NCBI RefSeq assembly: GCF_003399445.1
Contig: NZ_QUQO01000002.1
Span: forward strand, 316,290-380,289
Direction of reading: 5' to 3'
Source: Parvularcula marina
GTDB lineage: Bacteria > Pseudomonadota > Alphaproteobacteria > Caulobacterales > Parvularculaceae
Length of the DNA stretch: 64,000 nt
Position numbers and translations under genes: made by a program. How positions within the stretch are numbered: the first letter of the stretch is position 1; each line of letters begins with the position of its first letter. Positions 1 to 64,000 of this stretch are shown in pieces. A model generated the notes under the pieces. The model saw only the letters and a program-made list of their open reading frames with translations. It did no database searches and was not told the DNA's origin.

Positions 1-301
1 CGAAGGCGGATGGCAGCGGCGGCCCGTGCCTAGTGAGGCGCGGCTTGATGATGAAATCTTCCTGACCCTGATGGCTGGCGAGGAGTTCGACCTGCCCGAA
101 GAGGAAGAGAGCGGCGAGCTTCTTTTCCGCAACCGCAATGGCGAGGCGCAGATCCGCACTGAAAAGATCCGCCCGGCGGTCATCTTCAATCCAGCCGGAG
201 ACCAGACGCCTTTTACATTACGGGTCAGTGATCGCGAGGATGCGTATCTTCTTGATGTGACCGCCCTCAATGGCAGGGAGGTGCGCCATGCGTCAGAGTG
301 A
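1..301 (+). CDS. gspH: Type II secretion pseudopilin GspH, C-terminal fragment; 5' end lies outside the window
   Basis: The frame is open from the window edge. It sits immediately upstream of gspI, gspJ and gspK, with its stop overlapping the gspI start. Assignment rests on position only. Confidence 0.45.
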   Translation, partial: EGGWQRRPVPSEARLDDEIFLTLMAGEEFDLPEEEESGELLFRNRNGEAQIRTEKIRPAVIFNPAGDQTPFTLRVSDREDAYLLDVTALNGREVRHASE

Positions 302-659
302 GCGCGGGCTGACCCTGATCGAAGTCTTGGTCGCGATCCTGATCCTCGGGACGGCGGTCGCCTCCCTTCTTGCCCTGACGGGCCAGCAGACCCGCAATGC
401 CGATGCCCTGCGTGAGAACATGCTGGCGCGCATCACGGCTGAGAATATCATGGTCGCAACCGTGCTAGCAGAGGACCGCAACCAGCGGGATGATCAGGGA
501 ACGGCGGAAATTGCGGGCCGCTCTTATGACTGGCAGGTGATCCGCCGCGAGGGACCGCTTGAAGGGCTTGAGATCCTGACCGTTGAGATCAGTGATCCGG
601 CGCAGGACGGCCGCGTACTGGCGACGATGGGGACGCTGAACCCGGAGACGGGGCCATGA
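288..659 (+). CDS. gspI: Type II secretion minor pseudopilin GspI
   Basis: N-terminus is GLTLIEVLVAILILG, the type IV pilin-like prepilin cleavage/methylation motif followed by a hydrophobic helix. Length is ~120 aa and it sits in gsp operon order. Confidence 0.8.
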   Translation: MRQSERGLTLIEVLVAILILGTAVASLLALTGQQTRNADALRENMLARITAENIMVATVLAEDRNQRDDQGTAEIAGRSYDWQVIRREGPLEGLEILTVEISDPAQDGRVLATMGTLNPETGP

Positions 660-1288
660 GGCGGGTGGAACGCGGCTTTACCCTGGTCGAAGTGCTGATC
701 GCGCTCGGCGTCTTTGCGATCCTGAGCGCTGTCTCGGTCGGGATCATCCGCCTTGCGACCAATGCGCAGGAACAGGCCGAGGATGTTGCGGGCAGTATCG
801 CCCGGATTGAACGGGCGCGCTCAATCATCCGTATGGATATGCTGCAGATCGTGGATCGCCGTTATCGCCCTGCGGGCACTAATGGACAGGTTGCGGCCTT
901 TACTGGCGGGGCGCCCGCTAAGCAGGCGATCCTGACTAGAGAGGATGAGGAAGAGATCCTTCTCGCCTTTGTGCGCAATGGCTGGGCCAATCCCGATTAC
1001 CGCCAGCCGCGCGCTTCGCTCCAGCAGGTGACCTATCTTGTGCGCGACGGCGCGCTGATCCGCCGTGTACAGCCCTTTATCGACGCTGTTGAGGACACGC
1101 CCTATCGCGACCAGCTCCTGTTTGACGGCGTCACCGGCGTGCAGATCGGCTTTTACGGGCCGAGCGGCTGGGTCGAGGACTGGGGTGCAGGCAGCCAGTC
1201 GACGCCGCCGCCCGCGATTCGGCTCTCCTTCACTGATCCTGAATTCGGCGCGCTGACGCAGGATTTCCTCGTGGGAGGTGGGCGATGA
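656..1288 (+). CDS. gspJ: Type II secretion minor pseudopilin GspJ
   Basis: N-terminus is GFTLVEVLIALGVFAIL, a prepilin motif. Length is ~210 aa. The start is an ATGA overlap with gspI. Confidence 0.8.
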   Translation: MRRVERGFTLVEVLIALGVFAILSAVSVGIIRLATNAQEQAEDVAGSIARIERARSIIRMDMLQIVDRRYRPAGTNGQVAAFTGGAPAKQAILTREDEEEILLAFVRNGWANPDYRQPRASLQQVTYLVRDGALIRRVQPFIDAVEDTPYRDQLLFDGVTGVQIGFYGPSGWVEDWGAGSQSTPPPAIRLSFTDPEFGALTQDFLVGGGR

Positions 1289-2274
1289 GACATCTCCACC
1301 AACAGCGCGGCGCGGCGCTCCTCGTCGTTCTCGTCCTTGTCTTCAGCCTCGCGACAATTGCGGTCGCGATCACTTCCTTCACGGACCGGGCAACCCGGCA
1401 AGTGGCCGGCGCACAGACGCGGGACCGTGCCTATTGGGCGATACTGGGGGCGGAGCGGGCGGCGCTCTTGCTTCTGGAAGCGCAGGCACTTGAGCGCGAG
1501 AATGTCGATCTGCCCACGGAGCGGTGGCTCTCGGCGCCCTTCACTCTGCCATTTGAGGGCGCGGTGATTGAGGCGCGGTTCCGCGATGTCTCGGCCTGTT
1601 TCAACGTCAATGAGTTTGTCGAGAATGCCGACGGCCGCCTGCGGACAAATGAGCCGGCAGTGATCCGCTTCGGCCAATTGATCGCGCAGATGGGCGGCGA
1701 TCCCCGGGGCGGGGAGACGCTGGGTACCGCAGCGGCGGATTTCATGGACAGTGACGGGGATGCAGGACCCGGCGGGGCGGAGGATTACGCCTATACGCGC
1801 GGGGATGCGCCCTACCGGACAGCGGGCACGCAAATAGCCGATCTCTCCGAATTACGCGCCGTCCGGGGGTGGAGTGCGGAACTGATGGAAGGGCTCGCGC
1901 CGATCCTCTGTGCCCGGCAGTCTGGCGAGACCGGGCGGATCAACCTCAATACGCTGACCGGGGCCGATGCGCCGGTCCTCACCAATGCGCTTGATGACCG
2001 GATCCCGGTCGGGCAGGCCGAGCGACTGATCAGCGAACGCCCACCTGACGGCTATGAAAGCGTCGAGCAGTTCACCAGCCTGCCGGTCTTTGAAAATCTT
2101 GATCCGCCACTCGAAGGGGATGTCACCGACCGCCTCTCGACCGAGGCGACGCTGATCGAGCTGAGGACGCTGATCCGTCATGACGGCGTCGAATTTGAGT
2201 TGACCTCTCTTATCGAAAAAGGAACGGGCTCGGGGTATAGGGTCGTATCCCGGCGGTTTGGGTCAGAGAATTGA
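1285..2274 (+). CDS. gspK: Type II secretion minor pseudopilin GspK
   Basis: N-terminus is RGAALLVVLVLVFSLATIAV. Length is ~330 aa. It overlaps gspJ in an ATGA arrangement and sits between gspJ and gspL. Confidence 0.75.
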   Translation: MRHLHQQRGAALLVVLVLVFSLATIAVAITSFTDRATRQVAGAQTRDRAYWAILGAERAALLLLEAQALERENVDLPTERWLSAPFTLPFEGAVIEARFRDVSACFNVNEFVENADGRLRTNEPAVIRFGQLIAQMGGDPRGGETLGTAAADFMDSDGDAGPGGAEDYAYTRGDAPYRTAGTQIADLSELRAVRGWSAELMEGLAPILCARQSGETGRINLNTLTGADAPVLTNALDDRIPVGQAERLISERPPDGYESVEQFTSLPVFENLDPPLEGDVTDRLSTEATLIELRTLIRHDGVEFELTSLIEKGTGSGYRVVSRRFGSEN

Positions 2275-2275
2275 T

Positions 2276-3439
2276 ATGAAACGACTTCTTCTGCTGACAG
2301 GCGAGACGCCCACAGACCCCGTCCTCTGGTGGCGGGGCAGTGAAGACGGCCCCTCCGACAGCGGGGTTGCCGAGGAAGGCCTGACGGGGGTGCCCGGAGC
2401 GCTGCTCGGGAGCCCGCAGATCGCTGTCATCCTGCCCGGGGAGCTCGCCGCAACACGCCGCCTGCACCTGCCCGTCAATCGCGATGCCGCGCTTGAGGCC
2501 GCCGCCCGGCTTGCTTTTGAGGATGTGCTTGCAGCGCCTGCGGATGAATTCCACTTTGCCTTCGGGTCAACCGAAGCCGATGGCAAGCGCACGGTCTCTG
2601 CCGTGCCGCGCGACTGGATGGCGGGCTGGGTTTCTGCCCTCGATGAAGCGGGGATCGAAGCTGACATTGTGACCATCGACCATCTTGCGATTTGTGCTGA
2701 GGGCGGACGATATGCCGTCCTTCAGGAAGGCACCCGCGTCATCATGCGCCTGCCCGAAGGCGGGATGTCAATGACAGCGGAGTTTGCGGCAGCCCTCATC
2801 CCCTCGCTCGATGGGGTGGAAGACGCACAGCATATCAGTGTTGGCCGCGCCGAGGAGAAAGCCCTTGTGCTGACGGATCGGCGGGCGCTGGGCGCCTATT
2901 ATGCCGCCTCGATTGAACGTGAGATGCCGCCGAGTCTCTTGCGCGGCACCTATCGGCGGCGGCGCGACTGGTCAGGACTTGTCCGCCAGTGGCGGCATGT
3001 CGGCGCGCTGGCTGCGGCCTGCATGGTCGTCTGGCTCGCCGGGATGCTGAGCGACGGGCTCCGCCATGGCGCAGCAGCCAGCAATCTCGAAGACGAGGCT
3101 ATCGAGCTCTTCACCCAAGCCTATCCCAACACGCCTGTGCGCGATCTGTCGCGTCAGGCGGCATCGCGGGCGCGGGCCGGGGTCACGCCGATGTTCCTTC
3201 CACTGAGCGCCGAGCTGACCGCTGCAATGGAAGACACGGTCTCCGTCGAGCTGACTGCGATCAGCTATACCGCTGGTGAAGGGCTTATCGCCGATCTGCG
3301 CTTTCCCGAGGCGGCCTCGCTCGAAGCCTTGCGCCAGCGGCTTGAGGCACGCGGGGTTGAGACCCGCGAGGGCGGCAATATCAGGCGCGAGGAAGATGGC
3401 CGCTATGCCGGGCAGCTCCTGTTGGGAGGCATCCAATGA
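2276..3439 (+). CDS. gspL: Type II secretion inner-membrane protein GspL
   Basis: About 388 aa with an internal TM segment (WRHVGALAAACMVVWLAGML). Operon position is K-L-M. The ATG at 2276 lies just after the gspK stop. Confidence 0.7.
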   Translation: MKRLLLLTGETPTDPVLWWRGSEDGPSDSGVAEEGLTGVPGALLGSPQIAVILPGELAATRRLHLPVNRDAALEAAARLAFEDVLAAPADEFHFAFGSTEADGKRTVSAVPRDWMAGWVSALDEAGIEADIVTIDHLAICAEGGRYAVLQEGTRVIMRLPEGGMSMTAEFAAALIPSLDGVEDAQHISVGRAEEKALVLTDRRALGAYYAASIEREMPPSLLRGTYRRRRDWSGLVRQWRHVGALAAACMVVWLAGMLSDGLRHGAAASNLEDEAIELFTQAYPNTPVRDLSRQAASRARAGVTPMFLPLSAELTAAMEDTVSVELTAISYTAGEGLIADLRFPEAASLEALRQRLEARGVETREGGNIRREEDGRYAGQLLLGGIQ

Positions 3440-3888
3440 CCGCATGGTGGAATGATCTGAGCGCGCGCGAGCGCCAGCTCCTGATGATCGGCGGGGCGGT
3501 GGTTGCTTTCGCTGTTCTCTTCTTTTTGATTATCCGTCCCCTGACCACCTATCGGCAGAATGCCATGCTGGATTATGACCGCGCGGTCTCGACTTATCGT
3601 CAGGTGACGATTGCGGCGGCGGCCCCGCAGGAGGACGCACTTGACCCTGCGGCCTTGCGGTCGGTCATCACGTCGAGCGCGCAGGCGAGAGGCATCGTCA
3701 TCAACCGGATTTCCTCGCAAGGCGCGGTGCTTGATGTGTCGATTGCCGGCACATCGCCCGCGCGTCTTTACGGCTGGATTGCCGGGCTTGAGGCGCAGCA
3801 CAATGTGCATGTCCAGAGCGCCCAGCTTCGTCCGTCCAGTGAGAATGGCGTGACCGCGCGGCTGACGCTGATGAGCGGAGGAGCGTGA
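3436..3888 (+). CDS. gspM: Type II secretion protein GspM
   Basis: 150 aa with an N-terminal TM helix (LLMIGGAVVAFAVLFFLI). It overlaps gspL in an ATGA arrangement. Confidence 0.7.
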   Translation: MTAWWNDLSARERQLLMIGGAVVAFAVLFFLIIRPLTTYRQNAMLDYDRAVSTYRQVTIAAAAPQEDALDPAALRSVITSSAQARGIVINRISSQGAVLDVSIAGTSPARLYGWIAGLEAQHNVHVQSAQLRPSSENGVTARLTLMSGGA

Positions 3889-3891
3889 AAC

Positions 3892-4614
3892 ATGTTCCGC
3901 TGGGTTGCCCTTTTTGGTTTGAGTGCGGTCGTTGCGGCGGTGGCGATGTTTCCGCTCAATCTTGCGTTGCTTCTGAGTGCGGCACCGGTTGAGGCGCAGA
4001 AAGTGACGGGCACGGTCTGGAAGGGCCGAATCGAGGGCGCAAGCACGCAAGGCTACCAGCTTGGTGACATCGATGTCTCGGCAAGGCTGCTGCCGCTCCT
4101 GACGGGGCGGCTTCAGGCGGCAGTGAAGATCGACGGGCCGATTGCGCGCGGGGACGCGATCGTGACCGCGCGGCCCGGTGCGCTGCGGTTTGATGAGACC
4201 GATGCGCGAGTGAATATCGCGGCGCTCCGGCTGAAGGATGCGTTCGGTGCTCCGATGAGCGGCATGGTCGATTTCAAAACCGATGAGCTCGTGCTTACCG
4301 AAGACGGCCGCTGTCTTGGTGGGGAGGTCAGCCTGTCGACTGACACGCTCCAGCGCAGCGCGGTCCACTATGGCGGGCAGGGCTTCTCGCTCGCCGGTGA
4401 GGGCGCGTGCACGGATGAGGTGCTGATCCTGCCGCTGAGCGGAGAGGGGCCGGAGGGGCAGGCGGAGGTGACGATCCGGGTGTCCCGCTCAGGCTATCAG
4501 ACCGAACTCGTGATCGAGCCGAAAGATCAACAGCTTGCAGCGGCTCTATCTGCCTATGGCTTTGAGGAGCGAGGCGGGCGATATTCGCTTATCCAGCGGG
4601 GAGATGTCTTCTGA
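3892..4614 (+). CDS. gspN: Type II secretion protein GspN
   Basis: 240 aa with an N-terminal TM or signal segment. It follows gspM by 3 bp and is the last gene of the gsp block. Confidence 0.6.
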   Translation: MFRWVALFGLSAVVAAVAMFPLNLALLLSAAPVEAQKVTGTVWKGRIEGASTQGYQLGDIDVSARLLPLLTGRLQAAVKIDGPIARGDAIVTARPGALRFDETDARVNIAALRLKDAFGAPMSGMVDFKTDELVLTEDGRCLGGEVSLSTDTLQRSAVHYGGQGFSLAGEGACTDEVLILPLSGEGPEGQAEVTIRVSRSGYQTELVIEPKDQQLAAALSAYGFEERGGRYSLIQRGDVF

Positions 4615-5129
4615 TGATCCATGCACGCCTTTTGTTGTTGATGACCGGCGCAGCGGTGCTCGCAGCCTGCGAAACAGCGCCTGAACCCGATGCGGCAGCC
4701 GCGATCGAACGCGCTAAACCCGTCGTTCAGGTCAGTGTGGATACCGAAGCCCCCGATCCGGGCGCGCTGGGCAGCTATTCCATCCCGAGCGGGCGCTGCG
4801 GCATGGTCCTCTGGGCGAGAGCCGGGACCGAGACCGTGCCGATCTTCCAGGCGCTTGATGACGGCAATGGCCTGATGGAAATCGATGGCCGCCGGACGGG
4901 GCTGTCACGGCAATCTGTCAGAGGACAGGCGCGGGCAAAAATGCCGCAAATTCAAGAGTTTTCCGCCCACAGCGCAGATGGCTCCCTGATCACTGTCGAG
5001 GCAGAGACAGTCTGGGGCACGTCATTTCCCGGCGGCTCATATGTCGAGCGCGGTACGCTGACCCTGACCGGTGCGGATGGCTGGCAGCGAGTCATGCCAG
5101 TGGCAGGCATTGCGGGCTGCAAAGCATAA
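4614..5129 (+). CDS. Lipoprotein, function unknown
   Basis: Signal peptide with lipobox (LAACE). It overlaps the gspN stop in a TGATG arrangement. Confidence 0.5.
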   Translation: MIHARLLLLMTGAAVLAACETAPEPDAAAAIERAKPVVQVSVDTEAPDPGALGSYSIPSGRCGMVLWARAGTETVPIFQALDDGNGLMEIDGRRTGLSRQSVRGQARAKMPQIQEFSAHSADGSLITVEAETVWGTSFPGGSYVERGTLTLTGADGWQRVMPVAGIAGCKA

Positions 5130-5195
5130 GCTTCTCACTGTTGCTCCGACCGTCATTTCCTTTCATGGTGCGCCCAGAGGGCAAAGGGTGAATAC

Positions 5196-6209
5196 ATGGC
5201 GCCGCACGCGCATCAATGTAGCCATCACGCGCATCATCATGATGCCGGGACGGCGGGAATGGATGATTCCCGCCGGTTGATCTTTGCGCTTCTGATTATC
5301 GTCGGATTTGCCGTTGTCGAGATTGTCGGGGCGTTGCTTTCGGGCTCGCTCGCTCTCTTGGCAGATGCGGGTCACATGGTGACCGACGGCACGGCCATCG
5401 GGCTGGCGCTGGTCGCGCGACATTTCGCCGGGCGCTCACCAACAGCGGCTTTCCCCTTCGGTCAACACCGGGCGCAGGTTCTGGCCGCGTTTGTGAATGG
5501 GCTGGCGCTCTTTGCCCTGATCGCCTTCCTCCTGCATGAGAGCTTCCAGCGGTTCAGTAATCCGCAGACGATCGATGTGCCGATCATGCTGTCCGTTGCT
5601 GTGCTCGGCCTGCTCGCCAATTTCGCGGCCTTCGCTGTCCTGCATCGCGGGAATTCGAATGATGTGAATATGCGCGGCGCGATCCTGCATGTGATCGGCG
5701 ATATTCTGGGCTCGGTCGCCGCCATCGTCTCGGCTATCGTGATCATGACAACGGGCTGGCTCGCCGCCGACCCGCTGGTGACACTGCTAGTCTGTGCGCT
5801 GATTGCCCGTTCGGCCTGGCGGCTGGTTCGGGAGACCTCGGTCGTCCTTCTCGAAGGCGCGCCTGAGGGGCTCGATCGTGAAGATATTCGTCGCCACATC
5901 GAGGCGATCCGTCATGTCGTCAATGTGCATGACATCAAGGTGTGGATGCTGACCCCGGAGCATCGTCAGGTGACGATGCATGTGCAGGTCGATGATCCGC
6001 TTTTCGCCGATGAGACGCTGCGCGCTGTCAAAACGACGCTGAAGGCGGAATTCTCAATCGAACAGTCAACGATCCAGATGGAGACCTGCACAGTCATGAC
6101 GCGTCCGTCCGAACAGGATACGCTGCGCTTTGACTGCCCGGATATGCCAACCAAGCGGGCCACCCAGACCCATGAGTCTGAGCGGCCGGAAGTCAGCAGG
6201 CTGCATTAA
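5196..6209 (+). CDS. Cation diffusion facilitator (CzcD/ZitB-like) metal efflux transporter
   Basis: His-rich N-terminus (HAHQCSHHAHHHD), six TM helices, and a C-terminal cytoplasmic domain in the CDF arrangement. Confidence 0.8.
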   Translation: MAPHAHQCSHHAHHHDAGTAGMDDSRRLIFALLIIVGFAVVEIVGALLSGSLALLADAGHMVTDGTAIGLALVARHFAGRSPTAAFPFGQHRAQVLAAFVNGLALFALIAFLLHESFQRFSNPQTIDVPIMLSVAVLGLLANFAAFAVLHRGNSNDVNMRGAILHVIGDILGSVAAIVSAIVIMTTGWLAADPLVTLLVCALIARSAWRLVRETSVVLLEGAPEGLDREDIRRHIEAIRHVVNVHDIKVWMLTPEHRQVTMHVQVDDPLFADETLRAVKTTLKAEFSIEQSTIQMETCTVMTRPSEQDTLRFDCPDMPTKRATQTHESERPEVSRLH

Positions 6210-6214
6210 GCCTT

Positions 6215-6786
6215 TCAGGCGCGGGCGCAGAGCATCCGTTCACAAGCCGCCGGCATCACTTCCTCCGGCGAGGACACGACGATCAGGTCTTCCTTGAGTT
6301 CCTTTGCCGCAAAGCCCTCATCCACGACGTGATGGAGCAGCTTTACCAGCGGATCCCAATAGCCTTTGACGTTGCAAAGGATCAGTGGCTTGCGGTGCAG
6401 GTCGAGCCGTACCCATGACAGAAGCTCGATGATCTCTTCGAGCGTGCCGATGCCGCCGGGCAGGACGCAGAACGCATCGCTCTCTTCGAACATGCGCATT
6501 TTACGCTCATGCATCGAGTCGACTTCGATGTGATCGACGCCTTCTAGGACGCCTTCGACGGAGACGAGGAATTTCGGAATGACGCCGAAAACATCGCCGC
6601 CAAGGTCACGCACAGTGCCGGCGGTGATGCCCATCAGGCCGAGTTTGCCGCCCCCGTAAACGAGGCGGGTACCTGTCTCAGCGAGGGACTCGCCAAGCTT
6701 TTTTGCGGTTTCGGCGTAGATGCTGTCATCGCCCGCCCGTGAACCGCAGTAAACGCAAAGGGATTTAATCGGGCTTTTGGTCAAAG
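6215..6786 (-). CDS. LOG family protein (cytokinin riboside 5'-monophosphate phosphoribohydrolase-like, TIGR00730)
   Basis: Motifs CVYCGS and PGGIGTLEE of the LOG/lysine decarboxylase-like family. The likely start is TTG at 6786, preceded by a GGAGGAG Shine-Dalgarno sequence. The 379-aa ORF in the track is a spurious 5' extension. Confidence 0.75.
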
Positions 6787-6868
6787 GGTTTCTCCTCCTG
6801 GCACCGTACACACTGACGTGCGCCGGCGTTCTATGGTAGTTCTTACCTGAAGCAATTTCGGAGCCATC

Positions 6869-7873
6869 ATGCGCGACACGGTTATCGCCTTTATTGTTAT
6901 TGTCATCATGGTGATCGCGGCGCTCGTCTACTGGCAGAGCAAGAAAGAGCCGGATGTGCCGGACGAAGGCCCGGTTGTGACAGATGGGAGCGGCACGCCT
7001 GAAAGTGAAGAGGCTGCCCCCGAAGCTGTCGCCCTGCCGCGTTTTGACATCATCCGCGTCACCCGTGAGGGCTATGCAACCATCGCCGGCGAGGCTGAAC
7101 CCGGCGCTAGCGTCGAGCTGCTTGCCAATGGCGAGGTCATCGAGACGGTGACGGCGGAACGCGACGGTAATTTCGTGATCATCGTCGAGGATGCGCTGGC
7201 GCAGGGCGCAGTCGAGTTCAAACTTCGCATGACGACGCCGGACGGCATGGTTGTGACGGGGGCTGAGACGATCATCGTCTATGTGCCCGAACGCGATGGC
7301 GACCTGCCGGTGGTCCTGCGCACGACACCGGGCGGGGCAACGGAGATCCTGCAACGCGCGACCGATCCTGACCCAGCGCTTGGTCCGTTGACGATTGATA
7401 CGATCGATTATGATGCGGCGGGTAATGCGATCTTCTCAGGCCGGGCGGAGCCTGACTCGGTCGTCCAGATTTTTGCCAACAACAATCCGGTCGGCGAGAC
7501 GACAAGCGATGGCGCCGGGCGCTGGACCCTGTCAACGACGATCCCGCCAGGGCGTTACACGCTGCTGATTGTGCAGCTTGGGGAGGATGGCGCGCCGAAA
7601 TACGCGATCGAAGTTCCCTTCGAGCAGGCGCGGCCCGAGAATATCGTCCTGAAAGACGGCGCGGTGATCGTGCAGCCGGGCAACTCGCTCTGGGTGATTG
7701 CCCGCAAGGTCTACGGCGAAGGCGAGCAGTATACGATCATTTACGGGGCCAATGCCGACCAGATCCGCGACCCTGACCTCATCTATCCGGGGCAAGTCTT
7801 CCAGCTTCCTGAAGATGAAGACGAGGAAGAAGAGGACACAAGCGAGGAAGCGCAAATGGGTAAGCGCGGCTAA
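6869..7873 (+). CDS. LysM domain-containing membrane-anchored protein
   Basis: N-terminal TM helix, an acidic linker, and a C-terminal LysM-like segment (IVQPGNSLWVIARKVYGEGEQYTIIYGAN...IYPGQVFQLP). Confidence 0.65.
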   Translation: MRDTVIAFIVIVIMVIAALVYWQSKKEPDVPDEGPVVTDGSGTPESEEAAPEAVALPRFDIIRVTREGYATIAGEAEPGASVELLANGEVIETVTAERDGNFVIIVEDALAQGAVEFKLRMTTPDGMVVTGAETIIVYVPERDGDLPVVLRTTPGGATEILQRATDPDPALGPLTIDTIDYDAAGNAIFSGRAEPDSVVQIFANNNPVGETTSDGAGRWTLSTTIPPGRYTLLIVQLGEDGAPKYAIEVPFEQARPENIVLKDGAVIVQPGNSLWVIARKVYGEGEQYTIIYGANADQIRDPDLIYPGQVFQLPEDEDEEEEDTSEEAQMGKRG

Positions 7874-7878
7874 GGGCC

Positions 7879-8295
7879 ATGCAGCAATTCACTTGCGATT
7901 TCGCAATCGGCACCAAGGGGCCGGGGCTCTTTGTCTTCACCCGTGATGTGGCGTCATGGGTGGCGGATTGTGGGGTGGAAGAGGGGCTGCTGACGCTTTT
8001 CATTCAGCACACCTCTGCCTCGCTAACGGTACAGGAAAATGCCGATCCCGATGTGCTGGCAGACCTGAAGGACTTCTTCGCCGATCTCGCACCACGCACG
8101 CGAGCCTATCGTCATGATGCGGAAGGCCCCGATGACATGCCGGCGCATATCCGCTCGGCTCTGACCCAGACGAACCTTTCGATCCCCGTGCGCAACGGGC
8201 GCATGGCGCTGGGGACGTGGCAGGGGATTTATGTATTTGAGCACCGCGACCATCCGCACAGGCGGACCGTCACGGCGCATCTGATAGGGAAATAA
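7879..8295 (+). CDS. yjbQ: YjbQ/UPF0047 family secondary thiamine-phosphate synthase
   Basis: 138 aa with the conserved LTLFIQHTSASL and GTWQGIY motifs of the YjbQ family. Confidence 0.8.
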   Translation: MQQFTCDFAIGTKGPGLFVFTRDVASWVADCGVEEGLLTLFIQHTSASLTVQENADPDVLADLKDFFADLAPRTRAYRHDAEGPDDMPAHIRSALTQTNLSIPVRNGRMALGTWQGIYVFEHRDHPHRRTVTAHLIGK

Positions 8296-8297
8296 TC

Positions 8298-8322
8298 TCC
8301 CTCTCCCCTTTGGGGAGAGGGA
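8298..8322. terminator. Bidirectional hairpin between convergent yjbQ and fsa
   Basis: An 11-bp perfect stem (TCCCTCTCCCC / GGGGAGAGGGA) with a TTT loop, located between two convergent stop codons. Confidence 0.5.
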
Positions 8323-8332
8323 TGAGTAGCAT

Positions 8333-8986
8333 TTACAGAATCGACTGGCCTGTCGATGCCCAGTCCTTCTCAAAAGCTGCAAGGCCTTTATCTGTCAGCG
8401 GATGGCCAAGAAGGGCGTTGAAGACTTTCGGCGGGATGGTCGCGACATCGGCGCCCATGAGGGCTGCGTCTTTCACATGGCTCACGCCGCGGATCGAGGC
8501 GGCGAGGACTTCTGTCTCATAGTCATGCATGTCGTAGAGCGCGCGGATCTCTGCGATCAGCTCCATGCCGTCCTGACCCAGATCATCGAGACGGCCGATG
8601 AAAGGCGAGATATAGGTCGCGCCCGCTTTTGCCGCGAGCCAAGCCTGGTTCGCTGTAAAGCAAAGCGTCACATTAGTCCGAATGCCTTCTTCGGTGAGAT
8701 CCTGGCAGGTCTTCAGCCCGTCCCAAGTGAGAGGCAGTTTGACGACCACATTGCGCGCGATGTCGGCGAGGACTTTGCCTTCCTTCACCATGGTTTCGTA
8801 ATCGGTCGAGGCGACTTCGGCGGAGACCGGTCCGTCGGTCATGTCGCAGATCGCGGCGATGACTTCCTTGAAGTCGCGGCCTGACTTGGCGATCAGCGAG
8901 GGGTTGGTCGTCACGCCATCCACGAGCCCGGTGGCAAAGGCCGCCTTGAGTTCGTCGGTTTCGGCAGTGTCGATGAAGATTTTCAT
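8333..8986 (-). CDS. fsa: Fructose-6-phosphate aldolase / transaldolase (Fsa/TalC-type)
   Basis: 217 aa from MKIFIDTA...TTNPSL; the Schiff-base Lys region is conserved. The 305-aa track ORF is a 5' extension. Confidence 0.8.
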
Positions 8987-9105
8987 GTTTATATTCCCTG
9001 TTAGCGCTATCACCCTACCGCATTTTGGCTGTCCGCTCAAAGGCACGGCATTGCCATTTCGCGGCGGGACACGGCATGGTCGGCCTTTAGAAGAGGGAAT
9101 GGGCC

Positions 9106-10287
9106 ATGAGAAGAGCGCTCGGCATTGCCGCTGCCATGTTACTGGTATCCTGTAGCGGAGAGGCGCCCGAAGAGGCGGCGCCGGTCGAGGAGAGGGCCGC
9201 CATGGCGCCAGCCGCCGATGAAGCAGAGGTAGTGCTGAACCTGCCGGCACCGCGCGAAGGGGTGACCGAGGACCGCATGGCGCTGCTCGCGCTCACTTGT
9301 GTGCACAAGCAGTATCCCAACAAGATTTCCCATGTTCTGAGCTCGGACGCTGATGCGAAAACGCCCAAAGAGCTGTTCCCGGCCTTTTATGGCTGTTTTG
9401 ACTGGCATTCCTCCGTGCACGGGCACTGGCTGTTGACCCGCATTCTGAAGACCGATCCTGAAGGCCCGATGACGGATGTCATTATCGAGAGCCTGTCGGA
9501 GAGCTTCACACCTGAAAATATCACAGGCGAGGTGGCCTATGTCTCGGCGGACGGCCGGGCCTCTTTTGAACGGCCCTACGGGCTTGCCTGGTTCCTCCAA
9601 CTCGTCGCGGAACTTGAGGAATCAGATGATCCCCAATTGCGAGAATGGCGCGAGACACTGCGCCCGCTCGAAGAGGCGATCGTCGTCAAGGTCAAGGCAT
9701 GGCTGCCCAATCTGGTCTATCCCATTCGTCTGGGCACGCATAATCAGAGCGCTTTCGGCTTTGCGCTGATGCTCGATTATGCGCGGACCGTGGGGGATGA
9801 GGAGTTCGAGGCGCTGCTGGTCCAGAAATCCCGCGCGTTCCATCTGGGCGATATCAATTGCCCGCTCGCCTATGAGCCGTCGGGCGAGGATTTCCTCTCG
9901 CCCTGTTTTCAGGAAGCGGATCTGATGCGCCGGGTCCTGCCGCAGGATGAGTTCGCCGAATGGCTGTCTTCCTTCCTGCCGCAGATCCCCGTTGATGGAT
10001 CGGGCGACTGGCTGGAGCCGGGGATCGTCACAGATGCTAGTGACGGCAAGCTGGTCCACCTTGATGGGGTCAACCTCTCACGCGCCTGGGCAATGACCGG
10101 GATCGCGAAAGCTCTGCCTGAGGACGATCCGCGTAAAGACGCCCTCTATGCGAGTGCCGAGCTCCACCGGGAAACCGGGATCGCTTCGATCTCGTCGGAA
10201 AATTATGAGGGCTCGCACTGGTTGGGCAGTTTCGCCACTTATCTGACGACAGCGCGCGGCATCACCGGTGCGGGAGCGCCCAAGTGA
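9106..10287 (+). CDS. DUF2891 family lipoprotein
   Basis: Lipobox LLVSCS and the conserved [10 protein letters not shown] motif typical of DUF2891. Confidence 0.6.
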
Positions 10288-11492
10288 AGCTGCGGATCGG
10301 ACCGGGCGCACTCGTTGCAGCAGCATTCATTGGCCCCGGCACGGTCACGACCTGCACACTAGCGGGAGCGAATTTCGGCTTTGCGCTCGTCTGGGCACTG
10401 GTCTTTGCGACCCTCGCCACGATCCTCTTGCAGGACATGGCAGCGCGGCTCGGTGCGGGCGCCAAGCGGGGCCTGGGCGAAGCGCTGATGGAGACGCTGC
10501 CCGCGGGACCAGTGCGGATCGGCGCGGCGGTGCTGGTTTTCCTCGCGATTGCCGTTGGGAATGCCGCCTATGAGGCCGGCAATCTTGCGGGCGGCGCGCT
10601 CGGGCTTGGCGCGATCCTCGGGGAGGGCGCGCATTCGCAGAAATGGGCCGTGGCCGGATTGTCTCTGCTGGCCGGCGCGCTGTTGCTGCTGGGCAAATAC
10701 AAGACGCTGGAGAAAGTGCTGATCGGGCTCGTCATCCTGATGAGCCTTGCCTTTGCGGCGACCGCCGTCATGGTGCGGCCCGATCTTGGGGCCTTTGCCG
10801 GCGGCCTTGTTCCGCGCGTGCCCGAGGGCGGGCTGCTGACCGCGATTGCCCTGATCGGCACGACCATCGTGCCTTATAATCTCTTCCTTCATGCCGCTGC
10901 CGCCAAGCGCCGCTGGCCCGATGGCGATGCGAGTGCGGCGCGCAGCGACACTGTTCTGTCGGTCGGGCTTGGCGGGATTGTCTCTATCCTGATCGTCTCG
11001 GTGGCGGCAGGCGCGGCGTTCTCTGCCGGGCTCGAAATTGCCAATGCCGCTGACATGGCACGGTCGCTAGAGCCACTGGCCGGAACCTGGGCGCGGTATC
11101 TTTTGGGCGCAGGGCTGCTGGCCGCAGGGCTGACCTCTGCGATCACGGCGCCGCTTGCGGCAGGCTATGCCCTGTCGGAGATGGTGCCCAATGTCTCGGA
11201 TGCGGGCCGGGCACGGCTTCTCAAAGCAACGGCGCTGGTCATCCTCGGCATCGGTATGACGGTCGGCCTTCTTGGCATTCGCCCTGTGACGCTGATCCTT
11301 GTCGCGCAGGCGGCAAACGGGCTGCTCCTGCCGATCATCGCGGGGTTCCTCCTCTATGTGATGAACCGGAAGGGTCTCTTGGGAGGCCATGCCAATGGGA
11401 TGCTCGCCAATCTGGGTGGATTGCTCGTGGTGCTGATCACTTTCGGGCTGGGGCTGCGCGGTGTCTTAAGGGCGCTGGGCGTCTGGCCCTGA
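10284..11492 (+). CDS. Nramp-family divalent metal transporter (MntH-like)
   Basis: GPGxxT and DMAARLG-type Nramp signature motifs near the N-terminus and about 11 TM helices. It overlaps the upstream gene by 4 bp. Confidence 0.7.
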   Translation: MKLRIGPGALVAAAFIGPGTVTTCTLAGANFGFALVWALVFATLATILLQDMAARLGAGAKRGLGEALMETLPAGPVRIGAAVLVFLAIAVGNAAYEAGNLAGGALGLGAILGEGAHSQKWAVAGLSLLAGALLLLGKYKTLEKVLIGLVILMSLAFAATAVMVRPDLGAFAGGLVPRVPEGGLLTAIALIGTTIVPYNLFLHAAAAKRRWPDGDASAARSDTVLSVGLGGIVSILIVSVAAGAAFSAGLEIANAADMARSLEPLAGTWARYLLGAGLLAAGLTSAITAPLAAGYALSEMVPNVSDAGRARLLKATALVILGIGMTVGLLGIRPVTLILVAQAANGLLLPIIAGFLLYVMNRKGLLGGHANGMLANLGGLLVVLITFGLGLRGVLRALGVWP

Positions 11493-12425
11493 TCAATCCC
11501 TTGGCGCCGCAGCTCTTTTGAGCCGGTCATTGATCGCCGCCCCCAGACCCTCATCAGGGATGGGGGCAACCGCAATGGGTTTCGCCATGCTGTCCATCTG
11601 CCGTAGATAGGCAAAGAGATGGGCGGCGGCTTCGCGCAAATTGCCAGACGGGGAGAGGTCGAGCGTCGCGCCATTGCTCCCGCCAAAGCCCAGAAGGATC
11701 TCGCCCTCGCGGGGTTCCTCCGCCTCAAGACGAACTTTTGCTTGCGGCGCGTAGTGGCTGGTCATCATGCCGGGCGCGGAGATGCCGTCACCGGGGGCGG
11801 CGAGCTTCATGCCGAGGACTGCTTCGATCACCTCGTGCGAGATCGCGCCGGGACGCAGCAAAGTAGGGTGATCGCCCGCAAGACCGACAATCGTGCTTTC
11901 AAGCCCGATCTCGCATGGTCCGCCATCGAGGACCGGGACGGTATCGCCGAACTCACTCGCCACATGCTCAGCGGTGGTCGGGCTGATCCGGCCTGAGCGA
12001 TTGGCGCTGGGCGCCACGAAGGGGCCGTCAAAGGCGCGTAAGACCGCGCGCGCCACCTCATGGGCGGGACAACGGATCGCCACCGTGTCGAGCCCGGCAG
12101 TGACCAGTGGTGCTACGGGCGCGTCAGCTCGCAAGGGCAGAACGAGGGTCAGCGCTCCTGGCCAGAAGGCCTCGATCAACCGAACTGCTGTAGAGCTGAA
12201 CTCGCCGATACGGGCGGCGGCGGCCCGGTCCGGCACATGGACGATCAGCGGGTTGAAGCGCGGGCGGCCCTTTGTTTCATAGATCTGCGCGACCACTTCG
12301 CCATTGGCGGCGTCGGCGGCGAGCCCGTAGACCGTCTCGGTCGGCAGCGCGATAAGACGTCCCGCGCGCAACACATCAGCGGCGCGGGTCACATTGTCGG
12401 GCGAAGCGGTCCAGATAGATGACAT
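11493..12425 (-). CDS. tsaC: L-threonylcarbamoyladenylate synthase (Sua5/TsaC family, long form)
   Basis: YrdC-domain motifs LPTETVYGL and KGRPxxNPLIVHV, plus a Sua5 C-terminal domain. Confidence 0.85.
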   Translation of the reverse strand: MSSIWTASPDNVTRAADVLRAGRLIALPTETVYGLAADAANGEVVAQIYETKGRPRFNPLIVHVPDRAAAARIGEFSSTAVRLIEAFWPGALTLVLPLRADAPVAPLVTAGLDTVAIRCPAHEVARAVLRAFDGPFVAPSANRSGRISPTTAEHVASEFGDTVPVLDGGPCEIGLESTIVGLAGDHPTLLRPGAISHEVIEAVLGMKLAAPGDGISAPGMMTSHYAPQAKVRLEAEEPREGEILLGFGGSNGATLDLSPSGNLREAAAHLFAYLRQMDSMAKPIAVAPIPDEGLGAAINDRLKRAAAPRD

Positions 12426-12532
12426 CCGCGCTCGATAGCGCGACTTGTCAGGATGCGCACGCCCCTTGCGGCGGGCGCCCGGCCTAATGTAGACAGTGTC
12501 AAAATACTGCCAGAATTTGAGGAGCCGCCCGG

Positions 12533-14329
12533 ATGCCCTATCAGACCCCCGTCAAAGACATGCAATTCCTGCTCAATCACGCGGCGAATTTCGACGCGGT
12601 ACGTGAGACGGGCGCGTTCGAGGATCTCTCGCCCGATCTTGTCGAGGCGGTGCTGACCGAGGCCGGCAAGCTTGCCGATAATGTCTTTGCCCCGCTCAAC
12701 TGGGACAGTGACCAGAACGGCGCGCGGCTGGAGAATGGGCAGGTCTATACGACCCCCGGCTTCAAGGAAGCCTATCAACAATATGTCGAGGGCGGATGGA
12801 ATGCGCTCGGCTTTTCGTCCGAATTTGGCGGGCAGGACATGCCCCAGACCCTCGCGCTGATGGTCTTCGAAGCGCTCTGCGCGGGCTGCCTCAGCCTTGC
12901 CATGGGATTCTCGCTGACGACCGGGGCGGCAAAGGCGCTGTTTGCGAGCGGTACGGATGAACAAAAGAAACTCTTCCTGCCCAAGCTGGTCTCTGGCGAA
13001 TGGGCGGGGACGATGAATCTCTCCGAACCGCAGGCAGGGTCAGACCTTGCCAATATCAAATGCAAGGCGGAGCCGGTCGGTGACGGGTGCTACAAGATCA
13101 AGGGCACCAAGATCTGGATTTCCTATGGCGATCACGACCTGACCGAGAATATCTGCCACCTCGTGCTGGCGCGCCTGCCCGATGCGCCGGAGGGGACGCG
13201 CGGCATCTCCATGTTCCTCGTCCCGAAATATCGCGTCGATGAAGACGGGAATGTCGGTGAGCGGAACGATGTCACCATTGTCAGCATCGAGGAAAAGCTC
13301 GGCCAGCACGGCTCACCGACCTGTGTCATGAGCTATGGCGAGCATGATGAATGTTTCGGCACCCTTGTCGGCAAGGAGCATGAGGGGCTTAAGAACATGT
13401 TCGTCATGATGAATGCCGCCCGGATCGATGTCGGCACGCAGGGTTATGCGGTGGGTGAACGCAGCTTCCAGAAGGCCGCCGAATACGCTCATGACCGCCC
13501 GCAGGGCCGCGAATATGGCGTAAAGTCCGGTCCTGCCATCCCGATCGTTCAGCACCCGGATGTACGCCGCAATTTGATGACGATGAAGGCGCTGACCGAT
13601 GCCGGGCGGGCCATCGGCTATGCCAGCATCGTGGCCTATGATGTCGCGCATCACTCGTCCGATGAGGAGACCCGCCGCGCCGCAAAAGAGCGCGAGGAGC
13701 TTCTCACGCCGCTGTCCAAAGCCTTCCCGACAGAGCGGGTGATGGAGGTCACCAATCTGGGCATCCAGATCCATGGCGGCATGGGCTTTGTCGAAGAAAC
13801 AGGCGCTGCGCAATTCTTCCGTGATAGCCGTATCTCGGCCATCTATGAGGGGACGACCGGCATTCAGGCCATCGACCTTGTGGGCCGCAAGCTCGGCATG
13901 GGTGCGGGCAAGCTCGCCTATGATTTCATCGAGGAAGCTGAAGCGCTTGCGGCTGCCTTGTCGGGCAGCGGGCATGACGGGCTCGGTTCTATCGGCGAAA
14001 ATCTGCAGACGGCGCTGTCGGGGTTGAAAGAGACGACCCGATTCATGGTCGCGGCCATGGCGGAAGACCCCGAGACCGGGCTCACCGGCGCGACACCGTA
14101 TCTGGACCAGTTCGGTTATGTCGCCGGCGGCTATTATCTGGCGCGGTCCGCTTTTGCGGCAGCGGGGCTGGCGGCGAGCGGCGAGGATGAGCCCTATCAT
14201 CAGGGCCGGATCGATGTCGCACGCTTCTATGCCGAGAATCTGCTGCCCCGCGCGACGGGTCTCATCCCTTCGGTGATCGCGGGCAAAGGTACGTTACCGT
14301 CCGCCGACAGCCAGCTCTTCTCCGCGTGA
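12533..14329 (+). CDS. Acyl-CoA dehydrogenase, long C-terminal-domain type
   Basis: 598 aa. The ACAD core (YGxHxGG region around IQIHGGMGF) is followed by a C-terminal extension. Confidence 0.8.
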   Translation: MPYQTPVKDMQFLLNHAANFDAVRETGAFEDLSPDLVEAVLTEAGKLADNVFAPLNWDSDQNGARLENGQVYTTPGFKEAYQQYVEGGWNALGFSSEFGGQDMPQTLALMVFEALCAGCLSLAMGFSLTTGAAKALFASGTDEQKKLFLPKLVSGEWAGTMNLSEPQAGSDLANIKCKAEPVGDGCYKIKGTKIWISYGDHDLTENICHLVLARLPDAPEGTRGISMFLVPKYRVDEDGNVGERNDVTIVSIEEKLGQHGSPTCVMSYGEHDECFGTLVGKEHEGLKNMFVMMNAARIDVGTQGYAVGERSFQKAAEYAHDRPQGREYGVKSGPAIPIVQHPDVRRNLMTMKALTDAGRAIGYASIVAYDVAHHSSDEETRRAAKEREELLTPLSKAFPTERVMEVTNLGIQIHGGMGFVEETGAAQFFRDSRISAIYEGTTGIQAIDLVGRKLGMGAGKLAYDFIEEAEALAAALSGSGHDGLGSIGENLQTALSGLKETTRFMVAAMAEDPETGLTGATPYLDQFGYVAGGYYLARSAFAAAGLAASGEDEPYHQGRIDVARFYAENLLPRATGLIPSVIAGKGTLPSADSQLFSA

Positions 14330-14610
14330 AGCGTCAGCCGATTGAGTAAGTTCTGAGTGTGACTAGCCGCGGCCTATAGGGCTGGAATTGTAAAAAACGA
14401 CTGATTTGCCCAAGCGTACAGGCGCTTGAGAGGCATCGCCGCCATCTTGTTCCTTGACCTCAACGGCTTTCATCTGGAAGCCTCCCGGACGGAAGTTGTT
14501 GAAACCGTCTTCAGCTGGCGGCGAGTGAGCTGGATGAAGCGAGCTTCGCCAGATGGCTCGAAGCAATGTGTGTGCCCGTTGGCGGGTAAGTAAGAGGGGC
14601 AGTCGGGGGC

Positions 14611-15582
14611 ATGGTGTTGAATGCCGAGTGGATTTACTGGGGCAGCTTCCTGCTGTTGCCGGTGCTGGCTGTCCTGTTGTCAGCGGCGATGGGTGGCCAT
14701 TGGCTCAAGCGCGTTCTTGCGCTCATTTTCACCGTGCCGGTCGCACTCCTCGTCTATGCGCGCTTCGTTGAGCCTCAGCGGCTGATCCGGGTCGCGACCG
14801 ATGTCGAGATCTGCGGGCAGGGCCTGCCGGGCACGATCAAGGCAGCCGTTCTCTCCGATGTGCATCAGGGCATTTTCCGCAATGCCGTCTCGGTGCCGCG
14901 CCTTGTGAAGACCATCAATCGCAGCAATCCGGATATCGTCCTGATTGCTGGCGACTTCACCTATGATCTGCCGCCCGAGAAATTCGAAAAAACCTTCGCT
15001 GCGTTCAAGCACCTTAAGGCGCCGGTTTATGGCGTGCTCGGCAATCATGATAATATTCACGGTCCGGAATATCGTGAGAAGCTGATCGACGCGCTTGAGA
15101 AGTCTGGCGTCACCATGCTGGCACCGGGCGAGGATGTTTTCCGCAAGGATGGCAAATTCATCCGTATCGTCGGTATCCGGGATATGGACTCATTCCTCGG
15201 CAAGACAGAAACGCTGGGCGAGTATCCTGCCCCCGGCGGTATGCCGAGCATCGTTCTGTCGCACAGTCCCGAAGTCATCGGGCGCTCCGAGACCGGCCAT
15301 TACGATCTGATGGTCACCGGGCATACTCATGGCGGTCAGGTCTGGATCCCGAAGGTCACCTGCGAGCTGACGACCGCTTGCCGGACATGGCGCTATGGCC
15401 TTGCCGAGACGCCGACCGGCAAGCTGTTTGTCACATCCGGCACCGGCATGACGGCCTTGCCGATCCGTTTTAACATGCAGCCGCGGATCGATATTCTGCG
15501 GGTACAGATCAACCGGTGCGAGGCGCAGCCATTTGGCGATGTCATGCGGGTATTCCCGCATGACCAGGGCTCGCAGAATTAA
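14611..15582 (+). CDS. Membrane-anchored metallophosphoesterase (calcineurin-like)
   Basis: N-terminal TM helices, then GDFTYD...GNHD...GHTHGG metallophosphatase motifs. Confidence 0.75.
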   Translation: MVLNAEWIYWGSFLLLPVLAVLLSAAMGGHWLKRVLALIFTVPVALLVYARFVEPQRLIRVATDVEICGQGLPGTIKAAVLSDVHQGIFRNAVSVPRLVKTINRSNPDIVLIAGDFTYDLPPEKFEKTFAAFKHLKAPVYGVLGNHDNIHGPEYREKLIDALEKSGVTMLAPGEDVFRKDGKFIRIVGIRDMDSFLGKTETLGEYPAPGGMPSIVLSHSPEVIGRSETGHYDLMVTGHTHGGQVWIPKVTCELTTACRTWRYGLAETPTGKLFVTSGTGMTALPIRFNMQPRIDILRVQINRCEAQPFGDVMRVFPHDQGSQN

Positions 15583-15592
15583 GCGTAGGGGC

Positions 15593-17413
15593 TTACGCCG
15601 TCAGCGCCGAGAAAGCCGGTTGAGCCTCGATGAAGCGGCGGTGTACTTCCGCATAGGTCTCCCGGTAGATCCGGTCGATCTCGGCACCATCCATAAAGCC
15701 ATCCGAGAAGCCGGGCGAAACCGGATCAATGACCGATCGCGCAGCTTCTTCCATATGGGCAAGCAGGCGGCGAGGATCCTCAAGGCCGACCGAGATACGG
15801 ATCGTGGTCGGCGAGATGCCGGCTTCGGCTTGGGCTTCGCGTGACATCTCCGAATGGCTGGTGAGGCCGGGGCAGAGCGCCAGCGTGTTGGTCTGGCCGA
15901 GTGAGACCTGAAGGCCGATAGCGGGCTCGAGGCTGTCAAAGAAGCGTTTGAAGATGTCCGGCTCCAGCGCGGGCTGATCGCCTTTCTTCTCGAAATCGAT
16001 GGTGAAGAGGCCGGCGGGAAGTTCAAGATATAAATGCTCCTTGAGCTGAGCATGGTTCGGGTGATCTTCCAGCGCTGGGCTGTTCACATTGATGCGCGGA
16101 TGGGCGTGGAGTGCTTTTGTCAGGGTGATCGTGTTGATCGCCTTGGCGATGACCCGCATCTCGTAGGTCTTAAGGCCCGAGAGTACCTCATAGGCTTTAT
16201 CGGCATCGAGGAAGGCGCCTTTGATGTAATAGACGTTCCAGAACATGGTGTGATCCCATGTCAGCTCTTCCTCCTCACCCTTCCAGTTGGTGAGGGTCAT
16301 GCTCTCGCCCTTGGGCATGAACATGCGCTCGCCGCGGCCAATGACGACACCGGCTGTCGTCGCGCCGCCGCCGGTCATTTCCTTTGTGTAGGAATGGATG
16401 ATGTAGTCCGGGCGCTCGATTTTCGATGGATTGCGCAAGAGCGGCGAAAGGAAAGGTGTGCCGACCGTCGCATCGCAGACGACCGTCCAGCCATGCTCGT
16501 GCGCAAGACGCGACATGGCCGGCACGTCGAGCACATTGCCATGCGGGTTACACGGACTTTCGATATAGACATAGATCTTGCGGCCCCGCGCCAGCCGGTC
16601 AGCATGTTTGGCTTCTGCTGCTTCTAGCGCTTTCTTGAAGGCGGCCTCATCAAAGCCGTCGAACCATTCGACCGCGACATTGAGGTTTGATTCCTTGCCG
16701 AACCAGTCATGCAGAAGCTGGTAGGTCCCACCATAGACATTGCGCGAGGCAAGGATGACATCCTCATAGCCGACAAGATGCGAGAGCAGGCCGTCAATTG
16801 CCGCCATGCCCGAATTATAGTTCCAGGCGAGATATTCGGCGCTTTCCGGGCCGCATTCGAGATCGACCACGTGATTGGCGAGCGCAATCGAGGTCGGGTT
16901 CATTAGGCGCGAATAGATCTCGTGCAGGAATTCCCGGCCGGTAAAGGCATCCTCCACCCATTCCGTACACGCATAGATATAGGTGGCGGTCCGGGTGATG
17001 ACGGGGGAGGCGGCAAAGAGCGCCGTCACATTGTCAAAGATCGGATAGGGGCCCTTCGCGGCAAAACCTGCATCATGCGTGACCAGCGACTGATAGGTCG
17101 CGCGCATCGGATTTTGTAGCGTGTCGAGAATCTTCGCGAGCTGGAAGCACAGGAATCGCTTGGCATTGAAATAGGCGATGCGGTCAGAGCGGTCGAGATC
17201 GCCGATCGTCTCCATGGTCCGCGCCCAAAGCGTGTGGGCATCGAGATTGAGCGAATAAAGCCGGGCTGTGAAATCCTTCAGCGCTTCGCCATAGGCGGTG
17301 TTCTCGTCGATTCCGAAATGGGCAAGCTGTTCACTCGCCAGCGCTTCGGGCGTGTCGGCGGACGTTGTGTTGCGCAGCGGGCTCAATTGCCTGATAGGGG
17401 TGTTTCCGGTCAT
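15593..17413 (-). CDS. Cys/Met-metabolism PLP-dependent enzyme (trans-sulfuration family, ~600-aa long form)
   Basis: SYTKEMTGGG PLP-lysine motif. A GAGGAAG Shine-Dalgarno sequence lies upstream of the ATG at 17413. The 1008-aa track ORF runs on antisense to lolE. Confidence 0.7.
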   Translation of the reverse strand: MTGNTPIRQLSPLRNTTSADTPEALASEQLAHFGIDENTAYGEALKDFTARLYSLNLDAHTLWARTMETIGDLDRSDRIAYFNAKRFLCFQLAKILDTLQNPMRATYQSLVTHDAGFAAKGPYPIFDNVTALFAASPVITRTATYIYACTEWVEDAFTGREFLHEIYSRLMNPTSIALANHVVDLECGPESAEYLAWNYNSGMAAIDGLLSHLVGYEDVILASRNVYGGTYQLLHDWFGKESNLNVAVEWFDGFDEAAFKKALEAAEAKHADRLARGRKIYVYIESPCNPHGNVLDVPAMSRLAHEHGWTVVCDATVGTPFLSPLLRNPSKIERPDYIIHSYTKEMTGGGATTAGVVIGRGERMFMPKGESMTLTNWKGEEEELTWDHTMFWNVYYIKGAFLDADKAYEVLSGLKTYEMRVIAKAINTITLTKALHAHPRINVNSPALEDHPNHAQLKEHLYLELPAGLFTIDFEKKGDQPALEPDIFKRFFDSLEPAIGLQVSLGQTNTLALCPGLTSHSEMSREAQAEAGISPTTIRISVGLEDPRRLLAHMEEAARSVIDPVSPGFSDGFMDGAEIDRIYRETYAEVHRRFIEAQPAFSALTA

Positions 17414-17521
17414 GGCATCTTCCTCTGTCCATGCGGTTTTTCTAGGCGGGCCGGGCGCGGCATGGTCGTCTGTCCCGACCGTCATTTTCAGATGGGTTGC
17501 AAATAGCGGTAAGCCACCAGC

Positions 17522-18823
17522 ATGAGTTCCACAACATCGAAAATCGGGTCCGCGCGGCCCTTCGGCCGCTTCGAATGGAGTGTGGCCCGACGGTATCTCG
17601 GGGCGACCCGCAAGGGCGCCGGGGTCAGCCTCATTTCCATCATCGCCTTTGCCGGGATCATGCTGTCGGTTGCGACGCTGATCGTGGTGATGAGTGTGTT
17701 TCAGGGCTTCCGGGTGATGCTGCTCAGCCAGCTCCTCAGCGTCTCGGGACATGTCTATGTCACCGAAGACGGCTTGCCGATGACGGAATATGAGGGACGG
17801 GTCGAGGCGCTTTCCGCTGAACCCTATGTCGAGCGCGTGACACCGATCCTGAATGTCGATTCCTATTTCGTGACTGACTGGGGGCAGGCCCCGGCGCGAA
17901 TCGTCGGGATCGAGCGCGATGACCTTTTTGCGATTGAGGAAGTCTCCTCGCCGCAGAGTCTGCTTGATGGATCGCTTGAGACCTTCGGGCAGGGCCGGAA
18001 GGGCGGTGACCAGATCGCCATGGGCTATCGCATCGCCAACCAGCTTGGCGTGCGCGCAGGGGATCCGGTGACGGTGATCACGGCGGGCGGGCAGGAGACG
18101 GCATTTGGCCGTCCGCCCACGACGCAAAAGAACTATCAGGTCGCGGCGCGCTTCAGCGTCGGCAATACCTATTACGACAAGCTCTTTGTCTTCATGCCGC
18201 TGGAGCAGGCGCAGCTTTTTGCGCGCAAGCCAGGCGAGATTACGGAAATCGAGTTGCGCGTCACTGATCCGCTTGAGATTGACCAGTATATAGAGCGTAT
18301 CCGGGCGGCGGCCGGGCCGGGGGCGATCATCGATGACTGGCGTCAGCGGAACTCGGACATCTTCAACGCGGTCCAGACCGAGCGCGGCATCATGCGCATC
18401 CTGATGCTGATGATTGTGCTGGTTGCGACCATGCTGATCATTTCCGGTCTCGTCATGCTGGTGAAGGACAAGCGCTCGGACATCGCCGTCATGCGGACGA
18501 TGGGCGCCTCTGAAGGCATGGTCATGCGCATGTTCATGCTGACGGGCGCGACCATCGGGGTGACGGGGGCGGCTGCCGGGGTAGGGCTCGGCGCGCTGAT
18601 CATCGCCAATCTTGAGCATATCGAGCGGGTGCTCTCGGCACTCTTTGGCTTCCGGCTCTTCAACCCCAATCTTTATTATCTCGACTCGATTCCGGCCGTG
18701 TTCGAATGGCGCGAAGTCGGCATCGTCGTTGTCTTCACGCTTGCCATGTCGTTCATTTTCTCCGCCTACCCCGCATGGCGGGCCAGCCGGGTCGATCCGG
18801 TGGAGGCGCTGCGTTATGAGTGA
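17522..18823 (+). CDS. lolE: Lipoprotein-releasing system permease LolC/LolE
   Basis: FtsX-like permease with four TM helices and a large periplasmic loop. It is followed by the lolD ATPase. Confidence 0.8.
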   Translation: MSSTTSKIGSARPFGRFEWSVARRYLGATRKGAGVSLISIIAFAGIMLSVATLIVVMSVFQGFRVMLLSQLLSVSGHVYVTEDGLPMTEYEGRVEALSAEPYVERVTPILNVDSYFVTDWGQAPARIVGIERDDLFAIEEVSSPQSLLDGSLETFGQGRKGGDQIAMGYRIANQLGVRAGDPVTVITAGGQETAFGRPPTTQKNYQVAARFSVGNTYYDKLFVFMPLEQAQLFARKPGEITEIELRVTDPLEIDQYIERIRAAAGPGAIIDDWRQRNSDIFNAVQTERGIMRILMLMIVLVATMLIISGLVMLVKDKRSDIAVMRTMGASEGMVMRMFMLTGATIGVTGAAAGVGLGALIIANLEHIERVLSALFGFRLFNPNLYYLDSIPAVFEWREVGIVVVFTLAMSFIFSAYPAWRASRVDPVEALRYE

Positions 18824-19508
18824 TCAGCCAGTCCTGAAACTTGAAAATATCGTGCGGTCCTTTGATGACCTCGTCATTCTCGATGGCGCCAATCTTGAGG
18901 TCCAGCGGGGTGAGATGATCGCCCTTCTGGGCCCGTCAGGCTCGGGCAAGTCCTCGCTCCTGCATGTCGCGGGGCTGCTGGAGCCGCCGACGGGGGGCCG
19001 CGTCTATATCGATGGCGAGGATGTCAGCGATGTGAATGACAAGACGCGGACAGCGCTACGGCGTGACCGCATCGGCTTTGTCTATCAGTTCCATCACCTG
19101 CTGCCCGAGTTCAATGCCGAGGCGAATGTCAGCTTCCCCCAGCGGATTGCCGGGGTGCCGCCGGGCAAGGCGGCGGAGCGCTCGCGTGAGCTGCTTACAG
19201 GGCTCGGACTTGCGGAACGCATGGATCATCAGCCTGCGCAGCTATCGGGCGGGGAGAAACAGCGGGTCGCGATTGCGCGGGCGCTGGCCAACCGGCCGAG
19301 CCTCCTCCTTGCCGATGAGCCGACCGGCAATCTCGATGTCGAAACCTCACGCAAGGTCTTTGATGCCCTGATGAGCATTGTCCGCGGCGAGGGGCTGGCG
19401 GCGATCATCGCCACCCATGATCAGGGGCTTGCCTCACATATGGACCGTGTCGTGACGATCAAGAACCGTAAGCTGGTGCCCGGTCTGCTTGAAGTGAGCA
19501 CGGTTTAA
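18816..19508 (+). CDS. lolD: Lipoprotein-releasing system ATP-binding protein LolD
   Basis: Walker A GPSGSGKSS, an LSGGEKQR signature and a Walker B LLLADEPTGNLD. The start is an ATGAGTGA overlap with lolE. Confidence 0.85.
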   Translation: MSDQPVLKLENIVRSFDDLVILDGANLEVQRGEMIALLGPSGSGKSSLLHVAGLLEPPTGGRVYIDGEDVSDVNDKTRTALRRDRIGFVYQFHHLLPEFNAEANVSFPQRIAGVPPGKAAERSRELLTGLGLAERMDHQPAQLSGGEKQRVAIARALANRPSLLLADEPTGNLDVETSRKVFDALMSIVRGEGLAAIIATHDQGLASHMDRVVTIKNRKLVPGLLEVSTV

Positions 19509-20881
19509 CGCCGTTCCACCTTCAGCGGCATCCCGCCTTTGGGGCGCATGGTGATCGCAAGGTAAGGCTCAGGCACAAAGCCCTGCGGCACGGAGAAGCG
19601 GACCTGCCGCATCGTCTCGGCCATCATTGCAATCCCTTCCATCAGGGCAAAGCGCATCCCGATACAGACGCGCGGGCCCCCGCCAAAGGGCAGGTACTGA
19701 TAGCGGTGACGCTCCTTGTCCGTCCCTTGCGCAAATCGGTCGGGCATGAAGCTGTCGGGCTCCTCCCAGAGCAGCTCATGCCGGTGCATCGGATAGACGC
19801 CGATGGAGATATGGTCCTTTGCCTTCACATGCATCGAGCCGAGTTTGGCATCGCGCGTGACGCTGCGCGGGATGATCGGCACGGGCGGGAAGAGGCGCAT
19901 TGATTCCTTGAGCACCGCCTCATGCAGATGGAGCTGCGCGATATGCTCGGCGGTGACCGGCTCGTCGCCTGCAACTGCTGCGACCTCGGCGGCCAACTCA
20001 TCTTGCAGGCTCTTCGAATGGCCGATCAGGTAGAACGTCCAGGAGAGGGCGACGGCAGTCGTCTCATGCCCGGCGCCAACAAAGGTGAGGGCATTATCGA
20101 CGAGTTCTGAAGGCGAGAGCCGGTTGCCGGTCTCGGGGTCTTCGGCGGAGATAAGGAGCCCCATGAGGTCGGTCTCATCGGTTTCGTCCGCCTCGAGTCG
20201 GGTTTTGACGATTTCCTCGGCAAATCCGCGCAAGCGGCCGATCGCGGCCTGACCCTTGGCATAGCCCGGAATGAAAAAGCGGCGCGGCAGGATCTTGCCG
20301 AGGAACGGGAACAGCTCGTGAACCGACAGCCGCCCGATGGTCGACATGAAGAGCGTGATGTCATCGGCAAAGCGGTCCTGCTGATAGCCAATGCGGCTGC
20401 CGCCATGCAGCAGTGTGCGCGCGATCACGTCAAAAGTGGCGAGGGTCGTCTCTGGCGCGACATCAATCGTGCTGCCAGCGGATCGGGCGAGGCGGGCCGC
20501 CATCTCCCGGCCCGCGGTGGTGAAGGTCGGCACGAGGCTGTTGAGCGCCTGCGCCCGGAAAGCGGGGCTCGCAGCGCGCCTTTGGGGGCGCCAGTCGTCC
20601 TTTTCTGCAGTCAGAAGGCCATTCCCGAGGGCGGGGCGTAAGAAGCGCTCGGCATATTCCGAGCGGCCGAAGGTCTCCTGATCCTGGAGAATTTGCTGCG
20701 CGAGTTCCGGGTCCATGATCTGTGCGAACAGCTTGGTGCCGGCTCTGGCCGTTACAACCGGCTGACGAAAATAGGTCGGCGAGTACATCGCCATCGGGTT
20801 CTGAAGGATGCCGAACATACGCCGGATCGGGCGGGTATTGTCGGGTAAGCCGGCGGGAATGGCGGGGGTCAGGGCCTCCAT
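19505..20881 (-). CDS. Cytochrome P450
   Basis: Heme-binding loop FGGGPRVCIGMRFA and the EETTA (AGHETT) I-helix motif. Confidence 0.85.
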   Translation of the reverse strand: MEALTPAIPAGLPDNTRPIRRMFGILQNPMAMYSPTYFRQPVVTARAGTKLFAQIMDPELAQQILQDQETFGRSEYAERFLRPALGNGLLTAEKDDWRPQRRAASPAFRAQALNSLVPTFTTAGREMAARLARSAGSTIDVAPETTLATFDVIARTLLHGGSRIGYQQDRFADDITLFMSTIGRLSVHELFPFLGKILPRRFFIPGYAKGQAAIGRLRGFAEEIVKTRLEADETDETDLMGLLISAEDPETGNRLSPSELVDNALTFVGAGHETTAVALSWTFYLIGHSKSLQDELAAEVAAVAGDEPVTAEHIAQLHLHEAVLKESMRLFPPVPIIPRSVTRDAKLGSMHVKAKDHISIGVYPMHRHELLWEEPDSFMPDRFAQGTDKERHRYQYLPFGGGPRVCIGMRFALMEGIAMMAETMRQVRFSVPQGFVPEPYLAITMRPKGGMPLKVERR

Positions 20882-21024
20882 GGCGTCCTCCAGAATGTTG
20901 ATTCCACATATAGGGATAGTTGTGGTTAAGTTCAGAGGCTAACCTGATCTGGCTTGCACCTTTCAGTTCTGAAGGGTTACCATATAACTAGTCTCGGGCG
21001 GGGGCCCAAAAGGGGGGGCATGGC

Positions 21025-22005
21025 ATGCGGTTACGGGGGATCACCCTCAGCATGATGGCAGCGATAGCGGCTTTGCCCGCTATGGGCGCTGTCTCATCCG
21101 CCGCGGCTCAGAACCCGCCGCCCTTTGTTGAATGCCGGAACGAGCTTGATACCTTCCAGAATGGTCGAGACACCGCATTGAGCGGGGTGCCTTGGGCGCA
21201 GGCCCAGAATATGGGCACGCCGCTGCGGCGCAAATGCTCTTTGCTCGGATGGTATGAAGGGATGAATGATTTCTGCTCCGAGCGTCTGCAACTGGTTGCC
21301 GGCCGGAACCGTCAGCACGGGCTGGAGCTTTGTCTTTACAAAAACACGCGCGCCGCGATGAAAGGCCGCGCTGTCGGCATGGATGCGCTGATAGAAATGA
21401 TGGGTGCGGTCGATATGGCCTCTCCCGCTGCGCCGCTGGGGCTCGCTGCCGCCAAAAAGAAATATTCTGCGAAGACGGAAGATAGCGGTTCGCTGGCCTA
21501 TAAGATCGATCAGGAGATCAAAGCGCTCGGGATGGATCCGGCCTGTCCGGCGACGGAGGATGACGCGAACTTCCCGCCGCTGATCGGCTCGTCTGACGAA
21601 CGCCGCTATGGCGTTCTTTGCCACATGAAAGATATTCGCGCCGCTGCGGAGGCGTCGCTGGGGCAAATGCCATACGCCAAGCTTCATGCAACGCATAAGA
21701 TCGGGTTCAACTATTCGGAAGCCGAGAACAATCTGCAGATCGAAAAAGCGAATGTCGCGTCGATCCGTGATCTGATCAACCGAAATGAGGCGCAGACATC
21801 CGCCCTTTACCGGCAGCGTAACGATACGACGAATGCACGCCGTTATCAGGAACTCACCCGGCAGATCGAAGAACTTGAAAGCCGGGTTGGCGGATTACGC
21901 CTCTCGCTTGAAAACGCGGTCGATCGCGAGAATGAGGCGAACCGGAGATACAAGGCCGCTCAACAGGCCTATGAACAGAAACGCGTCGCACTCGAGCGGA
22001 GCTGA
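21025..22005 (+). CDS. Secreted hypothetical protein, Cys-containing N-terminal half with C-terminal coiled coil
   Basis: Signal peptide (AALPAMGAVSSAAAQ), eight Cys residues, and C-terminal heptad-like Q/E/R-rich segments. I recognise no family. Confidence 0.45.
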   Translation: MRLRGITLSMMAAIAALPAMGAVSSAAAQNPPPFVECRNELDTFQNGRDTALSGVPWAQAQNMGTPLRRKCSLLGWYEGMNDFCSERLQLVAGRNRQHGLELCLYKNTRAAMKGRAVGMDALIEMMGAVDMASPAAPLGLAAAKKKYSAKTEDSGSLAYKIDQEIKALGMDPACPATEDDANFPPLIGSSDERRYGVLCHMKDIRAAAEASLGQMPYAKLHATHKIGFNYSEAENNLQIEKANVASIRDLINRNEAQTSALYRQRNDTTNARRYQELTRQIEELESRVGGLRLSLENAVDRENEANRRYKAAQQAYEQKRVALERS

Positions 22006-22028
22006 CGCGCAGCGGAAATCCCGGACAT

Positions 22029-22058
22029 GAAAAAGCCCCGCCGAAGCGGGGCTTTTTG
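22029..22058. terminator. Bidirectional rho-independent terminator
   Basis: AAAAAGCCCCGC-CGAA-GCGGGGCTTTTT, a perfect 7-bp GC stem flanked by an A-run and a T-run, between convergent genes. Confidence 0.75.
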
Positions 22059-22073
22059 TTGTCTCAGGGAAGC

Positions 22074-22256
22074 TTAGCGGCCGTCCGGGTCGGTCGCATC
22101 TTCCAGATCGTCCGCCATATCTTCGGCAGCATCTTCCATCTCGTCGCCGACTTCATCGATGGCATCTTCGAGATCATCCGGTTCGTCATTGCCGCAGGCA
22201 GCGAGCGGAAGGGCGAAAAGAGCGGCGAGGGCCGCAAGAGTGATTTTTTTGGACAT
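22074..22256 (-). CDS. Small, highly acidic lipoprotein (60 aa)
   Basis: Lipobox LAACG, then a D/E-rich tail (DEPDDLEDAIDEVGDEMEDAAEDMADDLEDA). Confidence 0.5.
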   Translation of the reverse strand: MSKKITLAALAALFALPLAACGNDEPDDLEDAIDEVGDEMEDAAEDMADDLEDATDPDGR

Positions 22257-22325
22257 CGTCGGTTCCTTTCAAGGTTCGCTCATGGTGAACGAGCCAGCTC
22301 CGAGATGGTTCCATCTTTCAACCGA

Positions 22326-24227
22326 TCAGTTGAGCCCAGCCTCCGAAACTGCGGTTTCATAGGCTTCTGAGCGTTCGAGCCACAACTCTTCGAGCTCACT
22401 CTGGCGTTCAATTGCGCGGGCGCGCATCTGGCCGAGCTTTGCCGCTCGTTCGGCATCGGTCGTGAACAGCGTGGGGTCGGCGAGGGCGGTATCGAGCTTC
22501 TCGATTTCGGCGGTCACCTCTTCGAGGCTCTTTTCGGCCTTCCGAACTTCGTCTCGCATGGGTTGGAGCGCTTTTCGCCGTTCAGCAGCGAGGCGGCGGG
22601 CCTCGGCCGGATTGACGGCAGGTTTTGTTTCTTCGGGCGGCGGCGTTCTGTCGCCCGAGCTTTTGGCGGCAGCGAGGATACGCGCGCGGTAATCATCGAT
22701 ATCCTCATCGAGCTCACGGACCGAACCGCCATGGACTTCCCACAAGGTGTCGGCGGTCGCTTCCGCCAGGTGCGCATCGTGGGTGATCAGCAGGACTGCG
22801 CCCTGATATCGCGCCAGCGCCTCGATCAGCGCATCGCGGCTGTCGATATCAAGGTGGTTGGTCGGCTCGTCGAGGATCATCATATGCGGCCCGTCAAAAG
22901 CCATCAGCCCAAAGAGGAGTCGCGCCTTCTCACCGCCCGAAAGGTTCTCGACCTTGGTCTCCGCCTTGTCATGACCGAAGCCGAGCGCGGCTGTCCGTGA
23001 GCGGACTTGCGCCTCTGTGCCATCCGGCATCAGCGCGCGGACATGGTTGAGCGGCGTGTCCTTGGGGTTCACCTCATCAAGCTGATGCTGGGCAAAGTAG
23101 GCGATCTTGAGTTTCTTGTGATTGCGGACATGTCCATCGAGCGGGGCCAGACGTCCGGCAATCGCCTTGACCAAAGTTGACTTGCCCTCGCCATTGGGGC
23201 CGAGGATGCCGATCCGGTCGTCATTGTCGATCCGTATATTGAGGTTTTTGAGAACCACATGATCGCCATAGCCGAGGGTTGCATTCTCCAGCCGCACGAT
23301 GGGCGGCGCCATCACGGGTTTGGGATCGGGGAACTGGAAGGGGATCGTGCGTTCCTCGATCGGGATGTCGACAGTCTCCAGTTTTTCAAGCGCTTTGATG
23401 CGGCTTTGCGCCTGCCGGGCTTTTGATGCCTTGGCGCGGAAGCGTTCGACGAAAGCTTCCATGTGTTTGCGAGCGGCTTCGGTTTTTTGTGCCTGCGCGG
23501 CGGCAAGGCGGCGCTGCTCTACGCGCTTGCGGACGAAATTGTCATAATTGCCGGGATGGATGTCGAGCTTGCCATTCTCAAGGCTGAGGATGTGGCTGAC
23601 CGAACGGTTGAGCAGCTCGCGGTCGTGGCTGATCACCAGTGCCGTATAAGGATATTTCTTGAGATAGCTCTCAAGCCACACTGCGCCCTCAAGGTCGAGA
23701 TAGTTGGTCGGCTCATCGAGCAGGAGGAGGTCGGGTTTAGCGAACAAGACACCCGCCAAGGCAACGCGCATCCGCCAGCCGCCTGAAAACTCCGCACAGG
23801 GCTTTTTCTGCTCCGCCGCGCTGAAGCCGAGCCCGGCGAGGACCGTTGCGGCGCGCGCTTCGGCGGAATGCGCTTCGATATCGGCGAGTCGCGTCTGGAT
23901 ATTGGCGATCTCATGGGGATCGGTCTCGATCTCGGCGCGGGCGAGGAGGGAAGCGCGCTCTTCATCGGCGAGGAGGACAGTGTCGAGCAGGCTGTCCTGC
24001 GTTGCCGGCGCTTCTTGTGCGACCCCGCCAATTCGCCGTCCCTGATTGATGGAGACAGAGCCGTCATCAGGACTGATCTCGTCACGGATCAGCCGGAAGA
24101 GCGTCGATTTGCCCGTTCCGTTGCGGCCGGTGAAGCCTACGATCCATCCATCGGCGACCATCGCGGTCGCCTGATCGAACAAAACCCGGCCTTCGATCCG
24201 GTAGGTGAGGTCATTGATATGCAGCAT
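22326..24227 (-). CDS. ABC-F family ATPase (Uup/EttA-like translation factor)
   Basis: Two ABC domains with duplicated Walker A (GRNGTGKST and GPNGEGKST) and duplicated LSGG signatures. No TM helices, and a C-terminal coiled-coil extension. Confidence 0.85.
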   Translation of the reverse strand: MLHINDLTYRIEGRVLFDQATAMVADGWIVGFTGRNGTGKSTLFRLIRDEISPDDGSVSINQGRRIGGVAQEAPATQDSLLDTVLLADEERASLLARAEIETDPHEIANIQTRLADIEAHSAEARAATVLAGLGFSAAEQKKPCAEFSGGWRMRVALAGVLFAKPDLLLLDEPTNYLDLEGAVWLESYLKKYPYTALVISHDRELLNRSVSHILSLENGKLDIHPGNYDNFVRKRVEQRRLAAAQAQKTEAARKHMEAFVERFRAKASKARQAQSRIKALEKLETVDIPIEERTIPFQFPDPKPVMAPPIVRLENATLGYGDHVVLKNLNIRIDNDDRIGILGPNGEGKSTLVKAIAGRLAPLDGHVRNHKKLKIAYFAQHQLDEVNPKDTPLNHVRALMPDGTEAQVRSRTAALGFGHDKAETKVENLSGGEKARLLFGLMAFDGPHMMILDEPTNHLDIDSRDALIEALARYQGAVLLITHDAHLAEATADTLWEVHGGSVRELDEDIDDYRARILAAAKSSGDRTPPPEETKPAVNPAEARRLAAERRKALQPMRDEVRKAEKSLEEVTAEIEKLDTALADPTLFTTDAERAAKLGQMRARAIERQSELEELWLERSEAYETAVSEAGLN

Positions 24228-24272
24228 GGAACGGGGCCGATAGCAGGCCTTGCCCCGCGGTAGAAGACCCCG

Positions 24273-25277
24273 TCAGGAAAGCGTGCGGGCGAGCATCTGA
24301 CGGAGTTGCTGGCGCTGGACCGGGGTGAGGTCACCGAAGAAGCCGCGCGCGTGTTCAGGCAGATGCGCCATCGGGTCACCATTCTGCCCGAAGATGTAAT
24401 GATCGAAGATCTCCCGCCAGGCGAGGCGCTCGGTCTCAGGCATTTCCTTTAAGGTGAGGAGCGCATGATAGAGCGCGAATTTCGGGGTGACGAGATGGTC
24501 CGGCCCCTCGCGCCACCAGTAATTGATCATCATACCGATGGGTTCAAGCGACTCAACGTGATGAAACCACATGCTGGGCAGATAAAGCGCGTCACCGGGG
24601 CCAAGCTCGCCCAATTGCGCATGTTCCAGCGCCTCGGCGAATTTCGGGAAGCGGGTCAGATCGGGCGCGTGGAAATTGACAAGGCTGATCGCCTGCCCTG
24701 CAGGGGTCATCTCCTGTGGCCCGATATAGAGATTGCCGATCTGGTCGGTCGGAAAAAGAGTGAAGCGCCGCCGCCCCGCAATCACGCAAGCTAAATTCTG
24801 CGGCAAATCATAATGCGCAGCCGTTCGTGTACGGTTCCCGATCCACATCTGGACCAGCATGTCCTCTTTCGGGTCGTGATAGGGCGAGACAAGCTGTTCC
24901 TTGATCGGCGCAAGTCCGCCTTCCAGCCTGACCGCTCCGGCAAAAAATGAGGGCGGGTTTTCCTCCGCCTCGTGATGAAGAAGGAGGTTGACGTAATTCT
25001 GCAGGGTCAGCTTGCGCTTCTCGAAATTGAAACCGGAGAAATCATCCCGGTAATTGAAGCGGCCTTTCAGGGATGCATCCCCGAAAAAGGCTTCGATCTC
25101 TTGCCCGGGGGCGAGAGCGGCAAGGGCTTTGAGCGCATCGGCGGAGGATGCTTTGGCTGTCTTGACGAGATCCCACCCATCGACGGCTCCGCGAATGATG
25201 ACGGGTTGATAGTCTTGCGCAATGCCGCCGCGGAAATCCGCAACTTCTTTGGCGTCAATGATCCGTATTGGCTGCAC
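24273..25277 (-). CDS. Cupin/JmjC-like domain protein
   Basis: ~330 aa with a His/Asp-containing beta-barrel region (HYDLPQN...FHAPD) resembling JmjC-type cupins. This is a weak family-level call. Confidence 0.45.
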   Translation of the reverse strand: MQPIRIIDAKEVADFRGGIAQDYQPVIIRGAVDGWDLVKTAKASSADALKALAALAPGQEIEAFFGDASLKGRFNYRDDFSGFNFEKRKLTLQNYVNLLLHHEAEENPPSFFAGAVRLEGGLAPIKEQLVSPYHDPKEDMLVQMWIGNRTRTAAHYDLPQNLACVIAGRRRFTLFPTDQIGNLYIGPQEMTPAGQAISLVNFHAPDLTRFPKFAEALEHAQLGELGPGDALYLPSMWFHHVESLEPIGMMINYWWREGPDHLVTPKFALYHALLTLKEMPETERLAWREIFDHYIFGQNGDPMAHLPEHARGFFGDLTPVQRQQLRQMLARTLS

Positions 25278-25342
25278 CGGCCCTGATCCTCCTCAAGGCC
25301 GGCAAACTGGCATCCGTTCGGGGTGAGCGCAATGCGCCCCGC

Positions 25343-25729
25343 TCAGATGGCCCAGCCGAAGGGGCCATTATAGGGCTGGCCATTGCTTGAGGCCTGCACC
25401 CCGCGAATGCAGCGGACGAGCGTCCAGACCCATATGTAAAGGAGTGCAAGGCCACCGATCAGCAGGCCGACAAATCCGATCAGAATGACCGTGAGGACTG
25501 CCGAAACTCCCATGAAAATCCAGATGATGAGACCCATCAGGAAGACACGCCAGAAAATCGCGATCTGGTGATCATAATGGCTGCGGGAAGTCGCATCCGC
25601 GCCATCACGCGACAGATAGGCGATAATCACGCCGATAAAGAACGGCACGCCGGTAAAAAGCGCGATGAAATAAAGGGCATAAACCAAAGTCGGTGTGCCC
25701 GTGGCGGATGATGTCTGTACCTCGTTCAT
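25343..25729 (-). CDS. Small integral membrane protein (DUF4870-like)
   Basis: 128 aa with three predicted TM helices. The start MNEVQT is preferred over the longer track ORF. Confidence 0.4.
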   Translation of the reverse strand: MNEVQTSSATGTPTLVYALYFIALFTGVPFFIGVIIAYLSRDGADATSRSHYDHQIAIFWRVFLMGLIIWIFMGVSAVLTVILIGFVGLLIGGLALLYIWVWTLVRCIRGVQASSNGQPYNGPFGWAI

Positions 25730-25790
25730 AAGAAAAACGTAGGAACGGCCCGCCCGGACGACAAGGCCGGGCGGGTATTCCTTGCCTCGC

Positions 25791-26348
25791 TCAGTCTTCA
25801 AACCCGCTGAGTTGGCCGGTAAACCGGGTGCCGTATTCCATCTCTTTCGCCTGATGCGTGCTCCAGAATGGGTCTGGAATCTGCCCGGCAAGATGCGCTT
25901 CGAGAATATCGAGATGTGTGTGCCATCCGCCTGAAGCGCCGAGTAGGTCAGATCTCGTCAGAATACCGCTGTGTTTAAGGTCGAGCTGTACCCGGCCGTC
26001 CTCCATTTCGCTCAGGCGGATGTCGACATATGTCTCACCGCCATTTCGTTCTGGCCAGGTGAAGGCAAGATGATGGGGCGGGTCAAAGGCTTTGACTTTC
26101 CCGTCAAAGGCAGTGCCTTCGTCGCCGCAAGAGCCCTCTGGCGCTTCTTCCTTATGCGGTGTGAGATCGTCGTGATTGAAGCGAAACTCGATTGTGTCGC
26201 CCGCCGCTGTGCCGGTTTTGCCCGCAGCCAGCCATTTTGCACGTTTGTCTTCTTCGGTGATGAAGGCCCATACCCGCTCAATGGGCCCCGGCAGAATGCG
26301 GGTAAAGCAGAGAGCTTTGTCGTCATTGATATGTCCGTAGCCGGTCAT
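25791..26348 (-). CDS. SRPBCC/AHSA1 (activator of Hsp90 ATPase homolog)-like domain protein
   Basis: Matches the START/Bet v1-like fold family. It overlaps the upstream arsR-family gene by 4 bp. Confidence 0.6.
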   Translation of the reverse strand: MTGYGHINDDKALCFTRILPGPIERVWAFITEEDKRAKWLAAGKTGTAAGDTIEFRFNHDDLTPHKEEAPEGSCGDEGTAFDGKVKAFDPPHHLAFTWPERNGGETYVDIRLSEMEDGRVQLDLKHSGILTRSDLLGASGGWHTHLDILEAHLAGQIPDPFWSTHQAKEMEYGTRFTGQLSGFED

Positions 26349-26680
26349 TTTCTCTTCTCCTCATCATCTTCGAACAGGGCTTTTTCAAGATCGTTGAGCC
26401 GTGCATTCCAGAACACTGCCTGTTCTGCGAACCAGTCAGCGGCTTCTTCCATGGGATCGGGATTCGCGGAGATGAAATGCGCGCGGCCTTCTTTCCGCCT
26501 GCGGATCAGGCCGGCACTCTCCAGCACTTTCACGTGTTTCGAGATTGCATTGAAAGAGACGTCGAAGGGAGAGGCGAGTTCGGTGATCCGGCGCTCGCCG
26601 CCTTTGAGGTCTTCGAGCATCGCCCGCCGTGTCGGATCGGCGAGGGCGGCAAGGGTTTTGTCGAGGGACATCAGTAATTC
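26345..26680 (-). CDS. ArsR/SmtB family transcriptional regulator
   Basis: Winged-HTH region ALADPTRRAMLEDL...ELASPFDVSFNAISKHVKVLESAGLI. The MSLDKT start is chosen over the longer ORF. Confidence 0.8.
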   Translation of the reverse strand, partial: ELLMSLDKTLAALADPTRRAMLEDLKGGERRITELASPFDVSFNAISKHVKVLESAGLIRRRKEGRAHFISANPDPMEEAADWFAEQAVFWNARLNDLEKALFEDDEEKRK

Positions 26681-26681
26681 T

Positions 26682-26740
26682 TTCAACTTGGTGGTTGAGT
26701 AACATGAGCGACAAATAAACTCAACCAATAAGTTGAGTAA
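26682..26740. promoter_or_regulatory. Two tandem dyad-symmetric sites (TCAAC-N6-GTTGAGTAA), a candidate ArsR operator
   Basis: The first copy is TCAACttggtgGTTGAGTAA at 26682-26700. The second is CTCAACcaataaGTTGAGTAA at 26717-26739, where CTCAAC/GTTGAG is a perfect 6-bp inverted repeat. Both lie directly 5' of the arsR start. Confidence 0.55.
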
Positions 26741-26831
26741 TGGCGGCAGGCCTTGGTGACCACGCCCGACACATGGCAATTTCTATGCTCAGCCGGCATT
26801 TCGCCGGGCTTCTCATCCACGGGGATAGATC

Positions 26832-27311
26832 ATGAAGAAACTCAAGAGATCCGTAGGCGTTGCACTCGGCCTTCTGGCAGGTGGGGCGGCCATGGCCGGA
26901 ACCAGCGCCTCCGCACAGGAATGCTACCTTGGCGAGATCGGCATGTTTGCAGGGAATTTCACGCCCCGGAACTGGCTGCCGGCGGATGGCCGCATGATGG
27001 ATATTTCCCAGAACACCGCGCTCTTCTCGCTTCTGGGTACGATTTATGGCGGCGATGGCCGCACGACATTCGCGCTGCCGGATCTGCGCGGGCGCAGCCC
27101 CGTCGGTTATGGGCAGGGGCCGGGCCTGTCAGATCGCCGGGTGGGCAGCAAGGCAGGGGCCGAAGTGGTCACGCCGCCAAGCGCTTCAATTGAGACAGCT
27201 CCCGGCAATGATCCGGTCGTTGTCGGCGGCGCGCCGATCATGACGGCGCCCCCAACGCTTGCAATCGGCTATCAGATATGTGTGGCCGGATATTATCCGA
27301 GCCGCAATTAG
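26832..27311 (+). CDS. Secreted phage tail-collar domain protein (MdpB-like)
   Basis: Signal peptide followed by [23 protein letters not shown]...[13 protein letters not shown]...[13 protein letters not shown], the tail-collar fibre motif. Confidence 0.7.
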
Positions 27312-27406
27312 CCCAAGGGAAAAGCGCGGCCTGCCTTGCTCTTGGGGCAGGCCGTTGTTATGCGCCGCGGAAATTTTTGCTCCCTCCAATAAGGAAAGAC
27401 CGAACC

Positions 27407-27829
27407 ATGGCGCTGCAACGCACCTTCTCCATCATCAAACCCGACGCCACCCGCCGCAATCTGACCGGCAAGATCATTGAAAAGTTCGAAGAGGGCGGCC
27501 TGCGCGTCGTAGCTTCCAAGCGCATTCACATGACCGAAGAGCAGGCCAAGCAGTTCTACGCTGTCCATGCCGAGCGTCCTTTCTATATGGACCTCGTCAA
27601 CTTCATGATTTCCGGCCCGGTCGTCGTTCAGGTTCTCGAAGGCGAAGACGCCATCGCGAAGAACCGTGAGATCATGGGCGCGACCAACCCGGCCGATGCT
27701 GCACCGGGCACGATCCGCAAGGAATTCGCTGAGTCGATCGAAGCCAACTCGGTTCATGGCTCTGACGGCCCGGACACAGCCAAGGAAGAGATCGCGTTCT
27801 TCTTCTCTGACGACGAAATCGTCGGCTAA
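27407..27829 (+). CDS. ndk: Nucleoside diphosphate kinase
   Basis: 140 aa from TFSIIKPD...NSVHGSD, with the active-site His region conserved. Confidence 0.95.
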
Positions 27830-27861
27830 GCGCTCTCCGACACATTTTTCATGAATGCGGA

Positions 27862-27890
27862 AAAGGCGTCTCTTTTGAGGCGCCTTTTTT
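27862..27890 (+). terminator. Rho-independent terminator after ndk
   Basis: AGGCGTCTC-TTTTGA-GGCGCCT hairpin followed by TTTTTT. Confidence 0.6.
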
Positions 27891-28076
27891 CGTTCGTTCA
27901 AAAATAAATTAGCAGAAACAGTAAGTTAAAATAGGCACAGAACAAAATACATACGGAATCGGGGCTAAGCTGAGGCGCAGATTCCACGAGAAAACCTTAA
28001 TGCATGTGATCCCTGTCACATTGATGTCCCGGGAAGCGAACTATCTTTTGATCATCGAAGGGAAGGAGCCCTGACC

Positions 28077-28604
28077 ATGAAAAAGTTTGTTCCTGCCGGC
28101 CTCGCCGCCACCGCGCTGCTGATTGGTGCCGCAACGACCGCCAGCCCGATGAAAGGCGCGTTCAACCACGCATTCGGTGTGGCCGCGACTTCTGTGACGG
28201 CGACCGACATTGAAACTGACGCCAAGGCGCTCTTCGCCAAGGTCGATATTGACCGCTCGGGCACGCTAGACGCCGATGAGTTCGCCGGCCACGCGCTGGT
28301 CCTGGCAGAGCTTGCCCGCTTCAACCGCACGGTGACCATCGAAGGCGAGAGCGAGATGCAGATCCGCCTGCCGGACGGCACACCGGAGGAAGTCAGCCAC
28401 ACAGAGCGCGGCTCGATCGATGCCGTTGCCCGCCGGGCTTTCCATCAGTTCGCCGATAATGGCGAGATGAGTGAAGAGGGCTTCACCGCCTATCGTCTCT
28501 CGATGATGGACAAGGCCGATACCAATCGTGACGGCACGCTGAAAAGTCACGAGCTTGAACGCTTTGCCTCCGCCATGGCGCGCCCGGCCCAGCCGCGGGG
28601 GTAA
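28077..28604 (+). CDS. Secreted EF-hand calcium-binding protein
   Basis: Signal peptide and two EF-hand loops (DIDRSGTLDADE and DTNRDGTLKSHE). Confidence 0.7.
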   Translation: MKKFVPAGLAATALLIGAATTASPMKGAFNHAFGVAATSVTATDIETDAKALFAKVDIDRSGTLDADEFAGHALVLAELARFNRTVTIEGESEMQIRLPDGTPEEVSHTERGSIDAVARRAFHQFADNGEMSEEGFTAYRLSMMDKADTNRDGTLKSHELERFASAMARPAQPRG

Positions 28605-28640
28605 TTCGTCCGTTCCCTTCAAGGGGATGTGATTGAGCAA

Positions 28641-28672
28641 GGCGTATCGTTGCCCCACGATGCGCCTTTTTC
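28641..28672 (+). terminator. Rho-independent terminator after the EF-hand gene
   Basis: GGCGTATCG-loop-CGATGCGCC hairpin followed by TTTTT. Confidence 0.5.
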
Positions 28673-28749
28673 TTGTGCCTATCCGCCTGGACAACTTTTG
28701 CTATAGTGTGATCGTTCGCCCGGGACACGGAAGATGAGGTTGGCTCGGC

Positions 28750-30609
28750 ATGTTTACTGGCACTTACGAGGAATTCTTCGAAGCGCTGCGGCAACGTGAG
28801 TCGAGCGGCGATTACAGCGTTATCAGTACAGGCGGTTATCTGGGCGCCTATCAGTTCGGAGAGGCAGCTCTTGTTGATCTGGGCTTTGTCTACAATGACG
28901 GCTCGCCTTTCGATAATGACTTCAACGGAACATTCACCGGGAAATATGATGTCTTCAGTGTCGAGGATTTCCTCGACAGCCCATCCGCACAGGACCTGGC
29001 GGCCGAGGAATGGTTCTCACTCCTCTGGGCACGGATCCGTTTCAACGACCTCGAATTTTATGATCAGCAAACGCTCAATGGCGTGACCCTGACCAAGTCA
29101 GGCATGATCGCGGGCGCTCATCTTCTTGGTGTTGGGGGATTGCGGGATTTTATCCTGTCGGGCGGAACCGATGCAGGAGCCGACGGGAACGGTACCAGCA
29201 TTACAGAATACCTGACCCTGCTTGGTAATTATGAGACGCCGTCATCCTTCCTCAATAATCTTGATAAGGATAATGAGATAGCGGGCGGTACCGGCGAGGA
29301 TAACCTCAACGGGTTTGCGGGTAATGATGAGCTGAGCGGTGACGCCGGTGATGACATTCTCGATGGCGGGAGCGGTGACGACATACTTCTCCCCGGTGAT
29401 GGCGATGATCTGGTCCGTGGCGGCGACGGCAATGACGAAATCATGCTCTTCACCATCGGTGCGGATACGATCGAAGGCGGTGACGGTGCAGACAGTGTCA
29501 CCACGGATGAATTCTTCCTGCCACAGATCTTTATCTCAAACGAAGCCGACCCATCCGAAGAGGTCATTCTGACCTATACGACGCAAGGTGGAAAGATTGA
29601 GGCAACTTTCCGTTCGATTGAAAAATTCCTGTTTCGGCATGAGCCCGGTTTTGCAACCGTGCCGACAAGCGCCTTGCTCCTTGGTGGTGACGAGGCAGAT
29701 ATCTGGGATGCGCGCGAATTCGCCGAGCGGAGAATTCTTCTCTATGGCGGCGATGGGGATGATGAAGTCACTGTCAGCCCAAATCAGCTGGGGACGTTCA
29801 ATGGCGGGGGCGGCCATGATTTCCTTCACATTATTTCCAGCCAGCTTTTTGGCGGGTTACGCGACAACACCAATGATCCTGCGTCCGTCCTCTTTGAGAC
29901 GTCACTTGGCGGCTTTCTTCAGATTAATGAATTCGAGCGGATACTGATCGATTATACCGGTGCGGCGGCGATGCAATCTCCCGACTATCTTTTGCTGCGC
30001 GGCACATCTGGTGATGATGTGATTGATGGATCGTCCGAAATTCTCGGCTTTTCAATGGTGCTCGGTGATGGCGATGATGTGGGGACTGGTGCTGACGGGG
30101 ATGAAAGTTTCGATGGGGGATTTGGCAACGACACCATTCTGGCCGGCGGCGGCGATGATGTCATCTATGAGCGTGTTGGCGATGTGAATGTCCTCAATGG
30201 CGGGGAAGGACAGGATCACCTCGTTCTGGAAGGACAGTATACGGATCTCGGTTTAGATATCACGATAAGCGATGGGTTGGTCATCTGGAGCGATGAATTG
30301 CCGCCCATCGCCTTCGAAAACATCGAGACCCTGTCGATCAGCGCAAGTGGTGATACAGGCAGTCATGATGTCCTTAGTGCCATCGGCAGCAGCTTGCGAA
30401 TTCTCGCAGAGCTTGGCGAGGGCGACGACACTCTCTTGGGCGGGCAAGGAGAAGACCGCTTTTTTGGCGATGATGGGGATGACGTCCTTCACGGCAATGA
30501 AGGGGATGATCTGCTCGTTGGCGATGACGGCAATGACGTGATCATTGGCGGCGAGGGGAATGACTATATTATCGGCAGTGACGGGAATGATTATCTCGTC
30601 GGTGATTAG
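28750..30609 (+). CDS. RTX-repeat (hemolysin-type calcium-binding) protein with an N-terminal Rpf-like transglycosylase domain
   Basis: The N-terminus, RESSGDYSVISTGGYLGAYQFG, resembles the ESGGNW..NTGNGYYGGLQF core of Rpf/transglycosylase-like domains. From about aa 190 onwards there are tandem GGxGxDxL/I nonapeptide repeats running to the last residue. No signal peptide is evident. Confidence 0.7.
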   Translation: MFTGTYEEFFEALRQRESSGDYSVISTGGYLGAYQFGEAALVDLGFVYNDGSPFDNDFNGTFTGKYDVFSVEDFLDSPSAQDLAAEEWFSLLWARIRFNDLEFYDQQTLNGVTLTKSGMIAGAHLLGVGGLRDFILSGGTDAGADGNGTSITEYLTLLGNYETPSSFLNNLDKDNEIAGGTGEDNLNGFAGNDELSGDAGDDILDGGSGDDILLPGDGDDLVRGGDGNDEIMLFTIGADTIEGGDGADSVTTDEFFLPQIFISNEADPSEEVILTYTTQGGKIEATFRSIEKFLFRHEPGFATVPTSALLLGGDEADIWDAREFAERRILLYGGDGDDEVTVSPNQLGTFNGGGGHDFLHIISSQLFGGLRDNTNDPASVLFETSLGGFLQINEFERILIDYTGAAAMQSPDYLLLRGTSGDDVIDGSSEILGFSMVLGDGDDVGTGADGDESFDGGFGNDTILAGGGDDVIYERVGDVNVLNGGEGQDHLVLEGQYTDLGLDITISDGLVIWSDELPPIAFENIETLSISASGDTGSHDVLSAIGSSLRILAELGEGDDTLLGGQGEDRFFGDDGDDVLHGNEGDDLLVGDDGNDVIIGGEGNDYIIGSDGNDYLVGD

Positions 30610-30885
30610 GCTCGATTGCGTGCCGATGCATGTCAAAGGTCAGTACAAATAGCATCACGAGATTGTTGCGGATCGGCAACAGCACGAAGTAAAGCCAGAT
30701 TTTCTTTGTCCGAATTCTGGACAACGGCAGAAAGAGTATCCATCTGCTCTCGCGTTCACTTGTCGTATGGTTGGGGCTCCTGAGACCCCGCCGGTGCAGC
30801 CCGTCTCGGACCCTGCGTTCCACGGCAATGAATGCCAAGACCATAGCCAAATCGGAAAAGGCACTCGTCCTGAGGGCGAGAGATT

Positions 30886-30910
30886 GGGGGTTCGAGTCCT
30901 CCTGGTTTTA
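30886..30910 (+). other. Orphan tRNA 3'-end-like fragment (T-arm plus acceptor 3' strand)
   Basis: GGGGG-TTCGAGT-CCTCC then TGGTTTT-A. No matching D-arm, anticodon arm or complementary 5' strand was found upstream. Confidence 0.35.
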
Positions 30911-30981
30911 CATGGATAGCTCAAGGGTAGAGCACTAGACTCATAATCTAGGTGTTGCGGGTTCGATCCCCGCTCCAAAAT
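30910..30981 (+). tRNA. tRNA-like element with CAT anticodon (Met/Ile2-type) and a disrupted acceptor stem; possible tRNA pseudogene or att remnant
   Basis: Canonical D-arm (TAGCTCAAGGGTAGAGCA), a perfect anticodon stem CTAGA/TCTAG with loop CTCATAA, and a T-arm GCGGG-TTCGATC-CCCGC. The 5' strand ACATGGA pairs with only 4 of 7 positions of the 3' strand TCCAAAA. The expected TTTTGGA is split as TTTT-acat-GGA. Confidence 0.5.
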
Positions 30982-31420
30982 TGGCCTGTCACGCCAACTT
31001 CCTGATGGGGAGGCGGGGGCCGTTCCGCCGAAGAGGGCGGCAAAGCGGGAAGACGGCCTTTAGGGCCTGAAATCTGCGGCGCCATTCTCTGAAGCACCTT
31101 TCTGCCCGCCCTGTATGGGTGCGGCGGCCATGGCGATGCGCCACAGGCATTCGTCTTCCAGAGATTGGTCATGCGGCCTTTCTGTCTGTGGACGAATAAA
31201 TGAGGCGAGAAGCGATCGGCCTATGCGCTCATCCGCGCGGCAGACAGGCAAACGGTCCCCGCCAAACCTGTCTCTCTTCTCTCAAGCGGTAAAAATGACA
31301 CAGTCTCTCCGTGTCGTGAAACTTTCATATGAAATTAGATTGCAATGTAGAAATCATCCGACTACGTGCCCTGTCCCGCCGGGGCATAGGGCTCTGGTTT
31401 ATTGAGAGGAGGGCTTCACG

Positions 31421-32581
31421 ATGTTGTTTAAAAGCGTTGTGGTTGCCGAAAACCAGCGCGGCCTCCTCATCCGGGATGGCCGCCTTCTGAATGTTCTTGA
31501 ACCGGGCAGATATCGCTTCTGGGATATCGCCGGACGAATGACATGCGAGCTTTTTGACGCGCGCGGACAATTCACAAGTCCGTGGGCTGATCTGATGGAA
31601 AAGCGCCACCCGGAACTGGCAGGCCGGGTGCTCGAGACCGTGCGCGTTCGCGAAGGCGAGGTGGCTGTCGTCAAACTTGACGGCCGTCCGTCGATGGTCG
31701 TTCATCCGGGCCAGACAGTTCATTTCTGGAAAGGTCTTGATACGGTCGAGGTGACTCGTATCGACGTCGAGGCCAATCCGATGCTGACAAAGGCGGAACT
31801 GACGGCATACGAAAAAGCGGTCATGCCGACCCGGGTTTCCGGCAAAGCGATCGCGACCGTGTCCGTCGGGGCGTCCGAAGTCGGGCTCGTCTTCTTTGAC
31901 GGCGAGCTGGCCGAGACGCTCGGTCCGGGCCGTTACGGTTTCTGGCAGGTTGGCCGGCATGTCTCGGCACGGACTGTCGATACCCGCTCGGTCCCGCTCG
32001 AAGTCACGGCGCAGGAGATCCTGACGAAAGACAGGGTTTCCCTGCGTGTCACCCTCACGGCGTTCGTTCGTGTACGGGAAGCAGCGAAAGCTGTTCTTTC
32101 CGTGCCGGACTATAACGCACACGTCTACAAGCTCGTCCAGTTCGCCGTGCGCGAAGCTGTTGGCGGGCGGACCCTCGACGAGGTGCTGAACGACCGTGAG
32201 AAAGTTGACGCCGAGATCGGGGCCCATGTGACCCGCGAGCTTGGCGACATCGGGGTCGATATCGCTGAACTCGGCATCAAGGACGTGATCCTGCCGGGGG
32301 AAATGCGGGCCCTGATCAACAAAGTGGTCGAAGCGGAAAAAACCGCTCAGGCCAATGTCATCCGGCGCCGAGAAGAAGTGGCGGCCACGCGGTCGCTTCT
32401 GAACACGGCAAGGCTGATGGAGGACAACCCGACGCTTCTGCGGCTCAAAGAGCTCGAAGCGCTGGAACGTGTGACCGAGAAAATCGGCCGCATGGATGTT
32501 CATACGGGCGGTGATGGCCTTAACGCCATTGTCGACCGGCTGGTCTCGCTTTCCCCGCGGGGAGAGGCGGAGGCCCGCTGA
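31421..32581 (+). CDS. SPFH/band-7 (slipin-like) family protein
   Basis: Its C-terminal two-thirds has the SPFH core and a coiled-coil (...IGAHVTRELGDIGVDIAELGIKDVILPGEMRALINKVVEAEKTAQANVIRRREE...). Confidence 0.65.
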   Translation: MLFKSVVVAENQRGLLIRDGRLLNVLEPGRYRFWDIAGRMTCELFDARGQFTSPWADLMEKRHPELAGRVLETVRVREGEVAVVKLDGRPSMVVHPGQTVHFWKGLDTVEVTRIDVEANPMLTKAELTAYEKAVMPTRVSGKAIATVSVGASEVGLVFFDGELAETLGPGRYGFWQVGRHVSARTVDTRSVPLEVTAQEILTKDRVSLRVTLTAFVRVREAAKAVLSVPDYNAHVYKLVQFAVREAVGGRTLDEVLNDREKVDAEIGAHVTRELGDIGVDIAELGIKDVILPGEMRALINKVVEAEKTAQANVIRRREEVAATRSLLNTARLMEDNPTLLRLKELEALERVTEKIGRMDVHTGGDGLNAIVDRLVSLSPRGEAEAR

Positions 32582-32583
32582 CT

Positions 32584-32636
32584 TCAAAGGCTGTCACCAA
32601 TCCGCGCGATGCGGGGCGGTGGCAGCCTTTTTTTGT
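32584..32636. terminator. Bidirectional terminator hairpin
   Basis: AAGGCTGTCACC...GGTGGCAGCCTT stem followed by a T7 run, between convergent genes. Confidence 0.5.
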
Positions 32637-32671
32637 TGGAAGCAATGAAAACCCGCCGCGTGAAAGTCAGC

Positions 32672-33169
32672 CTAGAGCGACGTGTCGGTCTCGGTATCCT
32701 CGACCTCGTCAAGATCATCCATGTCGGCTTCATCCGTTTCCGGAAGGATATCTTCGTGCTCTTCGACGGTGTCGCTGGCGTCGGTCATGCGGGTGAGAGC
32801 GCTTTCATCCCCGTCACAATTGAGAAGGCCATTCAGCACATAGCTGCCGACGCGGGAGCCGAGCCCGTCACTGCCGGCAGCGCCATAGGTGTGGAAGATC
32901 CGCATGGTATATTCATCATGCCCGCAAAGCTCCTCGGCCCGGCGTTCCCACAGCTCCATCGGCTCAGAGACCGCAACCGACCGTGAGCGGACGGCCGCAA
33001 CCACGCTCAGCTCATAGGTGCCGTCCGGCCGCTGGGTTTCGAAATAGCCGGTCTTTGGCTGATCGGCGGATTCTCTAGGCCGGTACTGGCTTTCCATGGA
33101 GTAACAGCCAGAGAGTAGGACGAAGGTTGAGAGCGCGATGGTCCCTCTGGTGAAAGTCATGTGACGCAT
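32672..33169 (-). CDS. Lipoprotein with acidic C-terminal tail, function unknown
   Basis: Lipobox LLSGCYS and a D/E-rich C-terminus. Confidence 0.45.
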   Translation of the reverse strand: MRHMTFTRGTIALSTFVLLSGCYSMESQYRPRESADQPKTGYFETQRPDGTYELSVVAAVRSRSVAVSEPMELWERRAEELCGHDEYTMRIFHTYGAAGSDGLGSRVGSYVLNGLLNCDGDESALTRMTDASDTVEEHEDILPETDEADMDDLDEVEDTETDTSL

Positions 33170-33201
33170 ACTCAGCCCCCTATCGTTTCAGCGCGCGGCG
33201 C

Positions 33202-34329
33202 TTAGTTCTTTTTCTTCTTGGCTTTGCGAGCCTCTTTATGAAGCTCGTAGAGCCTATCCTCGGCTTCTTCCGTGACGGCCTGTGCATTCCCGAATGTCAC
33301 CGTGCCGACGTAATTGCCGGGAGTTGAGACGTAGGAACCGGCATTAACAACGCCGCCTGCACGCGTGATGGTGCGGAAATCTTCCAGCTCTTCGACAATG
33401 ACGTCTTCGTCTTCGATGCTCGGGATCGATGTGTCGTTCATGTCGATGATGATATAGCGGGCGATGAAATCATGTGCCTTGGCAAGCTCCCGGTACAGAA
33501 ATTCGCCGTCATTCTCGGTCCATTTCTTGGCCGTGAAGATCGAAGCTTCGCCGTTCGACAGTTTGTCGTCCTTGGCGTTCTCAAGATCCCGCGTCAGTTT
33601 CTTGAAGGCAACGCCGTCAGTCGGGAGCTGGCCATCTTCATCGCGGTAGGAAGCCTTCACAATCTCGACAAGTTCCGCCTTCATTTCATCCGTCAGAGGA
33701 GGAATTTCCTGCTGATCGGAGATGTAGGCGAAGATGTTCTTGTAGAGAGGGCCTTCCTCTTCGCTTTTCGGCACAGAGCCTTCGAATGTGAACGGCGTGA
33801 CGTATGGGATCTCCTTGTTCTCATAGGAGACATTGGCAATGACTTTCAGCGTCGTTGCATCCTCGGAGAGGATATAATCCGTCGTGACGCTGATGCTGTC
33901 ATCGATTGGGTCGCTGTGCAGCACTTTCTGGATTGAGCTGACCTCACCGTAATTGACGGTGGTGGTCATTTCATCAGTTTCCTTCGCCTTGACGATAGCG
34001 GCGGTCAGCATACGGTCGAGTACTTCGGGTTCGATGACGGTTGCGATTTCATCGGAGATCGCTCTTGCGCGTGAGGCGGGACCTGCATTGGCAATGCCGT
34101 CCATGGTCGCACTGACGAGCGCGCCGATGAGCCCGTATTGTGCGCTGGTGGCGGAACTGTCCTGCTGGAACCATCCGGCTTTCACGCCCTGGACGTTCTC
34201 GCTGGTGACGACATTCGTCGTTGCAAGCTGTTGAAGATGGTCTTCTGACAGCGGCCGTTTTGCCGGCAGCGGTGTCGTCGAGCATGCAGCCACGAGCAAT
34301 GCGCCGCTAAGCGCAAGATATTTGGTCAT
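33202..34329 (-). CDS. Lipoprotein, function unknown
   Basis: Lipobox LVAACS, 375 aa, with a Lys-rich C-terminal tail (KEARKAKKKKN). Confidence 0.45.
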   Translation of the reverse strand: MTKYLALSGALLVAACSTTPLPAKRPLSEDHLQQLATTNVVTSENVQGVKAGWFQQDSSATSAQYGLIGALVSATMDGIANAGPASRARAISDEIATVIEPEVLDRMLTAAIVKAKETDEMTTTVNYGEVSSIQKVLHSDPIDDSISVTTDYILSEDATTLKVIANVSYENKEIPYVTPFTFEGSVPKSEEEGPLYKNIFAYISDQQEIPPLTDEMKAELVEIVKASYRDEDGQLPTDGVAFKKLTRDLENAKDDKLSNGEASIFTAKKWTENDGEFLYRELAKAHDFIARYIIIDMNDTSIPSIEDEDVIVEELEDFRTITRAGGVVNAGSYVSTPGNYVGTVTFGNAQAVTEEAEDRLYELHKEARKAKKKKN

Positions 34330-34407
34330 AGGAGAGTCCCCAGTTTAGTGCCCACATTACTTATAGCCGCAAATAGTGCGACCGGCAACTTTCAATTGAG
34401 CGGGAAA

Positions 34408-35157
34408 TTAGCCCCGCGTCAGGGCATAAAGACTGATAGAGGCGGCGCTGGCGACATTGAGGCTTTCGACATCAGGCGCGATCGGGATCGACACCAGTGT
34501 CTCGCACGTCTCGCGGACGAGTTCGCGCAGGCCCTTACCCTCCGCCCCCAGAACAAGAGCGACCGGATGGTCGCTTTTAAAGTCAGGCAGGGAAGTCGCG
34601 CCTTCGCCTGCCAGCCCTGCGGTGTGAAAGCCGAGCTCCTGAAGACGGCTCAGGCTGCGAGCAATGTTCACGACACTGACGAAGGGAACGGTTTCGACTG
34701 CGCCGACCGCGGCCTTGGCCAGCGCGCCCGAGAGCGGCGGGGTCCTCCGGTCCTGCGCAATGATGGCTTGTGCGCCAAAGGCGGCGGCGGCACGGAAGAT
34801 GGCGCCGATATTCTGGGGGTCGGTGACCTGGTCGAGAATGACGACGGGGCCGGGCTTGGCCGGATCGCAAACGTCATCGAGCTTGTAATCGGGCAGGGGA
34901 GCAACCTTGACGGCGAGCCCCTGATGAACGGCCCCTGCGGGCAGCGAATCATCGAGCAGTTTCGGGGTCACAGGCTCGATCCCGATCTCAAGCCCGTGAT
35001 CCTTCAGCCAGTCGAGCGCATTCTTTGTTGCGAGCAGCTTGTGCTGATGACGAGTCCGGTTCGTCAGGACTGCCGCCACGGCATGACGGCCATAGATCCA
35101 GACGGGACCATCCCGGTCGGGCTTTGAAGGGGGGCGTTTGGCAGGGGGACGCGGCAT
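34408..35157 (-). CDS. rlmB: 23S rRNA (guanosine-2'-O)-methyltransferase RlmB (SpoU/TrmH family)
   Basis: N-terminal SpoU substrate-binding domain (WIYGRHAV) and a SPOUT catalytic domain (ILDQVTDPQNIGAIFRAAAAFG...LVLGAEGKGLR). Confidence 0.85.
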   Translation of the reverse strand: MPRPPAKRPPSKPDRDGPVWIYGRHAVAAVLTNRTRHQHKLLATKNALDWLKDHGLEIGIEPVTPKLLDDSLPAGAVHQGLAVKVAPLPDYKLDDVCDPAKPGPVVILDQVTDPQNIGAIFRAAAAFGAQAIIAQDRRTPPLSGALAKAAVGAVETVPFVSVVNIARSLSRLQELGFHTAGLAGEGATSLPDFKSDHPVALVLGAEGKGLRELVRETCETLVSIPIAPDVESLNVASAASISLYALTRG

Positions 35158-35279
35158 CGGGCGCCTTTAGTCGAGAGGCGGGGCGCCTGTCATCCTCGAA
35201 ACGCGATTTGATTTTGCGCAATCATATCGCTCGCAAGAGTTCCTATATCTGGAAGAGGCCACAGAAACTGGAGCGTCAC

Positions 35280-35597
35280 ATGACCGATCTCTCTGCCAGG
35301 AAAGCGCAACTCGAAGCCCGTCTCGCTGAGCTTGAGAGCCGGCTCCACAAGATCGATTCCGATCTCGACGCGCCGGTCAGCAAGAACTGGGACGAGGCCG
35401 CGATCGAGCGGGAAAATGACGAAGTGCGTGAGGAAATCGGCCATGAGGGGCTGAAAGAGGTGCGCGCGATCCGGGCGGCGCTGACACGCATTGAGGACGG
35501 CACTTACGGCGAATGCATTGATTGCGGCGAGGAAATTTCGCCTGAGCGGCTCGAGGCGGTGCCCTATGCCGCGCTCTGCCGGAAATGCGCCGCCTGA
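35280..35597 (+). CDS. DksA/TraR family C4-type zinc-finger protein
   Basis: Coiled-coil N-terminus and a C-terminal CIDCGEEI...CRKCAA four-cysteine finger. The MTDLSA start is preferred, with GGAG upstream. Confidence 0.8.
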   Translation: MTDLSARKAQLEARLAELESRLHKIDSDLDAPVSKNWDEAAIERENDEVREEIGHEGLKEVRAIRAALTRIEDGTYGECIDCGEEISPERLEAVPYAALCRKCAA

Positions 35598-35679
35598 ACG
35601 CTGGGCAAATTCTCTCTTAAAAGCGGTTGCAGCTCTCCCGCCCTTTGATTATACGCGCGGTTCGCTCACTGAGCCCGAT

Positions 35680-35765
35680 GGAGGGGTGGGAGAGTGGTTA
35701 AATCCAGCAGACTGTAAATCTGCCCGCTTCGGCGTACGCTGGTTCGAATCCAGCCCCCTCCACCA
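35680..35765 (+). tRNA. tRNA-Tyr (GTA)
   Basis: Acceptor GGAGGGG/CCCCTCC, anticodon loop ACTGTAAAT, a long variable arm and a T-arm GGTTCGAATCC. The CCA end is encoded. Confidence 0.9.
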
Positions 35766-35770
35766 GCCTT

Positions 35771-35897
35771 CGCCCTCATCGGGCTACGGCTTGGCAGGCC
35801 AGCCAGGAAATGAGTTCCGGCTCGAAGCGTATTATCCATTAGTGTGGGCGAAGGCTGCCACGTCGAAGTCGCTCTGCGACGAAGACGGGCTGGATGA
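35771..35897 (+). repeat. Direct repeat copy 1 (conserved blocks of ~35 bp and ~52 bp), immediately 3' of tRNA-Tyr
   Basis: CGCCCTCATCGGGCTACGGCTTGGCAGGCCAGCC ... GGGCGAAGGCTGCCACGTCGAAGTCGCTCTGCGACGAAGACGGGCTGGATGA. It is a near-identical copy of 36178-36297, except for a variable ~45-bp middle section. Confidence 0.8.
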
Positions 35898-35917
35898 GAA
35901 GCGCTAGCTTCTTGCTC

Positions 35918-36157
35918 ATGAAATATGTCTACATCTTGGAAAGCCTGTCTGACCCTGATCGCCATTATGTCGGTCTGACCGACGACCTTCGTGACAGGCT
36001 TGAAAAGCATAACAATGGCGTTGTGTCTTCGACCGCTCGGCACAGGCCTTGGCGTATACAAACTTATCTTGCTTTTTCGGATACACAGCGAGCTATCGAG
36101 TTTGAGAAATATCTCAAGAGCGGTTCCGGGCGAGCATTCGCGAAGAAACGACTTTAG
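35918..36157 (+). CDS. GIY-YIG nuclease family protein (small, ~80 aa)
   Basis: KYVYILES...HYVGLTDDLRDRLEKHN GIY-YIG motif. The MKYVYI start is preferred over the track start. Confidence 0.75.
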   Translation: MKYVYILESLSDPDRHYVGLTDDLRDRLEKHNNGVVSSTARHRPWRIQTYLAFSDTQRAIEFEKYLKSGSGRAFAKKRL

Positions 36158-36177
36158 ATTTTTCAATCGCCCTCATC

Positions 36178-36297
36178 GGGCTTCGGCTTGGCAGACCAGC
36201 CCAAAACCGATTTTCAAGCTTTAAGACGAATGTGCCATTGGCGCGGGCGAAGGCTGCCACGTCGAAGTCGCCCCAGCGACGAAGACGGGCTGGATGA
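36178..36297 (+). repeat. Direct repeat copy 2, immediately 3' of the GIY-YIG gene
   Basis: CGCCCTCATCGGGCTTCGGCTTGGCAGACCAGCC ... GGGCGAAGGCTGCCACGTCGAAGTCGCCCCAGCGACGAAGACGGGCTGGATGA. Confidence 0.8.
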
Positions 36298-36352
36298 ACC
36301 TTTCCGACTCACAACTCCAGCCTGCCCTGCGGAGATGTACCTTCGCGAAGTC

Positions 36353-37858
36353 TCAGACCTCAAACGTCACGCCCTGCGCGAGGGGCAGGTCGGCCGAGTA
36401 ATTGATGGTGTTGGTCGCGCGGCGCATATAGGCCTTCCACGCATCCGAGCCTGACTCGCGGCCACCGCCGGTTTCCTTCTCTCCACCAAAGGCACCGCCA
36501 ATCTCCGCGCCGGACGTGCCGATGTTCACATTGGCGATTCCGCAATCTGAACCTGCCGCGGAGAGGAACTGCTCCGCCTCCCGCATATTCATGGTAAAGA
36601 TGGAAGAGGAGAGCCCGGCGCCGACATCGTTCTGCAGCGCGATCGCCTCATCAAGATCGCTATAGCGCATGACATAAAGGATCGGTGCGAAGGTTTCCTC
36701 CCGGACGATTCCCTCATGCGCGGGCATTTCGGCAAGGGCGGGCCGGGCATAATAGGCGCCGGATGCGCCCGTCTCGAACCGCTCCCCGCCATGGACCTTG
36801 CCGCCCTGGCTGCGCGCGCGTTCAAGCGCATATTGCATATTCTCGAATGAGCCTGCGTCGATCAGCGGGCCGATCAGGGTTTTCTCCTCACGCGGATCTC
36901 CGATGGGTACGCTGCTGTAAGCGGCAATCAGCTTCGGCATGAAATCATCATAGAGGCTGTCATGCAGGAAGAGCCGCCGCATCGTCGTGCAACGCTGGCC
37001 CGCCGTGCCGGTTGCGGAGAAAAGAACCCCCCGCAAAGTAAGGTCGAGATCGGCTGTCGGGCAGACGATCGCCGCATTGTTCCCTCCAAGCTCCAAAATC
37101 GGGCGGGCAAAACGCGCGGCAAGGCGCGGGCCGACTTCACGGCCCATACGGGTCGAGCCGGTCGCAGAAAGGACGGGTACGTCCTTGTGGTCGACGAGCT
37201 TCTCGCCAATTTCACGGGCCCCGATGAGAACGGCATGAAGCCCGTCCGGCACGTCACCGAATTTCTTCGCCGCGCGTTCGAAGATCGCATTGCAGGCAAG
37301 TGCCGTCAGTGGCGTTTTCTCGGAAGGCTTCCAGACAACCGCATTGCCGCAGACAAGGGCGAGGGCCGCGTTCCAGCTCCACACCGCAACGGGAAAGTTG
37401 AAAGCGGAGATGATGCCGACGACACCGGCCGGGTGCCAGCTTTCCATCATTCTGTGCCCGGCGCGTTCGGACGCAATCGTCAGACCGTAAAGCTGGCGCG
37501 AGAGGCCAACCGCGAAGTCGCAGATATCGATCATCTCCTGGACTTCACCGAGGCCCTCGGAGGTCACCTTACCGGCTTCCAGGGTCACCAGGCGGCCAAG
37601 CTCTGCCTTGCTGGCGCGCAGCTCTTCACCGAGCAGGCGGACGAATTCGCCGCGCCGGGGGGCGGGCACGCTGCGCCATTTCAGGAACGCGTCGCGGGCG
37701 CGGGCGACGGCGGCATCCACATCGCCTTGCGTATGAACTTCGGCAATCACTTCGCCCGTAATCGGAGAGGTGACGGAGAGATCGCCGCTGTTGAACTGCG
37801 CGGCGGGCACGCCGATTTTCTCAAGCAGTTCTGTTGTTTCGTCCCTGACATCGCGCAT
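36353..37858 (-). CDS. NAD(P)-dependent aldehyde dehydrogenase family protein
   Basis: ALDH catalytic Cys region (ELGGNNAAIV...GQRCT) and Glu active site, 501 aa. Confidence 0.85.
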   Translation of the reverse strand: MRDVRDETTELLEKIGVPAAQFNSGDLSVTSPITGEVIAEVHTQGDVDAAVARARDAFLKWRSVPAPRRGEFVRLLGEELRASKAELGRLVTLEAGKVTSEGLGEVQEMIDICDFAVGLSRQLYGLTIASERAGHRMMESWHPAGVVGIISAFNFPVAVWSWNAALALVCGNAVVWKPSEKTPLTALACNAIFERAAKKFGDVPDGLHAVLIGAREIGEKLVDHKDVPVLSATGSTRMGREVGPRLAARFARPILELGGNNAAIVCPTADLDLTLRGVLFSATGTAGQRCTTMRRLFLHDSLYDDFMPKLIAAYSSVPIGDPREEKTLIGPLIDAGSFENMQYALERARSQGGKVHGGERFETGASGAYYARPALAEMPAHEGIVREETFAPILYVMRYSDLDEAIALQNDVGAGLSSSIFTMNMREAEQFLSAAGSDCGIANVNIGTSGAEIGGAFGGEKETGGGRESGSDAWKAYMRRATNTINYSADLPLAQGVTFEV

Positions 37859-37913
37859 TATCTGTTCTCCGTTCCTGGCGGTGCACGGGTTTTACAGATG
37901 TGCGCCGCGCCGC

Positions 37914-38684
37914 CTAGCCCGCTTCGCGGTTCAGCTCCCTCCCGAGGTGAAACCGGTCCGGCGCATTGGCATAAATCCGCGTGCCGGCATGGGCACCCAT
38001 CGCGGTCACATGGATCGTCAGCGTGCGGGTATCGGCAAAGGAGATCGCCTTGGGTTGGACCAGCACGCCGCCGACTTTATAGGCGGTCAGGGTCGACACT
38101 GTCTCATATCGCTGGGCGTCGGCGTGATGATTTGGGTCCTTGTCATATAGACCGTCTACGTCCTTGATGAGATGGCATTCAGGCGCGCCAAGCTCCGAGG
38201 CGATAAAGAGCGCCGAGAGGTCACTCCCGCCCCGGCCCAGAAGGACCGGCTCATCAAGTTGGTCGATGCCTGAATATCCCGGAATGATCAGCAGGGGGCA
38301 TTCCTCGAGCGTTGCCTCAAGGAACCGCCGGTCAAGCGAAAGCGGTGCGGCATCCATCCGGTTGCCCGCCGCCCGCAAGCGGATCTCAGCAGGTGAGAGC
38401 GCACGGGCGGTCTCGCTCCGGCCTTCAAGCTCCCGAGCAAGGGCATCGGCGCTGGCAAATTCCCCGGCAGCAATCAGGCCCGCTCGAGCCGGGGATTCTG
38501 CTTCCAGACCCTTCTCATTGGCCTCGAAGATCCGCCGGTCGGTTTCTCCGGCAAAGGCCGAGACGACCGCGATGACCGGCGCGCCCGTCATCCGCCAGCG
38601 CAGCATTTCCGTTGCGACCGCCGGGAGGTCAGCTTCAGAACGCAGGACAGAACTGCCGAATTTCAGGACATGGATACGGGCCAT
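37914..38684 (-). CDS. Amino-acid kinase family protein (aspartate/glutamate/uridylate kinase fold)
   Basis: The N-terminal IHVLKFGSSVL...VIAVVSAFAGETD nucleotide-binding motif is typical of the carbamate-kinase fold. The MARIHV start is preferred, with GGAAGG upstream. Confidence 0.65.
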   Translation of the reverse strand: MARIHVLKFGSSVLRSEADLPAVATEMLRWRMTGAPVIAVVSAFAGETDRRIFEANEKGLEAESPARAGLIAAGEFASADALARELEGRSETARALSPAEIRLRAAGNRMDAAPLSLDRRFLEATLEECPLLIIPGYSGIDQLDEPVLLGRGGSDLSALFIASELGAPECHLIKDVDGLYDKDPNHHADAQRYETVSTLTAYKVGGVLVQPKAISFADTRTLTIHVTAMGAHAGTRIYANAPDRFHLGRELNREAG

Positions 38685-38959
38685 CGAATACACCTTCCGT
38701 AGACATACAAATGCCGAAGACGGCCTGCCTGCGGAAGAAATATGGAGCACAAAGGGAGAAACGGGCGCGAGGGGACTCGCTCAATCTGGCCCGACCCCGC
38801 TTTAGCTGTATTTCTTAAAGCGCCCGCAAGCTGAGATCGTCAAATCGGCGCTGAGGCGGCTCAATGGCATGATCATGGGGCATTGTCCAGACGGGATCAC
38901 GAAGAGGGGTTTTCATCGGCATGAAAGCGGTGCTATTGCCCCGCTTCTGGCCCAGAAGG

Positions 38960-39033
38960 GCGGGTATAGTTCAACGGTAGAACGGCAGCCTTCCAAGCTG
39001 CATATGCCGGTTCGATTCCGGCTACCCGCTCCA
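38960..39033 (+). tRNA. tRNA-Gly (TCC)
   Basis: Acceptor GCGGGTA/TACCCGC, anticodon arm GCAGC-CTTCCAA-GCTGC, T-arm CCGGTTCGATTCCGG and an encoded CCA. It is highly similar to the canonical glyT. Confidence 0.9.
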
Positions 39034-39100
39034 TCTGCCGGCATTTCTTGTCTCCCCATCACCGCCGTAGCAGAACGGGTTTTTCGCGTGAGGGGATGTC

Positions 39101-40249
39101 ATGAGCGGATTTCAGTTCAGCCCGGCAGTCGATCTGCCCGCCGACTGGCGGCAAGGACTGTTTGCGGGGCGCATTGATCGGGGCGAAGGGCCGACGCCGG
39201 TTATCATCAGGGGCGGGCATCTATTCGATGTGGCGGCCATCGCGCCGACAGTTTCTGAGCTGATGGAAATGGATGTATCATCCATCGAGGGCATCGATCT
39301 AGGGGAGCTTGAGGGGTTCAGCCTGTCCGCAGAGGAAGGCGCGCCAGTTCGGCTACTCTCTCCCATCGATCTGCAATGCGTGAAGGCAGCAGGGGTGACC
39401 TTTGCTGTCTCAACCCTTGAACGGGTGATCGAGGAGCGGGCGAGGGGTGATGCGTCCGGCGCGCTGGCGATCCGGCAGCAGCTTGAAAAGGAGGTTGGGT
39501 CTGGGCTTCAGACCGTCGTACCGGGGACTGAAGAAGCCGCCGCCCTCAAATCCGTCCTGATTGAGGCGGGGCTTTGGTCACAATATCTAGAAGTCGCGAT
39601 CGGTCCTGATGCGGAGATTTTCACCAAGGCACCGGTGCTCTCATCTGTCGGCTGGGGGCAACAGATCGGTGTGCGGTCGGATTCCCATTGGAACAATCCC
39701 GAGCCTGAAGTCGTGTTGGCTGCGCGCGCAGACGGCACGCCGGTGGGCGCGATGCTCGGCAATGATGTCAATCTGCGGGATTTTGAAGGGCGCTCGGCGC
39801 TGCTCCTCAGCAAGGCCAAGGACAATAACGCATCCTGTTCGCTGGGGCCGTTCATTCGGCTCTTCGATGAGGGCTTCACGCTTGATGATGTGCGGGCGAT
39901 GGATATCACTTCGCGGATTGAGGGCCCGGAGGGCTTCACTCTCGAAGGCGTCAATTCGATGAGCCAGATCAGTCGAGATCCGACGGACCTCCTCAAACAA
40001 TGCCTCAGCCAGCATCAGTATCCGGATGGATTTGTGCTGTTCCTCGGGACCATGTTCGCACCGACCGAAGATCGGGGCGCCGCAGGCGAAGGCTTCACCC
40101 ACAAAATGGGTGACAAAGTCTCGATCTCATCTGCACGGCTTGGCCGACTGATCAATCAGGTGACGACCTCGAAAGAGGCTGCCCCATGGCGTTTCGGGAT
40201 CAGGGAGCTGATGGCCAATCTGGCGGCCCGCGGGCTTCTGACCCGCTGA
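39101..40249 (+). CDS. Fumarylacetoacetate hydrolase (FAH) family protein, long form
   Basis: ~380 aa whose C-terminal half resembles the FAH fold, with conserved Asp/Glu clusters. This is a family-level call only. Confidence 0.5.
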   Translation: MSGFQFSPAVDLPADWRQGLFAGRIDRGEGPTPVIIRGGHLFDVAAIAPTVSELMEMDVSSIEGIDLGELEGFSLSAEEGAPVRLLSPIDLQCVKAAGVTFAVSTLERVIEERARGDASGALAIRQQLEKEVGSGLQTVVPGTEEAAALKSVLIEAGLWSQYLEVAIGPDAEIFTKAPVLSSVGWGQQIGVRSDSHWNNPEPEVVLAARADGTPVGAMLGNDVNLRDFEGRSALLLSKAKDNNASCSLGPFIRLFDEGFTLDDVRAMDITSRIEGPEGFTLEGVNSMSQISRDPTDLLKQCLSQHQYPDGFVLFLGTMFAPTEDRGAAGEGFTHKMGDKVSISSARLGRLINQVTTSKEAAPWRFGIRELMANLAARGLLTR

Positions 40250-40264
40250 GCCGCCGGATCAGGA

Positions 40265-43200
40265 TCAGGCGATATCGACTTCGATGTAAGTCGTATTCTC
40301 CGTCGCCGGATTTTCATCGAAACCTTCAAGATCGAAGGGCGGCGAGTCATTCGGGATCGGGAAGATCGTTGCGAAGGGCTCATTGTCGATGAAGGTGAAG
40401 GTTTCGTCGAAGGCGAAATCATCATCCGTGGTCGAGGTGGAGTTCGGGAACAGGCTGAAGCTCGGTCCATTGAAGAAGTCCGAGGTGATCCCGGCAGTGA
40501 ACCGCAACAGCCCGATGAACAATTCGAGGCTGAACCCAAGCTGGGTGAGGTTCGAGAACACCGCGTCCATATCAACGTCGATCGTGAAGTCGATGAGACC
40601 GTCCGCATCCCCCATTGTGTCAACGTCAAAGCCTGTCGGGGCCGTGACGGTGATGTCATCACCGACATTATAGCCGGTGATCGTGCTGCCATCCTCAAGC
40701 GTGAGGAGAAGCGGCAGATCTTCGATCGTCAGCTCGAAGTCCTGGATCGCGGCCAGTGTCGCGATCAGGTCGATGGCAATCAGGTCAAAGCCATATTCAA
40801 CCGAGATGAGGTTGAGGTTGACACCGGCCACAGACGTGGTCAGCCCGAAGCTGCCAGACTCGCCGAAGGTGACTGGCGCACCGCCCAGTGCTGCGGAAAT
40901 GCCTTCCGCGATGATGGCGTCAATATCGATCGACAGGCTGGCAATATCGTCCGTCTTCTGATCCGGATCGAGGTTCCGCAGCGTATCCGGATCAACTGGG
41001 ACACCAGTCGTGTTGATGACCGGCGCGTTGAAGGACAGCGTTCCGAAACCGGCGAGATCGAATTCGAGTTCGTTCTCGCTGGGGTCGGGGAAGTTGAAGA
41101 TATTGAAGCCGGGCTCGCCTTGATTGCCCTTGAAGCCATCAATGTCGCCTGTATCGAAATCGAAGATATCGATCTTGGTGCTGCCGACATAGAGGTCGAG
41201 CGAGGTATCGAGATCGAAGACGAAGTCGAGGCCGAAGCTGACCTGCGGGCTCATGGTAGAGAAGGTCGCGCCGCCATCAAGCGTATAGGCCGATCCGATG
41301 GTGAAAGTGTCACCTGCTTCGACCTGACGCGGCACGGTGAAGACCACCTCGACCGGCAGATTGGCATCGACGCTGCCGGAGTTGAGATAGAAATAAGGCT
41401 GAAGGCCCGCTTTCACATCAAGCCCGCCAACGGTCCGGACGCTCGGTACAGAGATCGATGTCGGAACATCGTCGTCCTCACAATCCCCTCCGAAGAAATC
41501 GACCACGGCACAGCCAAGATCTTCGAGCGCATCAACAACAGAGCCGATCCCTTCGAGGATCGATTGCAGGACGCCGCCGGCAAATGTCTGACCGCCCAGA
41601 ATGGTCGTGCTGAGTGAGGTGTACTCATCAATGCCGAGGAAGGGCAGGTCGGGATCGAGGATGATCGCATCCCCTGTGCCGAACTGGCTCTGCCCTTCGG
41701 TGACGAAGACGAGATCGTCGGTGAAGTCTATATCGGCATCGTCAGCACCAACCACCGTGACCGTAATGGTCTTGGCTTCGCTGGTATCAGTCGGCGTGCC
41801 GCTATCGTCGATGGCGACATACTGGAAGGTCATGTCGCGGGTCTCACCGGCTTCGAGGAACTGGAACTGGTTGTTCCCGGACGGATCGGTGATCAGGTTA
41901 AAGGTGAATGTGCCGTCGCCATTATTGACGACCTCACCATATTGATGCCCGAACTCATCCATCGGCAGGCCGAGGATCTGATAGCTGAGGATATCGGTGG
42001 CATCGACGTCGCTGGCATTGAACATGCCGGTGACATTGAGCGCATCCTCGCTGACGGAGACCATGACATCTTGTGCGATCGGTTCGTCATTCGTCCCGAA
42101 GATGGTGATCGAGACATCGGTCGTGGCGGCGCCGCCATTCCCATCATCAATGGTGACCGTATAAACCTCGGTGATGGTCTCACCATCGGCGAGGAACTGC
42201 ACCAGATCGTCATCGAGGGCATAATCCCAACGGACCCAGCCGCCGTCACCCAGACCCGTCGTATCCATGACGAGCGACGAGACTAGCCCGCCTAGTTGGC
42301 CGCCAGGATTGGTCGTCGATTTGAAGACGGCCGAGGTCGTGTGCGTATCGGAAAGGTCAACATCACCGAAACCGATATTGCCGGTATCTGTGAGTGTGAC
42401 CCCGCCATCTTCTTCGATGACAGAGCCATCATCCGTGCTCTCAATGGTCACGAGATCATTGACGCCATTGATGACAATCTTGAGCGTCTTCTCGACGCTC
42501 GAGACAAGACCATCCGTAGACGTATAGACAAAGGTGATCATGTCCATCTCGCCGACGGCGAGGAAGTCGAACGCATCCTTCTGATCGAAGCTCCAGGTGC
42601 CGTCCGGATTAACGGTCAGCATCGCGTCTTCATTGGGAAGGACCGAAGCGCCATCATAAAGATAGACGCCCGGATTCTCGACCGTCAGGGTCTCGCCAAA
42701 GACGGAGATATCATTGTCGAAGAGATCCCCAGTGACGATGATATTCTCGTCAGTGGTCGCATCATCGTCTTCAGGACGGATCTTGAAGCTGTTGGGTACC
42801 TCAAAGTCCGGCTCGGGAGCCACAAAGCTGCCCGGATCCATGGTCGGCCGCACAAACTGGAGGAAGACTTTCTCAAGATCATCAACCGTGAGGTCTTCAT
42901 ATTTGTCGACGCCGAAGGTGATGAGCTCCTCATCAGTCTGCCAGAAGCCCTGGAAGCTGAAGGGCGAGCCGGTATTCGGGTTGAGGGTCTGTACCTCACC
43001 CAGCTCAAAGACTGTGTTCTGACTGACATCGCGGATCCAGACAAAACTGCCATTGGCGAACTGGATGGCTAGGTCATTATCCGTGAAGGTCAACCCGCCT
43101 TCTTCGTAGAGCTCCACTGGTGTGTAATCCAGGACATCAACGGAGAAGTAGTTGATATAATCATCCAGCACCGCAAACAGCTTGTTGGTGATATTGCCGG

Positions 43201-45193
43201 TCAGCGCATCACTGCCATCCGTGTACGTGACGTTGAAGCAGATCTGGTCGGACTGGTTGCCGTCAAAATCCATGATGAAGGTCTGGAAGAGACCATTCGC
43301 GTCGATGGAATCGACTGTGACATTCCCCATGCCGTCCGTGGACGTGGTCACGACGATGTCGATGATGAAATCATCGGCCCCTTCTTCGCCATAGAGGTAG
43401 TTCTGCCCCTGACGTCCGGCGAGCGTATCGTCATGCTCACCGCCGAAGAGCAGGTCGAAGCCCGTGGTGACGGTATTCCCGCCAAGGATGAAGTCGTCAT
43501 CCTCTTCGCCATCGAGGGTGTAATCCCCGGTGCCAGAGCCAATCAGCGTGTCATTGCCTGTACCGCCAAGCACGGTGTCGCCGCCGATGGCGATGTCATC
43601 TTCCGTCCCGAACACGCCATCCATGCCGACGTCATAGACATAGTCCGTGCCCGCATTGCCAGCGTCGATGATGTCATCTCCCGCGCCGCCATCAACGACG
43701 TCGTCACCATTGCCGGCCTGGATCACATCATCACCGTCACCGCCCGAGATCGTGTCGTTCCCGGCGTCGCCGTCGATCGTGTCATGGCCGAGGCCACCTG
43801 CAATATTGTCCGCGCCGGCCTCACCATCGAGGCAGTCATCATCTGCGCCGCCATCGATCGTGTCATCGCCCGCGCCGCCAAGAATGGTGTCATCACCTTC
43901 ATTACCAGCGAGGAGGTCGACTGCATTACCCCCATCAATGGCGTCGGCCCCGAGGCCGCCCGCGACCGTGTCCGCGCCTTCTCCGCCGAACAGCGTGTCA
44001 TTGCCATCACCGCCGGTGATGTCGTCATTGTCATCGCCGCCATCGATATAGTCGTCGCCATTGACGCCTTCGAGAACGTCCGCGCCGCCTTCGCCGAAGA
44101 TGACGTCATTGCCGTCATCACCGAAGAAGCCGCTTTCGACATCAAAGGCATCCGAGCCGGAGATCGAGTCATCGCCAGCGCCGCCGAGCATGGTGTCATT
44201 GCCCTGACCGCCGCGAATGTCGTCATCGCCGCCTTCGCCCTCGATGAAATCATCATCATCATTACCCGACAGGCTGTCATTGCCCGCGCCACCGAAGATC
44301 TTGTCGTCACCGGCGCTGCCATCGACATCGTCATCGCCTTCATTGCCGAAAAGGACATCCTCGTCCTTGCCGCCGTCGATGTCGTCATCGTCAAGACCGC
44401 CAAGGATCGTGTCCTGACCATCGCCACCTTGAAGATTGTCTTCACCGGCCTGACCGAAGATCAGGTCATCGCCTTCATTCCCGGTGATGTCGTCGCCCTG
44501 ACCGATCTCATCGCCGCCGACGAGGGTGTCGTCGTCCTTTTGTCCCTTAATCGTATCAACGCCTGCACCGCCAAAGACGAGGTCATTGGCATTGCCGCCA
44601 TAGATCGTGTCCGAGCCATCCTGACCGAGGAGCGTGTCATCTGCATTGTTGCCCGAAAGAATATCTGCGCCGGACCCGCCAAACAGCAGGTCGATCCCGC
44701 CGCCGCCTTTCAGCGTGTCGTCACCATCCGCGCCATCGATCGTGTCGCGGTTAAAGCCGCCGTCGATATTGTCGTCACCGCCCGCACCCAGCAACAGGTC
44801 ATGGTGATCGCCGCCGAAGATGACGTCATCGCCGCTGTCGCCGCAGATCGTGTCATTGCCGCCCTGACCATCGATCGTGTCGTCATTGCCCTGACCACGG
44901 ATGATGTCATTGCCGCCGCCGCCATAGATGAGGTCGGCGCCTTCCACGCTTGATTCATCGAGAGGGCCGTCATCACCGGAGAGAATATCATCGCCTCCCT
45001 GGCCCTTGATCGTATCGGCGCCGCCGCCCCCGAAAATGGTGTCCTTGCCTTTGCCGCCTTGGCCGAAATCCTGTCCTTCAAGAAGGTAGATCAGATCGTG
45101 CCCGCCGCGACCGTCCACATTATCGTCACCGCTGAGGTCTTCCCCAAGACCCGGAAATGTTTCGGACGTGTCGTCGCCAATAATATTCGCCAT
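40265..45193 (-). CDS. Giant (1642 aa) calcium-binding repeat protein with an N-terminal RTX nonapeptide block and a C-terminal Ig/cadherin-like repeat region
   Basis: A GGGAGAGG Shine-Dalgarno sequence precedes the ATG at 45193. The first ~600 aa are tandem GGxGxDx(I/L) repeats. The remainder is D/T/G-rich with VCBS/cadherin-like segments. No N-terminal signal peptide is obvious. Confidence 0.8.
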   Translation of the reverse strand: MANIIGDDTSETFPGLGEDLSGDDNVDGRGGHDLIYLLEGQDFGQGGKGKDTIFGGGGADTIKGQGGDDILSGDDGPLDESSVEGADLIYGGGGNDIIRGQGNDDTIDGQGGNDTICGDSGDDVIFGGDHHDLLLGAGGDDNIDGGFNRDTIDGADGDDTLKGGGGIDLLFGGSGADILSGNNADDTLLGQDGSDTIYGGNANDLVFGGAGVDTIKGQKDDDTLVGGDEIGQGDDITGNEGDDLIFGQAGEDNLQGGDGQDTILGGLDDDDIDGGKDEDVLFGNEGDDDVDGSAGDDKIFGGAGNDSLSGNDDDDFIEGEGGDDDIRGGQGNDTMLGGAGDDSISGSDAFDVESGFFGDDGNDVIFGEGGADVLEGVNGDDYIDGGDDNDDITGGDGNDTLFGGEGADTVAGGLGADAIDGGNAVDLLAGNEGDDTILGGAGDDTIDGGADDDCLDGEAGADNIAGGLGHDTIDGDAGNDTISGGDGDDVIQAGNGDDVVDGGAGDDIIDAGNAGTDYVYDVGMDGVFGTEDDIAIGGDTVLGGTGNDTLIGSGTGDYTLDGEEDDDFILGGNTVTTGFDLLFGGEHDDTLAGRQGQNYLYGEEGADDFIIDIVVTTSTDGMGNVTVDSIDANGLFQTFIMDFDGNQSDQICFNVTYTDGSDALTGNITNKLFAVLDDYINYFSVDVLDYTPVELYEEGGLTFTDNDLAIQFANGSFVWIRDVSQNTVFELGEVQTLNPNTGSPFSFQGFWQTDEELITFGVDKYEDLTVDDLEKVFLQFVRPTMDPGSFVAPEPDFEVPNSFKIRPEDDDATTDENIIVTGDLFDNDISVFGETLTVENPGVYLYDGASVLPNEDAMLTVNPDGTWSFDQKDAFDFLAVGEMDMITFVYTSTDGLVSSVEKTLKIVINGVNDLVTIESTDDGSVIEEDGGVTLTDTGNIGFGDVDLSDTHTTSAVFKSTTNPGGQLGGLVSSLVMDTTGLGDGGWVRWDYALDDDLVQFLADGETITEVYTVTIDDGNGGAATTDVSITIFGTNDEPIAQDVMVSVSEDALNVTGMFNASDVDATDILSYQILGLPMDEFGHQYGEVVNNGDGTFTFNLITDPSGNNQFQFLEAGETRDMTFQYVAIDDSGTPTDTSEAKTITVTVVGADDADIDFTDDLVFVTEGQSQFGTGDAIILDPDLPFLGIDEYTSLSTTILGGQTFAGGVLQSILEGIGSVVDALEDLGCAVVDFFGGDCEDDDVPTSISVPSVRTVGGLDVKAGLQPYFYLNSGSVDANLPVEVVFTVPRQVEAGDTFTIGSAYTLDGGATFSTMSPQVSFGLDFVFDLDTSLDLYVGSTKIDIFDFDTGDIDGFKGNQGEPGFNIFNFPDPSENELEFDLAGFGTLSFNAPVINTTGVPVDPDTLRNLDPDQKTDDIASLSIDIDAIIAEGISAALGGAPVTFGESGSFGLTTSVAGVNLNLISVEYGFDLIAIDLIATLAAIQDFELTIEDLPLLLTLEDGSTITGYNVGDDITVTAPTGFDVDTMGDADGLIDFTIDVDMDAVFSNLTQLGFSLELFIGLLRFTAGITSDFFNGPSFSLFPNSTSTTDDDFAFDETFTFIDNEPFATIFPIPNDSPPFDLEGFDENPATENTTYIEVDIA

Positions 45194-45497
45194 GATATGT
45201 ACCTCTCCCTTGGTTAACGCAGGTTAAGGTGAGCGGCATTGAGCGTACCCCCACGAATGGGGGGGATATCATCCGAGTTTACCATTTCCGGGGCCGAAAG
45301 CGCCTTCATATCGCTGCCACTGGCAGGGATTTGGCTGTATCTCATCGAATACTGTGTGGATAACCGTCGACCTTCATTAGAAGAATAAGGCACTCTGTTT
45401 CCATTGAGCGTCAAAATAGCTGCGCGCTGCCTGCATTGACGGTCCACAGAAGCGCTGTATGTGCGCTCAAGACCTCAAAGGCCTGATCTCACAACCC

Positions 45498-46682
45498 ATG
45501 CGCATCATCGCTGCGAATCGCTTCTACCGGCCCGACCATTCTGCAACGAGCCAGATCCTGACTGATCTGGCCGAGGCGCTGGTCCGGGACGGCCATGAGG
45601 TCACGGTCATCACCAGCCGGCTAGGCTATGAGGATGCCGCGGCTGATCTGCCCAAACGCGAGACGCTCGACGGGGTCGAGGTGATCCGGGTCTGGAGTAC
45701 AAAGCTCGGCCGGGCAGGGGTCTTTGGCCGGATGCTCGATTACCTGACCTATTACCTCTCGGCCTTCCTTGCCCTGATCAATGTCGTGAGGCGAGGCGAT
45801 GTCCTGATCGCCAAGACTGACCCACCGATGATTTCCGTTGCGGCGGGCCTTGTCTCGAAGATGAAAGGCGCGCGGCTCGTCAATTGGTGTCAGGACCTTT
45901 TTCCGGAAGTCGCAGGCGCGCTCGGCATGTCATGGGCCAATGGCCCGCTCGGAAAATCGATGGTCTGGCTGCGCAACCGGTCACTCAAGGGTGCGGCGCT
46001 GAATGTCGTTCTCAATGAGAATATGAAAGAGCATCTGATCGCCGAAGGCATGCCAGAGACGAATATCTCGGTCCTATCCAACTGGTGCGATGCGCGAATC
46101 CGTCCCGTTCCCGAGACGGAGAATGAGCTGCGCCGCGAATGGGGGCTCGAGGATAAGACGGTCATTGCTTATTCGGGCAATCTTGGCCGCGCACATCTGC
46201 CGCCACAGATCGCAGAGTTGATACAGCGCACACGGCATATTGAGGGATTGGCGTGGCTGTTCATCGGTGGCGGCAAGGGTGCCGATGAGGTCCGACGGGC
46301 GGCGGCCTCAGAAGAAGGCGGCACGGTCCTTTTCAAACCCTATCAGCCGCTGGAGCGGTTATCGGAAAGCCTGTCTGTTGCTGATATTCATCTGATCAGC
46401 CTTGCGCCTGAATGCGAGGGGCTGATCATGCCGTCAAAATATTATGGCGTCCTCGCCGTGGACCGGCCGGTCCTGTTCCTTGGCAGCCCGGATGGCGCAA
46501 TTGCCCGGGACTTACGCGAACATGGGCATGGTGTGGCGATCGATCATGAGGCGCCCGAAAGCTGGCGCCCGGCGGTCGAAGAGCTGCTGGCCAGCCATAA
46601 AGACCGCCGGGGGCTGATTGATCCTGCCTGGGGTCATGCGGGGCTGGGCGAATGGCGCGCGGCGCTGAAGGAACTTGGCTGA
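45498..46682 (+). CDS. Family 4 glycosyltransferase (WcaI-like)
   Basis: MRIIAANRFYRPDHSATSQ N-terminus characteristic of WcaI-type GT4 enzymes, and a C-terminal GT1/GT4 catalytic domain with an EX7E-like region. Confidence 0.75.
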   Translation: MRIIAANRFYRPDHSATSQILTDLAEALVRDGHEVTVITSRLGYEDAAADLPKRETLDGVEVIRVWSTKLGRAGVFGRMLDYLTYYLSAFLALINVVRRGDVLIAKTDPPMISVAAGLVSKMKGARLVNWCQDLFPEVAGALGMSWANGPLGKSMVWLRNRSLKGAALNVVLNENMKEHLIAEGMPETNISVLSNWCDARIRPVPETENELRREWGLEDKTVIAYSGNLGRAHLPPQIAELIQRTRHIEGLAWLFIGGGKGADEVRRAAASEEGGTVLFKPYQPLERLSESLSVADIHLISLAPECEGLIMPSKYYGVLAVDRPVLFLGSPDGAIARDLREHGHGVAIDHEAPESWRPAVEELLASHKDRRGLIDPAWGHAGLGEWRAALKELG

Positions 46683-46688
46683 CCCTGC

Positions 46689-47669
46689 CTATTCGACAGG
46701 GTAGGGACCATCCTCGAAGGTTTCTTCGTGATAACCTTTCACGCCGACTTCTGCTGCCAGTTGGCTTAGCGGAGAGCCGCCTTTCGCAACGCGGGCGAGC
46801 ACGGCGGCAAAATCATGTTTCGGCGTCCAGCCCAGCTCTTTTTGTGCAAGCGAGCTGTCATAGACCCGGTCGATCCCGGCGGGCGCGGTCCAGCCAAGGG
46901 CGTCATAGACGGGCCGGTAATCCGCATATCTGCCGATCACCGCCGGGGCATTCTCCCGCAGCTCGCTCGTATCCTGCGGGCTGAACGGCGTCGGGGCACT
47001 GATGATATAGCGTCCGAATCCGATCTGCGGCGCTTTTTCCGCTGCCAAAAGATGCGCGCTGACGACATCCTCAATATCGACACGGCGATGGAGGAACTCA
47101 TTCGCCTGCGCATTCGGTGTGCTGAACAGCGCGCGGGCGGCGGGGTCATCCTGCTCTTCCGGGAAGAACCTCGATGTCCTCAGGATGAGGCAATCGAGCC
47201 CGTCCTTCTTGTGAGCAAGCCAGCAGAGATCTTCGGCAGCAAGTTTGGTTGCGCCATATATGTTCTTTGTCACCGGGCGGACCTCTTCGGTAATCCACGC
47301 GGCGGGCGCACCGGGAGGCGGTGTGAGGGCCGCGCCGAAAGCGCTGGTCGTGCTGGTGAAGACAAAGGCGCCGACTCCTTCGCTAATCGCCGCCTCAAGC
47401 AGATTATTCGTGCCCGTCACATTCGTGTCGATGAAATCCTGACGACTGTGGGTCGCAACATGCGGCTTGTGCAGGGTCGCGGTGTGAAGGACGGCATTGA
47501 TGCCCCGCATCAGTTCGCGGACTAGGCCGGGGTCCGTGATGCTGCCGACATGGTCGGTGAAGGGACCGGGCTTGATGTCGATGGAGACCGCCTCGGCCCC
47601 ATTCCCGCGAAGACTGCGCATCAGGGCCTCGCCCAGATGTCCCGAACTGCCCGTGACCAGATATCGCAT
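46689..47669 (-). CDS. NAD-dependent epimerase/dehydratase family protein
   Basis: N-terminal Rossmann motif VTGSSGHLG and a YxxxK catalytic region. Confidence 0.8.
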   Translation of the reverse strand: MRYLVTGSSGHLGEALMRSLRGNGAEAVSIDIKPGPFTDHVGSITDPGLVRELMRGINAVLHTATLHKPHVATHSRQDFIDTNVTGTNNLLEAAISEGVGAFVFTSTTSAFGAALTPPPGAPAAWITEEVRPVTKNIYGATKLAAEDLCWLAHKKDGLDCLILRTSRFFPEEQDDPAARALFSTPNAQANEFLHRRVDIEDVVSAHLLAAEKAPQIGFGRYIISAPTPFSPQDTSELRENAPAVIGRYADYRPVYDALGWTAPAGIDRVYDSSLAQKELGWTPKHDFAAVLARVAKGGSPLSQLAAEVGVKGYHEETFEDGPYPVE

Positions 47670-47845
47670 GATGGCGCTCCCGCTTTGCGCCGGCGGCTCG
47701 CCAGCCGACCCGGATAGGGAATTAGGGCCCTCCGGGAAACCCCTTTCATACAGTTTGCGCTCTCATTTCGGGGGTGCGTCTGCGGCCTTCTCAGAGAGGG
47801 CCGGGCGCGCTAGGCTTTACCGAGAAACAACAAAAAGGGAACACC

Positions 47846-49642
47846 ATGACACGCACCCTTGCGGCGACACTCCTTCTCTCGACTGCGCTCTGCCTGCCAG
47901 CAGCGGCAGCCGCCAAGCCTTCCGCGCGGGAGGCAAAGGCCTTCATCGCCGAGGTTGAAGAAAATTATGAGCAGCTCTGGGAAGAGGCGGCGCGCATCGC
48001 CTGGCTCAAGGCGACCTATATCAATTTCGATTCCAACTGGCTTGAAGCGAAAATCAATGCCGAGCTGACCGAGATCGCGGTCGAATATGCAAACCGGGCG
48101 AAAGATTTCGATGATACCCGAGTTTCCGATGATGTGCGGCGTAAGCTGAATATCCTGAAGCAGAGCATTACGCTGCCGGCACCGACACGTGATGGCGCGG
48201 CCTCTGAACTCGCTGCTATCACCTCGCGCCTCGACAGTGCCTACTCAACCGGCAAGATCGATTTTGAGGATGAAGTCGTTCCCCAGAACCAGACTGAAAT
48301 CCTGATGCGCCAGCTTCGTGACCCAGCCAAGCTCGAAGAGGTCTGGACGAAATGGCGCGGCAACTCGGTTCAGATGAAACAGGACTATGTCGACATGGTC
48401 GAAATCGCCAATGCCGGAGCGAAAGAGCTTGGCTATGACGATCTGGGCCAGATGTGGCGGTCCAATTACGACATGGATCCCGACGCCTTCGCCGAAGAAA
48501 CCGACCGGCTGTGGGGACAGGTTGAGCCGCTCTACACAAATCTTCAGTGTCATGTGAAATACAGGCTGAACGAGGAATATGGCGACGAGGTCGTTCCTCT
48601 CGACCAGCCGATCCGCGCGGATCTTCTCGGCAATATGTGGGCACAGAGCTGGGGATCTATCTATGATCTCGTCGCACCGCCAACGGGGGACAGCGAGAGC
48701 ATCAATCTCGACGAGATCCTCGTGGCCGCGGATTACACCCCGCTGAAAATCACGCAGACAGCCGAGTCCTTCTTCACTTCGCTTGGTTTCGATCCGCTGC
48801 CGGATACGTTCTATGAGCGTTCGCAGATCACCAAGCCGGAAGGCCGGGAAGTTGTCTGTCACGCCTCGGCCTGGAACCTCGACAATGTCGATGATATCCG
48901 GATCAAGATGTGTACGGAGGTCAATGCAGATGACTTCCGCACCATGCACCACGAGCTGGGGCACAATTTCTACCAGCGTGCCTATAACAAGCAGCCTATG
49001 CTGTTCCGGGGAGACCCCAATGATGGTTTCCATGAAGCGATTGGTGACATGATCACGCTGTCGATTACGCCGGAATATCTCCAGCAGATCGGTCTCGTCG
49101 ACGAGGTTCCGTCCGCGGATGGCGATCTTGCGCTCCTAATGAATGAAGCGCTCGAGGGGGTGGCATTCCTGCCCTTTGGTCTTCTCGTTGATAAATGGCG
49201 CTGGCAGGTCTTCTCCGGCGAGCTGACGCCTGAGACCTATAATGATGGCTGGTGGGCCCTGCGCGAGCAGTACCAAGGCATCCGTCCGCCTAATGAGCGT
49301 CCGGCTGACGCGTTCGATCCGGGTGCGAAATACCATATCCCGGGCAACACGCCCTATATGCGCTACTTCCTTGCCCGCGTCCTGCAGTACCAGTTCTACA
49401 AGGCCGCTTGTGACCAGATCGGCTGGGAAGGGCCGCTTCACCGCTGCTCCTTCTATGGTGCTGAAGAGGTTGGCGAGAAATTCAACGCCATGCTCGAAAA
49501 AGGAAATTCGCAGCCATGGCAGGACAGCCTGGAACTCTTCACCGGCACGCGGGAAATGGATGCGTCCGCGCTCGTCGAGTATTACCGTCCGCTGATGGAA
49601 TGGCTGGAAGCGGAGAATGAAGGCCGTCAGTGCGGCTGGTAA
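47846..49642 (+). CDS. Peptidase M2 (angiotensin-converting-enzyme-like peptidyl-dipeptidase), secreted
   Basis: Signal peptide (LLLSTALCLPAAAAA), an HHELGHNFYQ zinc-binding HEXXH motif and a downstream EAIGD Glu ligand region. ~600 aa, typical of bacterial ACE homologues. Confidence 0.8.
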   Translation: MTRTLAATLLLSTALCLPAAAAAKPSAREAKAFIAEVEENYEQLWEEAARIAWLKATYINFDSNWLEAKINAELTEIAVEYANRAKDFDDTRVSDDVRRKLNILKQSITLPAPTRDGAASELAAITSRLDSAYSTGKIDFEDEVVPQNQTEILMRQLRDPAKLEEVWTKWRGNSVQMKQDYVDMVEIANAGAKELGYDDLGQMWRSNYDMDPDAFAEETDRLWGQVEPLYTNLQCHVKYRLNEEYGDEVVPLDQPIRADLLGNMWAQSWGSIYDLVAPPTGDSESINLDEILVAADYTPLKITQTAESFFTSLGFDPLPDTFYERSQITKPEGREVVCHASAWNLDNVDDIRIKMCTEVNADDFRTMHHELGHNFYQRAYNKQPMLFRGDPNDGFHEAIGDMITLSITPEYLQQIGLVDEVPSADGDLALLMNEALEGVAFLPFGLLVDKWRWQVFSGELTPETYNDGWWALREQYQGIRPPNERPADAFDPGAKYHIPGNTPYMRYFLARVLQYQFYKAACDQIGWEGPLHRCSFYGAEEVGEKFNAMLEKGNSQPWQDSLELFTGTREMDASALVEYYRPLMEWLEAENEGRQCGW

Positions 49643-49653
49643 CCAACGCCTGA

Positions 49654-51171
49654 TTGACACATGACGAGAGCCCGGTATCCGGACAGGATGCCGGGCCTTT
49701 TTCTATCCCGCCGGAGCCGATGATGAACGCTGCTGCCCCGAAATCCCGCCCCTCACGGGCTGCGATCCTGATCGGTGTGACGCTCGGGATCGTCATTCTG
49801 GTCAACTTGATCTCCCGGCAATGGCTGGGCGTTATCGTCAATGATCAGGCCGAGCAGGTCGTCTACTCACAGGACTGGCGGCTCGTTTATGATGAGCAGA
49901 TGCCGGTCTATCAGTGGATGACCAATATCCTCCTGCGGCTGACAGATTACTGGGTGCTGACACAGGATCTCGTCAAATATATCTGGCTGATCCTGACGGC
50001 GGTCTGCCTCTACCGGCTCGGCCAGCGCATGTCGGGCGCGGCGACGGGTGGGGCGCTGGCGGTGCTTTTCGCCTTCCTCCTGCCGACCGTGAATGAAGAT
50101 CTGCTGCGGGAGTATTCGCACTCCGCCGCCCTCATCGCCTTTACCGTCATGAGCATGCTCTATTTCGTCAAAGAGGGGCGAGAGCGGCCCCGGTTTGAGA
50201 CGTGGGCGCCGGGCCTTGCGCTCATCTGGGCACTCGGCATCTACGCCAAGCACTCGATGATGATCTTCATTGCAGCGGAGATTGCCGCCTTTGCCTGGCT
50301 CTTCCGGCCACGCTGGCCAGAACTCCGCTCACTGATCACCACGGCGGGCGCGGCCCTACTTGCGGCATTGCCAATCTATCTCATCATCGCCTTTCACCAG
50401 ACGGTCGTGGCCGAAGGGGTTGAGGAGTTTATGGGGGAGGGGTCTCCCATGGCCCGGTTCCGCGGGCTCACCGATTTTGCCGGATCCTTGCCAGCCGAAG
50501 GCGCGCTTCTCTTCCTCGCCTGCGGCATCGGCTATCTTTTCGCACGGGGTAAAGCGGGAACCACGGTCGATCAGAATACGCGGCTGATTTTTTGGATGAA
50601 TGTCGCGACGGTTCTGCTCTTCGTGCTCGGAGTCGTCATCTCCAACGCGTCGGTGTTCCGTGACCGCTGGTTGTCTCCGGCGCTGATCCTCTTTGCGCCG
50701 GTTGCTGCCCGCTGGTTCATTTTCGGGTTGAAGGCCCGCACCGCGCGGATCCTCGCGGTTTCTCTGTCTGTCGTCCTCCTCATCATCGGGTTCGAGCGGG
50801 CAGCCGAACCCCTGCTCAATCGGGGGTCGGGTAAGATTGATACAGAGAATCTGCCCCTCCGGGCGATTGCACGCGCGGTCGGAGAGGTGCGGGACCCGGG
50901 CGAGATCGTCGTTGCGGCTAACCAGTCGGTCGCCGGCACGATCAAGATGATGCGTCCCGACCTCATCGTCTATTCGCCCTGGACCATCGAGAACCTTGCC
51001 GAAGACGCCGATGACATCCTTCTGGTGACGACACAGAAACCCTCGATCAAGCCGTTGAATTTCCCTGATGAAAGCTGGTCATGTGAGACGCCGCATGAAT
51101 TCTATTTGCCATATCATCTGGTGACCGAGGGGACGTTCCGGTTCGAGCTCTCTCATTGCCGAAAGGGATAA
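49654..51171 (+). CDS. Polytopic membrane protein, possible ArnT/PMT-like (GT39/GT83-type) glycosyltransferase
   Basis: At least 10 predicted TM helices with a C-terminal soluble domain. The start is uncertain. Family assignment rests on topology only. Confidence 0.35.
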   Translation: MTHDESPVSGQDAGPFSIPPEPMMNAAAPKSRPSRAAILIGVTLGIVILVNLISRQWLGVIVNDQAEQVVYSQDWRLVYDEQMPVYQWMTNILLRLTDYWVLTQDLVKYIWLILTAVCLYRLGQRMSGAATGGALAVLFAFLLPTVNEDLLREYSHSAALIAFTVMSMLYFVKEGRERPRFETWAPGLALIWALGIYAKHSMMIFIAAEIAAFAWLFRPRWPELRSLITTAGAALLAALPIYLIIAFHQTVVAEGVEEFMGEGSPMARFRGLTDFAGSLPAEGALLFLACGIGYLFARGKAGTTVDQNTRLIFWMNVATVLLFVLGVVISNASVFRDRWLSPALILFAPVAARWFIFGLKARTARILAVSLSVVLLIIGFERAAEPLLNRGSGKIDTENLPLRAIARAVGEVRDPGEIVVAANQSVAGTIKMMRPDLIVYSPWTIENLAEDADDILLVTTQKPSIKPLNFPDESWSCETPHEFYLPYHLVTEGTFRFELSHCRKG

Positions 51172-51243
51172 TTCGCCCGTTTCCAAATTCCTCGTCCCGT
51201 TCTAGGCTGAGCGTCTGGGGATTGGTGCTTGAGGGGTATGGGC

Positions 51244-52575
51244 ATGTTTTCGAAATGGTTTGGCGGCAAGGGCCGGCAAAGGCGCGAAGAAGAAGACTAT
51301 TTCGCGCGGTTCACGGCGGAACTCGCCAAGCGTGGGCCGGATGTACCCAAGACAAGCGGCCCTGACATTTACGAGCAGTCGCGGATCTATCACCGGGCCG
51401 AACCGGCCGGGAAGATGGCCGCCGTCACGACCAAGCCGCTCGCAACCCAGCATGACCTTTCGCTTGCCTACAGCCCCGGCGTGGCGGGTCCCTGCCTCGA
51501 CATCCAGAAAAATCCGGCTGCGGCCTATGAGATGACCAACAAGTCGAACACGGTCGCGGTCATCTCCAACGGTACGGCGGTTCTGGGCTTGGGCAATATC
51601 GGCGCCATGGCGTCAAAGCCGGTGATGGAAGGCAAGGCCGCGCTCTTCAAGGCCTTCGCAGGCGTCGATGCCGTCGACATCTGCATTGATGAGAAAGACC
51701 CCAAAAAGCTCGCCGACATTATCTCGACGCTGGGGCCGAGCTTTGGCGGCATCAATCTCGAAGATATCAAGGCACCGGACTGTTTCATCGTTGAAGAAAT
51801 CTGCCGTGAGCGGATGGATATTCCTGTCTTCCATGATGACCAGCACGGTACAGCAACCGTGATCTATGCAGGGCTGATCAATGCGCTGGAGTTGACCGGA
51901 CGGACGCTTGAAAGCCTCAAGCTCGTCGTCAATGGCGCAGGCGCAGCGGCGATTGCGACGCTCGATCTTCTGACCTCACAAGGTCTGCCCAAGGACAATA
52001 TCACCCTGTTTGACAGTCAGGGATGTGTGACCACTTCCCGCAAGGGGCTGGAGGCACGGCGCGCTGTCTATGCAAAGGAAGGCAAGGGGCCAAAATCTCT
52101 CGCCAAAGCGCTTGAAGGCGCGGACATGTTCCTCGGCGTCTCGAAAGCTGCCGCGCTCAATCCGCTTTGGATTGCGCATATGAACAAGGCGCCGATCATC
52201 TTTGCGCTGGCCAATCCTGAGCCCGAAGTCTGGCCCGCCCATGCGCTGGAAGTGGCCTCCGATGCCATCGTTGCAACGGGGCGCTCAGATTTTGCCAATC
52301 AGGTGAACAACGTCCTTTGTTTCCCATTCCTCTTCCGCGGGGCGCTTGATGCGCGGGCGCATTCGATCACCCCAGCGATGCAGCGGGCGGCCGCGCTCGC
52401 CATTGCCGAGCTTGCGCGCTCAAAGCCGGGCAAGGAAACGACCGATGCCTATCCGAATGACGATTTCGTCTTTGGACAGAATTATATCCTGCCCAAGCCC
52501 TTCGATGCCCGTCTGGGCGAGGTCGTGCCTGCTGCCGTGGCGCAGGGCGCAAAAGAGGACGGTGTTGCGGGGTAG
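51244..52575 (+). CDS. NAD(P)-dependent malic enzyme (short form, no PTA domain)
   Basis: Malic-enzyme N-terminal domain (LSLAYSPGVA) and a GxGxxG NAD-binding domain (VVNGAGAAAIA). A GAGGGG Shine-Dalgarno sequence precedes the ATG at 51244. Confidence 0.85.
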   Translation: MFSKWFGGKGRQRREEEDYFARFTAELAKRGPDVPKTSGPDIYEQSRIYHRAEPAGKMAAVTTKPLATQHDLSLAYSPGVAGPCLDIQKNPAAAYEMTNKSNTVAVISNGTAVLGLGNIGAMASKPVMEGKAALFKAFAGVDAVDICIDEKDPKKLADIISTLGPSFGGINLEDIKAPDCFIVEEICRERMDIPVFHDDQHGTATVIYAGLINALELTGRTLESLKLVVNGAGAAAIATLDLLTSQGLPKDNITLFDSQGCVTTSRKGLEARRAVYAKEGKGPKSLAKALEGADMFLGVSKAAALNPLWIAHMNKAPIIFALANPEPEVWPAHALEVASDAIVATGRSDFANQVNNVLCFPFLFRGALDARAHSITPAMQRAAALAIAELARSKPGKETTDAYPNDDFVFGQNYILPKPFDARLGEVVPAAVAQGAKEDGVAG

Positions 52576-52593
52576 GGAAAACCCTGACGCGGC

Positions 52594-53613
52594 TCAGAGG
52601 ATCGAGAAAATCTCGGACAGCGGCGTGCCGGAGAAATCGACCGTCCAGCGCTGTTCGCCTTTCGTCAGATCAATACAGGCGATCCGGGTCGGTAGCGGCG
52701 TGAGGTCTGCGGGGCCGGCAAGCCCGAGACCCTGTTTGACCTGATCTTTCACCCAGCGGACATTCTCTTCAATCCGTGTGCGTCGTAGGCGGGAGAAGCC
52801 GACGACGATTTCGGTGGCAGAGATAAAATAGAGCCCCCGGCACCAGCCGAGCGGGCGGCCTGCGCCGATAATGGCATTCAGATCGTAAACCTCGGGCGCT
52901 TCCGGAAGTGACCGTTTAATGATGGCGAGTTGGCCATTCGTTGTCGTGAACCAGTGACGGCCAAGCGGGCCGATCTCCCCGTCATGAGGATTGCCGACCG
53001 GAATGGTCATGCGCCGCGACGGATCACCCAGATTGATGGCGTCGCGCTGGTGAAAGCGGGTGAGCCAAAGCTCTCCCTCGACCTCGCAGATATAGTTCGG
53101 GTGCGATTTATGCGGCTTGGTCGTCGGCACCTGCCGGTAATCCGTGCCTTTCTCGAAATACTCCCAGGGCGAGCTTTCGGGCAGGGCAGACCATTCCTCC
53201 AGGATCTCACCGTCCCAGTTCATCCGGACGGCCATGTCGAGACCGGTAATCACGACCAGCAGTGTATCATCAGCCGATGCGCTGACATGGTGGACGTCAT
53301 TAAACCATGGATGGGTGACCCGCCGCAGGACCTCTTTCGTCTGCGGATCGAAATCGAGGATTTCCGTCACTGTACAGAGGAGGAAGCGATCGCCGATCCG
53401 GCTGCTCGATTTAAAGACGACCGGTGTTGTTGTGCCGGTATAGGGCGCGGCATCTTCAATCTCGTATCGCCAGAATTCGCGAGAGGTTGTTTCCCCCTCC
53501 GGGCTGACAGTCACTTCATAGATCAGGCCCGCCACGCCGGTTTCCCATTCGGGAACGCCGATGGAAGGGCGTCTTTCTCCGCCCACGACATAGAGGGTGC
53601 GTGGGCTGGTCAT
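52594..53613 (-). CDS. Hypothetical protein (339 aa) immediately downstream of cobS
   Basis: A long ORF with coding-like composition, 6 bp after cobS. I recognise no motif. It is not CobT-like, lacking both the acidic stretch and a vWA domain. Confidence 0.45.
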   Translation of the reverse strand: MTSPRTLYVVGGERRPSIGVPEWETGVAGLIYEVTVSPEGETTSREFWRYEIEDAAPYTGTTTPVVFKSSSRIGDRFLLCTVTEILDFDPQTKEVLRRVTHPWFNDVHHVSASADDTLLVVITGLDMAVRMNWDGEILEEWSALPESSPWEYFEKGTDYRQVPTTKPHKSHPNYICEVEGELWLTRFHQRDAINLGDPSRRMTIPVGNPHDGEIGPLGRHWFTTTNGQLAIIKRSLPEAPEVYDLNAIIGAGRPLGWCRGLYFISATEIVVGFSRLRRTRIEENVRWVKDQVKQGLGLAGPADLTPLPTRIACIDLTKGEQRWTVDFSGTPLSEIFSIL

Positions 53614-53619
53614 AACCGA

Positions 53620-54609
53620 TCAAGCCACCTCGATCAGGGAGGCGGCTTCGGGCAGGTCCTCGCCGAAGGCGCGCTGGTAGAACTCGGCGACCAGTGGCCG
53701 TTCGAGCTCATCGCACTTATTGAGGAAGGTCACGCGGAAGGCGTAGCCGACATCCTGGAAGATCTCGGCATTCTGTCCCCAGTTGATCACCGTCCGCGGA
53801 GACATAACGGTCGAGATATCGCCATTCATCAGCGCGTTGCGCGTCATGTCGGCGACTCGCACCATGGCATCGACAGTCTTCTTGCCTTCATCGTTCTGAT
53901 AAGAGGGCAGCTTGCCGAGCACGATCTCGGTTTCCTCATCGTGTTCGAGATAGTTCAGGGTCGTGACGATGGACCAGCGGTCCATCTGGCCCTGGTTGAT
54001 CTGCTGGGTGCCGTGATAGAGCCCGGTCGTATCCCCAAGGCCAATCGTGTTGGTCGTCGCAAACAGGCGGAACCATGGGTTCGGTGTCAGCACACGGTTC
54101 TGGTCGAGCAGGGTCAGGCGCCCCTCGGCCTCCAGAATCCGCTGGATCACGAACATCACATCCGGACGACCCGCATCATACTCATCAAAGACCAGCGCGA
54201 CCGGGTTCTGGAACGCCCATGGCAGGATGCCTTCCTTGAATTCGGTCACCTGCATCCCGTCTTTGAGGACGATGGCGTCCTTGCCGATCAGGTCAATCCG
54301 GCTGACATGGCTGTCGAGATTGATCCGTACACAAGGCCAGTTCAGGCGGGCCGCGACCTGTTCGATATGGGTCGACTTGCCGGTGCCGTGATAGCCCTGA
54401 ATCATGACGCGGCGATTATGCATGAAGCCCGCGAGGATCGAAAGCGTCGTCTGCGGATCAAACCGGTAAGTTTCATCGACCGGCGGGACGTACGGATTGG
54501 GCTTGGAGAAGGCAGGCACCTTCATGTCGACGGGCACGCCGAACACTTTTTTTGCGTCAACCGTCGTGTCGGGTGCGGCAGGCATTTGCGTGTCGGGCAG
54601 TTCGGTCAT
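53620..54609 (-). CDS. cobS: Aerobic cobaltochelatase subunit CobS (MoxR-like AAA+ ATPase)
   Basis: Walker [10 protein letters not shown] and a Walker B VFDEYDAG. ~330 aa with the conserved N-terminal block characteristic of CobS. Confidence 0.8.
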
Positions 54610-54716
54610 GACCCCAGGTCCTTAGATAGTCCAGACAGAACGGGCCGGGGCCTGTAAACGGCCACCAGCCCGGTGGTTATAAGATGGGGCGAGCGATCAG
54701 GCGCGCCCGGCAGGGA

Positions 54717-56483
<1,767 letters not shown>

Positions 56484-56546
56484 CTCGTCTCTCCTTGGAA
56501 AGTCTTAATTCTTCGCGGCCCGGTCTATCCGAAGCCGGGTAGGGGC

Positions 56547-56927
56547 TCAACGCCCCGGGACGGGGCAAAATTTCACACGTTCCTTAAGGGACGGGCGCGC
56601 GACCTCGACAGCGTAGAGGTCGGTGATGCTCTGGGACAGCACGGCGTGGATATAGCGCGCGATATTCTCGAGCGTCGGGCGCTCAAGCCCTTCAATTGTA
56701 TTGAGAAAACGGTGATCGAGCCTGGCGTGGACCCGCGCGCATTCTTCTTTTAGCGCCGCAAAGTCCATGACCCAGCCCGTCTCACCGACATCTTCGGCGG
56801 CCAAGGTGACGGTCACCTCAAAGCTGTGGCCATGGATATGGCCGTAAGGGTGGTCAGGCTTGTCTTCGACATTGGCGCCCAGCTCATGGGCAGCCTCAAA
56901 GTGAAAAGTGTAGGATTGTTCGAACAT
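56547..56927 (-). CDS. queD: 6-carboxy-5,6,7,8-tetrahydropterin synthase / 6-pyruvoyl-tetrahydropterin synthase
   Basis: 126 aa with FEAAHEL...HGHSF zinc-binding His motifs. Confidence 0.8.
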   Translation of the reverse strand: MFEQSYTFHFEAAHELGANVEDKPDHPYGHIHGHSFEVTVTLAAEDVGETGWVMDFAALKEECARVHARLDHRFLNTIEGLERPTLENIARYIHAVLSQSITDLYAVEVARPSLKERVKFCPVPGR

Positions 56928-57012
56928 CGCGGCGCTCTAGCGCGTTTTTTGTAAATGTGTAGGCGGTTTCGCGGCCCAAACAGGGTGAATGCGCATTTTG
57001 CGGCTCTGATGC

Positions 57013-57399
57013 TTACCCTTTCAGGGCTTCAGGCTCGATATCTGTCATGTGACAGCCGATCCCGGCGCAATCGGCAAAGGCGCTTAGCTTGCGGGTCTCA
57101 ACGATGACCCCGGCAATGGTGTCCCGCGCGCGCAGCCGCTCGATCAGCGCCTCGCAATAGGATTCCTGCAGGCCGAAATGGCGTTCCTCGCACAGCTCCA
57201 GCGCGTCATCGCGAAGGTGGTTATAGTCGACCACATCCTCGATGCCGTCGCCCTCGCCAAGGCGACTGACGATGGCGATGATATCGATACGGACGGGTTG
57301 CGGGCTGACTTCATCGGGATTGACCCCGAGGCGCATGTCGATGCGCAGATTGTCCGCGAAGATCGCGTAATAGCCTTTTGCGAGAAGCGGCACTCTCAT
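57013..57399 (-). CDS. folB: Dihydroneopterin aldolase
   Basis: 128 aa with the FolB fold region (VRIDIIAIVSRLGEG...DYN). It overlaps the upstream SDR gene by 4 bp. Confidence 0.7.
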   Translation of the reverse strand: MRVPLLAKGYYAIFADNLRIDMRLGVNPDEVSPQPVRIDIIAIVSRLGEGDGIEDVVDYNHLRDDALELCEERHFGLQESYCEALIERLRARDTIAGVIVETRKLSAFADCAGIGCHMTDIEPEALKG

Positions 57400-58145
57400 T
57401 TGCCTTCTCCCTTGAATGAAATGTCCCGGTGCGTCGGGATCAGATGCTCGCCATTATCGGCCAGGATCGTCTGGCCGGTGATCGCCCGGCAGGAAAGACA
57501 GAAGGCGACTGTGCGGGCGATATCTTCCGGGTCGAGACGGCGGCCCAGCGGATTGGCGCTGGCGGCCTTCTTCTCGAATGCGGCCTCGCTCTCTCCGGGT
57601 GAGGGCAGGGTATAGCCGGGGGCAACACCGCAGACGCGGATATGGGGCGCAAAATCCTGCGCCATCAGATGGGTGGCGGTCTGGAGCGCAGATTTCGACA
57701 GCGTGTAGCTGTAATGGTCCGGGTAAAGATTGGAGAGCTTCTGGTCGAGGATATTGACGATGACCGGATCGCCCGCTCTGTCCACCTGTTCGGCAAAAGC
57801 GCGGGCAAGGAGCACCGGCGCAAGCGTATTGGTCCGCAAATGCGCCATCAGCGAGGCTTCGCTGACATCGCCTGCGCGGTCATGCTCGAAGATCGAGGCA
57901 TTATTGATGAGCGCCGAGAGGGGGCCACCGGCAGCTTTTACGGCCTTGCCGATCAGCCCACTGACCGCCTCCGCATCGGCAAGGTCGGCGCCGACAGCGA
58001 CTGTGCCCAGCTCATCAGCCAGCGCGCGGGCTTCATCGCCTGAATGGTTATAATGGATGACCGGCTGCCAGCCTTGCGCCTTCAGATGGCGTGCGATCAC
58101 CGCGCCGAGGCGCTTCGCGCTGCCGGTGACAAGGACGCGCTTCAA
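57396..58145 (-). CDS. SDR-family oxidoreductase, probable pteridine reductase
   Basis: TGSAKRLG Rossmann motif and a YxxxK catalytic pair. Operonic with folB. Confidence 0.65.
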   Translation of the reverse strand: MKRVLVTGSAKRLGAVIARHLKAQGWQPVIHYNHSGDEARALADELGTVAVGADLADAEAVSGLIGKAVKAAGGPLSALINNASIFEHDRAGDVSEASLMAHLRTNTLAPVLLARAFAEQVDRAGDPVIVNILDQKLSNLYPDHYSYTLSKSALQTATHLMAQDFAPHIRVCGVAPGYTLPSPGESEAAFEKKAASANPLGRRLDPEDIARTVAFCLSCRAITGQTILADNGEHLIPTHRDISFKGEGK

Positions 58146-59158
58146 GCGGGCAGCACGGGTTCGGCCTTCGCCCCGATCAGGACGATATAGGCAAGATAAG
58201 CGATGACGAAGATCGCGCCGACCGGCCGGCTGATCCGGCCCTTGCTGAAGATCAGGGCCGAGACGATGATCGCCGCGGCGATCATCATTGGCAAATCATA
58301 GAGCTTGAGGGCTTCTGACTGGGCAAAGCCTGTCGTGCCGGTCACGCCCATGGCGCCGCCGACAAACAGGATGTTGAAGATGTTCGAGCCGACAATATTG
58401 CCGCAGGCGACATCCGCCTCATTCTTGCGGGCAGCGGCCCAGACAGTCGCAAGCTCGGGCAGGGAGGTGCCGAAGGCCACGATGGTGAGGCCGATCAGCT
58501 CGTCCCGGACACCAAGTGCTGAGGCAAGGTCCGCCCCTGAATTGACGAGCAGCGTGGCGCCGACCGGCAGCAGGACGAGGCCCGTAATCAGGAAGAACAA
58601 AGTCTTGGGGATCGGCATGCCCGAGGCATCATCCTCGGCGCCAAGGTCGCCCATGACTTCTGATTCGATCAGCTCTTTTTCGGGGCTGCCGGGCCGCATC
58701 GCGGCATAGGCGACATATCCGACATAAATGAGAATGCCGCCGAGCAGGACGAGACCCATCTGCGTGTCGAGGCTTTCATGGACATAGACGATATACGCAA
58801 AGAGCGCGGTTGCCACGAGCATCACGGCGGTGTGACGCTTGAGCCCCGGGAAATGGAACGCAATCGGCGCGATCATCGCCGGCAGGCCGAGGACGAGCAG
58901 GATATTGGCGATGTTGGAGCCGACAATATTGCCAACAGCGATGCCGTTATTGCCAGCAAGGACAGCCTGGATCGAGACGACGAGCTCTGGCGCCGAGGTG
59001 CCGAAGGCAACGATCGTCAGGCCGATCAGGAGGCTGGGGATACCGAGATGAGCCGCGAGGCTGACGGCGCCGCGCACCAGCCAGTCACCGCCGACAAGCA
59101 GCAGAACGATGCCAACGATAACCAGCCCAATATCCAGTCCAACATCAGCAAGCATCAA
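58142..59158 (-). CDS. Ca2+/Na+ antiporter (CaCA family, YrbG-like)
   Basis: Two internal alpha-repeat regions (GNIVGSNIANILLVLG and GNIVGSNIFNILFVGG) and 10 TM helices. Confidence 0.8.
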   Translation of the reverse strand: MMLADVGLDIGLVIVGIVLLLVGGDWLVRGAVSLAAHLGIPSLLIGLTIVAFGTSAPELVVSIQAVLAGNNGIAVGNIVGSNIANILLVLGLPAMIAPIAFHFPGLKRHTAVMLVATALFAYIVYVHESLDTQMGLVLLGGILIYVGYVAYAAMRPGSPEKELIESEVMGDLGAEDDASGMPIPKTLFFLITGLVLLPVGATLLVNSGADLASALGVRDELIGLTIVAFGTSLPELATVWAAARKNEADVACGNIVGSNIFNILFVGGAMGVTGTTGFAQSEALKLYDLPMMIAAAIIVSALIFSKGRISRPVGAIFVIAYLAYIVLIGAKAEPVLPA

Positions 59159-59512
59159 TTCGGCCCCTTAATTACGCACATTCAGGCCAGCCCGGCCCAT
59201 CACTCTCCCTCTGGCAGGGAGATAAAGCCTTGAGGGTCAGTCCCAGCGGCCTTTTTCGATGATGTTGAGTGCGACGAAGGAGAGCACGAAAGCAAAAATC
59301 ATGATGAGGGCGGGGCTAAGAAGGAACATATGGGGTCGGTCCTCATTTCCGTAAATGACGTGAATTGGTGTCTTCTCGATGCCCTCTAGCGGGCACCGTA
59401 TGGTTTCGCCAGTGGGCACCGTCAGGAGACTCACTCCTGACCTTGTACGCGAAGATAGGTCAGCGTATGCGCCGCGGCCAGTGCAAAGGCCCGAGTGGCA
59501 GGAGCTTTTATC

Positions 59513-60286
59513 ATGTTTGAGACCATTGAGACGCGCAATGAAGGCAATGTGACGCTGATTACGCTCTCCCGTCCGGACGCCCTGAATGCGCTCAATGCCC
59601 AGCTGATGGGCGAACTGACGCAGGCCGTGAAGCAGGCGGAAGAAGACACCGCCATCGGCGCGATCGTCATCACCGGTTCGGAGAAAGCCTTCGCCGCTGG
59701 CGCCGACATCAAGGAAATGGCCGATCTCGAATTCTCGCAAGTCTTCAATGAGGACAAAGTCAGCGCGGCGATGGATGAGATCACCCGCTGCCGCAAGCCG
59801 ATCATCGCGGCTGTTGCTGGCTATGCGCTCGGTGGCGGCTGTGAGCTTGCCATGATGTGTGACTTCATCATTGCGGCGGACACGGCAAAATTCGGCCAGC
59901 CGGAAATCACTATCGGCGTCATCCCCGGCATTGGCGGTACCCAGCGCCTGACCCGCTTCATTGGCAAATCAAAGGCAATGGAGATGTGCCTGACCGGCCG
60001 GATGATGGGCGCTGAAGAAGCCGAACGCGCAGGGCTCGTCTCACGCATCGTTCCGGCAGCGGAGCTTGTGAGCAATGCCCTCGAAGTGGCGCAGCGAATC
60101 GCCGAGTTCTCTCGCCCGGTTGTGATGATGGCCAAGGAATGCGTGAACCGCGCCTATGAGACGACACTCACCGAAGGTGTCCTCTTTGAGCGCCGGGTCT
60201 TTAACTCGGTCTTCGCGCTTGAAGATCAGAAGGAAGGCATGACGGCCTTCGTCGAAAAGCGTAAAGCCGCCTTCAAAAACCGCTAA
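59513..60286 (+). CDS. Enoyl-CoA hydratase/isomerase family protein
   Basis: Crotonase-fold motifs ([14 protein letters not shown] and [13 protein letters not shown]). GGAG lies 8 nt upstream of the ATG at 59513. Confidence 0.85.
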
Positions 60287-60309
60287 CCCAGTTAGGCCGG
60301 ATACCGCCC

Positions 60310-62217
60310 ATGCATGATACGGTCCTCGTCGTTACCCTGATCGGGATTCTCGGAATCGGGGCCCAATGGATCGCGTGGCGCACAAATATGCCCGCCATCG
60401 TATTGATGGCGATTGCCGGGCTGATCGTCGGGCCGTTCCTTGGCATCCTCAAGCCGGAGGAGACCTTCGGCGAATTCTACCGGCCGATCATTTCTCTCGC
60501 CGTCGCCGTGATCCTCTTTGAGGGCGGACTACAGCTCAAGTTCAGTGAACTGAGAGGATTGAGCCGGGGGATCGGTCAGCTCTTGCTGATCGGTGGGCCG
60601 CTCGTCTGGATCTTTGGTTCGATCGCTGGGTATTACGTCGCGGGGCTCGATTGGCCGACCGCGATCCTCTTTGCCGGGATCATGATCGTGACCGGACCGA
60701 CGGTGATCATTCCGCTCCTGCGGCAGGCCAAGCTCTCGACCCGTCCTTCGGCCATCCTCAAATGGGAGGGGATCGTCAATGATCCCGTCGGCGCACTCGC
60801 GGCCGTCATCACCTTTGAATATGTCATCACCCGGAATATGGCCTCGCTCACGAGCTTTGAGGTCTTTGGCAGCCTGATCTTCGGCTCGATCCTGTGCGTT
60901 GCATGGGGGATTATCGTCGGGCGCGGGCTCGCCGAGGCGTTTCGCCGCGGCTGGGTACCAGAATATCTTAAGGCGCCGATCCTGCTGACCGCCGTTCTCC
61001 TCGCCTTTTCGGTTTCCAACCTGCTGCAGGAAGAGGGCGGCCTGATCGCCGTCACGGTCATGGGCATTACCATGGCCAACTCAAAGCTCCCCTCGATCAA
61101 CCAGATCCGGCATTTCAAGGAGACGATTGCGATCCTCTTCGTCGCCGGGGTTTTTGTTCTGCTCACTGCCAATCTGACGCTTGAGACGCTAGCGATGATC
61201 GATTTGCGGATCATGGGCTTTGTGGCTGTCATGCTCTTCGTTGTGCGCCCTGCCGCCGTCATGCTTTCAACCATGAGGACCGAACTTTCCTTGCAGGAGC
61301 GGCTGCTTGTCAGCTGGATCGCGCCGCGCGGGATCGTGGCGGTTGCGGTTTCTGGTCTCTTCGCAGCGTCAATGACGCCAGAGAACGGGTTCGAGAATGG
61401 TCACCTGATGGTGCCGCTCGCCTTTGCGATGGTGTTCGCGACCGTCATCCTGCACGGCTTCACGATCACGCCCTTGGGCAAGTTTCTTGGCCTTGCCTCT
61501 GATGCCCCGCCGGGCGTCCTGATCGTCGGCGCTTCACCCTGGGCCGTGGCGCTTGCCAAAAGAATCAAGGAGCTTGGCTGTCCGGTTCTGATCACCGACC
61601 CCAGCTTCCGGCGCCTGCGCGAAGCTCGGCAGAAAGGGATCGACACCTTCTATGGCGAGATCCTCTCTGAGGTGACCGAGCACCACATCGAATTTGTCCG
61701 CTATGGCTATCTGCTCGCACTGTCGGGGAATGAGGCGCACAACGCGCTGGTCTGTACCGATCTTGCGCCGGAGATGTCGCGTAATTCGACCTATCAGCTC
61801 TCCGCCAAGGGCCGCGATGACAGCCGCCAGTCAGTGTCTTACGCGCTGCAAGGCCGGTCGTTCCTGTCGGAGAAGACGGGTCTCGAGGACCTCTTGCGCC
61901 GTCACTGGGCTGGCTGGGCATTCCAGTTCACGCGGCTGTCGGAGGAGTTCACTCCGGCCAAATACCGCGAGCGCCTGCCTGAAGAAGCGATGATCGTCAT
62001 GGTCGAGCGCAAGGGCGGTCTTGTCTTCCAGACCAGCGAAGCCCCCATCGAGCTTCAGGTCGGGGACCGCGTCCTCGCTTATGTCCCGCCCGAAACTGGC
62101 CCGCTGCAAAAGCCTTCCAAAAAGAAGGACGAAAAGGCCGCCGGAGAGGGCACGTCTGAAGACGTCAAGGAAATCGAGCGCCGCAAGAGCGAAGCGATCG
62201 ACAAACTCAAGTCTTAA
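60310..62217 (+). CDS. CPA1-family cation:proton (Na+/H+) antiporter with a C-terminal cytoplasmic regulatory domain
   Basis: An N-terminal ~400-aa polytopic Na+/H+ exchanger domain and a C-terminal ~230-aa soluble TrkA-C/RCK-like region. Confidence 0.75.
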   Translation: MHDTVLVVTLIGILGIGAQWIAWRTNMPAIVLMAIAGLIVGPFLGILKPEETFGEFYRPIISLAVAVILFEGGLQLKFSELRGLSRGIGQLLLIGGPLVWIFGSIAGYYVAGLDWPTAILFAGIMIVTGPTVIIPLLRQAKLSTRPSAILKWEGIVNDPVGALAAVITFEYVITRNMASLTSFEVFGSLIFGSILCVAWGIIVGRGLAEAFRRGWVPEYLKAPILLTAVLLAFSVSNLLQEEGGLIAVTVMGITMANSKLPSINQIRHFKETIAILFVAGVFVLLTANLTLETLAMIDLRIMGFVAVMLFVVRPAAVMLSTMRTELSLQERLLVSWIAPRGIVAVAVSGLFAASMTPENGFENGHLMVPLAFAMVFATVILHGFTITPLGKFLGLASDAPPGVLIVGASPWAVALAKRIKELGCPVLITDPSFRRLREARQKGIDTFYGEILSEVTEHHIEFVRYGYLLALSGNEAHNALVCTDLAPEMSRNSTYQLSAKGRDDSRQSVSYALQGRSFLSEKTGLEDLLRRHWAGWAFQFTRLSEEFTPAKYRERLPEEAMIVMVERKGGLVFQTSEAPIELQVGDRVLAYVPPETGPLQKPSKKKDEKAAGEGTSEDVKEIERRKSEAIDKLKS

Positions 62218-62267
62218 CTCCTGATTAATCAACCTCGCCGATAGATTAATGGCGTATGTGATTAGGG

Positions 62268-63152
62268 GTGGCAGCCATGACGGCGGTTCGGGCGGCACGT
62301 TCTCGCCGCCATAAGAACGATTTGCTGAACGTTTATGCGGAGCGTCTTGGTGACGCCATCCGGCGCCATCACTCGGGCGTGGCTTTGCGTGCAGCCAAGG
62401 TTGAGACAGAGCTCGCCTATCGGGCGCGCGGCGCATTCCTCGCTTCGATGAACCACGAGCTTCGGACACCGCTCAATGCGATCACCGGATTCGCCGGGAT
62501 TTTGCGGCAGGCGGAGGAAATGCAGATCACACCTGAGCAGAAGAACGAATATATCGACTATATTCTGCAGTCGGCCGACTTGCTGCTCTCGCATATCAAC
62601 ACGATCCTCGAAATTGCCGATGCCGAAAGCGGCGGCACCAAGCTCTCCCGCCGGGCTGTCGACATCCTCGATGTTCTGACCCAGACGATGGAAGCGCTGG
62701 AGGAAGATGACGCGATCGACGTCACCTTCACCCGTGATTTCGGTGGCGAGCTGCCCCCCGTCGATGTTGATCCGGACAAAGTCGCCATCGCCTTCCGCCA
62801 TCTGGTTGAATTCCTGAACTCGGATGAACCGGTCTCGATCAAGGTCAGCACACGGCGCGGGCTTGCGGGTGAGAGCGCCAATTATGTCTATATCGCCTTT
62901 GATGCGACCGGTACGGAAGTTGACGCCAAGATGATCGATGAGTCCTTGCGCGTATTCGAGCAGGTTCATGAGGGGCTTTACCGCCAGTTCGATCCGCGGC
63001 GGCTCGGCCTGCCGATTGCGAAAAGCTATATCGAACTAAACAAGGGTAAGTTCAGCATCAAGACCAAACCGGATGACGGCGTTCTGATCCGCTTCTCCCT
63101 GCCGGTCGCGAGCGAAGAGCATAAGCGCGCGTTTGAAAGGCTGGCTTCATGA
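62268..63152 (+). CDS. Cytoplasmic sensor histidine kinase (HisKA plus HATPase_c, no TM helices)
   Basis: H-box ASMNHELRTPLNAITGF and a C-terminal ATPase region. The start is either the GTG at 62268 or the ATG at 62277. Confidence 0.75.
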   Translation: MAAMTAVRAARSRRHKNDLLNVYAERLGDAIRRHHSGVALRAAKVETELAYRARGAFLASMNHELRTPLNAITGFAGILRQAEEMQITPEQKNEYIDYILQSADLLLSHINTILEIADAESGGTKLSRRAVDILDVLTQTMEALEEDDAIDVTFTRDFGGELPPVDVDPDKVAIAFRHLVEFLNSDEPVSIKVSTRRGLAGESANYVYIAFDATGTEVDAKMIDESLRVFEQVHEGLYRQFDPRRLGLPIAKSYIELNKGKFSIKTKPDDGVLIRFSLPVASEEHKRAFERLAS

Positions 63153-64000
63153 GTGCGGTCAGCCGTCATGCCACCGTCAGGCTCGGACGGGTCGTTGCCA
63201 ATACGGGGCGCGACGTCCTTGTCCTCATCGATTCCCATGCGGAAGAACGCCCCACCTTGCGGATGGGCGATGTCGTTCTTGCCGCAGGGCGGAATGAGCC
63301 GGCGGTCGGTGTAATATCAGGGATCAACGCGCCAGCTCCGGGCCTTGAGGGCGATGGCGAGGATCTCTGGGTCATTCAGGTCGAACTGACCGGTAGTCTC
63401 AAATCCGACGGCGATGTGCCGGTCTATAGCCGCGGCGTGCCCGCATCCCCTGCGCTTGGCTCCGTCGTGCATCTGGCGACCACCCCTGACCTCAAACTGC
63501 TTCATCGCAATGCGGATGAAACAGCGCTGCCCATCGGGGATGTACAGGGGATCAATGGCGTCAAGGCTACGGTCGATCCGGATATGCTGCTGGATGGCGG
63601 CTTTGCGATCATGGGGGCGTCTGGCACTGGCAAGAGTGCGTCGCTTGCCTGTATCGTCCGGGCGCTTCTGCGTGCGCGATTCCCGATCCATGCGCTCCTG
63701 ATCGATCCTTACAATGAATTCGGCACATCCTTTGGCAAAGCTGCCAGTGTCATTGAGCCGCGACCGGGCCTCTTTCCGCACTGGCTCCTGACTTATGATG
63801 AGCTGGTCTGGGTCCTCTCGATGAGCGGGGATGATCTGGACCGGGATGAACGGGCATTGCTTGATCAGGCCATCCCGTCAGCTCGCCGAAATTTTCTCCA
63901 GCGGCATGGTCAGATCATGGGCTCCGAAGGGGTCTCTATTGATGCGCCGATCCCTTACCGCGTGACGGATCTTCTGACCTTTATCGAGAAGGCGGCTGAG
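63149..64000 (+). CDS. HerA/DUF87-like P-loop ATPase, 3'-truncated by the window end
   Basis: Translated by hand from the ATG at 63149 (an ATGA overlap with the kinase stop). Walker A IMGASGTGKSAS is preceded by the HerA-type N-terminal barrel region. The frame is open to the window end. Confidence 0.6.
   Translation, partial: MSAVSRHATVRLGRVVANTGRDVLVLIDSHAEERPTLRMGDVVLAAGRNEPAVGVISGINAPAPGLEGDGEDLWVIQVELTGSLKSDGDVPVYSRGVPASPALGSVVHLATTPDLKLLHRNADETALPIGDVQGINGVKATVDPDMLLDGGFAIMGASGTGKSASLACIVRALLRARFPIHALLIDPYNEFGTSFGKAASVIEPRPGLFPHWLLTYDELVWVLSMSGDDLDRDERALLDQAIPSARRNFLQRHGQIMGSEGVSIDAPIPYRVTDLLTFIEKAAE

Follow-up and report, generated by a model that had tools for sequence, protein, structure and literature searches.

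The window analysed here, a stretch of 64,000 nt from the Parvularcula marina genome, carries on its forward strand a gene for a protein in which a lysozyme-like N-terminal domain is followed by RTX repeats (Table 1). This open reading frame, proposed in an earlier sequence-only reading of the same DNA, is real and exact: its product is 100% identical to NCBI WP_116393390.1, annotated as "calcium-binding protein [Parvularcula marina]", and the gene is placed midway along a contig of 450 kb. Translation begins at an ATG, and since an in-frame TGA is found five codons upstream this ATG is the first possible start; the catalytic domain begins at residue 1 of the protein. The protein has no Sec or Tat signal peptide, is acidic (pI ~4, with 16% Gly and 13% Asp) and contains no Cys, a combination that characterizes RTX substrates of type I secretion systems (T1SS).

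Table 1. The RTX-lysozyme gene of P. marina and its flanking features, in positions of the window.
Feature	Position	Strand	Details
Terminator-like hairpin	28639..28668	+	12-bp stem and T-run, 3' of the upstream EF-hand gene
Whole ORF	28750..30609	+	619 aa; includes TAG stop at 30607-30609
Lysozyme-like (GH23 / lytic-transglycosylase-like) catalytic domain	28750..29265	+	Residues 1-172
Catalytic-core motif	28795..28863	+	Residues 16-38, R-E17-S18 ... G32-A-Y-Q-F-G-E38
RTX block I	29275..29502	+	Residues 176-251; ~8 nonapeptide turns; modelled beta-roll, pLDDT >90
Middle region, lineage-specific	29503..30438	+	Residues 252-563; degenerate RTX blocks 333-360 and 418-492
Terminal RTX block	30439..30606	+	Residues 564-619; six consecutive canonical nonapeptides
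Non-coding spacer after stop	30610..30836	.	No family-type tail remnant in any frame; 96.8% identical and gap-free versus the second assembly (L001)
Two tandem degenerate tRNA-like cloverleaves	30837..30977	+	30837-30910 and 30913-30977; 3' side of the gene

Tandem GGxGxDxUx nonapeptides place the protein among the RTX proteins. The Pfam search that had been recommended with the sequence-only reading returned HemolysinCabind (PF00353) over seven stretches (E 1.1e-28), a pattern scan counted 18 nonapeptides in four blocks (residues 179-251, 333-360, 418-492 and 564-617), and the repeats form beta-rolls in the structural model. A scan against NCBIfam yielded RTX-type families only. In the middle region the RTX blocks are split by three beta-rich inserts, ending in ...IEKFLF, ...FERILI and ...FENIETLSI, respectively. 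Model confidence is low over this region, for which a homology search found no close homologue outside P. marina; likewise, the C-terminal 369 aa used as a query retrieved generic RTX similarity only, with no close homologue beyond this species.

The genes found around the RTX-lysozyme gene encode Ndk, an EF-hand protein and an SPFH protein, and no phage structural genes are nearby. A strong terminator closes the upstream EF-hand gene, so that the RTX-lysozyme gene forms its own transcription unit. The GC3 of the RTX-lysozyme gene, 0.573, is below that of most of the window's other measured genes (0.68-0.78) and of its other RTX gene (0.698), and a comparison with the nearest Parvularculaceae relatives revealed no synteny. 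The low GC3, the lack of synteny and the downstream tRNA-like remnants together suggest that the gene was probably acquired horizontally. The tRNA-like cloverleaves may be relics of an integration site; a search for att-like direct repeats flanking the gene found none.

A second P. marina assembly (L001), which is ~5% diverged and, over 20 kb, ~96% identical, contains the same gene. There too the ORF is 619 aa long and ends in the identical TAG stop, and this variant of the protein (WP_370337801.1) is present on 3 contigs. The two ORFs differ by 63.5 synonymous and 31.5 non-synonymous changes, with no indel or stop in 1860 nt, and the 811 nt downstream are gap-free between the assemblies. For this single pair of sequences, dN/dS is 0.137 over the whole ORF at a dS of 0.16, with regional values of 0.087 in the catalytic domain, 0.21 in residues 173-440 and 0.087 in residues 441-619; neighbouring genes give 0.06-0.09 in the same pair. 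Given the shared length and stop and the low dN/dS, the ORF was not cut short by the assembly, and it is no fresh pseudogene. The gene is intact and under purifying selection.

The N-terminal domain and its family

The sequence-only reading had recognised at the N-terminus the catalytic core of Rpf-type transglycosylases, quoting residues 16-37, which indeed read R16-E-S-S-G-D-Y-S-V-I-S-T-G-G-Y-L-G-A-Y-Q-F-G37. In 24/24 close relatives, R16, E17, S18, Y22, the stretch G32-A-Y-Q-F-G-E38, H124, L125 and G127 are invariant. Most of the invariant residues of the domain are still at least 90% conserved across 130 diverse representatives, and those conserved family-wide are E17, S18, G32, Y34, Q35, G37, E38, H124, L125 and G127. 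The domain was modelled with AF2 (pLDDT 92.5), and in this model helix 6-18 has E17 at its C-terminal end, which is where GH23 enzymes have their catalytic Glu; the ES...GLMQ spacing of Slt70 is presumably identical to the E-S...G-x-x-Q spacing of the P. marina domain. E17 is presumed to be the general acid.

Comparison of the modelled fold with known structures listed values of 10.1 for Cj0843c, 9.7 for both MltE and MltC, 9.1 for P. aeruginosa Slt, 8.8 for Slt70, 8.1 for phiKZ gp144 and 5.6, over 73 residues, for RpfB. Foldseek recovered the same families from the PDB at a best E of only 0.07, none reaching E<=0.001. Searching the PDB by sequence, either with the single domain or with a profile built from 24 sequences, gave no match, so that fold comparison alone was productive. 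No close relative of the domain has a solved structure. The model combines the GH23 fold with a Glu at a helix end that is followed by a GLMQ-type motif, and it does not have the compact ~75-aa c-type-lysozyme-like fold of Rpf. We thus describe the domain, on the basis of sequence and model, as a predicted lysozyme or lytic transglycosylase of the GH23 type. What survives of the earlier assignment is a domain of the lysozyme superfamily with a conserved catalytic-type Glu; the "Rpf-like" label is right at the superfamily level only, the match to PF06737 (Transglycosylas, Rpf type) being confined to residues 10-40 at E 0.045 and 14.9 bits, below the gathering cut-off of 27 bits. The Pfam SLT model (PF01464) has no match at E<=10 on the 619-aa protein. 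Among 72 relatives, weak matches to SLT were found in 2 (best 6.6e-5) and weak matches to PF06737 in 14.

Viral proteins give the clearer similarities. The PHROG profile 27932, "baseplate hub subunit and tail lysozyme", matches residues 5-155 (E 4.6e-21) through its positions 342-484 of 855, an alignment that covers the lysozyme module only: the hub and spike modules (OB-fold, beta-helix) and a phage structural context are missing. The best matches among predicted viral structures (BFVD), at 25-30% identity and TM 0.67-0.76, include the baseplate hub/tail lysozyme of Agrobacterium phage Atu_ph04 and a gp5/Vgr OB-fold protein.

An exhaustive profile search brings to notice a large lysozyme-like family that goes unnamed by any Pfam or NCBIfam model; at 50% identity it comprises 5017 clusters at E<=1e-3, of which 3304 reach E<=1e-10. 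At least three RTX motifs occur in 78 of its 163 best-scoring representatives, and the fusion of a lysozyme-like domain to RTX repeats is thus not rare, contrary to its earlier description as unusual. The domain starts almost always at residue 1, and it does so in the RTX members. A signal-peptide-like N-terminus was found in none of the 78 RTX members versus ~18 of the 85 non-RTX members (Fisher p 4e-6); N-terminal extensions are present in 24 of these 85, ~18 of the 24 being hydrophobic and signal-like. The absence of a signal peptide from the P. marina protein, correctly observed from the sequence, is hence normal for its kind.

The non-RTX relatives carry as partner domains LysM (3), Peptidase_M23 (3), PG_binding_1, PG_binding_3, the X-T4SS signal XVIPCD, which is an antibacterial-effector signal, and DUF3262. 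The LysM, M23 and PG_binding partners are a pointer to peptidoglycan as the substrate. As judged from these architectures, the domain appears to be delivered by at least four routes, namely Sec signal peptides, phage baseplate hubs, the X-T4SS signal and, very often, RTX repeats. This speaks for a site of action beyond the cytoplasm, the RTX repeats being one delivery module among several that can be interchanged. No conserved immunity-like neighbour was found for the RTX-bearing members of the family.

The C-terminal end

Within this unstudied family the architecture of the P. marina protein is ordinary. Its one rare and stable feature, and the sole truly exceptional trait of this copy, is the missing C-terminal tail. 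The sequence-only reading had stated that the repeats run to the very last residue, and this is borne out: the last nonapeptide, GSDGNDYLV, is followed only by G-D-stop (protein end ...GSDGNDYLVGD), and the ~60-residue non-repeat C-terminal signal of T1SS substrates is absent. The P. marina protein is alone among 44 RTX-bearing family representatives in ending <=15 aa from its last repeat, and a true ending inside a repeat was seen in none of 118 unrelated generic RTX proteins. All full-length RTX-bearing relatives that were read have a non-repeat tail, in most cases of ~60-170 aa, that ends in acidic or D-hydrophobic motifs, e.g. DFLF, DFVF or EDLL, and lipases and serralysins of the T1SS type can be aligned with a profile of the RTX-bearing relatives as far as its C-terminal end. 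The tails are very short, at 11-20 aa, in three close relatives from Parvularcula and Caulobacterales MAGs (L003, L008 and P0131), showing that tail length is variable in the clade.

The full-length model predicts that the terminal beta-roll (pLDDT 87-95) continues with strands every 9 residues up to 615-617, with no cap. RTX proteins are exported unfolded by T1SS through an uncleaved C-terminal signal of ~60 residues and fold on calcium outside the cell (PMC3034196), and the RTX beta-rolls studied so far, such as the block V roll of CyaA, require a C-terminal cap or other mass for their folding (PMC5618222). The P. marina protein breaks both expectations, yet it is under constraint.

The sequence 3' of the TAG is unrelated to the repeats or to the tails of the family, which gives the end the look of a junction left by an old rearrangement rather than of a recent nonsense mutation. 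A displaced tail was sought by translating the downstream sequence in three frames and by running family tails of 110 aa through tblastn over the whole window, which retrieved RTX repeats only. Amber read-through by means of the downstream tRNA-like genes was also considered and rejected: instead of the CUA anticodon that this would need they have UGA and CAU, and the resulting peptide is junk rich in Arg, Cys and Ser.

Export, substrate and alternative explanations

As the sequence-only reading had observed, T1SS genes are not found close by: an ABC-motif scan and a Pfam scan of 10 ORFs of at least 407 aa and of 10 neighbouring genes detected no ABC, MFP or TolC component in the window, and none was found in L001. 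The same is true of the family as a whole, with no T1SS genes adjoining any of 75 family loci, so that this absence is normal and, for P. marina, uninformative. The only large ABC gene near these 75 loci, seen in L005 and L007, reads as UvrA by its N-terminal sequence. The window's other RTX protein (40265..45193, minus strand) ends normally, in non-repeat sequence, a hint that the organism may possess a T1SS.

On balance, we lean towards a functional, exported peptidoglycan glycosidase that was horizontally acquired, belongs to the T1SS type and lost its tail in a lineage-specific manner. Fold, family membership and architecture are shown, as are the rarity and stability of the tail-less end and the selective constraint on the gene. 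Peptidoglycan would be the substrate by analogy with the partner domains of the family, and T1SS export, together with function in spite of the missing tail, would complete the picture, with export being the weakest link. Points against this reading are the absent signal and cap, the failure to find T1SS components in the window scans and in L001, the sub-threshold or missing Pfam catalytic matches, the lack of a matching solved structure at Foldseek E<=0.001 and the lack of a conserved immunity gene beside family members. According to this model, the acidic, Cys-free protein would be kept unfolded in the low-calcium cytoplasm and exported by a T1SS encoded elsewhere in the genome, and its beta-rolls would fold once calcium binds outside the cell. 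The N-terminal domain, with E17 as its general acid, would then attack other bacteria, cleaving the MurNAc-GlcNAc bonds of their walls or of debris from these walls. The P. marina copy carries a lineage-specific RTX extension of ~370 aa and has lost a non-repeat tail of ~60-170 aa, which most full-length relatives retain. A separate and bolder reading, which we regard as doubtful, is that the tail-less protein is still exported because, in Parvularcula-type lineages, the type I machinery reads the unfolded RTX block itself or only a few terminal residues, and that the uncapped roll nevertheless folds.

The exceptional ending, with its counts of 1/44 in the family and 0/118 among generic RTX proteins, may also be read as that of an export-dead relic, which lost its tail by deletion or rearrangement and, though still produced, is now cytoplasmic, unfolded, harmless and heading for loss, or is released only on lysis. 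The unrelated sequence after the stop is what a rearrangement junction would be expected to leave, the atypical GC3 and the adjoining tRNA-like relics fit as well, and the C-terminal signal is held to be necessary for export (PMC3034196). However, the dN/dS of the ORF, and its still lower value in the terminal RTX block, argue against such decay, as does the lack of any indel or stop between the two assemblies. A neutral relic is expected to approach a dN/dS of 1. The minimal tails of the three close relatives further suggest that such ends are tolerated in the clade, and we consider a relic unlikely. An artefact of assembly or annotation, in which the true gene runs on into a normal secretion signal, is suggested by nothing beyond the odd ending itself. 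This was also the outcome against which the sequence-only reading had been set, and it can for all practical purposes be discarded: an independent assembly, with its variant on several contigs, has the same ORF length and TAG, the gene is far from any contig end, its downstream sequence aligns without gaps between the assemblies, and no tail-like coding remnant is found anywhere in the window. A collapse common to both assemblies is unlikely because the junction is unique sequence.

The nature of the substrate can be questioned separately. The protein could be a glycanase for a GlcNAc-containing exopolysaccharide or a chitin-like polymer, by analogy with the T1SS-secreted rhizobial enzymes ExsH, PlyA/B and EglC. 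Secretion of glycanases by T1SS is well documented for alphaproteobacteria (PMC3034196, PMC2275737). In 26-27 loci of Rhodobacterales, stand-alone homologues lie beside a GT2 synthase-like gene and a DUF3131 gene, some of these loci also having an AT3-SGNH acyltransferase or sulfatase-domain gene, and such clusters would agree with a polysaccharide target. Against this, the family's partner domains are peptidoglycan-specific, its closest non-cellular relatives are phage baseplate lysozymes, and neither the P. marina gene nor any RTX-bearing relative is flanked by genes for polysaccharide synthesis, which makes a non-peptidoglycan glycanase, in our estimation, a little less probable than even a relic. 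That the Rpf-type domain of the sequence-only reading marks a transglycosylase acting as a resuscitation or growth factor, by remodelling the wall of the producer itself, is very improbable. Among the catalytic models of Pfam, PF06737 alone gives any match to the protein, it also matches some of the relatives, and Rpf structures appear in both fold searches; but the match is below the Pfam threshold, the domain has ~170 aa as compared to ~75 aa in Rpf, and delivery by RTX repeats, phage tails and XVIPCD points to action on other cells. Moreover, Rpf is known as an actinobacterial, Sec-exported family.

If the doubtful reading of continued export without a tail is correct, the P. marina protein would be a natural "signal-less" T1SS substrate that delivers an antibacterial muramidase, and the series of close relatives with a tail of ~100 aa, of 11-20 aa and with no tail at all would represent the progressive loss of the canonical signal. 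In any case, the P. marina copy offers a natural test of two textbook RTX rules, the ~60-residue export signal and the C-terminal cap for folding of the beta-roll, since it lacks both and is nevertheless kept under purifying selection. More generally, the RTX-fused members of the family are candidate T1SS-secreted cell-wall-degrading effectors. Should the protein not be secreted, the finding would shrink to one truncated protein, unusual as such, within a family that is common.

Comparison with known systems

With the family-1 (GH23) lytic transglycosylases Slt70, MltE, MltC, C. jejuni Cj0843c and phiKZ gp144, the P. marina domain shares a Glu-Ser at the end of the first long helix and, ~14 residues later, G-x-[YM]-Q-[FI]. 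It is only 13-20% identical to them and escapes detection by Pfam SLT. In addition, the classical GH23 enzymes are Sec-exported periplasmic or lipoprotein housekeeping enzymes, whereas the P. marina protein is an RTX fusion. The Rpf proteins (PF06737) belong to the same superfamily, with a core of the E-S...G-G-x-Q-F type, and provide the best, albeit sub-threshold, Pfam catalytic match; they differ in being half the size, in their taxonomic range and in their export route. At the sequence level, the catalytic domain has its nearest detectable relatives in the phage baseplate-hub and tail lysozymes (PHROG 27932, Atu_ph04, gp5/Vgr). In the phage version the domain is embedded in a tail-spike protein of 650-890 aa, while in P. 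marina it forms the N-terminal head of a beta-roll protein.

In its overall plan, an N-terminal hydrolase followed by a GGxGxDxUx beta-roll, the protein resembles the serralysin/AprA proteases, the lipases LipA/TliA and ExsH, and, like these T1SS RTX exoenzymes, it has no signal peptide, is acidic and is free of Cys. PlyA/B, by comparison, have been described as non-RTX T1SS substrates. Serralysin, the lipases and ExsH all have a signal and a cap after the repeats, and the P. marina copy has neither. Its catalytic domain is lysozyme-like, and literature searches found no characterised RTX-lysozyme and nothing specific on T1SS in Parvularcula. For the missing tail, a parallel is offered by the Caulobacter Sap protease, a T1SS export substrate in which no signal can be identified (PMC3034196). 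Sap differs in its catalytic domain and does not end in a bare RTX repeat; it is, however, alphaproteobacterial, has an RTX protease's catalytic part, and offers a precedent for export without a recognisable tail.

Base composition and neighbours of the RTX-lysozyme gene

The RTX-lysozyme gene, which encodes an N-terminal lysozyme-like domain and RTX repeats, has a GC3 of 0.573, as against 0.68-0.78 in most other window genes measured, a difference suggesting that it was acquired horizontally. The window's other RTX gene has a GC3 of 0.698. A search for direct repeats flanking the RTX-lysozyme gene found none. The products of the two small genes on its 5' side both have N-termini that, judged by eye, resemble signal peptides, and neither gene is kept beside relatives of the RTX-lysozyme gene in other genera.

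Features in the window surrounding the RTX-lysozyme gene
Feature	Position	Strand	Remarks
Small protein	26832-27311	+	Phage-tail-collar domain (E 1.3e-26)
Small protein	28077-28604	+	EF-hand calcium-binding motifs; directly 5' of RTX-lysozyme gene
RTX-lysozyme gene	28750-30609	+	619 aa
tRNA-like cloverleaf 1	30837-30910	+	Rfam tRNA, 51.9 bits
tRNA-like cloverleaf 2	30913-30977	+	Rfam tRNA, 53.8 bits
tRNA-Tyr	35680-35765		
RTX protein	40265-45193	-	1642 aa; bacterial cadherin-like domain
Peptidase_M2 protein	47774-49642	+	

The two cloverleaves on the 3' side, arranged in tandem with a gap of 2 nt, are probably degenerate tRNA remnants. The upstream one, called by ARAGORN as a 75-nt tRNA-Ser(tga), has C33, an anticodon stem of 7 bp and a loop of 3 nt; its neighbour has the anticodon CAU, an acceptor stem of just 4 bp and no ARAGORN call. 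The 811-nt intergenic stretch containing both is 96.8% identical, with no gaps, to that of L001, a second P. marina assembly.

Other features of the window

The other RTX protein ends in a normal C-terminus, with more than 150 non-repeat residues (the last being ...TYIEVDIA), which suggests that P. marina may have a working type I secretion system. Colinear alignment with L001 is broken just downstream of tRNA-Tyr, at window ~35897-36178 (L001 17033-17152). Here ~120 nt of L001 aligns twice, suggesting a small duplication or insertion difference between the assemblies. The window also encodes a bacterial homologue of angiotensin-converting enzyme, matching Peptidase_M2 (E 2.7e-204) across essentially the whole 581-position profile.

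Stand-alone domains in Rhodobacterales

Among the Rhodobacterales loci (L029-L075 of the 75 family loci) are homologues in which the lysozyme-like domain stands alone, in proteins of about 170-260 aa, with the neighbouring genes ~0.1-8 kb from the domain match. In 26-27 loci the stand-alone homologue lies beside a conserved gene pair, one member coding for a GT2 glycosyltransferase-domain protein of 1110 aa and the other for a DUF3131 protein of 850 aa. Some loci also encode an AT3-SGNH acyltransferase or a sulfatase-domain protein of 1040 aa (10-11 loci each). The GT2/DUF3131 locus may serve an envelope glycan or an exopolysaccharide, with the lysozyme-like domain as its hydrolase.

Follow-up and report, generated by a model that had tools for sequence, protein, structure and literature searches.

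The 3′ ends of tRNA genes are classic landing sites of integrase-borne islands. At one such end in Parvularcula marina, within the 64-kb stretch of DNA analysed here (64,000 nucleotides, referred to below as the window), two direct repeats enclose a single 240-bp gene for a GIY-YIG protein, and the ORF and Pfam search found no integrase, transposase or RAYT near the locus. The neighbours are the syntenic genes SpoU, DksA, Aldedh and AA_kinase, in agreement with the original observation that neither an integrase nor a transposase is present. What, then, occupies this tRNA end, and what are the repeats?

The host gene, tRNA-Tyr(GTA), lies at positions 35680-35765 of the plus strand, the strand of all features described here (ARAGORN; 60.9 bits with the Rfam tRNA model), and its acceptor end consists of A73 at 35762 and C74-C75-A76 at 35763-35765. 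The next base, G35766, opens an element of about 130 nt that we call E and that is present in two copies. As copy A (35766-35897) starts right after the CCA, the proposed minimal nuclease cassette does sit exactly at the tRNA 3′ end. Its parts are, in order, the 5′ arm of an inverted repeat, P1 (CAGCCTTCGCCC, 35764-35775), which takes in C75 and A76 of the tRNA and is backed by covariation in 58 loci; a small hairpin, GCCC-TCATC-GGGC (35772-35784), just before a motif M3 with its lead-in (GCTACGGCTTGGCA plus GGCC, 35783-35800), which is complementary to 35856-35869; a variable middle section (35805-35845); the 3′ arm of P1 (GGGCGAAGGCTG, 35846-35857), supported by covariation and RNAalifold; and hairpin M2 (35857-35890), to which the covariance model R1 gives 52.6 bits over 35847-35890 and for which compensatory changes and RNAalifold likewise speak. 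The end of the repeat, at 35897, and a 20-nt leader (together 35891-35917) precede the GIY-YIG gene (35918-36157; Pfam PF01541; stop codon TAG at 36155-36157), predicted to encode a minimal Slx1-like protein of 79 aa. Copy B (E′, 36167-36297; 51.2 bits with R1) has its first base 9 nt past that stop and retains M3 with its lead-in (36180-36197), a middle section (36202-36244), the P1 3′ arm (36245-36256) and M2 (36256-36290), while its P1 5′ arm is truncated (TCGCCC, 36167-36172). A 26-nt right flank (ACCTTTCCGACTCACAACTCCAGCCT, 36298-36323) goes with the element; its end is similar to the left junction. Only 55 nt lie between copy B and the stop of the aldehyde dehydrogenase gene, and they hold no trace of a second nuclease gene.

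Two direct repeats with a divergent middle had been described from the outset, and both the repeat search and the pairwise alignment show them to be real, although the second begins at 36167 and not at 36178. The search recovered three co-linear blocks, 35770-35804 / 36167-36201 (35 nt, 94% identity), 35836-35872 / 36235-36271 (37 nt, 92%) and 35876-35897 / 36276-36297 (22 nt, 100%), with a start-to-start spacing of 397-400 nt. In the alignment, copies A and B agree at 33/35 positions on the left, 20/43 in the middle and 50/53 on the right, and the middle section is variable in length and sequence across the whole E family. The suggestion that the repeats might be a dispersed, REP-like element did not survive. 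Dispersed copies showed up neither in pattern searches that allowed 3 mismatches, nor in loose motif counts (which GC-rich DNA makes noisy), nor with a calibrated covariance model. The left-block and right-block patterns each occur exactly twice in the window at up to 3 mismatches (0 in 100 shuffles), both times at this locus, and the right-block model, run with filters off, returns the two copies at 52.6 and 51.2 bits and a next best match of 20.8 bits. Across 447 kb of related loci, every match of at least 30 bits lies at a tRNA end or beside the nuclease gene.

A comparison with close relatives had been suggested as a way to find an empty site at tRNA-Tyr, and near-identical strains do carry both solo-repeat and repeat-less alleles. 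In the Parvularcula marina-like contigs L209-L212 the same tRNA-Tyr is followed by one E and no nuclease gene, with flanks that match the window at 173/177 and 46/48 positions. Their middle section agrees with copy B at 41/43 positions and with copy A at 20/43, and the right flank of copy B is common to them; their solo E and copy B are orthologous. The loop of the small hairpin reads TCATC in A and B and TTGCA in the relative. Compared with the solo-E allele, the window has an additional 397-bp unit, E plus the nuclease gene, between the tRNA and copy B. On sequence comparison, copy B appears to be the older, resident copy, and the 397-bp difference is compatible with gain or loss. Contig L213 has neither E nor the nuclease gene after the same tRNA-Tyr, and L214, a more distant relative, is also E-less. 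The tRNA-Tyr gene shows 100% identity in both the solo-E and the E-less allele. The E-less allele, which also lacks the 26-nt flank, differs from the E-bearing one by a replacement (79 nt versus 161 nt) and not by a clean insertion, and no target-site duplication was found at the allele junctions. We considered the 79-nt E-less spacer as a decayed E and rejected the idea (z = 1.3; 58/500 shuffles score at least equal). The locus is therefore polymorphic among close strains, being empty, occupied by solo E or occupied by E-GIY-E′.

The same arrangement recurs well beyond Parvularcula. E abuts the 3′ CCA of tRNA or tmRNA genes, base for base, across Alphaproteobacteria, Acidobacteria and other phyla, and its hosts overall comprise more than 20 kinds of tRNA plus tmRNA in several phyla (about 14 anticodon types in genomes, with further isotypes in metagenomes). 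An intact same-strand tRNA lies 89-323 nt upstream of the nuclease gene in 67 of its 80 genomic relatives; the remaining 13 consist of 4 after a tmRNA (that of L053 scores 164.9 bits), 6 after a tRNA 3′ fragment with the same junction, 2 on contigs that are too short and 1 without the junction. The junction itself, NCCA followed directly by GCCTTCGC, is found in 77/78 nuclease-gene relatives with enough upstream DNA and in 66/67 genome loci. E is absent from the other tRNAs of the same loci and from the tRNA-Gly of the window, and the nuclease gene, where present, lies about 20-300 nt downstream of E. Bracketing by repeats is true of our locus and is not a defining trait, since about 90% of the 80 related loci have the upstream copy only. 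With E as the query, a metagenome search gave 72 informative matches, 48 solo and 24 followed by the nuclease gene; this roughly twofold excess of solo E is compatible with both recruitment and loss of the nuclease. The host tRNA differs between related genomes, and one MAG carries two cassettes at different tRNAs (L010, L075). Tandem second units with decayed, frameshifted nuclease genes were seen in L013, L074 and L078, tandem upstream E copies in some loci, and a cassette inside tRNA-Val-tRNA-Asp operons in five. One host stands out, tRNA-Ala(GGC), with 27 of the 67 loci that have an intact upstream tRNA; 13 of the 27 are labelled Bradyrhizobium, a concentration in keeping with an element long inherited vertically and perhaps useful to the host. 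IMG/VR yielded no phage relative and PLSDB no plasmid relative. E is, in short, a conserved structured element of about 100-130 nt fused to the tRNA or tmRNA CCA, and not a dispersed REP.

The view of the repeats as two copies of a structured RNA-type element also holds, on covariation and on the covariance model. Compensatory changes back each of the three parts of E, namely hairpin M2, motif M3 and a helix, P1, in which tRNA C75-A76 are paired. The share of paired alignment cells is 93.6%, whereas shuffles reach 83.7% and slid controls 28-44%; double-change cells number 149 against 49±5, and compensatory changes occur at 12/24 pairs, in M2 for instance at 33-65 (CG35/UA20) and 38-60 (CG39/GC8/UA7). 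RNAalifold independently predicts the same fold. In M2, a single base bulges from the lower stem, and a symmetric internal loop, GAA/GAA here and conserved as GNA/GNA across the family, separates it from the upper stem GTCGC/GCGAC. Core pairs include 8 G·U against 1 A·C, which points to an RNA of the plus strand. The register of P1 is fixed at position 75 even where no CCA is encoded, as in L030 (CCG) and the tmRNAs of L053 and L074. M3 forms a helix with the 5′ strand of M2 (94.2% of cells paired; position 6 covaries CG20/UA8/GC4), and its 14-nt complementarity, in copy A to 35856-35869, holds at 12/14 positions. This 14-nt pairing competes with M2; in type I elements, to which copy A belongs, P1+M2 is favoured over the alternative fold by 8-16 kcal/mol. 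Type I and type II elements differ by a circular permutation of M3, whose pairing across P1 makes a pseudoknot in type I. A local M3 hairpin (GGCU/AGCC), whose variant positions were uncompensated by eye, was given up in favour of the M3:M2 helix, and no covariation was seen between the W of CUWCGG and the base in the middle of the M2 loop. Every feature of E is present in copy A: the junction, P1 from position 75, M2 with its GNA/GNA loop, and M3. No Rfam family matches the conserved fold: at gathering thresholds the whole window gave tRNA matches only, and no relevant match appeared in 35600-36400 at E-values up to 10, ribozymes, HEARO and IS605-orfB included, or in ten related loci at E-values up to 1. 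E is missing from Rfam, and if it acts as a ribozyme or as a switch coupled to processing, it constitutes a new and well-supported RNA class.

The protein matches Pfam PF01541 with 51.1 bits (cut-off 22.6; E-value 1.7e-13). We take ATG 35918 as its start, and dismiss the upstream ATG 35894, because all homologs have 79 aa and the N-terminus MKYVYIL. It is 100% identical to a Parvularcula marina protein and has more than 3000 relatives, nearly all of 79 aa among those listed. Residues Y3, Y5, Y17, G19, R27, H31, N32 and E63, among them the catalytic tyrosines of the GIY and YIG motifs and the catalytic Arg, His and Glu, are invariant in 35 sequences, and a basic C-terminal tail, SGSGRAFAKKRL, is highly conserved. 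Foldseek places the AlphaFold2 model (pLDDT 93.4) closest to At-HIGLE, Slx1 and BH0048, each with probability 1.00 (At-HIGLE and Slx1 with TMq 0.70-0.74), while the sequence scores only 23 bits against BH0048. The protein is a single domain, Pfam adding only the related T5orf172 and no DNA-binding domain. We conclude that it belongs to the GIY-YIG superfamily, in what the model indicates is the minimal, Slx1-like branch, and is a predicted nuclease, its relatives forming a distinct 79-aa clade with the conserved SGSGRAFAKKRL tail. NCBIfam has no family name for it, and PADLOC returned only weak matches to an unrelated candidate system (E-value 0.004). Protein identity is 67.0% within Alphaproteobacteria, 66.9% between Alphaproteobacteria and Acidobacteria and 81% between cross-phylum nearest neighbours, so that protein similarity does not follow phylogeny. 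Upstream, no clear Shine-Dalgarno sequence is visible in the 20-nt leader, and the predicted MFE hairpin overlaps the start codon. Sequestration of a Shine-Dalgarno sequence by the 3′ strand of M2 was rejected as a general mechanism, the distance from M2 to the start codon ranging from 4 to more than 150 nt. Separate hairpins lie near the nuclease start in the Bradyrhizobium loci.

Taken together, we favour, with a probability of roughly 0.55, the reading that E, with or without the nuclease gene, is a new selfish cassette specific to tRNA 3′ ends. The cassette would have no promoter of its own and would be expressed by read-through from the tRNA gene, as suggested by the lack of any promoter-like or terminator-like site from the tRNA to the gene (none in 35300-36600) and by the cassettes inside tRNA operons. 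In the precursor RNA, P1 would form from tRNA position 75, pairing with C75-A76, followed by M2, and M3 would have the alternative of pairing with the 5′ half of M2 together with the two final bases of P1. E would then be a two-state leader that probably permits correct release of the tRNA and probably either keeps the nuclease poorly translated or ties its translation to the processing of the tRNA. The nuclease, presumably structure-specific and with no DNA-binding domain, would most likely nick or cut DNA at tRNA 3′ ends or at E, and the cassette would be copied in by recombinational repair, in a homing-like manner and always from the CCA. Solo E could result from incomplete copying or from recombination between E and E′, and bracketing from a new E-GIY unit arriving beside a resident E or from tandem duplication. 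The decayed tandem units, the two cassettes in one MAG and the protein identities that do not track phylum speak for selfishness, and the nuclease would be the putative driver of spread; with solo E twice as frequent as E plus nuclease, E may also spread, or be useful, alone. Against the cassette reading are the lack of a DNA-binding domain, unlike characterised GIY-YIG homing enzymes, the lack of a target-site duplication and of a phage or plasmid carrier in IMG/VR and PLSDB, the replacement by which the E-less and E-bearing alleles differ, the concentration of loci at tRNA-Ala(GGC), and the lower stability of the alternative M3 fold in type I elements.

The bracketing repeats themselves could possibly be no more than what is left after unequal crossover or slippage doubled the unit locally to [E-GIY]x2; a subsequent deletion would have removed the second nuclease gene, copy B would have no role, and the solo E of the relatives would stem from recombination between A and B. 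The loci L013, L074 and L078 look like intermediate stages of such a process, the indel equals the repeat period of 397-400 nt, and a crossover in the left block would yield exactly a solo E with the middle and right flank of copy B. We hold this account to be tentative, as nothing of a second nuclease gene is left in the 55 nt past copy B, blocks that are 92-100% identical around a middle that is 47% identical are not a pattern of neutral decay, the TTGCA loop of the relative is unlike both A and B, and the E-less alleles mean that the locus changes beyond what duplication explains.

It is less probable, and in our view unlikely, that E is a host tRNA-trailer RNA (a 3′-processing signal, a stabiliser or a trailer-derived small RNA) and that the GIY-YIG protein serves the host in repair or RNA processing, its expression from tRNA operons being incidental, with neither of them mobile. 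The strong purifying selection on both RNA structure and protein would suit this idea, as would the stable tRNA-Ala(GGC) position over many Bradyrhizobium loci, the register of P1 relative to the acceptor end and the commonness of solo E. It sits poorly with presence and absence in near-identical strains, with host tRNAs that differ between related genomes and number two in one MAG, with the decayed tandem copies and the absence of E at most tRNAs, and with the discordance between protein similarity and phylogeny.

We could also speculate, at odds that we consider similarly low, that E is the active core of a new class of RNA-based mobile elements: the tRNA-E transcript would either process itself at the CCA, as a new circularly permuted ribozyme, or serve as scaffold or guide for a 79-aa nuclease that nicks the 3′ ends of tRNA genes, E with or without the gene being copied in from the CCA. 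Both halves of this idea have been weighed on their own, and each seems to us quite doubtful. As a self-cleaving ribozyme, E would cut between the CCA and the following G, so that the tRNA is freed and the nuclease mRNA acquires its 5′ end; R2 retrotransposon RNA is separated in a comparable way, by HDV-like ribozymes, from the rRNA with which it is co-transcribed. The invariant, nucleotide-exact junction and the type I pseudoknot agree with this, as does the permutation of M3 between the two types, circular permutation being typical of small ribozymes. Yet no Rfam ribozyme matches at E-values up to 10, and the -1 and -2 bases are paired in P1, which is not the case in this way in HDV-like and hatchet ribozymes. 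Cleavage of the ribozyme type would, moreover, leave a 2′,3′-cyclic phosphate on A76 and block charging. A further point for a ribozyme is that Penelope-like elements pair GIY-YIG with hammerhead ribozymes in their terminal repeats (PMC4209133).

As a functional partner of the nuclease, the E RNA would either inhibit it, as in type III toxin-antitoxin systems, or, as a scaffold or guide and jointly with the attached tRNA sequence, bring it to the ends of tRNA genes. E lies directly upstream of a very small nuclease with no targeting domain, whose basic tail is highly conserved; the GNA/GNA loop of M2 might, on its predicted structure, suit protein binding, and the layout may be analogous to that of HEARO/IscB, where the RNA abuts the left end of the element and the flank. 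Two-thirds of the sampled E copies, however, have no nuclease gene nearby, the PADLOC matches are weak and unrelated and NCBIfam offers none, and 79 aa is far below the size of known RNA-guided nucleases; we know of none near it, all being far larger. Compared with the type III toxin-antitoxin layout, no terminator was seen, the repeats flank the nuclease gene instead of preceding it, and some loci have tandem upstream copies.

Finally, it is barely credible that the repeats belong to a mobile element of a familiar kind, whether as att sites of an integrated island, as the termini of a MITE or an insertion sequence, or as REP/BIME repeats scattered over the genome: direct repeats beside a tRNA gene are typical of integrated islands and P1 is an inverted repeat, but no integrase, transposase or RAYT is nearby, the repeats start after the CCA, hold no tRNA sequence and enclose a 240-bp gene only, they number two in 64 kb, all matches of at least 30 bits in 447 kb of related loci sit by a tRNA end or the nuclease gene, and the G·U-rich pairing of the repeats favours RNA over protein-bound DNA repeats. 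We accordingly rejected an att-like or target-site duplication (no tRNA sequence in the repeats, and a copy B that is apparently the older resident), a MITE or insertion sequence (P1 arms internal and not terminal, no junction duplication, no transposase) and a REPtron (no RAYT, or HUH, gene, the only enclosed gene being GIY-YIG).

The preferred reading, a selfish cassette of tRNA ends, would matter for several reasons. The cassette is an apparently different occupant of tRNA 3′ ends, structured, in register with the acceptor end and with an optional protein. If it is mobile, as the allele series suggests, it would represent a new tRNA-end-specific selfish family with autonomous and non-autonomous forms, and it would supply a biological role for the standalone bacterial Slx1-like nucleases, which to our knowledge have none at present. 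Should the nuclease depend on E RNA as a partner, it would be the smallest nuclease known to depend on RNA; should the RNA-based class exist, it would be the first bacterial family that targets the universal tRNA 3′ end with no integrase, transposase or reverse transcriptase. In practical terms, E confounds the annotation of tRNA flanks and the calling of island boundaries, and it is a natural compact element for expressing cargo from tRNA promoters.

In the literature that we searched, whose coverage was partial so that an earlier description may exist, we found no description of a GIY-YIG element of tRNA ends. The cassette nevertheless shares traits with several known systems. The protein has the same minimal fold and catalytic residues as Slx1-like/UPF0213 proteins (YhbQ, BH0048), and a review of standalone prokaryotic members reports no linkage to tRNA ends (PMC1564403). 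T4 SegB is a free-standing GIY-YIG homing endonuclease gene in a phage tRNA gene cluster (PMC2330249), and our cassette resembles it as a lone GIY-YIG gene beside tRNA genes, with no transposase or integrase, that is present or absent between close relatives; as with homing endonucleases in general, presence and absence occur at a fixed site (present in the window, absent from L209-L212 and L213). Unlike I-TevI and Seg enzymes, the nuclease has no joined sequence-reading DNA-binding modules. Whereas SegB-type proteins have such modules at the C-terminus and belong to phage genomes, here a bare 79-aa Slx1-like domain is found in bacterial chromosomes, in a cassette whose conserved structured element, also found gene-less, joins it precisely to the CCA end.

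Like REPtrons and IS200/IS605 with their palindromic derivatives, the family consists of short hairpin elements with or without a small nuclease gene, that is, autonomous and non-autonomous, inserted immediately 3′ of a short fixed sequence with no target duplication. It differs from them in having a GIY-YIG protein and not an HUH tyrosine transposase, in its confinement to tRNA 3′ ends and in its G·U-tolerant pairing. The Bradyrhizobium repeats Br-REP1 and Br-REP2 were considered and set aside, their sequences differing from E. Penelope-like retroelements have a GIY-YIG gene flanked by structured-RNA direct repeats and partial tandem copies, as here, but they are eukaryotic and encode a reverse transcriptase, whereas our cassette has neither a reverse transcriptase nor a hammerhead ribozyme (PMC4209133). 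With HEARO/IscB and the omega-RNAs of IS605 TnpB, E shares the position of a structured RNA beside a nuclease gene, on the border of a selfish element and abutting the host flank; unlike them it has no RuvC or HNH domain, no Rfam match and a protein about five times smaller, and any guide role here is hypothetical. In E. coli, 3′ETS-leuZ is a functional RNA obtained from a tRNA trailer by co-transcription and processing, and E may by analogy be such a tRNA-trailer RNA, co-transcribed and processed in the same way. Unlike the 3′ external transcribed spacer RNAs, which are locus-specific trailers, E is a conserved family that spans many tRNAs and several phyla and is linked to a nuclease.

The GIY-YIG nuclease gene behind tRNA-Tyr is flanked on both sides by copies of a structured element, here called E, the first of which is joined to the CCA of the tRNA. 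In the window, the tRNA-Tyr(GTA) gene (35680-35765) is followed directly 3' of its CCA by copy A, of about 130 nt (35766-35897), then by a 20-nt leader, the 79-codon nuclease ORF (35918-36157; Pfam GIY-YIG match, E 1.7e-13) and copy B, which starts nine nucleotides past the stop of the ORF (36167-36297). The two direct repeats around a GIY-YIG gene that the original prediction placed after tRNA-Tyr are thus confirmed, and its coordinates hold except for the start of copy B, which is 36167. The two copies agree at 33/35 positions of the left block, 20/43 of the middle and 50/53 of the right block, and neither outer block recurs in the rest of the 64 kb or appears in shuffled sequence. Since the blocks bearing the conserved helices are 92-100% identical and the middle 47%, the copies would either both be under selection or have been homogenised by conversion. 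The assignment of the window to Parvularcula marina is based on a protein from this species that is 100% identical to the window nuclease.

Two other features of the window deserve mention. A SpoU/TrmH-type methyltransferase gene (34408-35157, minus strand) lies two genes upstream of the cassette; a 2006 GIY-YIG survey described an Slx1-like GIY-YIG domain fused to a TrmH-like methyltransferase in Erythrobacter litoralis (PMC1564403), a fusion that might have arisen from this same neighbourhood of tRNA-Tyr. On the plus strand, 30837-30977 holds two abutting Rfam tRNA-like matches, 30837-30910 (51.9 bits) and 30913-30977 (53.8 bits, model positions 4-67), of which ARAGORN recognises just the one at 30837-30910, reporting a tRNA-Ser(TGA) of 75 nt that lacks a long variable arm. 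The region may be a pair of tRNAs, tandem or partly truncated, or else a tRNA of phage type.

Copy A is no local oddity but a family-wide companion of the nuclease gene. We compared 80 genomic loci encoding nuclease relatives from Alphaproteobacteria, Terriglobia, Verrucomicrobiota, Nitrospiraceae, Bdellovibrionales, Marinimicrobia and other taxa, and in 67 an intact same-strand tRNA lies 89-323 nt upstream of the nuclease gene. The other 13 comprise four loci after a tmRNA gene (confirmed at 164.9 bits in L053), six after a tRNA 3' fragment, two on contigs too short and one without E. The host tRNAs are Ala (three anticodons), Val, Met, Leu, Tyr, Pro, Phe, Ile, Arg, Lys and Ser; despite these differences the junction NCCA|GCCTTCGC is identical to the base in 66/67 loci, and ordinary trailers follow other tRNAs of the same loci and the window tRNA-Gly. 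The cassette sits between tRNA-Val and tRNA-Asp, which form one operon in other bacteria, in five loci. The six fragments are probably, we infer, original ends displaced by islands integrated into the tRNA. Only the T-arm, acceptor strand and CCA precede E in L027, L050, L059, L060, L073 and L081, about 60-330 nt upstream of the nuclease gene, and L087 and L128 show the order intact tRNA, about 100 nt, duplicated 3' fragment, E. All of these look like tRNA ends displaced by island integration and, if so, E is older than those integrations. One Rhizomicrobium MAG (L010 and L075) carries two cassettes, at tRNA Leu-GAG and Ala-CGC; with one element of type II and one of type I, neither cassette is a recent copy of the other. 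In an Acidobacteriaceae MAG (L043), a cobalamin riboswitch unrelated to the cassette (3384-3650, 50.7 bits) lies ~150 nt downstream of the nuclease gene, an example of cassette insertion immediately before a regulated operon.

Reading 67 or more tRNA-to-gene spacers revealed three modules in E. In the helix P1, AGCCUUCGC and a variable extension pair with GCGAAGGCU, and C75 and A76 of the tRNA are part of the helix. Immediately 3' lies the hairpin M2, whose lower stem with a one-base bulge is followed by a symmetric GNA/GNA internal loop and a variable upper stem. The third module is the motif M3, GCUWCGGCUYGGCARGCC, which in type I elements, including those of the window, lies within the P1 loop, and in type II elements, where P1 is a simple hairpin, comes after M2. 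The register of P1 is kept where CCA is not encoded, the partner base becoming C in L030 (CCG), and in Marinimicrobia tmRNA genes P1 still begins at position 75. We aligned the P1 arms and M2 of 58 loci, replacing the variable interior by an artificial GAAA linker and taking as P1 3' arm, in every case, the arm adjoining M2. Paired cells amounted to 93.6%, versus 83.7% in shuffles and only 28-44% in slid controls; double-change cells numbered 149 versus 49±5 in shuffles, and 12 of the 24 P1/M2 pairs showed compensatory changes. RNAalifold independently yielded the same P1 and M2 fold. Among core pairs, G·U exceeds A·C by 8 to 1, so the pairing is read on the plus strand, to which tRNA and nuclease gene also belong, and would most simply be that of an RNA. 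The structured RNA foreseen in the original prediction matched no Rfam family, in the window or in ten related loci. The P1 3' arm GCGAAGGCUG (35846-35857) and the M2 3' strand (35877-35890; consensus GCGAAGGCGG, window sequence GCGACGAAGACGG) share the core GCGAAGGC, as in most family members, which suggests an internal duplication. In the minimum-energy fold of L021, the P1 5' arm pairs with the M2 strand instead.

A second pairing competes with this fold. The 14 nt of M3 and its lead-in can pair with a stretch made up of the two bases that end the P1 3' arm and the 5' half of M2; pairing holds at 12 of the 14 positions in 77-100% of 61 loci, the 10-nt core has 94.2% of cells paired, and M3 position 6 covaries with the M2 'bulge' base (C-G 20, U-A 8, G-C 4). 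The M3 helix also contends for the two bases that hold C75-A76. In thermodynamic folding it is the minimum-energy or near-minimum fold of type II elements; for copy A and other type I elements, its energy exceeds the minimum by 8-16 kcal/mol. Because the M3 helix and the lower M2 stem are mutually exclusive and each has its own compensatory changes, E is predicted to be a two-state or pseudoknotted RNA with a circularly permuted M3 module.

That the repeats are REP-like is not borne out: in the window, a covariance model built from P1-3' plus M2 matches nothing but copies A and B, and all matches of at least 30 bits in 447 kb of related loci lie within about 400 nt of a nuclease gene, so E is no dispersed REP. 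E also occurs without the nuclease gene. A metagenome search with an E-specific 22-mer gave at least 88 matches in at least 80 loci; among the matches listed, 72 have at least 650 nt of downstream DNA, 24 of them followed by a nuclease gene and 48 not. The solo elements among these listed matches are complete, with unrelated genes downstream, and most sit on the CCA of tRNAs (Val, Ala, Leu, Lys, Met, Cys, Gly, Arg, Tyr, Phe, Gln, Trp, Ser or SeC) or of tmRNA.

Alleles of the tRNA-Tyr locus differ in the presence of both E and the nuclease gene. Contigs from relatives, anchored on a DksA-like gene that lies 82 nt before tRNA-Tyr, provided the empty sites for which the original prediction called. 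Four contigs (L209-L212; DksA 99% identical to that of the window, flanks 173/177 and 46/48 identical) carry the same tRNA-Tyr and one E without a nuclease gene, and are 397 nt shorter than the window. The middle section of this solo E matches copy B at 41/43 positions and copy A at 20/43, and its right flank is that of copy B; copy B is its ortholog. Another contig (L213), with the same DksA protein and an identical tRNA, has 79 unrelated nucleotides past the CCA before identity resumes from GCCCTGCGG, with no covariance-model match or detectable similarity to E, and a more distant relative (L214, DksA 73% identical) is likewise E-less. The locus is thus polymorphic, with three states: without E, with a solo E, or with E, nuclease gene and a second E. 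Compared with the solo state, the window has one extra unit of E plus nuclease gene between the tRNA and the resident E. Gain, which could occur by insertion at the CCA or by a single crossover of a circular unit with the resident E, and loss, which would occur by recombination between copies A and B, yield the same product, so either direction fits. The small hairpin loop reads TCATC in both A and B and TTGCA in the relative, which hints at gene conversion or crossover inside E. The 26 nt after copy B (36298-36323) or after solo E (L209, about 4126-4151) are missing from the E-less allele and end in CTCCAGCCT, resembling the left junction CTCCACCAGCCT; they could be a junction scar or a donor-derived remnant of a tRNA end.

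Tandem and decayed copies occur elsewhere, a downstream second E being present in about 10% of loci. L012 holds an exact duplicate; further second copies are found in L013, L020, L033, L050 and L078, and weaker ones in L085, L075 and L009. A second nuclease gene, disrupted by a frameshift, lies behind the second copy in L013, L074 and L078. Most second copies, copy B included, miss the P1 5' arm, and the two copies of one locus are far more alike than either is to those of other lineages.

The nuclease has more than 3000 relatives, and among the matches listed nearly all are exactly 79 aa long and 60-76% identical. Its catalytic residues and a C-terminal SGSGRAFAKKRL tail are invariant or nearly so. 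The AlphaFold2 model is confident (pLDDT 93.4), and its best matches are BH0048/UPF0213 and, at TMq 0.70-0.74, the nuclease domains of Slx1, a structure-specific enzyme acting together with partners, and of At-HIGLE. The protein contains no DNA-binding module, and neither NCBIfam nor PADLOC provides a name for it. Mean identity is 67.0% within Alphaproteobacteria versus 66.9% between Alphaproteobacteria and Acidobacteria, and the nearest neighbours of acidobacterial copies are alphaproteobacterial (81% identity); these values suggest horizontal transfer, subject to the shortness of the protein and possible MAG mis-binning. A search for phage or plasmid carriers of nuclease relatives found none. 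Bradyrhizobium-type cassettes (L042, L044, L048, L054, L056, L073, L077) have an extra hairpin 20-40 nt before the ATG, in which a G-rich Shine-Dalgarno-like run (GGGGGA/GGGAGG) pairs with a C-rich run just upstream of the start codon.

How might such a cassette work? Since there is no promoter-like or terminator-like site between tRNA and nuclease gene and the cassette can sit within tRNA operons, it would be expressed by read-through from the tRNA promoter. P1 and M2 would form in the precursor. Once the tRNA end is released, the two bases from which the M3 helix nucleates would be free, and the resulting refolding of the leader would control translation of a potentially harmful nuclease. 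The extra start-proximal hairpins of Bradyrhizobium loci fit tight repression. The nuclease would make a break seeding homing-like copying from the CCA outward, and solo E would arise from partial copying or from recombination between two copies. We give this scheme as a whole a probability of about 0.55. E very probably represents a family of tRNA-end elements with an optional nuclease gene, and the differences in presence and absence are likely to reflect real turnover. That the nuclease drives this turnover is a tentative proposal, at slightly under even odds, and refolding of the leader upon tRNA processing is more speculative still.

We found no prior description of the element or the cassette in Rfam 15 or in the searchable literature, whose incomplete coverage leaves absence unproven. 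It is improbable that the E RNA acts as a catalyst or as the partner of the nuclease; if it did, the cassette would be categorically new. Penelope-like elements (PMC4209133) also place a GIY-YIG domain between structured direct repeats, but the cassette has no reverse transcriptase. With IS200/IS605 elements and REPtrons it shares the logic of autonomous and non-autonomous forms and insertion 3' of a fixed short sequence, whereas its enzyme is different and it is not dispersed. The cassette works most like the free-standing GIY-YIG homing endonuclease genes, such as T4 segB among tRNA genes (PMC2330249); however, its protein is devoid of their defining DNA-binding module, and it carries a conserved RNA that has no counterpart in those genes.

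What the first reader, a model, noticed from the sequence alone, without database searches (positions are those of the whole stretch)
62268..64000. Cytoplasmic histidine kinase translationally coupled to a HerA/DUF87-like ATPase
The 294-aa kinase has no TM helices, no recognisable sensor domain and no adjacent response regulator. Its stop overlaps (ATGA) the start of a P-loop ATPase whose Walker A (GASGTGKS) and N-terminal region resemble HerA/FtsK-like DUF87 ATPases. DUF87 ATPases are frequent components of anti-phage and conjugation systems. A histidine kinase-HerA pairing is not a described system as far as I know, and the gene continues beyond the window.
Basis: partly seen in the sequence, partly recalled or inferred. 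Interest (0 to 1): 0.6.

Follow-up and report, generated by a model that had tools for sequence, protein, structure and literature searches.

The report
HerA ATPase paired with histidine kinase
A sensor-less histidine-kinase-like gene and a HerA-type ring ATPase form a tightly linked two-gene unit that is conserved across several orders of Alphaproteobacteria, sits in ordinary chromosomal surroundings behind a conserved CtrA-type (cell-cycle regulator) promoter motif, and has no description in the papers I could search; in this genome the kinase has lost its ATP-binding residues.

Summary
A 291-aa (294 from the GTG) soluble HisKA-type protein ends in an ATGA overlap with a HerA/DUF87 ATPase that runs off the window. 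The organism is Parvularcula marina.

The pairing is not chance. In 76 of the 80 best HerA relatives from different species genomes, an HK homologue lies directly upstream on the same strand. These span Parvularculaceae, Hyphomicrobiaceae, Rhodospirillales, Kiloniellales, Stellaceae and Inquilinaceae. The genes overlap or are a few tens of nt apart.

Outside Parvularculaceae, only these two genes are conserved neighbours. Flanks are housekeeping genes. There is no response regulator, NurA, SIR2, DUF4297, T4SS or island signature, so the defence or conjugation reading is not supported.

Two new points:
- A TTAA-N7-TTAA CtrA-type box lies at 62214-62228, the only one in the 64 kb. It is positionally conserved upstream of the kinase in 70/79 loci (≤1 mismatch), against 0.8% of random windows. 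A −10-like element follows at fixed distance.
- In the genus Parvularcula the kinase ATP-binding boxes (N, G1, G2) are lost while the H-box is intact and selection is purifying. The partner's Walker B reads D-N.

Best reading: a CtrA-controlled signalling module in which the HerA ring is the input partner of a sensor-less kinase/phosphatase. The mechanism is inferred.

The parts
62214..62228 (+). CtrA-type box TTAACTCCTGATTAA (TTAA-N7-TTAA). Its first half-site overlaps the TAA stop of the upstream Na+/H+ exchanger gene.
   Evidence: It is the only exact match in the 64-kb window; 0.06 are expected from shuffles. The same motif lies at a conserved position upstream of the HK in relatives. Identification as a CtrA site rests on the motif only; the consensus TTAA-N7-TTAAC is from PMC7200025.
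62240..62247 (+). -10-like element GATAGATT, 11-13 nt after the box.
   Evidence: The family consensus is TTAACg.cgCaTTAG-cgcTTg..cgCTAgg.TTT, so a CTAg element lies at fixed distance from the box. That spacing puts the box over the -35 region. This is inferred, not mapped.
62264..62268 (+). Shine-Dalgarno-like AGGGG, 8 nt before ATG 62277.
   Evidence: Read directly from the sequence. It supports ATG 62277 as the start, matching the 291-aa NCBI protein P0002.
62277..63152 (+). HK-like gene (291 aa; 294 aa if read from GTG 62268): soluble HisKA-family protein with a degenerate CA domain.
   Evidence: dN/dS against L092 is 0.08.
62277..62423 (+). Family-specific N-terminal helical extension (about 49 aa, conserved LL..Y motif), continuous with DHp helix 1. 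Candidate docking element for HerA (inferred).
   Evidence: The model shows one helix over residues 3-77. L16 is nearly invariant in 116 homologues.
62424..62633 (+). DHp/HisKA domain. The phospho-acceptor His codon is at 62454-62456, in MNHELRTPLNAI.
   Evidence: Pfam HisKA E=3.3e-16. H, E(+1) and T(+4) are invariant in 80/80 family members.
62652..63107 (+). CA-like domain with its ATP-binding boxes lost. N-box remnant HLVEFLNS at 62799-62822 (Asn replaced by Phe). G1 remnant DATGTE at 62901-62918 (DxGxG has become AxGxE). G2 remnant PRRLGLP at 62994-63014.
   Evidence: HATPase_c scores 23.9 bits here, below the 26.4 cut-off, against 99-106 bits in Hyphomicrobiaceae and Rhodospirillales orthologues. 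The fold is retained. dN/dS of this domain is 0.11.
63149..63152 (+). ATGA: the HerA start codon overlaps the HK stop codon.
   Evidence: In relatives the junction runs from -17 to +35 nt in all but four of 79 loci.
63149..64000 (+). 5' part (284 of 537 codons) of the HerA-family ATPase gene; it runs off the window.
   Evidence: The full length is known from P0126. The model's top matches are SIR2/HerA, DUF4297/HerA, NurA/HerA and Sulfolobus HerA, TM 0.75-0.81.
63176..63478 (+). Beta-rich N-terminal domain (residues about 10-110), HAS-barrel-like.
   Evidence: Strands 11-109 in the model. Whole-chain structural matches to HerA include this domain.
63614..63637 (+). Walker A GASGTGKS.
   Evidence: G-x-x-G-x-GKS is present in all 84 family members tabulated.

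Best explanation
The two genes form one conserved signalling module of Alphaproteobacteria. It is transcribed from its own promoter, which carries a CtrA-type box over the -35 region.

The first product is a dimeric HisKA-type protein with no sensor domain, only a roughly 45-residue helical extension. The second is a HerA-family P-loop ATPase that, by homology, forms a hexameric ring.

Proposed mechanism (inferred): the HerA ring is the input partner supplied in trans. It binds the kinase dimer in the way HerA rings bind their dimeric partners NurA, SIR2 or DUF4297. Its nucleotide state, and possibly its DNA-bound state, sets the kinase/phosphatase balance of the HK. The HK then acts on a response regulator encoded elsewhere, plausibly within the DivK/PleD/CtrA network, because the operon looks CtrA-controlled and the least derived kinases score best against DivJ/PdhS cores.

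In ancestral-type members (Hyphomicrobiaceae, Rhodospirillales) both enzymes have complete catalytic motifs. In Parvularculaceae the kinase's Mg-ATP Asn is lost. In the genus Parvularcula, including this window, the whole ATP site is lost and the partner's second Walker B acid is Asn. Here the pair most likely works as an ATP-bound switch plus a phosphatase or phosphotransfer protein, not as a kinase.

Shown: the anatomy, the conservation of the pair, the motif losses, purifying selection and the conserved promoter motif.
Inferred: physical interaction, direction of control, identity of the regulator, and CtrA binding.
For: Linkage:
- An HK lies directly upstream on the same strand in 76/80 species-level loci from at least six alphaproteobacterial families or orders.
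- The junction is -17 to +35 nt in all but four of 79 loci.
- In 30 non-Parvularculaceae loci the HK (30/30) and HerA (29/30) are the only real conserved genes; the next real neighbour gene occurs in at most 7/30, and the other high-count ORF clusters lie inside the HerA gene.

Core-genome setting:
- Synteny ECH - Na/H exchanger - HK - HerA in Parvularculaceae.
- Flanks elsewhere are sdhAB, a DegP-like protease, a TonB-domain protein and a ManC-like enzyme.
- GC at the locus is 0.59, typical of the window.
- The HerA tree groups by taxon.

Promoter:
- Exact TTAA-N7-TTAA at 62214, unique in 64 kb.
- Exact motif density is 2.26/kb in the -130..-30 region of 79 loci, against 0.0072/kb in the other 967 kb.
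- With ≤1 mismatch, 70/79 loci carry it, against 0.8% of random windows.
- The position is conserved and a CTAg element follows at fixed spacing.
- It is absent upstream of HerA relatives that have no kinase gene ('solo').
- The CtrA consensus TTAA-N7-TTAAC is from PMC7200025. A single site at -35 is typical of CtrA-activated promoters (PMC11264516, abstract).

Partner logic:
- The HerA model matches SIR2/HerA, DUF4297/HerA and NurA/HerA chains.
- An E. coli plasmid SIR2-HerA has the same order, effector then HerA, with overlapping genes.

Kinase state:
- H-E-x-x-T is invariant in 80/80.
- N, G1 and G2 boxes are lost in the Parvularcula clade.
- HATPase_c scores 23 bits against 71-106 bits in other clades.
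- dN/dS is 0.08-0.11.

Other:
- Walker B of P0126 is LVLMDNAERY, against the family CE(E/D)AHRY.
- The best NCBIfam cores for the Rhodospirillales orthologue are DivJ (217.6 bits) and PdhS (211.9 bits).
Against: - No direct evidence of interaction exists. No HK-HerA fusion was seen among the ten N-terminally extended proteins I checked from the top 150 representatives.
- No response regulator is identified.
- For other members the best HK cores are BarA, TorS or LuxQ rather than DivJ, so the DivK/CtrA link is weak.
- CtrA binding is inferred from a motif; another regulator could use a similar site.
- Nine of 79 loci lack the motif even with one mismatch.
- Only the best 80 of at least 590 relatives were inspected. 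Solo relatives exist in Sinorhizobium, Sphingomonas and four MAGs, so HerA can work without the kinase.
- That the second Walker B acid is the catalytic residue is taken from my knowledge of HerA/FtsK-type ATPases and was not tested.
Confidence: 0.5

Rival explanations
1. The direction of control is reversed. HerA is the working enzyme, a DNA or substrate translocase acting at a cell-cycle stage set by CtrA. The HK-like protein is its regulatory or adaptor subunit, with or without phosphotransfer, as NurA, SIR2 or DUF4297 are partner subunits of other HerA rings.
For: - HerA relatives occur without any kinase in a core-genome setting in Sinorhizobium and Sphingomonas and in four MAGs. So the ATPase has a function of its own.
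- The kinase's enzymatic site decays in one lineage while the protein stays under purifying selection, as expected of a structural or regulatory subunit.
- The fold matches DNA-translocating HerA complexes.
Against: - The phospho-acceptor His and the E/T phosphatase motif are invariant in 80/80 members. That argues phosphoryl chemistry at the His is still the selected function.
- The CtrA-type box is found only where the kinase is present.
- In the same lineage HerA's own Walker B also departs from consensus.
Confidence: 0.22
2. In this genome the HK-like protein is a ChpT-like histidine phosphotransferase. It would take phosphate from a hybrid kinase receiver and pass it on. HerA would be only co-transcribed, or would modulate the relay.
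For: - The CA domain has lost the N, G1 and G2 boxes but is conserved and folded.
- The H-box is intact.
- In Parvularcula relatives a hybrid HisKA-HATPase-receiver kinase lies about 4 kb downstream.
Against: - There is no Pfam match to the ChpT family HPTransfase at E ≤ 0.1.
- ChpT is not among the top 50 structural matches.
- This explains only the Parvularcula clade. Orthologues elsewhere have complete kinase boxes.
- The hybrid kinase is not a conserved neighbour outside that clade.
Confidence: 0.12
3. It is an anti-phage HerA system, like SIR2-HerA or DUF4297-HerA, with a histidine kinase as a new effector or alarm output.
For: - The nearest solved structures and NCBIfam/PADLOC models are anti-phage HerA.
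- The gene order, effector then HerA with overlap, matches an E. coli plasmid SIR2-HerA.
Against: - Conserved housekeeping synteny, and no island, integrase or other defence genes nearby.
- Typical GC.
- The tree follows taxonomy.
- NCBIfam equivalog scores are 64.7 and 247.9 bits against a cut-off of 850.
- The HK has no PADLOC hit.
- A conserved cell-cycle-type promoter motif.
Confidence: 0.05
4. It is a fragment of a conjugative T4SS (VirB4/TraD-like ATPase) in an ICE.
For: Only faint TrwB_AAD_bind and FtsK_SpoIIIE Pfam matches in some relatives.
Against: - The best sequence and fold matches are HerA throughout.
- The protein is complete at 537 aa in P. marina.
- No T4SS, relaxase or integrase neighbours in any locus.
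Confidence: 0.01

Closest known systems
SIR2-HerA and DUF4297-HerA anti-phage complexes
   Same: HerA-family ATPase with HAS-barrel-like N-domain and RecA-like core; these are the best sequence and structure matches. Two-gene unit with the partner gene upstream and overlapping the HerA start. From my knowledge, the partner is an oligomer that docks on the ring.
   Different: The partner here is a HisKA-type two-component protein, not an NADase or nuclease. The unit is in the core chromosome, follows taxonomy, and has a CtrA-type promoter. NCBIfam equivalog cut-offs are missed by a wide margin. In P. marina the Walker B reads D-N.
Archaeal/bacterial HerA-NurA DNA end-resection machine
   Same: Same ATPase family and fold (4d2i, 9x1l/9x1m).
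   Different: No NurA, Mre11 or Rad50 gene in any of the inspected loci. The NCBIfam helicase_HerA score is 44.7 bits against a cut-off of 970.
KaiC-SasA/CikA (ring ATPase that sets the activity of a histidine kinase)
   Same: Functional analogy only: a RecA-superfamily hexameric ATPase acting as input for a kinase that has no ligand-sensing domain of its own (from my knowledge).
   Different: Different ATPase family. No KaiB-like domain on the kinase. Interaction here is unproven.
Degenerate kinase-fold proteins of the CtrA network: ChpT (phosphotransferase) and DivL (pseudokinase)
   Same: DHp plus CA-like fold with a non-functional ATP site. DivL (4q20) is among the top structural matches. 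Both belong to alphaproteobacterial cell-cycle signalling.
   Different: This protein keeps a canonical H-box (DivL has Tyr, from my knowledge). It has no HPTransfase Pfam match. Orthologues outside Parvularculaceae are complete kinases.
PleC/DivJ/PdhS-type cell-cycle kinases
   Same: The kinase core of the Rhodospirillales orthologue scores best against the NCBIfam DivJ and PdhS models. JGI labels several homologues 'PleC'. The promoter carries a CtrA-type box.
   Different: Scores of 70-218 bits are far below the equivalog cut-offs of 1000-2000. There are no PAS or TM sensor regions. The protein is about 290 aa and always followed by HerA.

Membership tests
HisKA-type (class I) histidine kinase | DHp domain with H-box phospho-acceptor His | tested here: met
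   Pfam HisKA E=3.3e-16. MNHELRTPLNAI is present, with H/E/T invariant in 80/80 members. The model shows a helical hairpin.
HisKA-type (class I) histidine kinase | CA domain fold (Bergerat alpha/beta sandwich) | tested here: met
   Model pLDDT is above 90 over most of residues 126-277. Foldseek matches WalK, HK853 and DivL at E around 1e-14.
HisKA-type (class I) histidine kinase | ATP-binding boxes: N-box Asn, G1 DxGxG, G2 GxGxG | tested here: not met
   In the window the N-box Asn is Phe, G1 reads AxGxE and G2 reads PxRxG. HATPase_c scores 23.9 bits, below the 26.4 cut-off. Orthologues in other orders have all three boxes.
HisKA-type (class I) histidine kinase | Autophosphorylation and transfer to a cognate response regulator | not testable with these tools
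   No regulator is adjacent.
HerA family (FtsK-HerA superfamily) | DUF87/HerA central ATPase domain with Walker A | tested here: met
   Pfam DUF87 scores 56 bits for the window part and 66 bits for P0126, cut-off 23.2. GASGTGKS is present.
HerA family (FtsK-HerA superfamily) | N-terminal HAS-barrel plus RecA-like core, whole-chain fold | tested here: met
   Model pLDDT 83. Foldseek to SIR2/HerA 8wod gives E=1e-33 and TM 0.75/0.81. Sulfolobus HerA 4d2i gives E=9e-27.
HerA family (FtsK-HerA superfamily) | Walker B with two acidic residues (hhhh[DE]E) | tested here: not met
   P0126 reads LVLMDNAERY. The family consensus is CE(E/D)AHRY in all other tabulated members; D-N is seen only in the window/P0126, L092 and L004. 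The first acid is kept; the second is Asn.
HerA family (FtsK-HerA superfamily) | Hexameric ring; DNA translocation | not testable with these tools
   Only a monomer could be modelled.
HerA-NurA repair system | Adjacent NurA nuclease (often with Mre11/Rad50) | tested here: not met
   None in any inspected neighbourhood. The NCBIfam equivalog scores 44.7 bits against 970.
Anti-phage HerA systems (SIR2-HerA, DUF4297-HerA) | SIR2 or DUF4297 effector gene next to HerA; match to curated anti-phage HerA models | tested here: not met
   The upstream gene is an HK in 76/80 loci. The HK has no PADLOC hit. NF042944 scores 64.7 bits against 850.
Anti-phage HerA systems (SIR2-HerA, DUF4297-HerA) | Defence-island or mobile context, patchy distribution | tested here: not met
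   Housekeeping flanks and conserved synteny. Typical GC. The tree groups by taxon.
Conjugative T4SS ATPase (VirB4/TraD/TrwB) | Family match and T4SS or relaxase neighbours | tested here: not met
   No Pfam VirB4 or TrwB match for the window protein or for P0126. No such neighbours.
CtrA regulon | TTAA-N7-TTAA(C) box in the promoter, typically over -35 | tested here: met
   62214-62228, unique in the window. Conserved in position in 70/79 loci with ≤1 mismatch, against 0.8% of random windows. The consensus is from PMC7200025.
CtrA regulon | CtrA binding and CtrA-dependent transcription | not testable with these tools
   Needs ChIP, footprinting or reporter assays.
ChpT-type histidine phosphotransferase | HPTransfase family match | tested here: not met
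   Not listed at E ≤ 0.1 in the Pfam scan.

The most novel reading that the evidence does not exclude
The HerA ring is a sensor of chromosome or DNA state, in line with the FtsK-HerA family's DNA-translocase ancestry. It would gate a PleC/DivJ-like kinase/phosphatase that feeds back on the DivK/CtrA circuit. That would make it a previously unrecognised, CtrA-induced checkpoint module coupling DNA status to two-component cell-cycle control in many Alphaproteobacteria. In Parvularcula it would have been reduced to a nucleotide-bound switch plus a phosphatase-only pseudokinase.
Probability: 0.15. Interest if true: 0.85.

Novelty: new variant of a known kind. Interest (0 to 1): 0.66.

Why it matters
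HerA rings are known as motors that team up with nucleases or NADases for DNA repair and phage defence. Two-component kinases are known to take input from their own sensor domains or from a few accessory proteins.

A HerA ATPase fixed as the partner of a sensor-less kinase would be a new way of feeding information into two-component signalling, and a new job for HerA. This pair is vertically inherited across several alphaproteobacterial orders and sits behind a CtrA-type promoter.

It also gives the CtrA field an unstudied, conserved candidate regulon member. The stepwise loss of the kinase's ATP site (complete, then N-box lost, then all boxes lost) under continued purifying selection is a natural series for studying how kinases become pseudokinases or phosphatases.

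Tried and rejected
- The word-indexed protein search with the 284-aa HerA fragment gave one hit only, a limit of the prefilter. The profile search gave 20 hits but did recover the full-length P. marina protein.
- Exact look-up of the P. marina kinase P0002 found no contig, so context came from relatives and from the genome scan.
- Literature: HerA + histidine kinase + Alphaproteobacteria, DUF87 + histidine kinase, COG0433 + histidine kinase, HerA + HAS-barrel + two-component, and 'CtrA regulon' + HerA all gave nothing relevant. One badly designed search was wasted. The 2004 FtsK-HerA comparative genomics paper is not held. The Brilli 2010 and Hyphomonas CtrA papers and supplements do not mention the pair.
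- Natural HK-HerA fusions: ten N-terminally extended HerA representatives have no HK domain.
- A third conserved gene (regulator, nuclease): none. Solo HerA relatives have no conserved neighbour either.
- Other upstream motifs tested: the alphaproteobacterial LexA box, an EcfG/RpoH-like motif, a sigma-54 motif and GANTC are not enriched. The sigma-70 consensus scan found nothing and gave no convincing terminator between the exchanger gene and the HK.
- Cluster-member look-up to find model organisms gave only Parvularcula bermudensis PB2503_12079 (COG0433, K06915).
- The Rfam scan of the window found only tRNAs.
Full report
**What is there**

The window is from Parvularcula marina. The kinase-like protein is 100% identical to an NCBI P. 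marina protein (P0002).

The ORF at 62268-63152 (+) matches Pfam HisKA (E=3.3e-16). It matches HATPase_c only below threshold: 23.9 bits against a gathering score of 26.4. The more likely start is ATG 62277, giving 291 aa as in P0002. It lies 8 nt after an AGGGG run, and GTG 62268 lies inside that run.

Its TGA stop overlaps the ATG of the next ORF as ATGA (63149-63152). That ORF runs off the window after 284 codons. It carries GASGTGKS (63614-63637) and matches Pfam DUF87 'Helicase HerA central domain' (E=7.5e-15), PADLOC HerA (E=3.4e-26) and solved HerA proteins. A 537-aa protein of another P. marina strain (P0126) is identical at 283/284 positions and supplies the missing half.

AlphaFold models are confident:
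- Kinase-like protein: pLDDT 88. One long helix (3-77) runs into DHp helix 1, followed by a second helix and an alpha/beta CA domain. Best structural matches are WalK, HK853 and DivL.
- HerA-like protein: pLDDT 83. A beta-rich N-domain is followed by a RecA-like core. Best matches are SIR2/HerA (E=1e-33, TM 0.75-0.81), DUF4297/HerA, NurA/HerA and Sulfolobus HerA.

There is no TM segment and no sensor domain. No receiver domain was detected in the 64 kb.

**Is the pairing conserved?**

Yes, strongly.

Contigs carrying kinase homologues at 85-38% identity all show kinase then DUF87 protein (530-579 aa) on one strand.

I kept the best 80. In 76 of them tblastn finds a kinase homologue immediately upstream on the same strand. 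The record titles name Parvularculaceae, Hyphomicrobiaceae, Rhodospirillales, Kiloniellales, Stellaceae and Inquilinaceae.

The distance from kinase stop to HerA start is -17 to +35 nt in all but four of 79 loci. The commonest values are overlaps of 14 and 4 nt.

In 30 non-Parvularculaceae loci the kinase (30/30) and HerA (29/30) are the only real conserved genes. The other high-count ORF clusters lie inside the HerA gene on other frames or the opposite strand, and the next real neighbour gene is shared by at most 7 loci. The unit is therefore exactly two genes, with no response regulator, NurA or other partner.

**Setting**

In Parvularculaceae the unit follows an enoyl-CoA hydratase gene and a Na+/H+ exchanger gene in conserved synteny. 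Elsewhere its neighbours include succinate dehydrogenase subunits, a DegP-like protease, a TonB-domain protein and a ManC-like enzyme.

GC at the locus is 0.59, like the rest of the window. A rough NJ tree of the HerA proteins groups by taxon and separates the whole clade from an E. coli plasmid SIR2-HerA.

The kinase has no PADLOC match. NCBIfam's anti-phage HerA equivalog scores 64.7 bits for P0126 and 247.9 bits for a Hyphomicrobiaceae member, against a cut-off of 850. There are no T4SS, relaxase or integrase genes nearby. I therefore reject both the defence-island reading and the ICE-fragment reading.

HerA relatives without a kinase exist:
- Sinorhizobium meliloti, next to ilvIH. The 3.7-Mb record is labelled pSymB but looks like the chromosome, which is my inference.
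- Sphingomonas.
- Four MAG loci that nest within the kinase-linked Hyphomicrobiales clade.

**A conserved CtrA-type promoter motif**

I tested several alphaproteobacterial regulator motifs upstream of the kinase. TTAA-N7-TTAA was found in 21 of 78 upstream regions, against 0.1 expected from shuffles. The LexA, EcfG-like, sigma-54 and GANTC motifs were not enriched.

In the window the motif is TTAACTCCTGATTAA at 62214-62228. It is the only exact occurrence in 64 kb, with 0.06 expected. It overlaps the stop codon of the exchanger gene.

Across 79 loci:
- The exact motif occurs 18 times in the -130..-30 region (2.26 per kb), against 7 times in the remaining 967 kb (0.0072 per kb).
- Allowing one mismatch, 70 of 79 loci have it there, against 0.8% of random 101-nt windows.

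Aligned on the motif, the regions give the consensus TTAACg.cgCaTTAG-cgcTTg..cgCTAgg.TTT. This is the box followed at fixed distance by a CTAg element that looks like a -10 element, which would place the box over -35. Many Parvularculaceae have a second box about 38 nt further upstream, exact in about a dozen loci. Solo HerA genes lack the motif.

TTAA-N7-TTAAC is the CtrA consensus found by ChIP-seq in Hyphomonas and reported for other species (PMC7200025). A single site at -35 is the usual arrangement of CtrA-activated promoters (PMC11264516 abstract). Binding by CtrA is inferred from the motif, not shown.

**State of the two enzymes**

Column-by-column comparison of 80 kinases and 84 HerA proteins shows a stepwise series:

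| Clade | Kinase N-box | G1 | G2 | HATPase_c (bits) | HerA Walker B |
|---|---|---|---|---|---|
| Hyphomicrobiaceae, Rhodospirillales | NLLSNAVK | DTGIGM | GTGLGLP | 99-106 | CEEAHRY |
| Marinicaulis, Hyphococcus, Amphiplicatus | Asn lost (HLLQTAIK) | kept | mostly kept | 71 | mostly CEDAHRY |
| Genus Parvularcula (window, L092, L004, L001) | HLVEFLNS | DATGTE | PRRLGLP | 23 | D-N in window/P0126, L092, L004; E-D in L001 |

DUF87 scores 66 bits in P0126 against 143 bits in a Hyphomicrobiaceae member.

The phospho-acceptor His, with Glu at +1 and Thr at +4, is invariant in 80/80. From my knowledge, that E/T pair is the phosphatase motif of HisKA kinases.

The genes are not decaying. dN/dS between the window and the 85%-identical relative L092 is 0.08 for the kinase, 0.11 for its CA domain and 0.09 for HerA. 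dS is above 1, so these values are approximate.

I conclude that in P. marina the 'kinase' very probably cannot bind ATP. It would act through its His as a phosphatase or phosphotransfer protein. HerA probably binds nucleotide but hydrolyses it poorly. That last point rests on my knowledge that the second Walker B acid is the catalytic residue in this superfamily.

**How it most likely works**

The kinase has no input domain. The only family-specific part is the N-terminal helical extension with a conserved LL..Y motif. Its constant companion is a ring ATPase whose relatives all work as complexes with dimeric or oligomeric partner proteins encoded just upstream.

My best reading (confidence about 0.5) is that HerA is the input partner of the kinase. 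It would set the kinase/phosphatase balance according to its nucleotide state, and possibly its DNA-bound state. The module would be expressed under CtrA and would signal to a regulator encoded elsewhere.

A link to the DivK/PleD/CtrA network is suggested by three things: the promoter, the top NCBIfam scores of the Rhodospirillales orthologue against DivJ and PdhS cores, and JGI's PleC labels. The link is weak, because other members score best against BarA, TorS or LuxQ.

Rivals:
- The reverse direction of control, with the kinase-like protein as a regulatory subunit of a HerA motor (0.22).
- A ChpT-like phosphotransferase role in Parvularcula (0.12).
- Phage defence (0.05).
- A T4SS fragment (0.01).

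**Comparison with what is known, and novelty**

The ATPase is a member of the HerA family by domain, fold and Walker A, but it fails the Walker B test in this genome. It is not a member of the curated NurA-linked or anti-phage equivalogs.

The first protein is a HisKA-family protein by descent and fold, but it fails the ATP-box tests.

The architecture resembles SIR2-HerA and DUF4297-HerA (effector plus HerA). The logic resembles KaiC-SasA (a ring ATPase driving a kinase). I found no description of a HerA-kinase pair in the searchable literature. I cannot exclude a mention in papers that are not held.

I rate it a new variant of a known kind: a HerA-partner module with a new class of partner, in a housekeeping and probably cell-cycle-controlled role.

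**Limits**

- Only the best 80 relatives were inspected.
- The tree is a simple NJ tree.
- Upstream positions are anchored on tblastn alignments.
- CtrA binding, complex formation and all activities are inferred.

Noticed in passing
window 30837-30977: Two tRNA-like genes lie 2 nt apart. Rfam scores both (51.9 and 53.8 bits). ARAGORN calls only the first, as a 75-nt tRNA-Ser(tga), which is short for a Ser tRNA. The second has a CAT anticodon loop and a truncated model match. An odd pair.
   Followed up: partly
L001 14742-17555; L004 15411-18395 (relatives of the region just beyond the window end): In Parvularcula relatives a hybrid kinase (HisKA-HATPase_c-receiver, 937-1002 aa) lies about 4 kb downstream of the pair, on the same strand. 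It could be a phosphodonor for the degenerate kinase. It is not a conserved neighbour in other clades.
   Followed up: no
L032, L061, L086, L055, L065 (C-termini of the HerA homologues): Hyphomicrobiaceae-type HerA proteins carry 150-250-aa low-complexity Pro/Gln/Ala-rich C-terminal tails. The tails end in a short basic, amphipathic-looking segment such as ...LRDRLRKQS or ...LAKRMRKLEG. This could be a membrane-targeting or partner-binding peptide. It is absent in Parvularculaceae.
   Followed up: no
L093 5920-7956 (Sinorhizobium meliloti); L094 4737-6374 (Sphingomonas): HerA relatives of the same alphaproteobacterial clade occur without a kinase in core-genome positions: next to ilvIH/miaA/serB in S. 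meliloti, and after a TIGR02186/TauE pair in Sphingomonas. They lack the CtrA-type box. The S. meliloti record is labelled pSymB but is 3.7 Mb.
   Followed up: partly
window 59495-62217 and L001-L091: Enoyl-CoA hydratase and a Na+/H+ exchanger with a TrkA_N domain precede the pair in nearly all Parvularculaceae that have enough upstream sequence. The exchanger's stop codon lies inside the CtrA-type box, so the two transcription units abut.
   Followed up: partly
L037 2270-2284; L043 2284-2298: A second exact TTAA-N7-TTAA lies near the start of the enoyl-CoA hydratase gene in two Parvularculaceae MAG loci (L037 is labelled Marinicaulis). Its position relative to that gene's start was not checked.
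   Followed up: no
window 56547-59158 (- strand): A co-directional run of PTPS-like, FolB-like, short-chain dehydrogenase and Na+/Ca2+ exchanger genes. It is also syntenic in relatives and looks ordinary.
   Followed up: no
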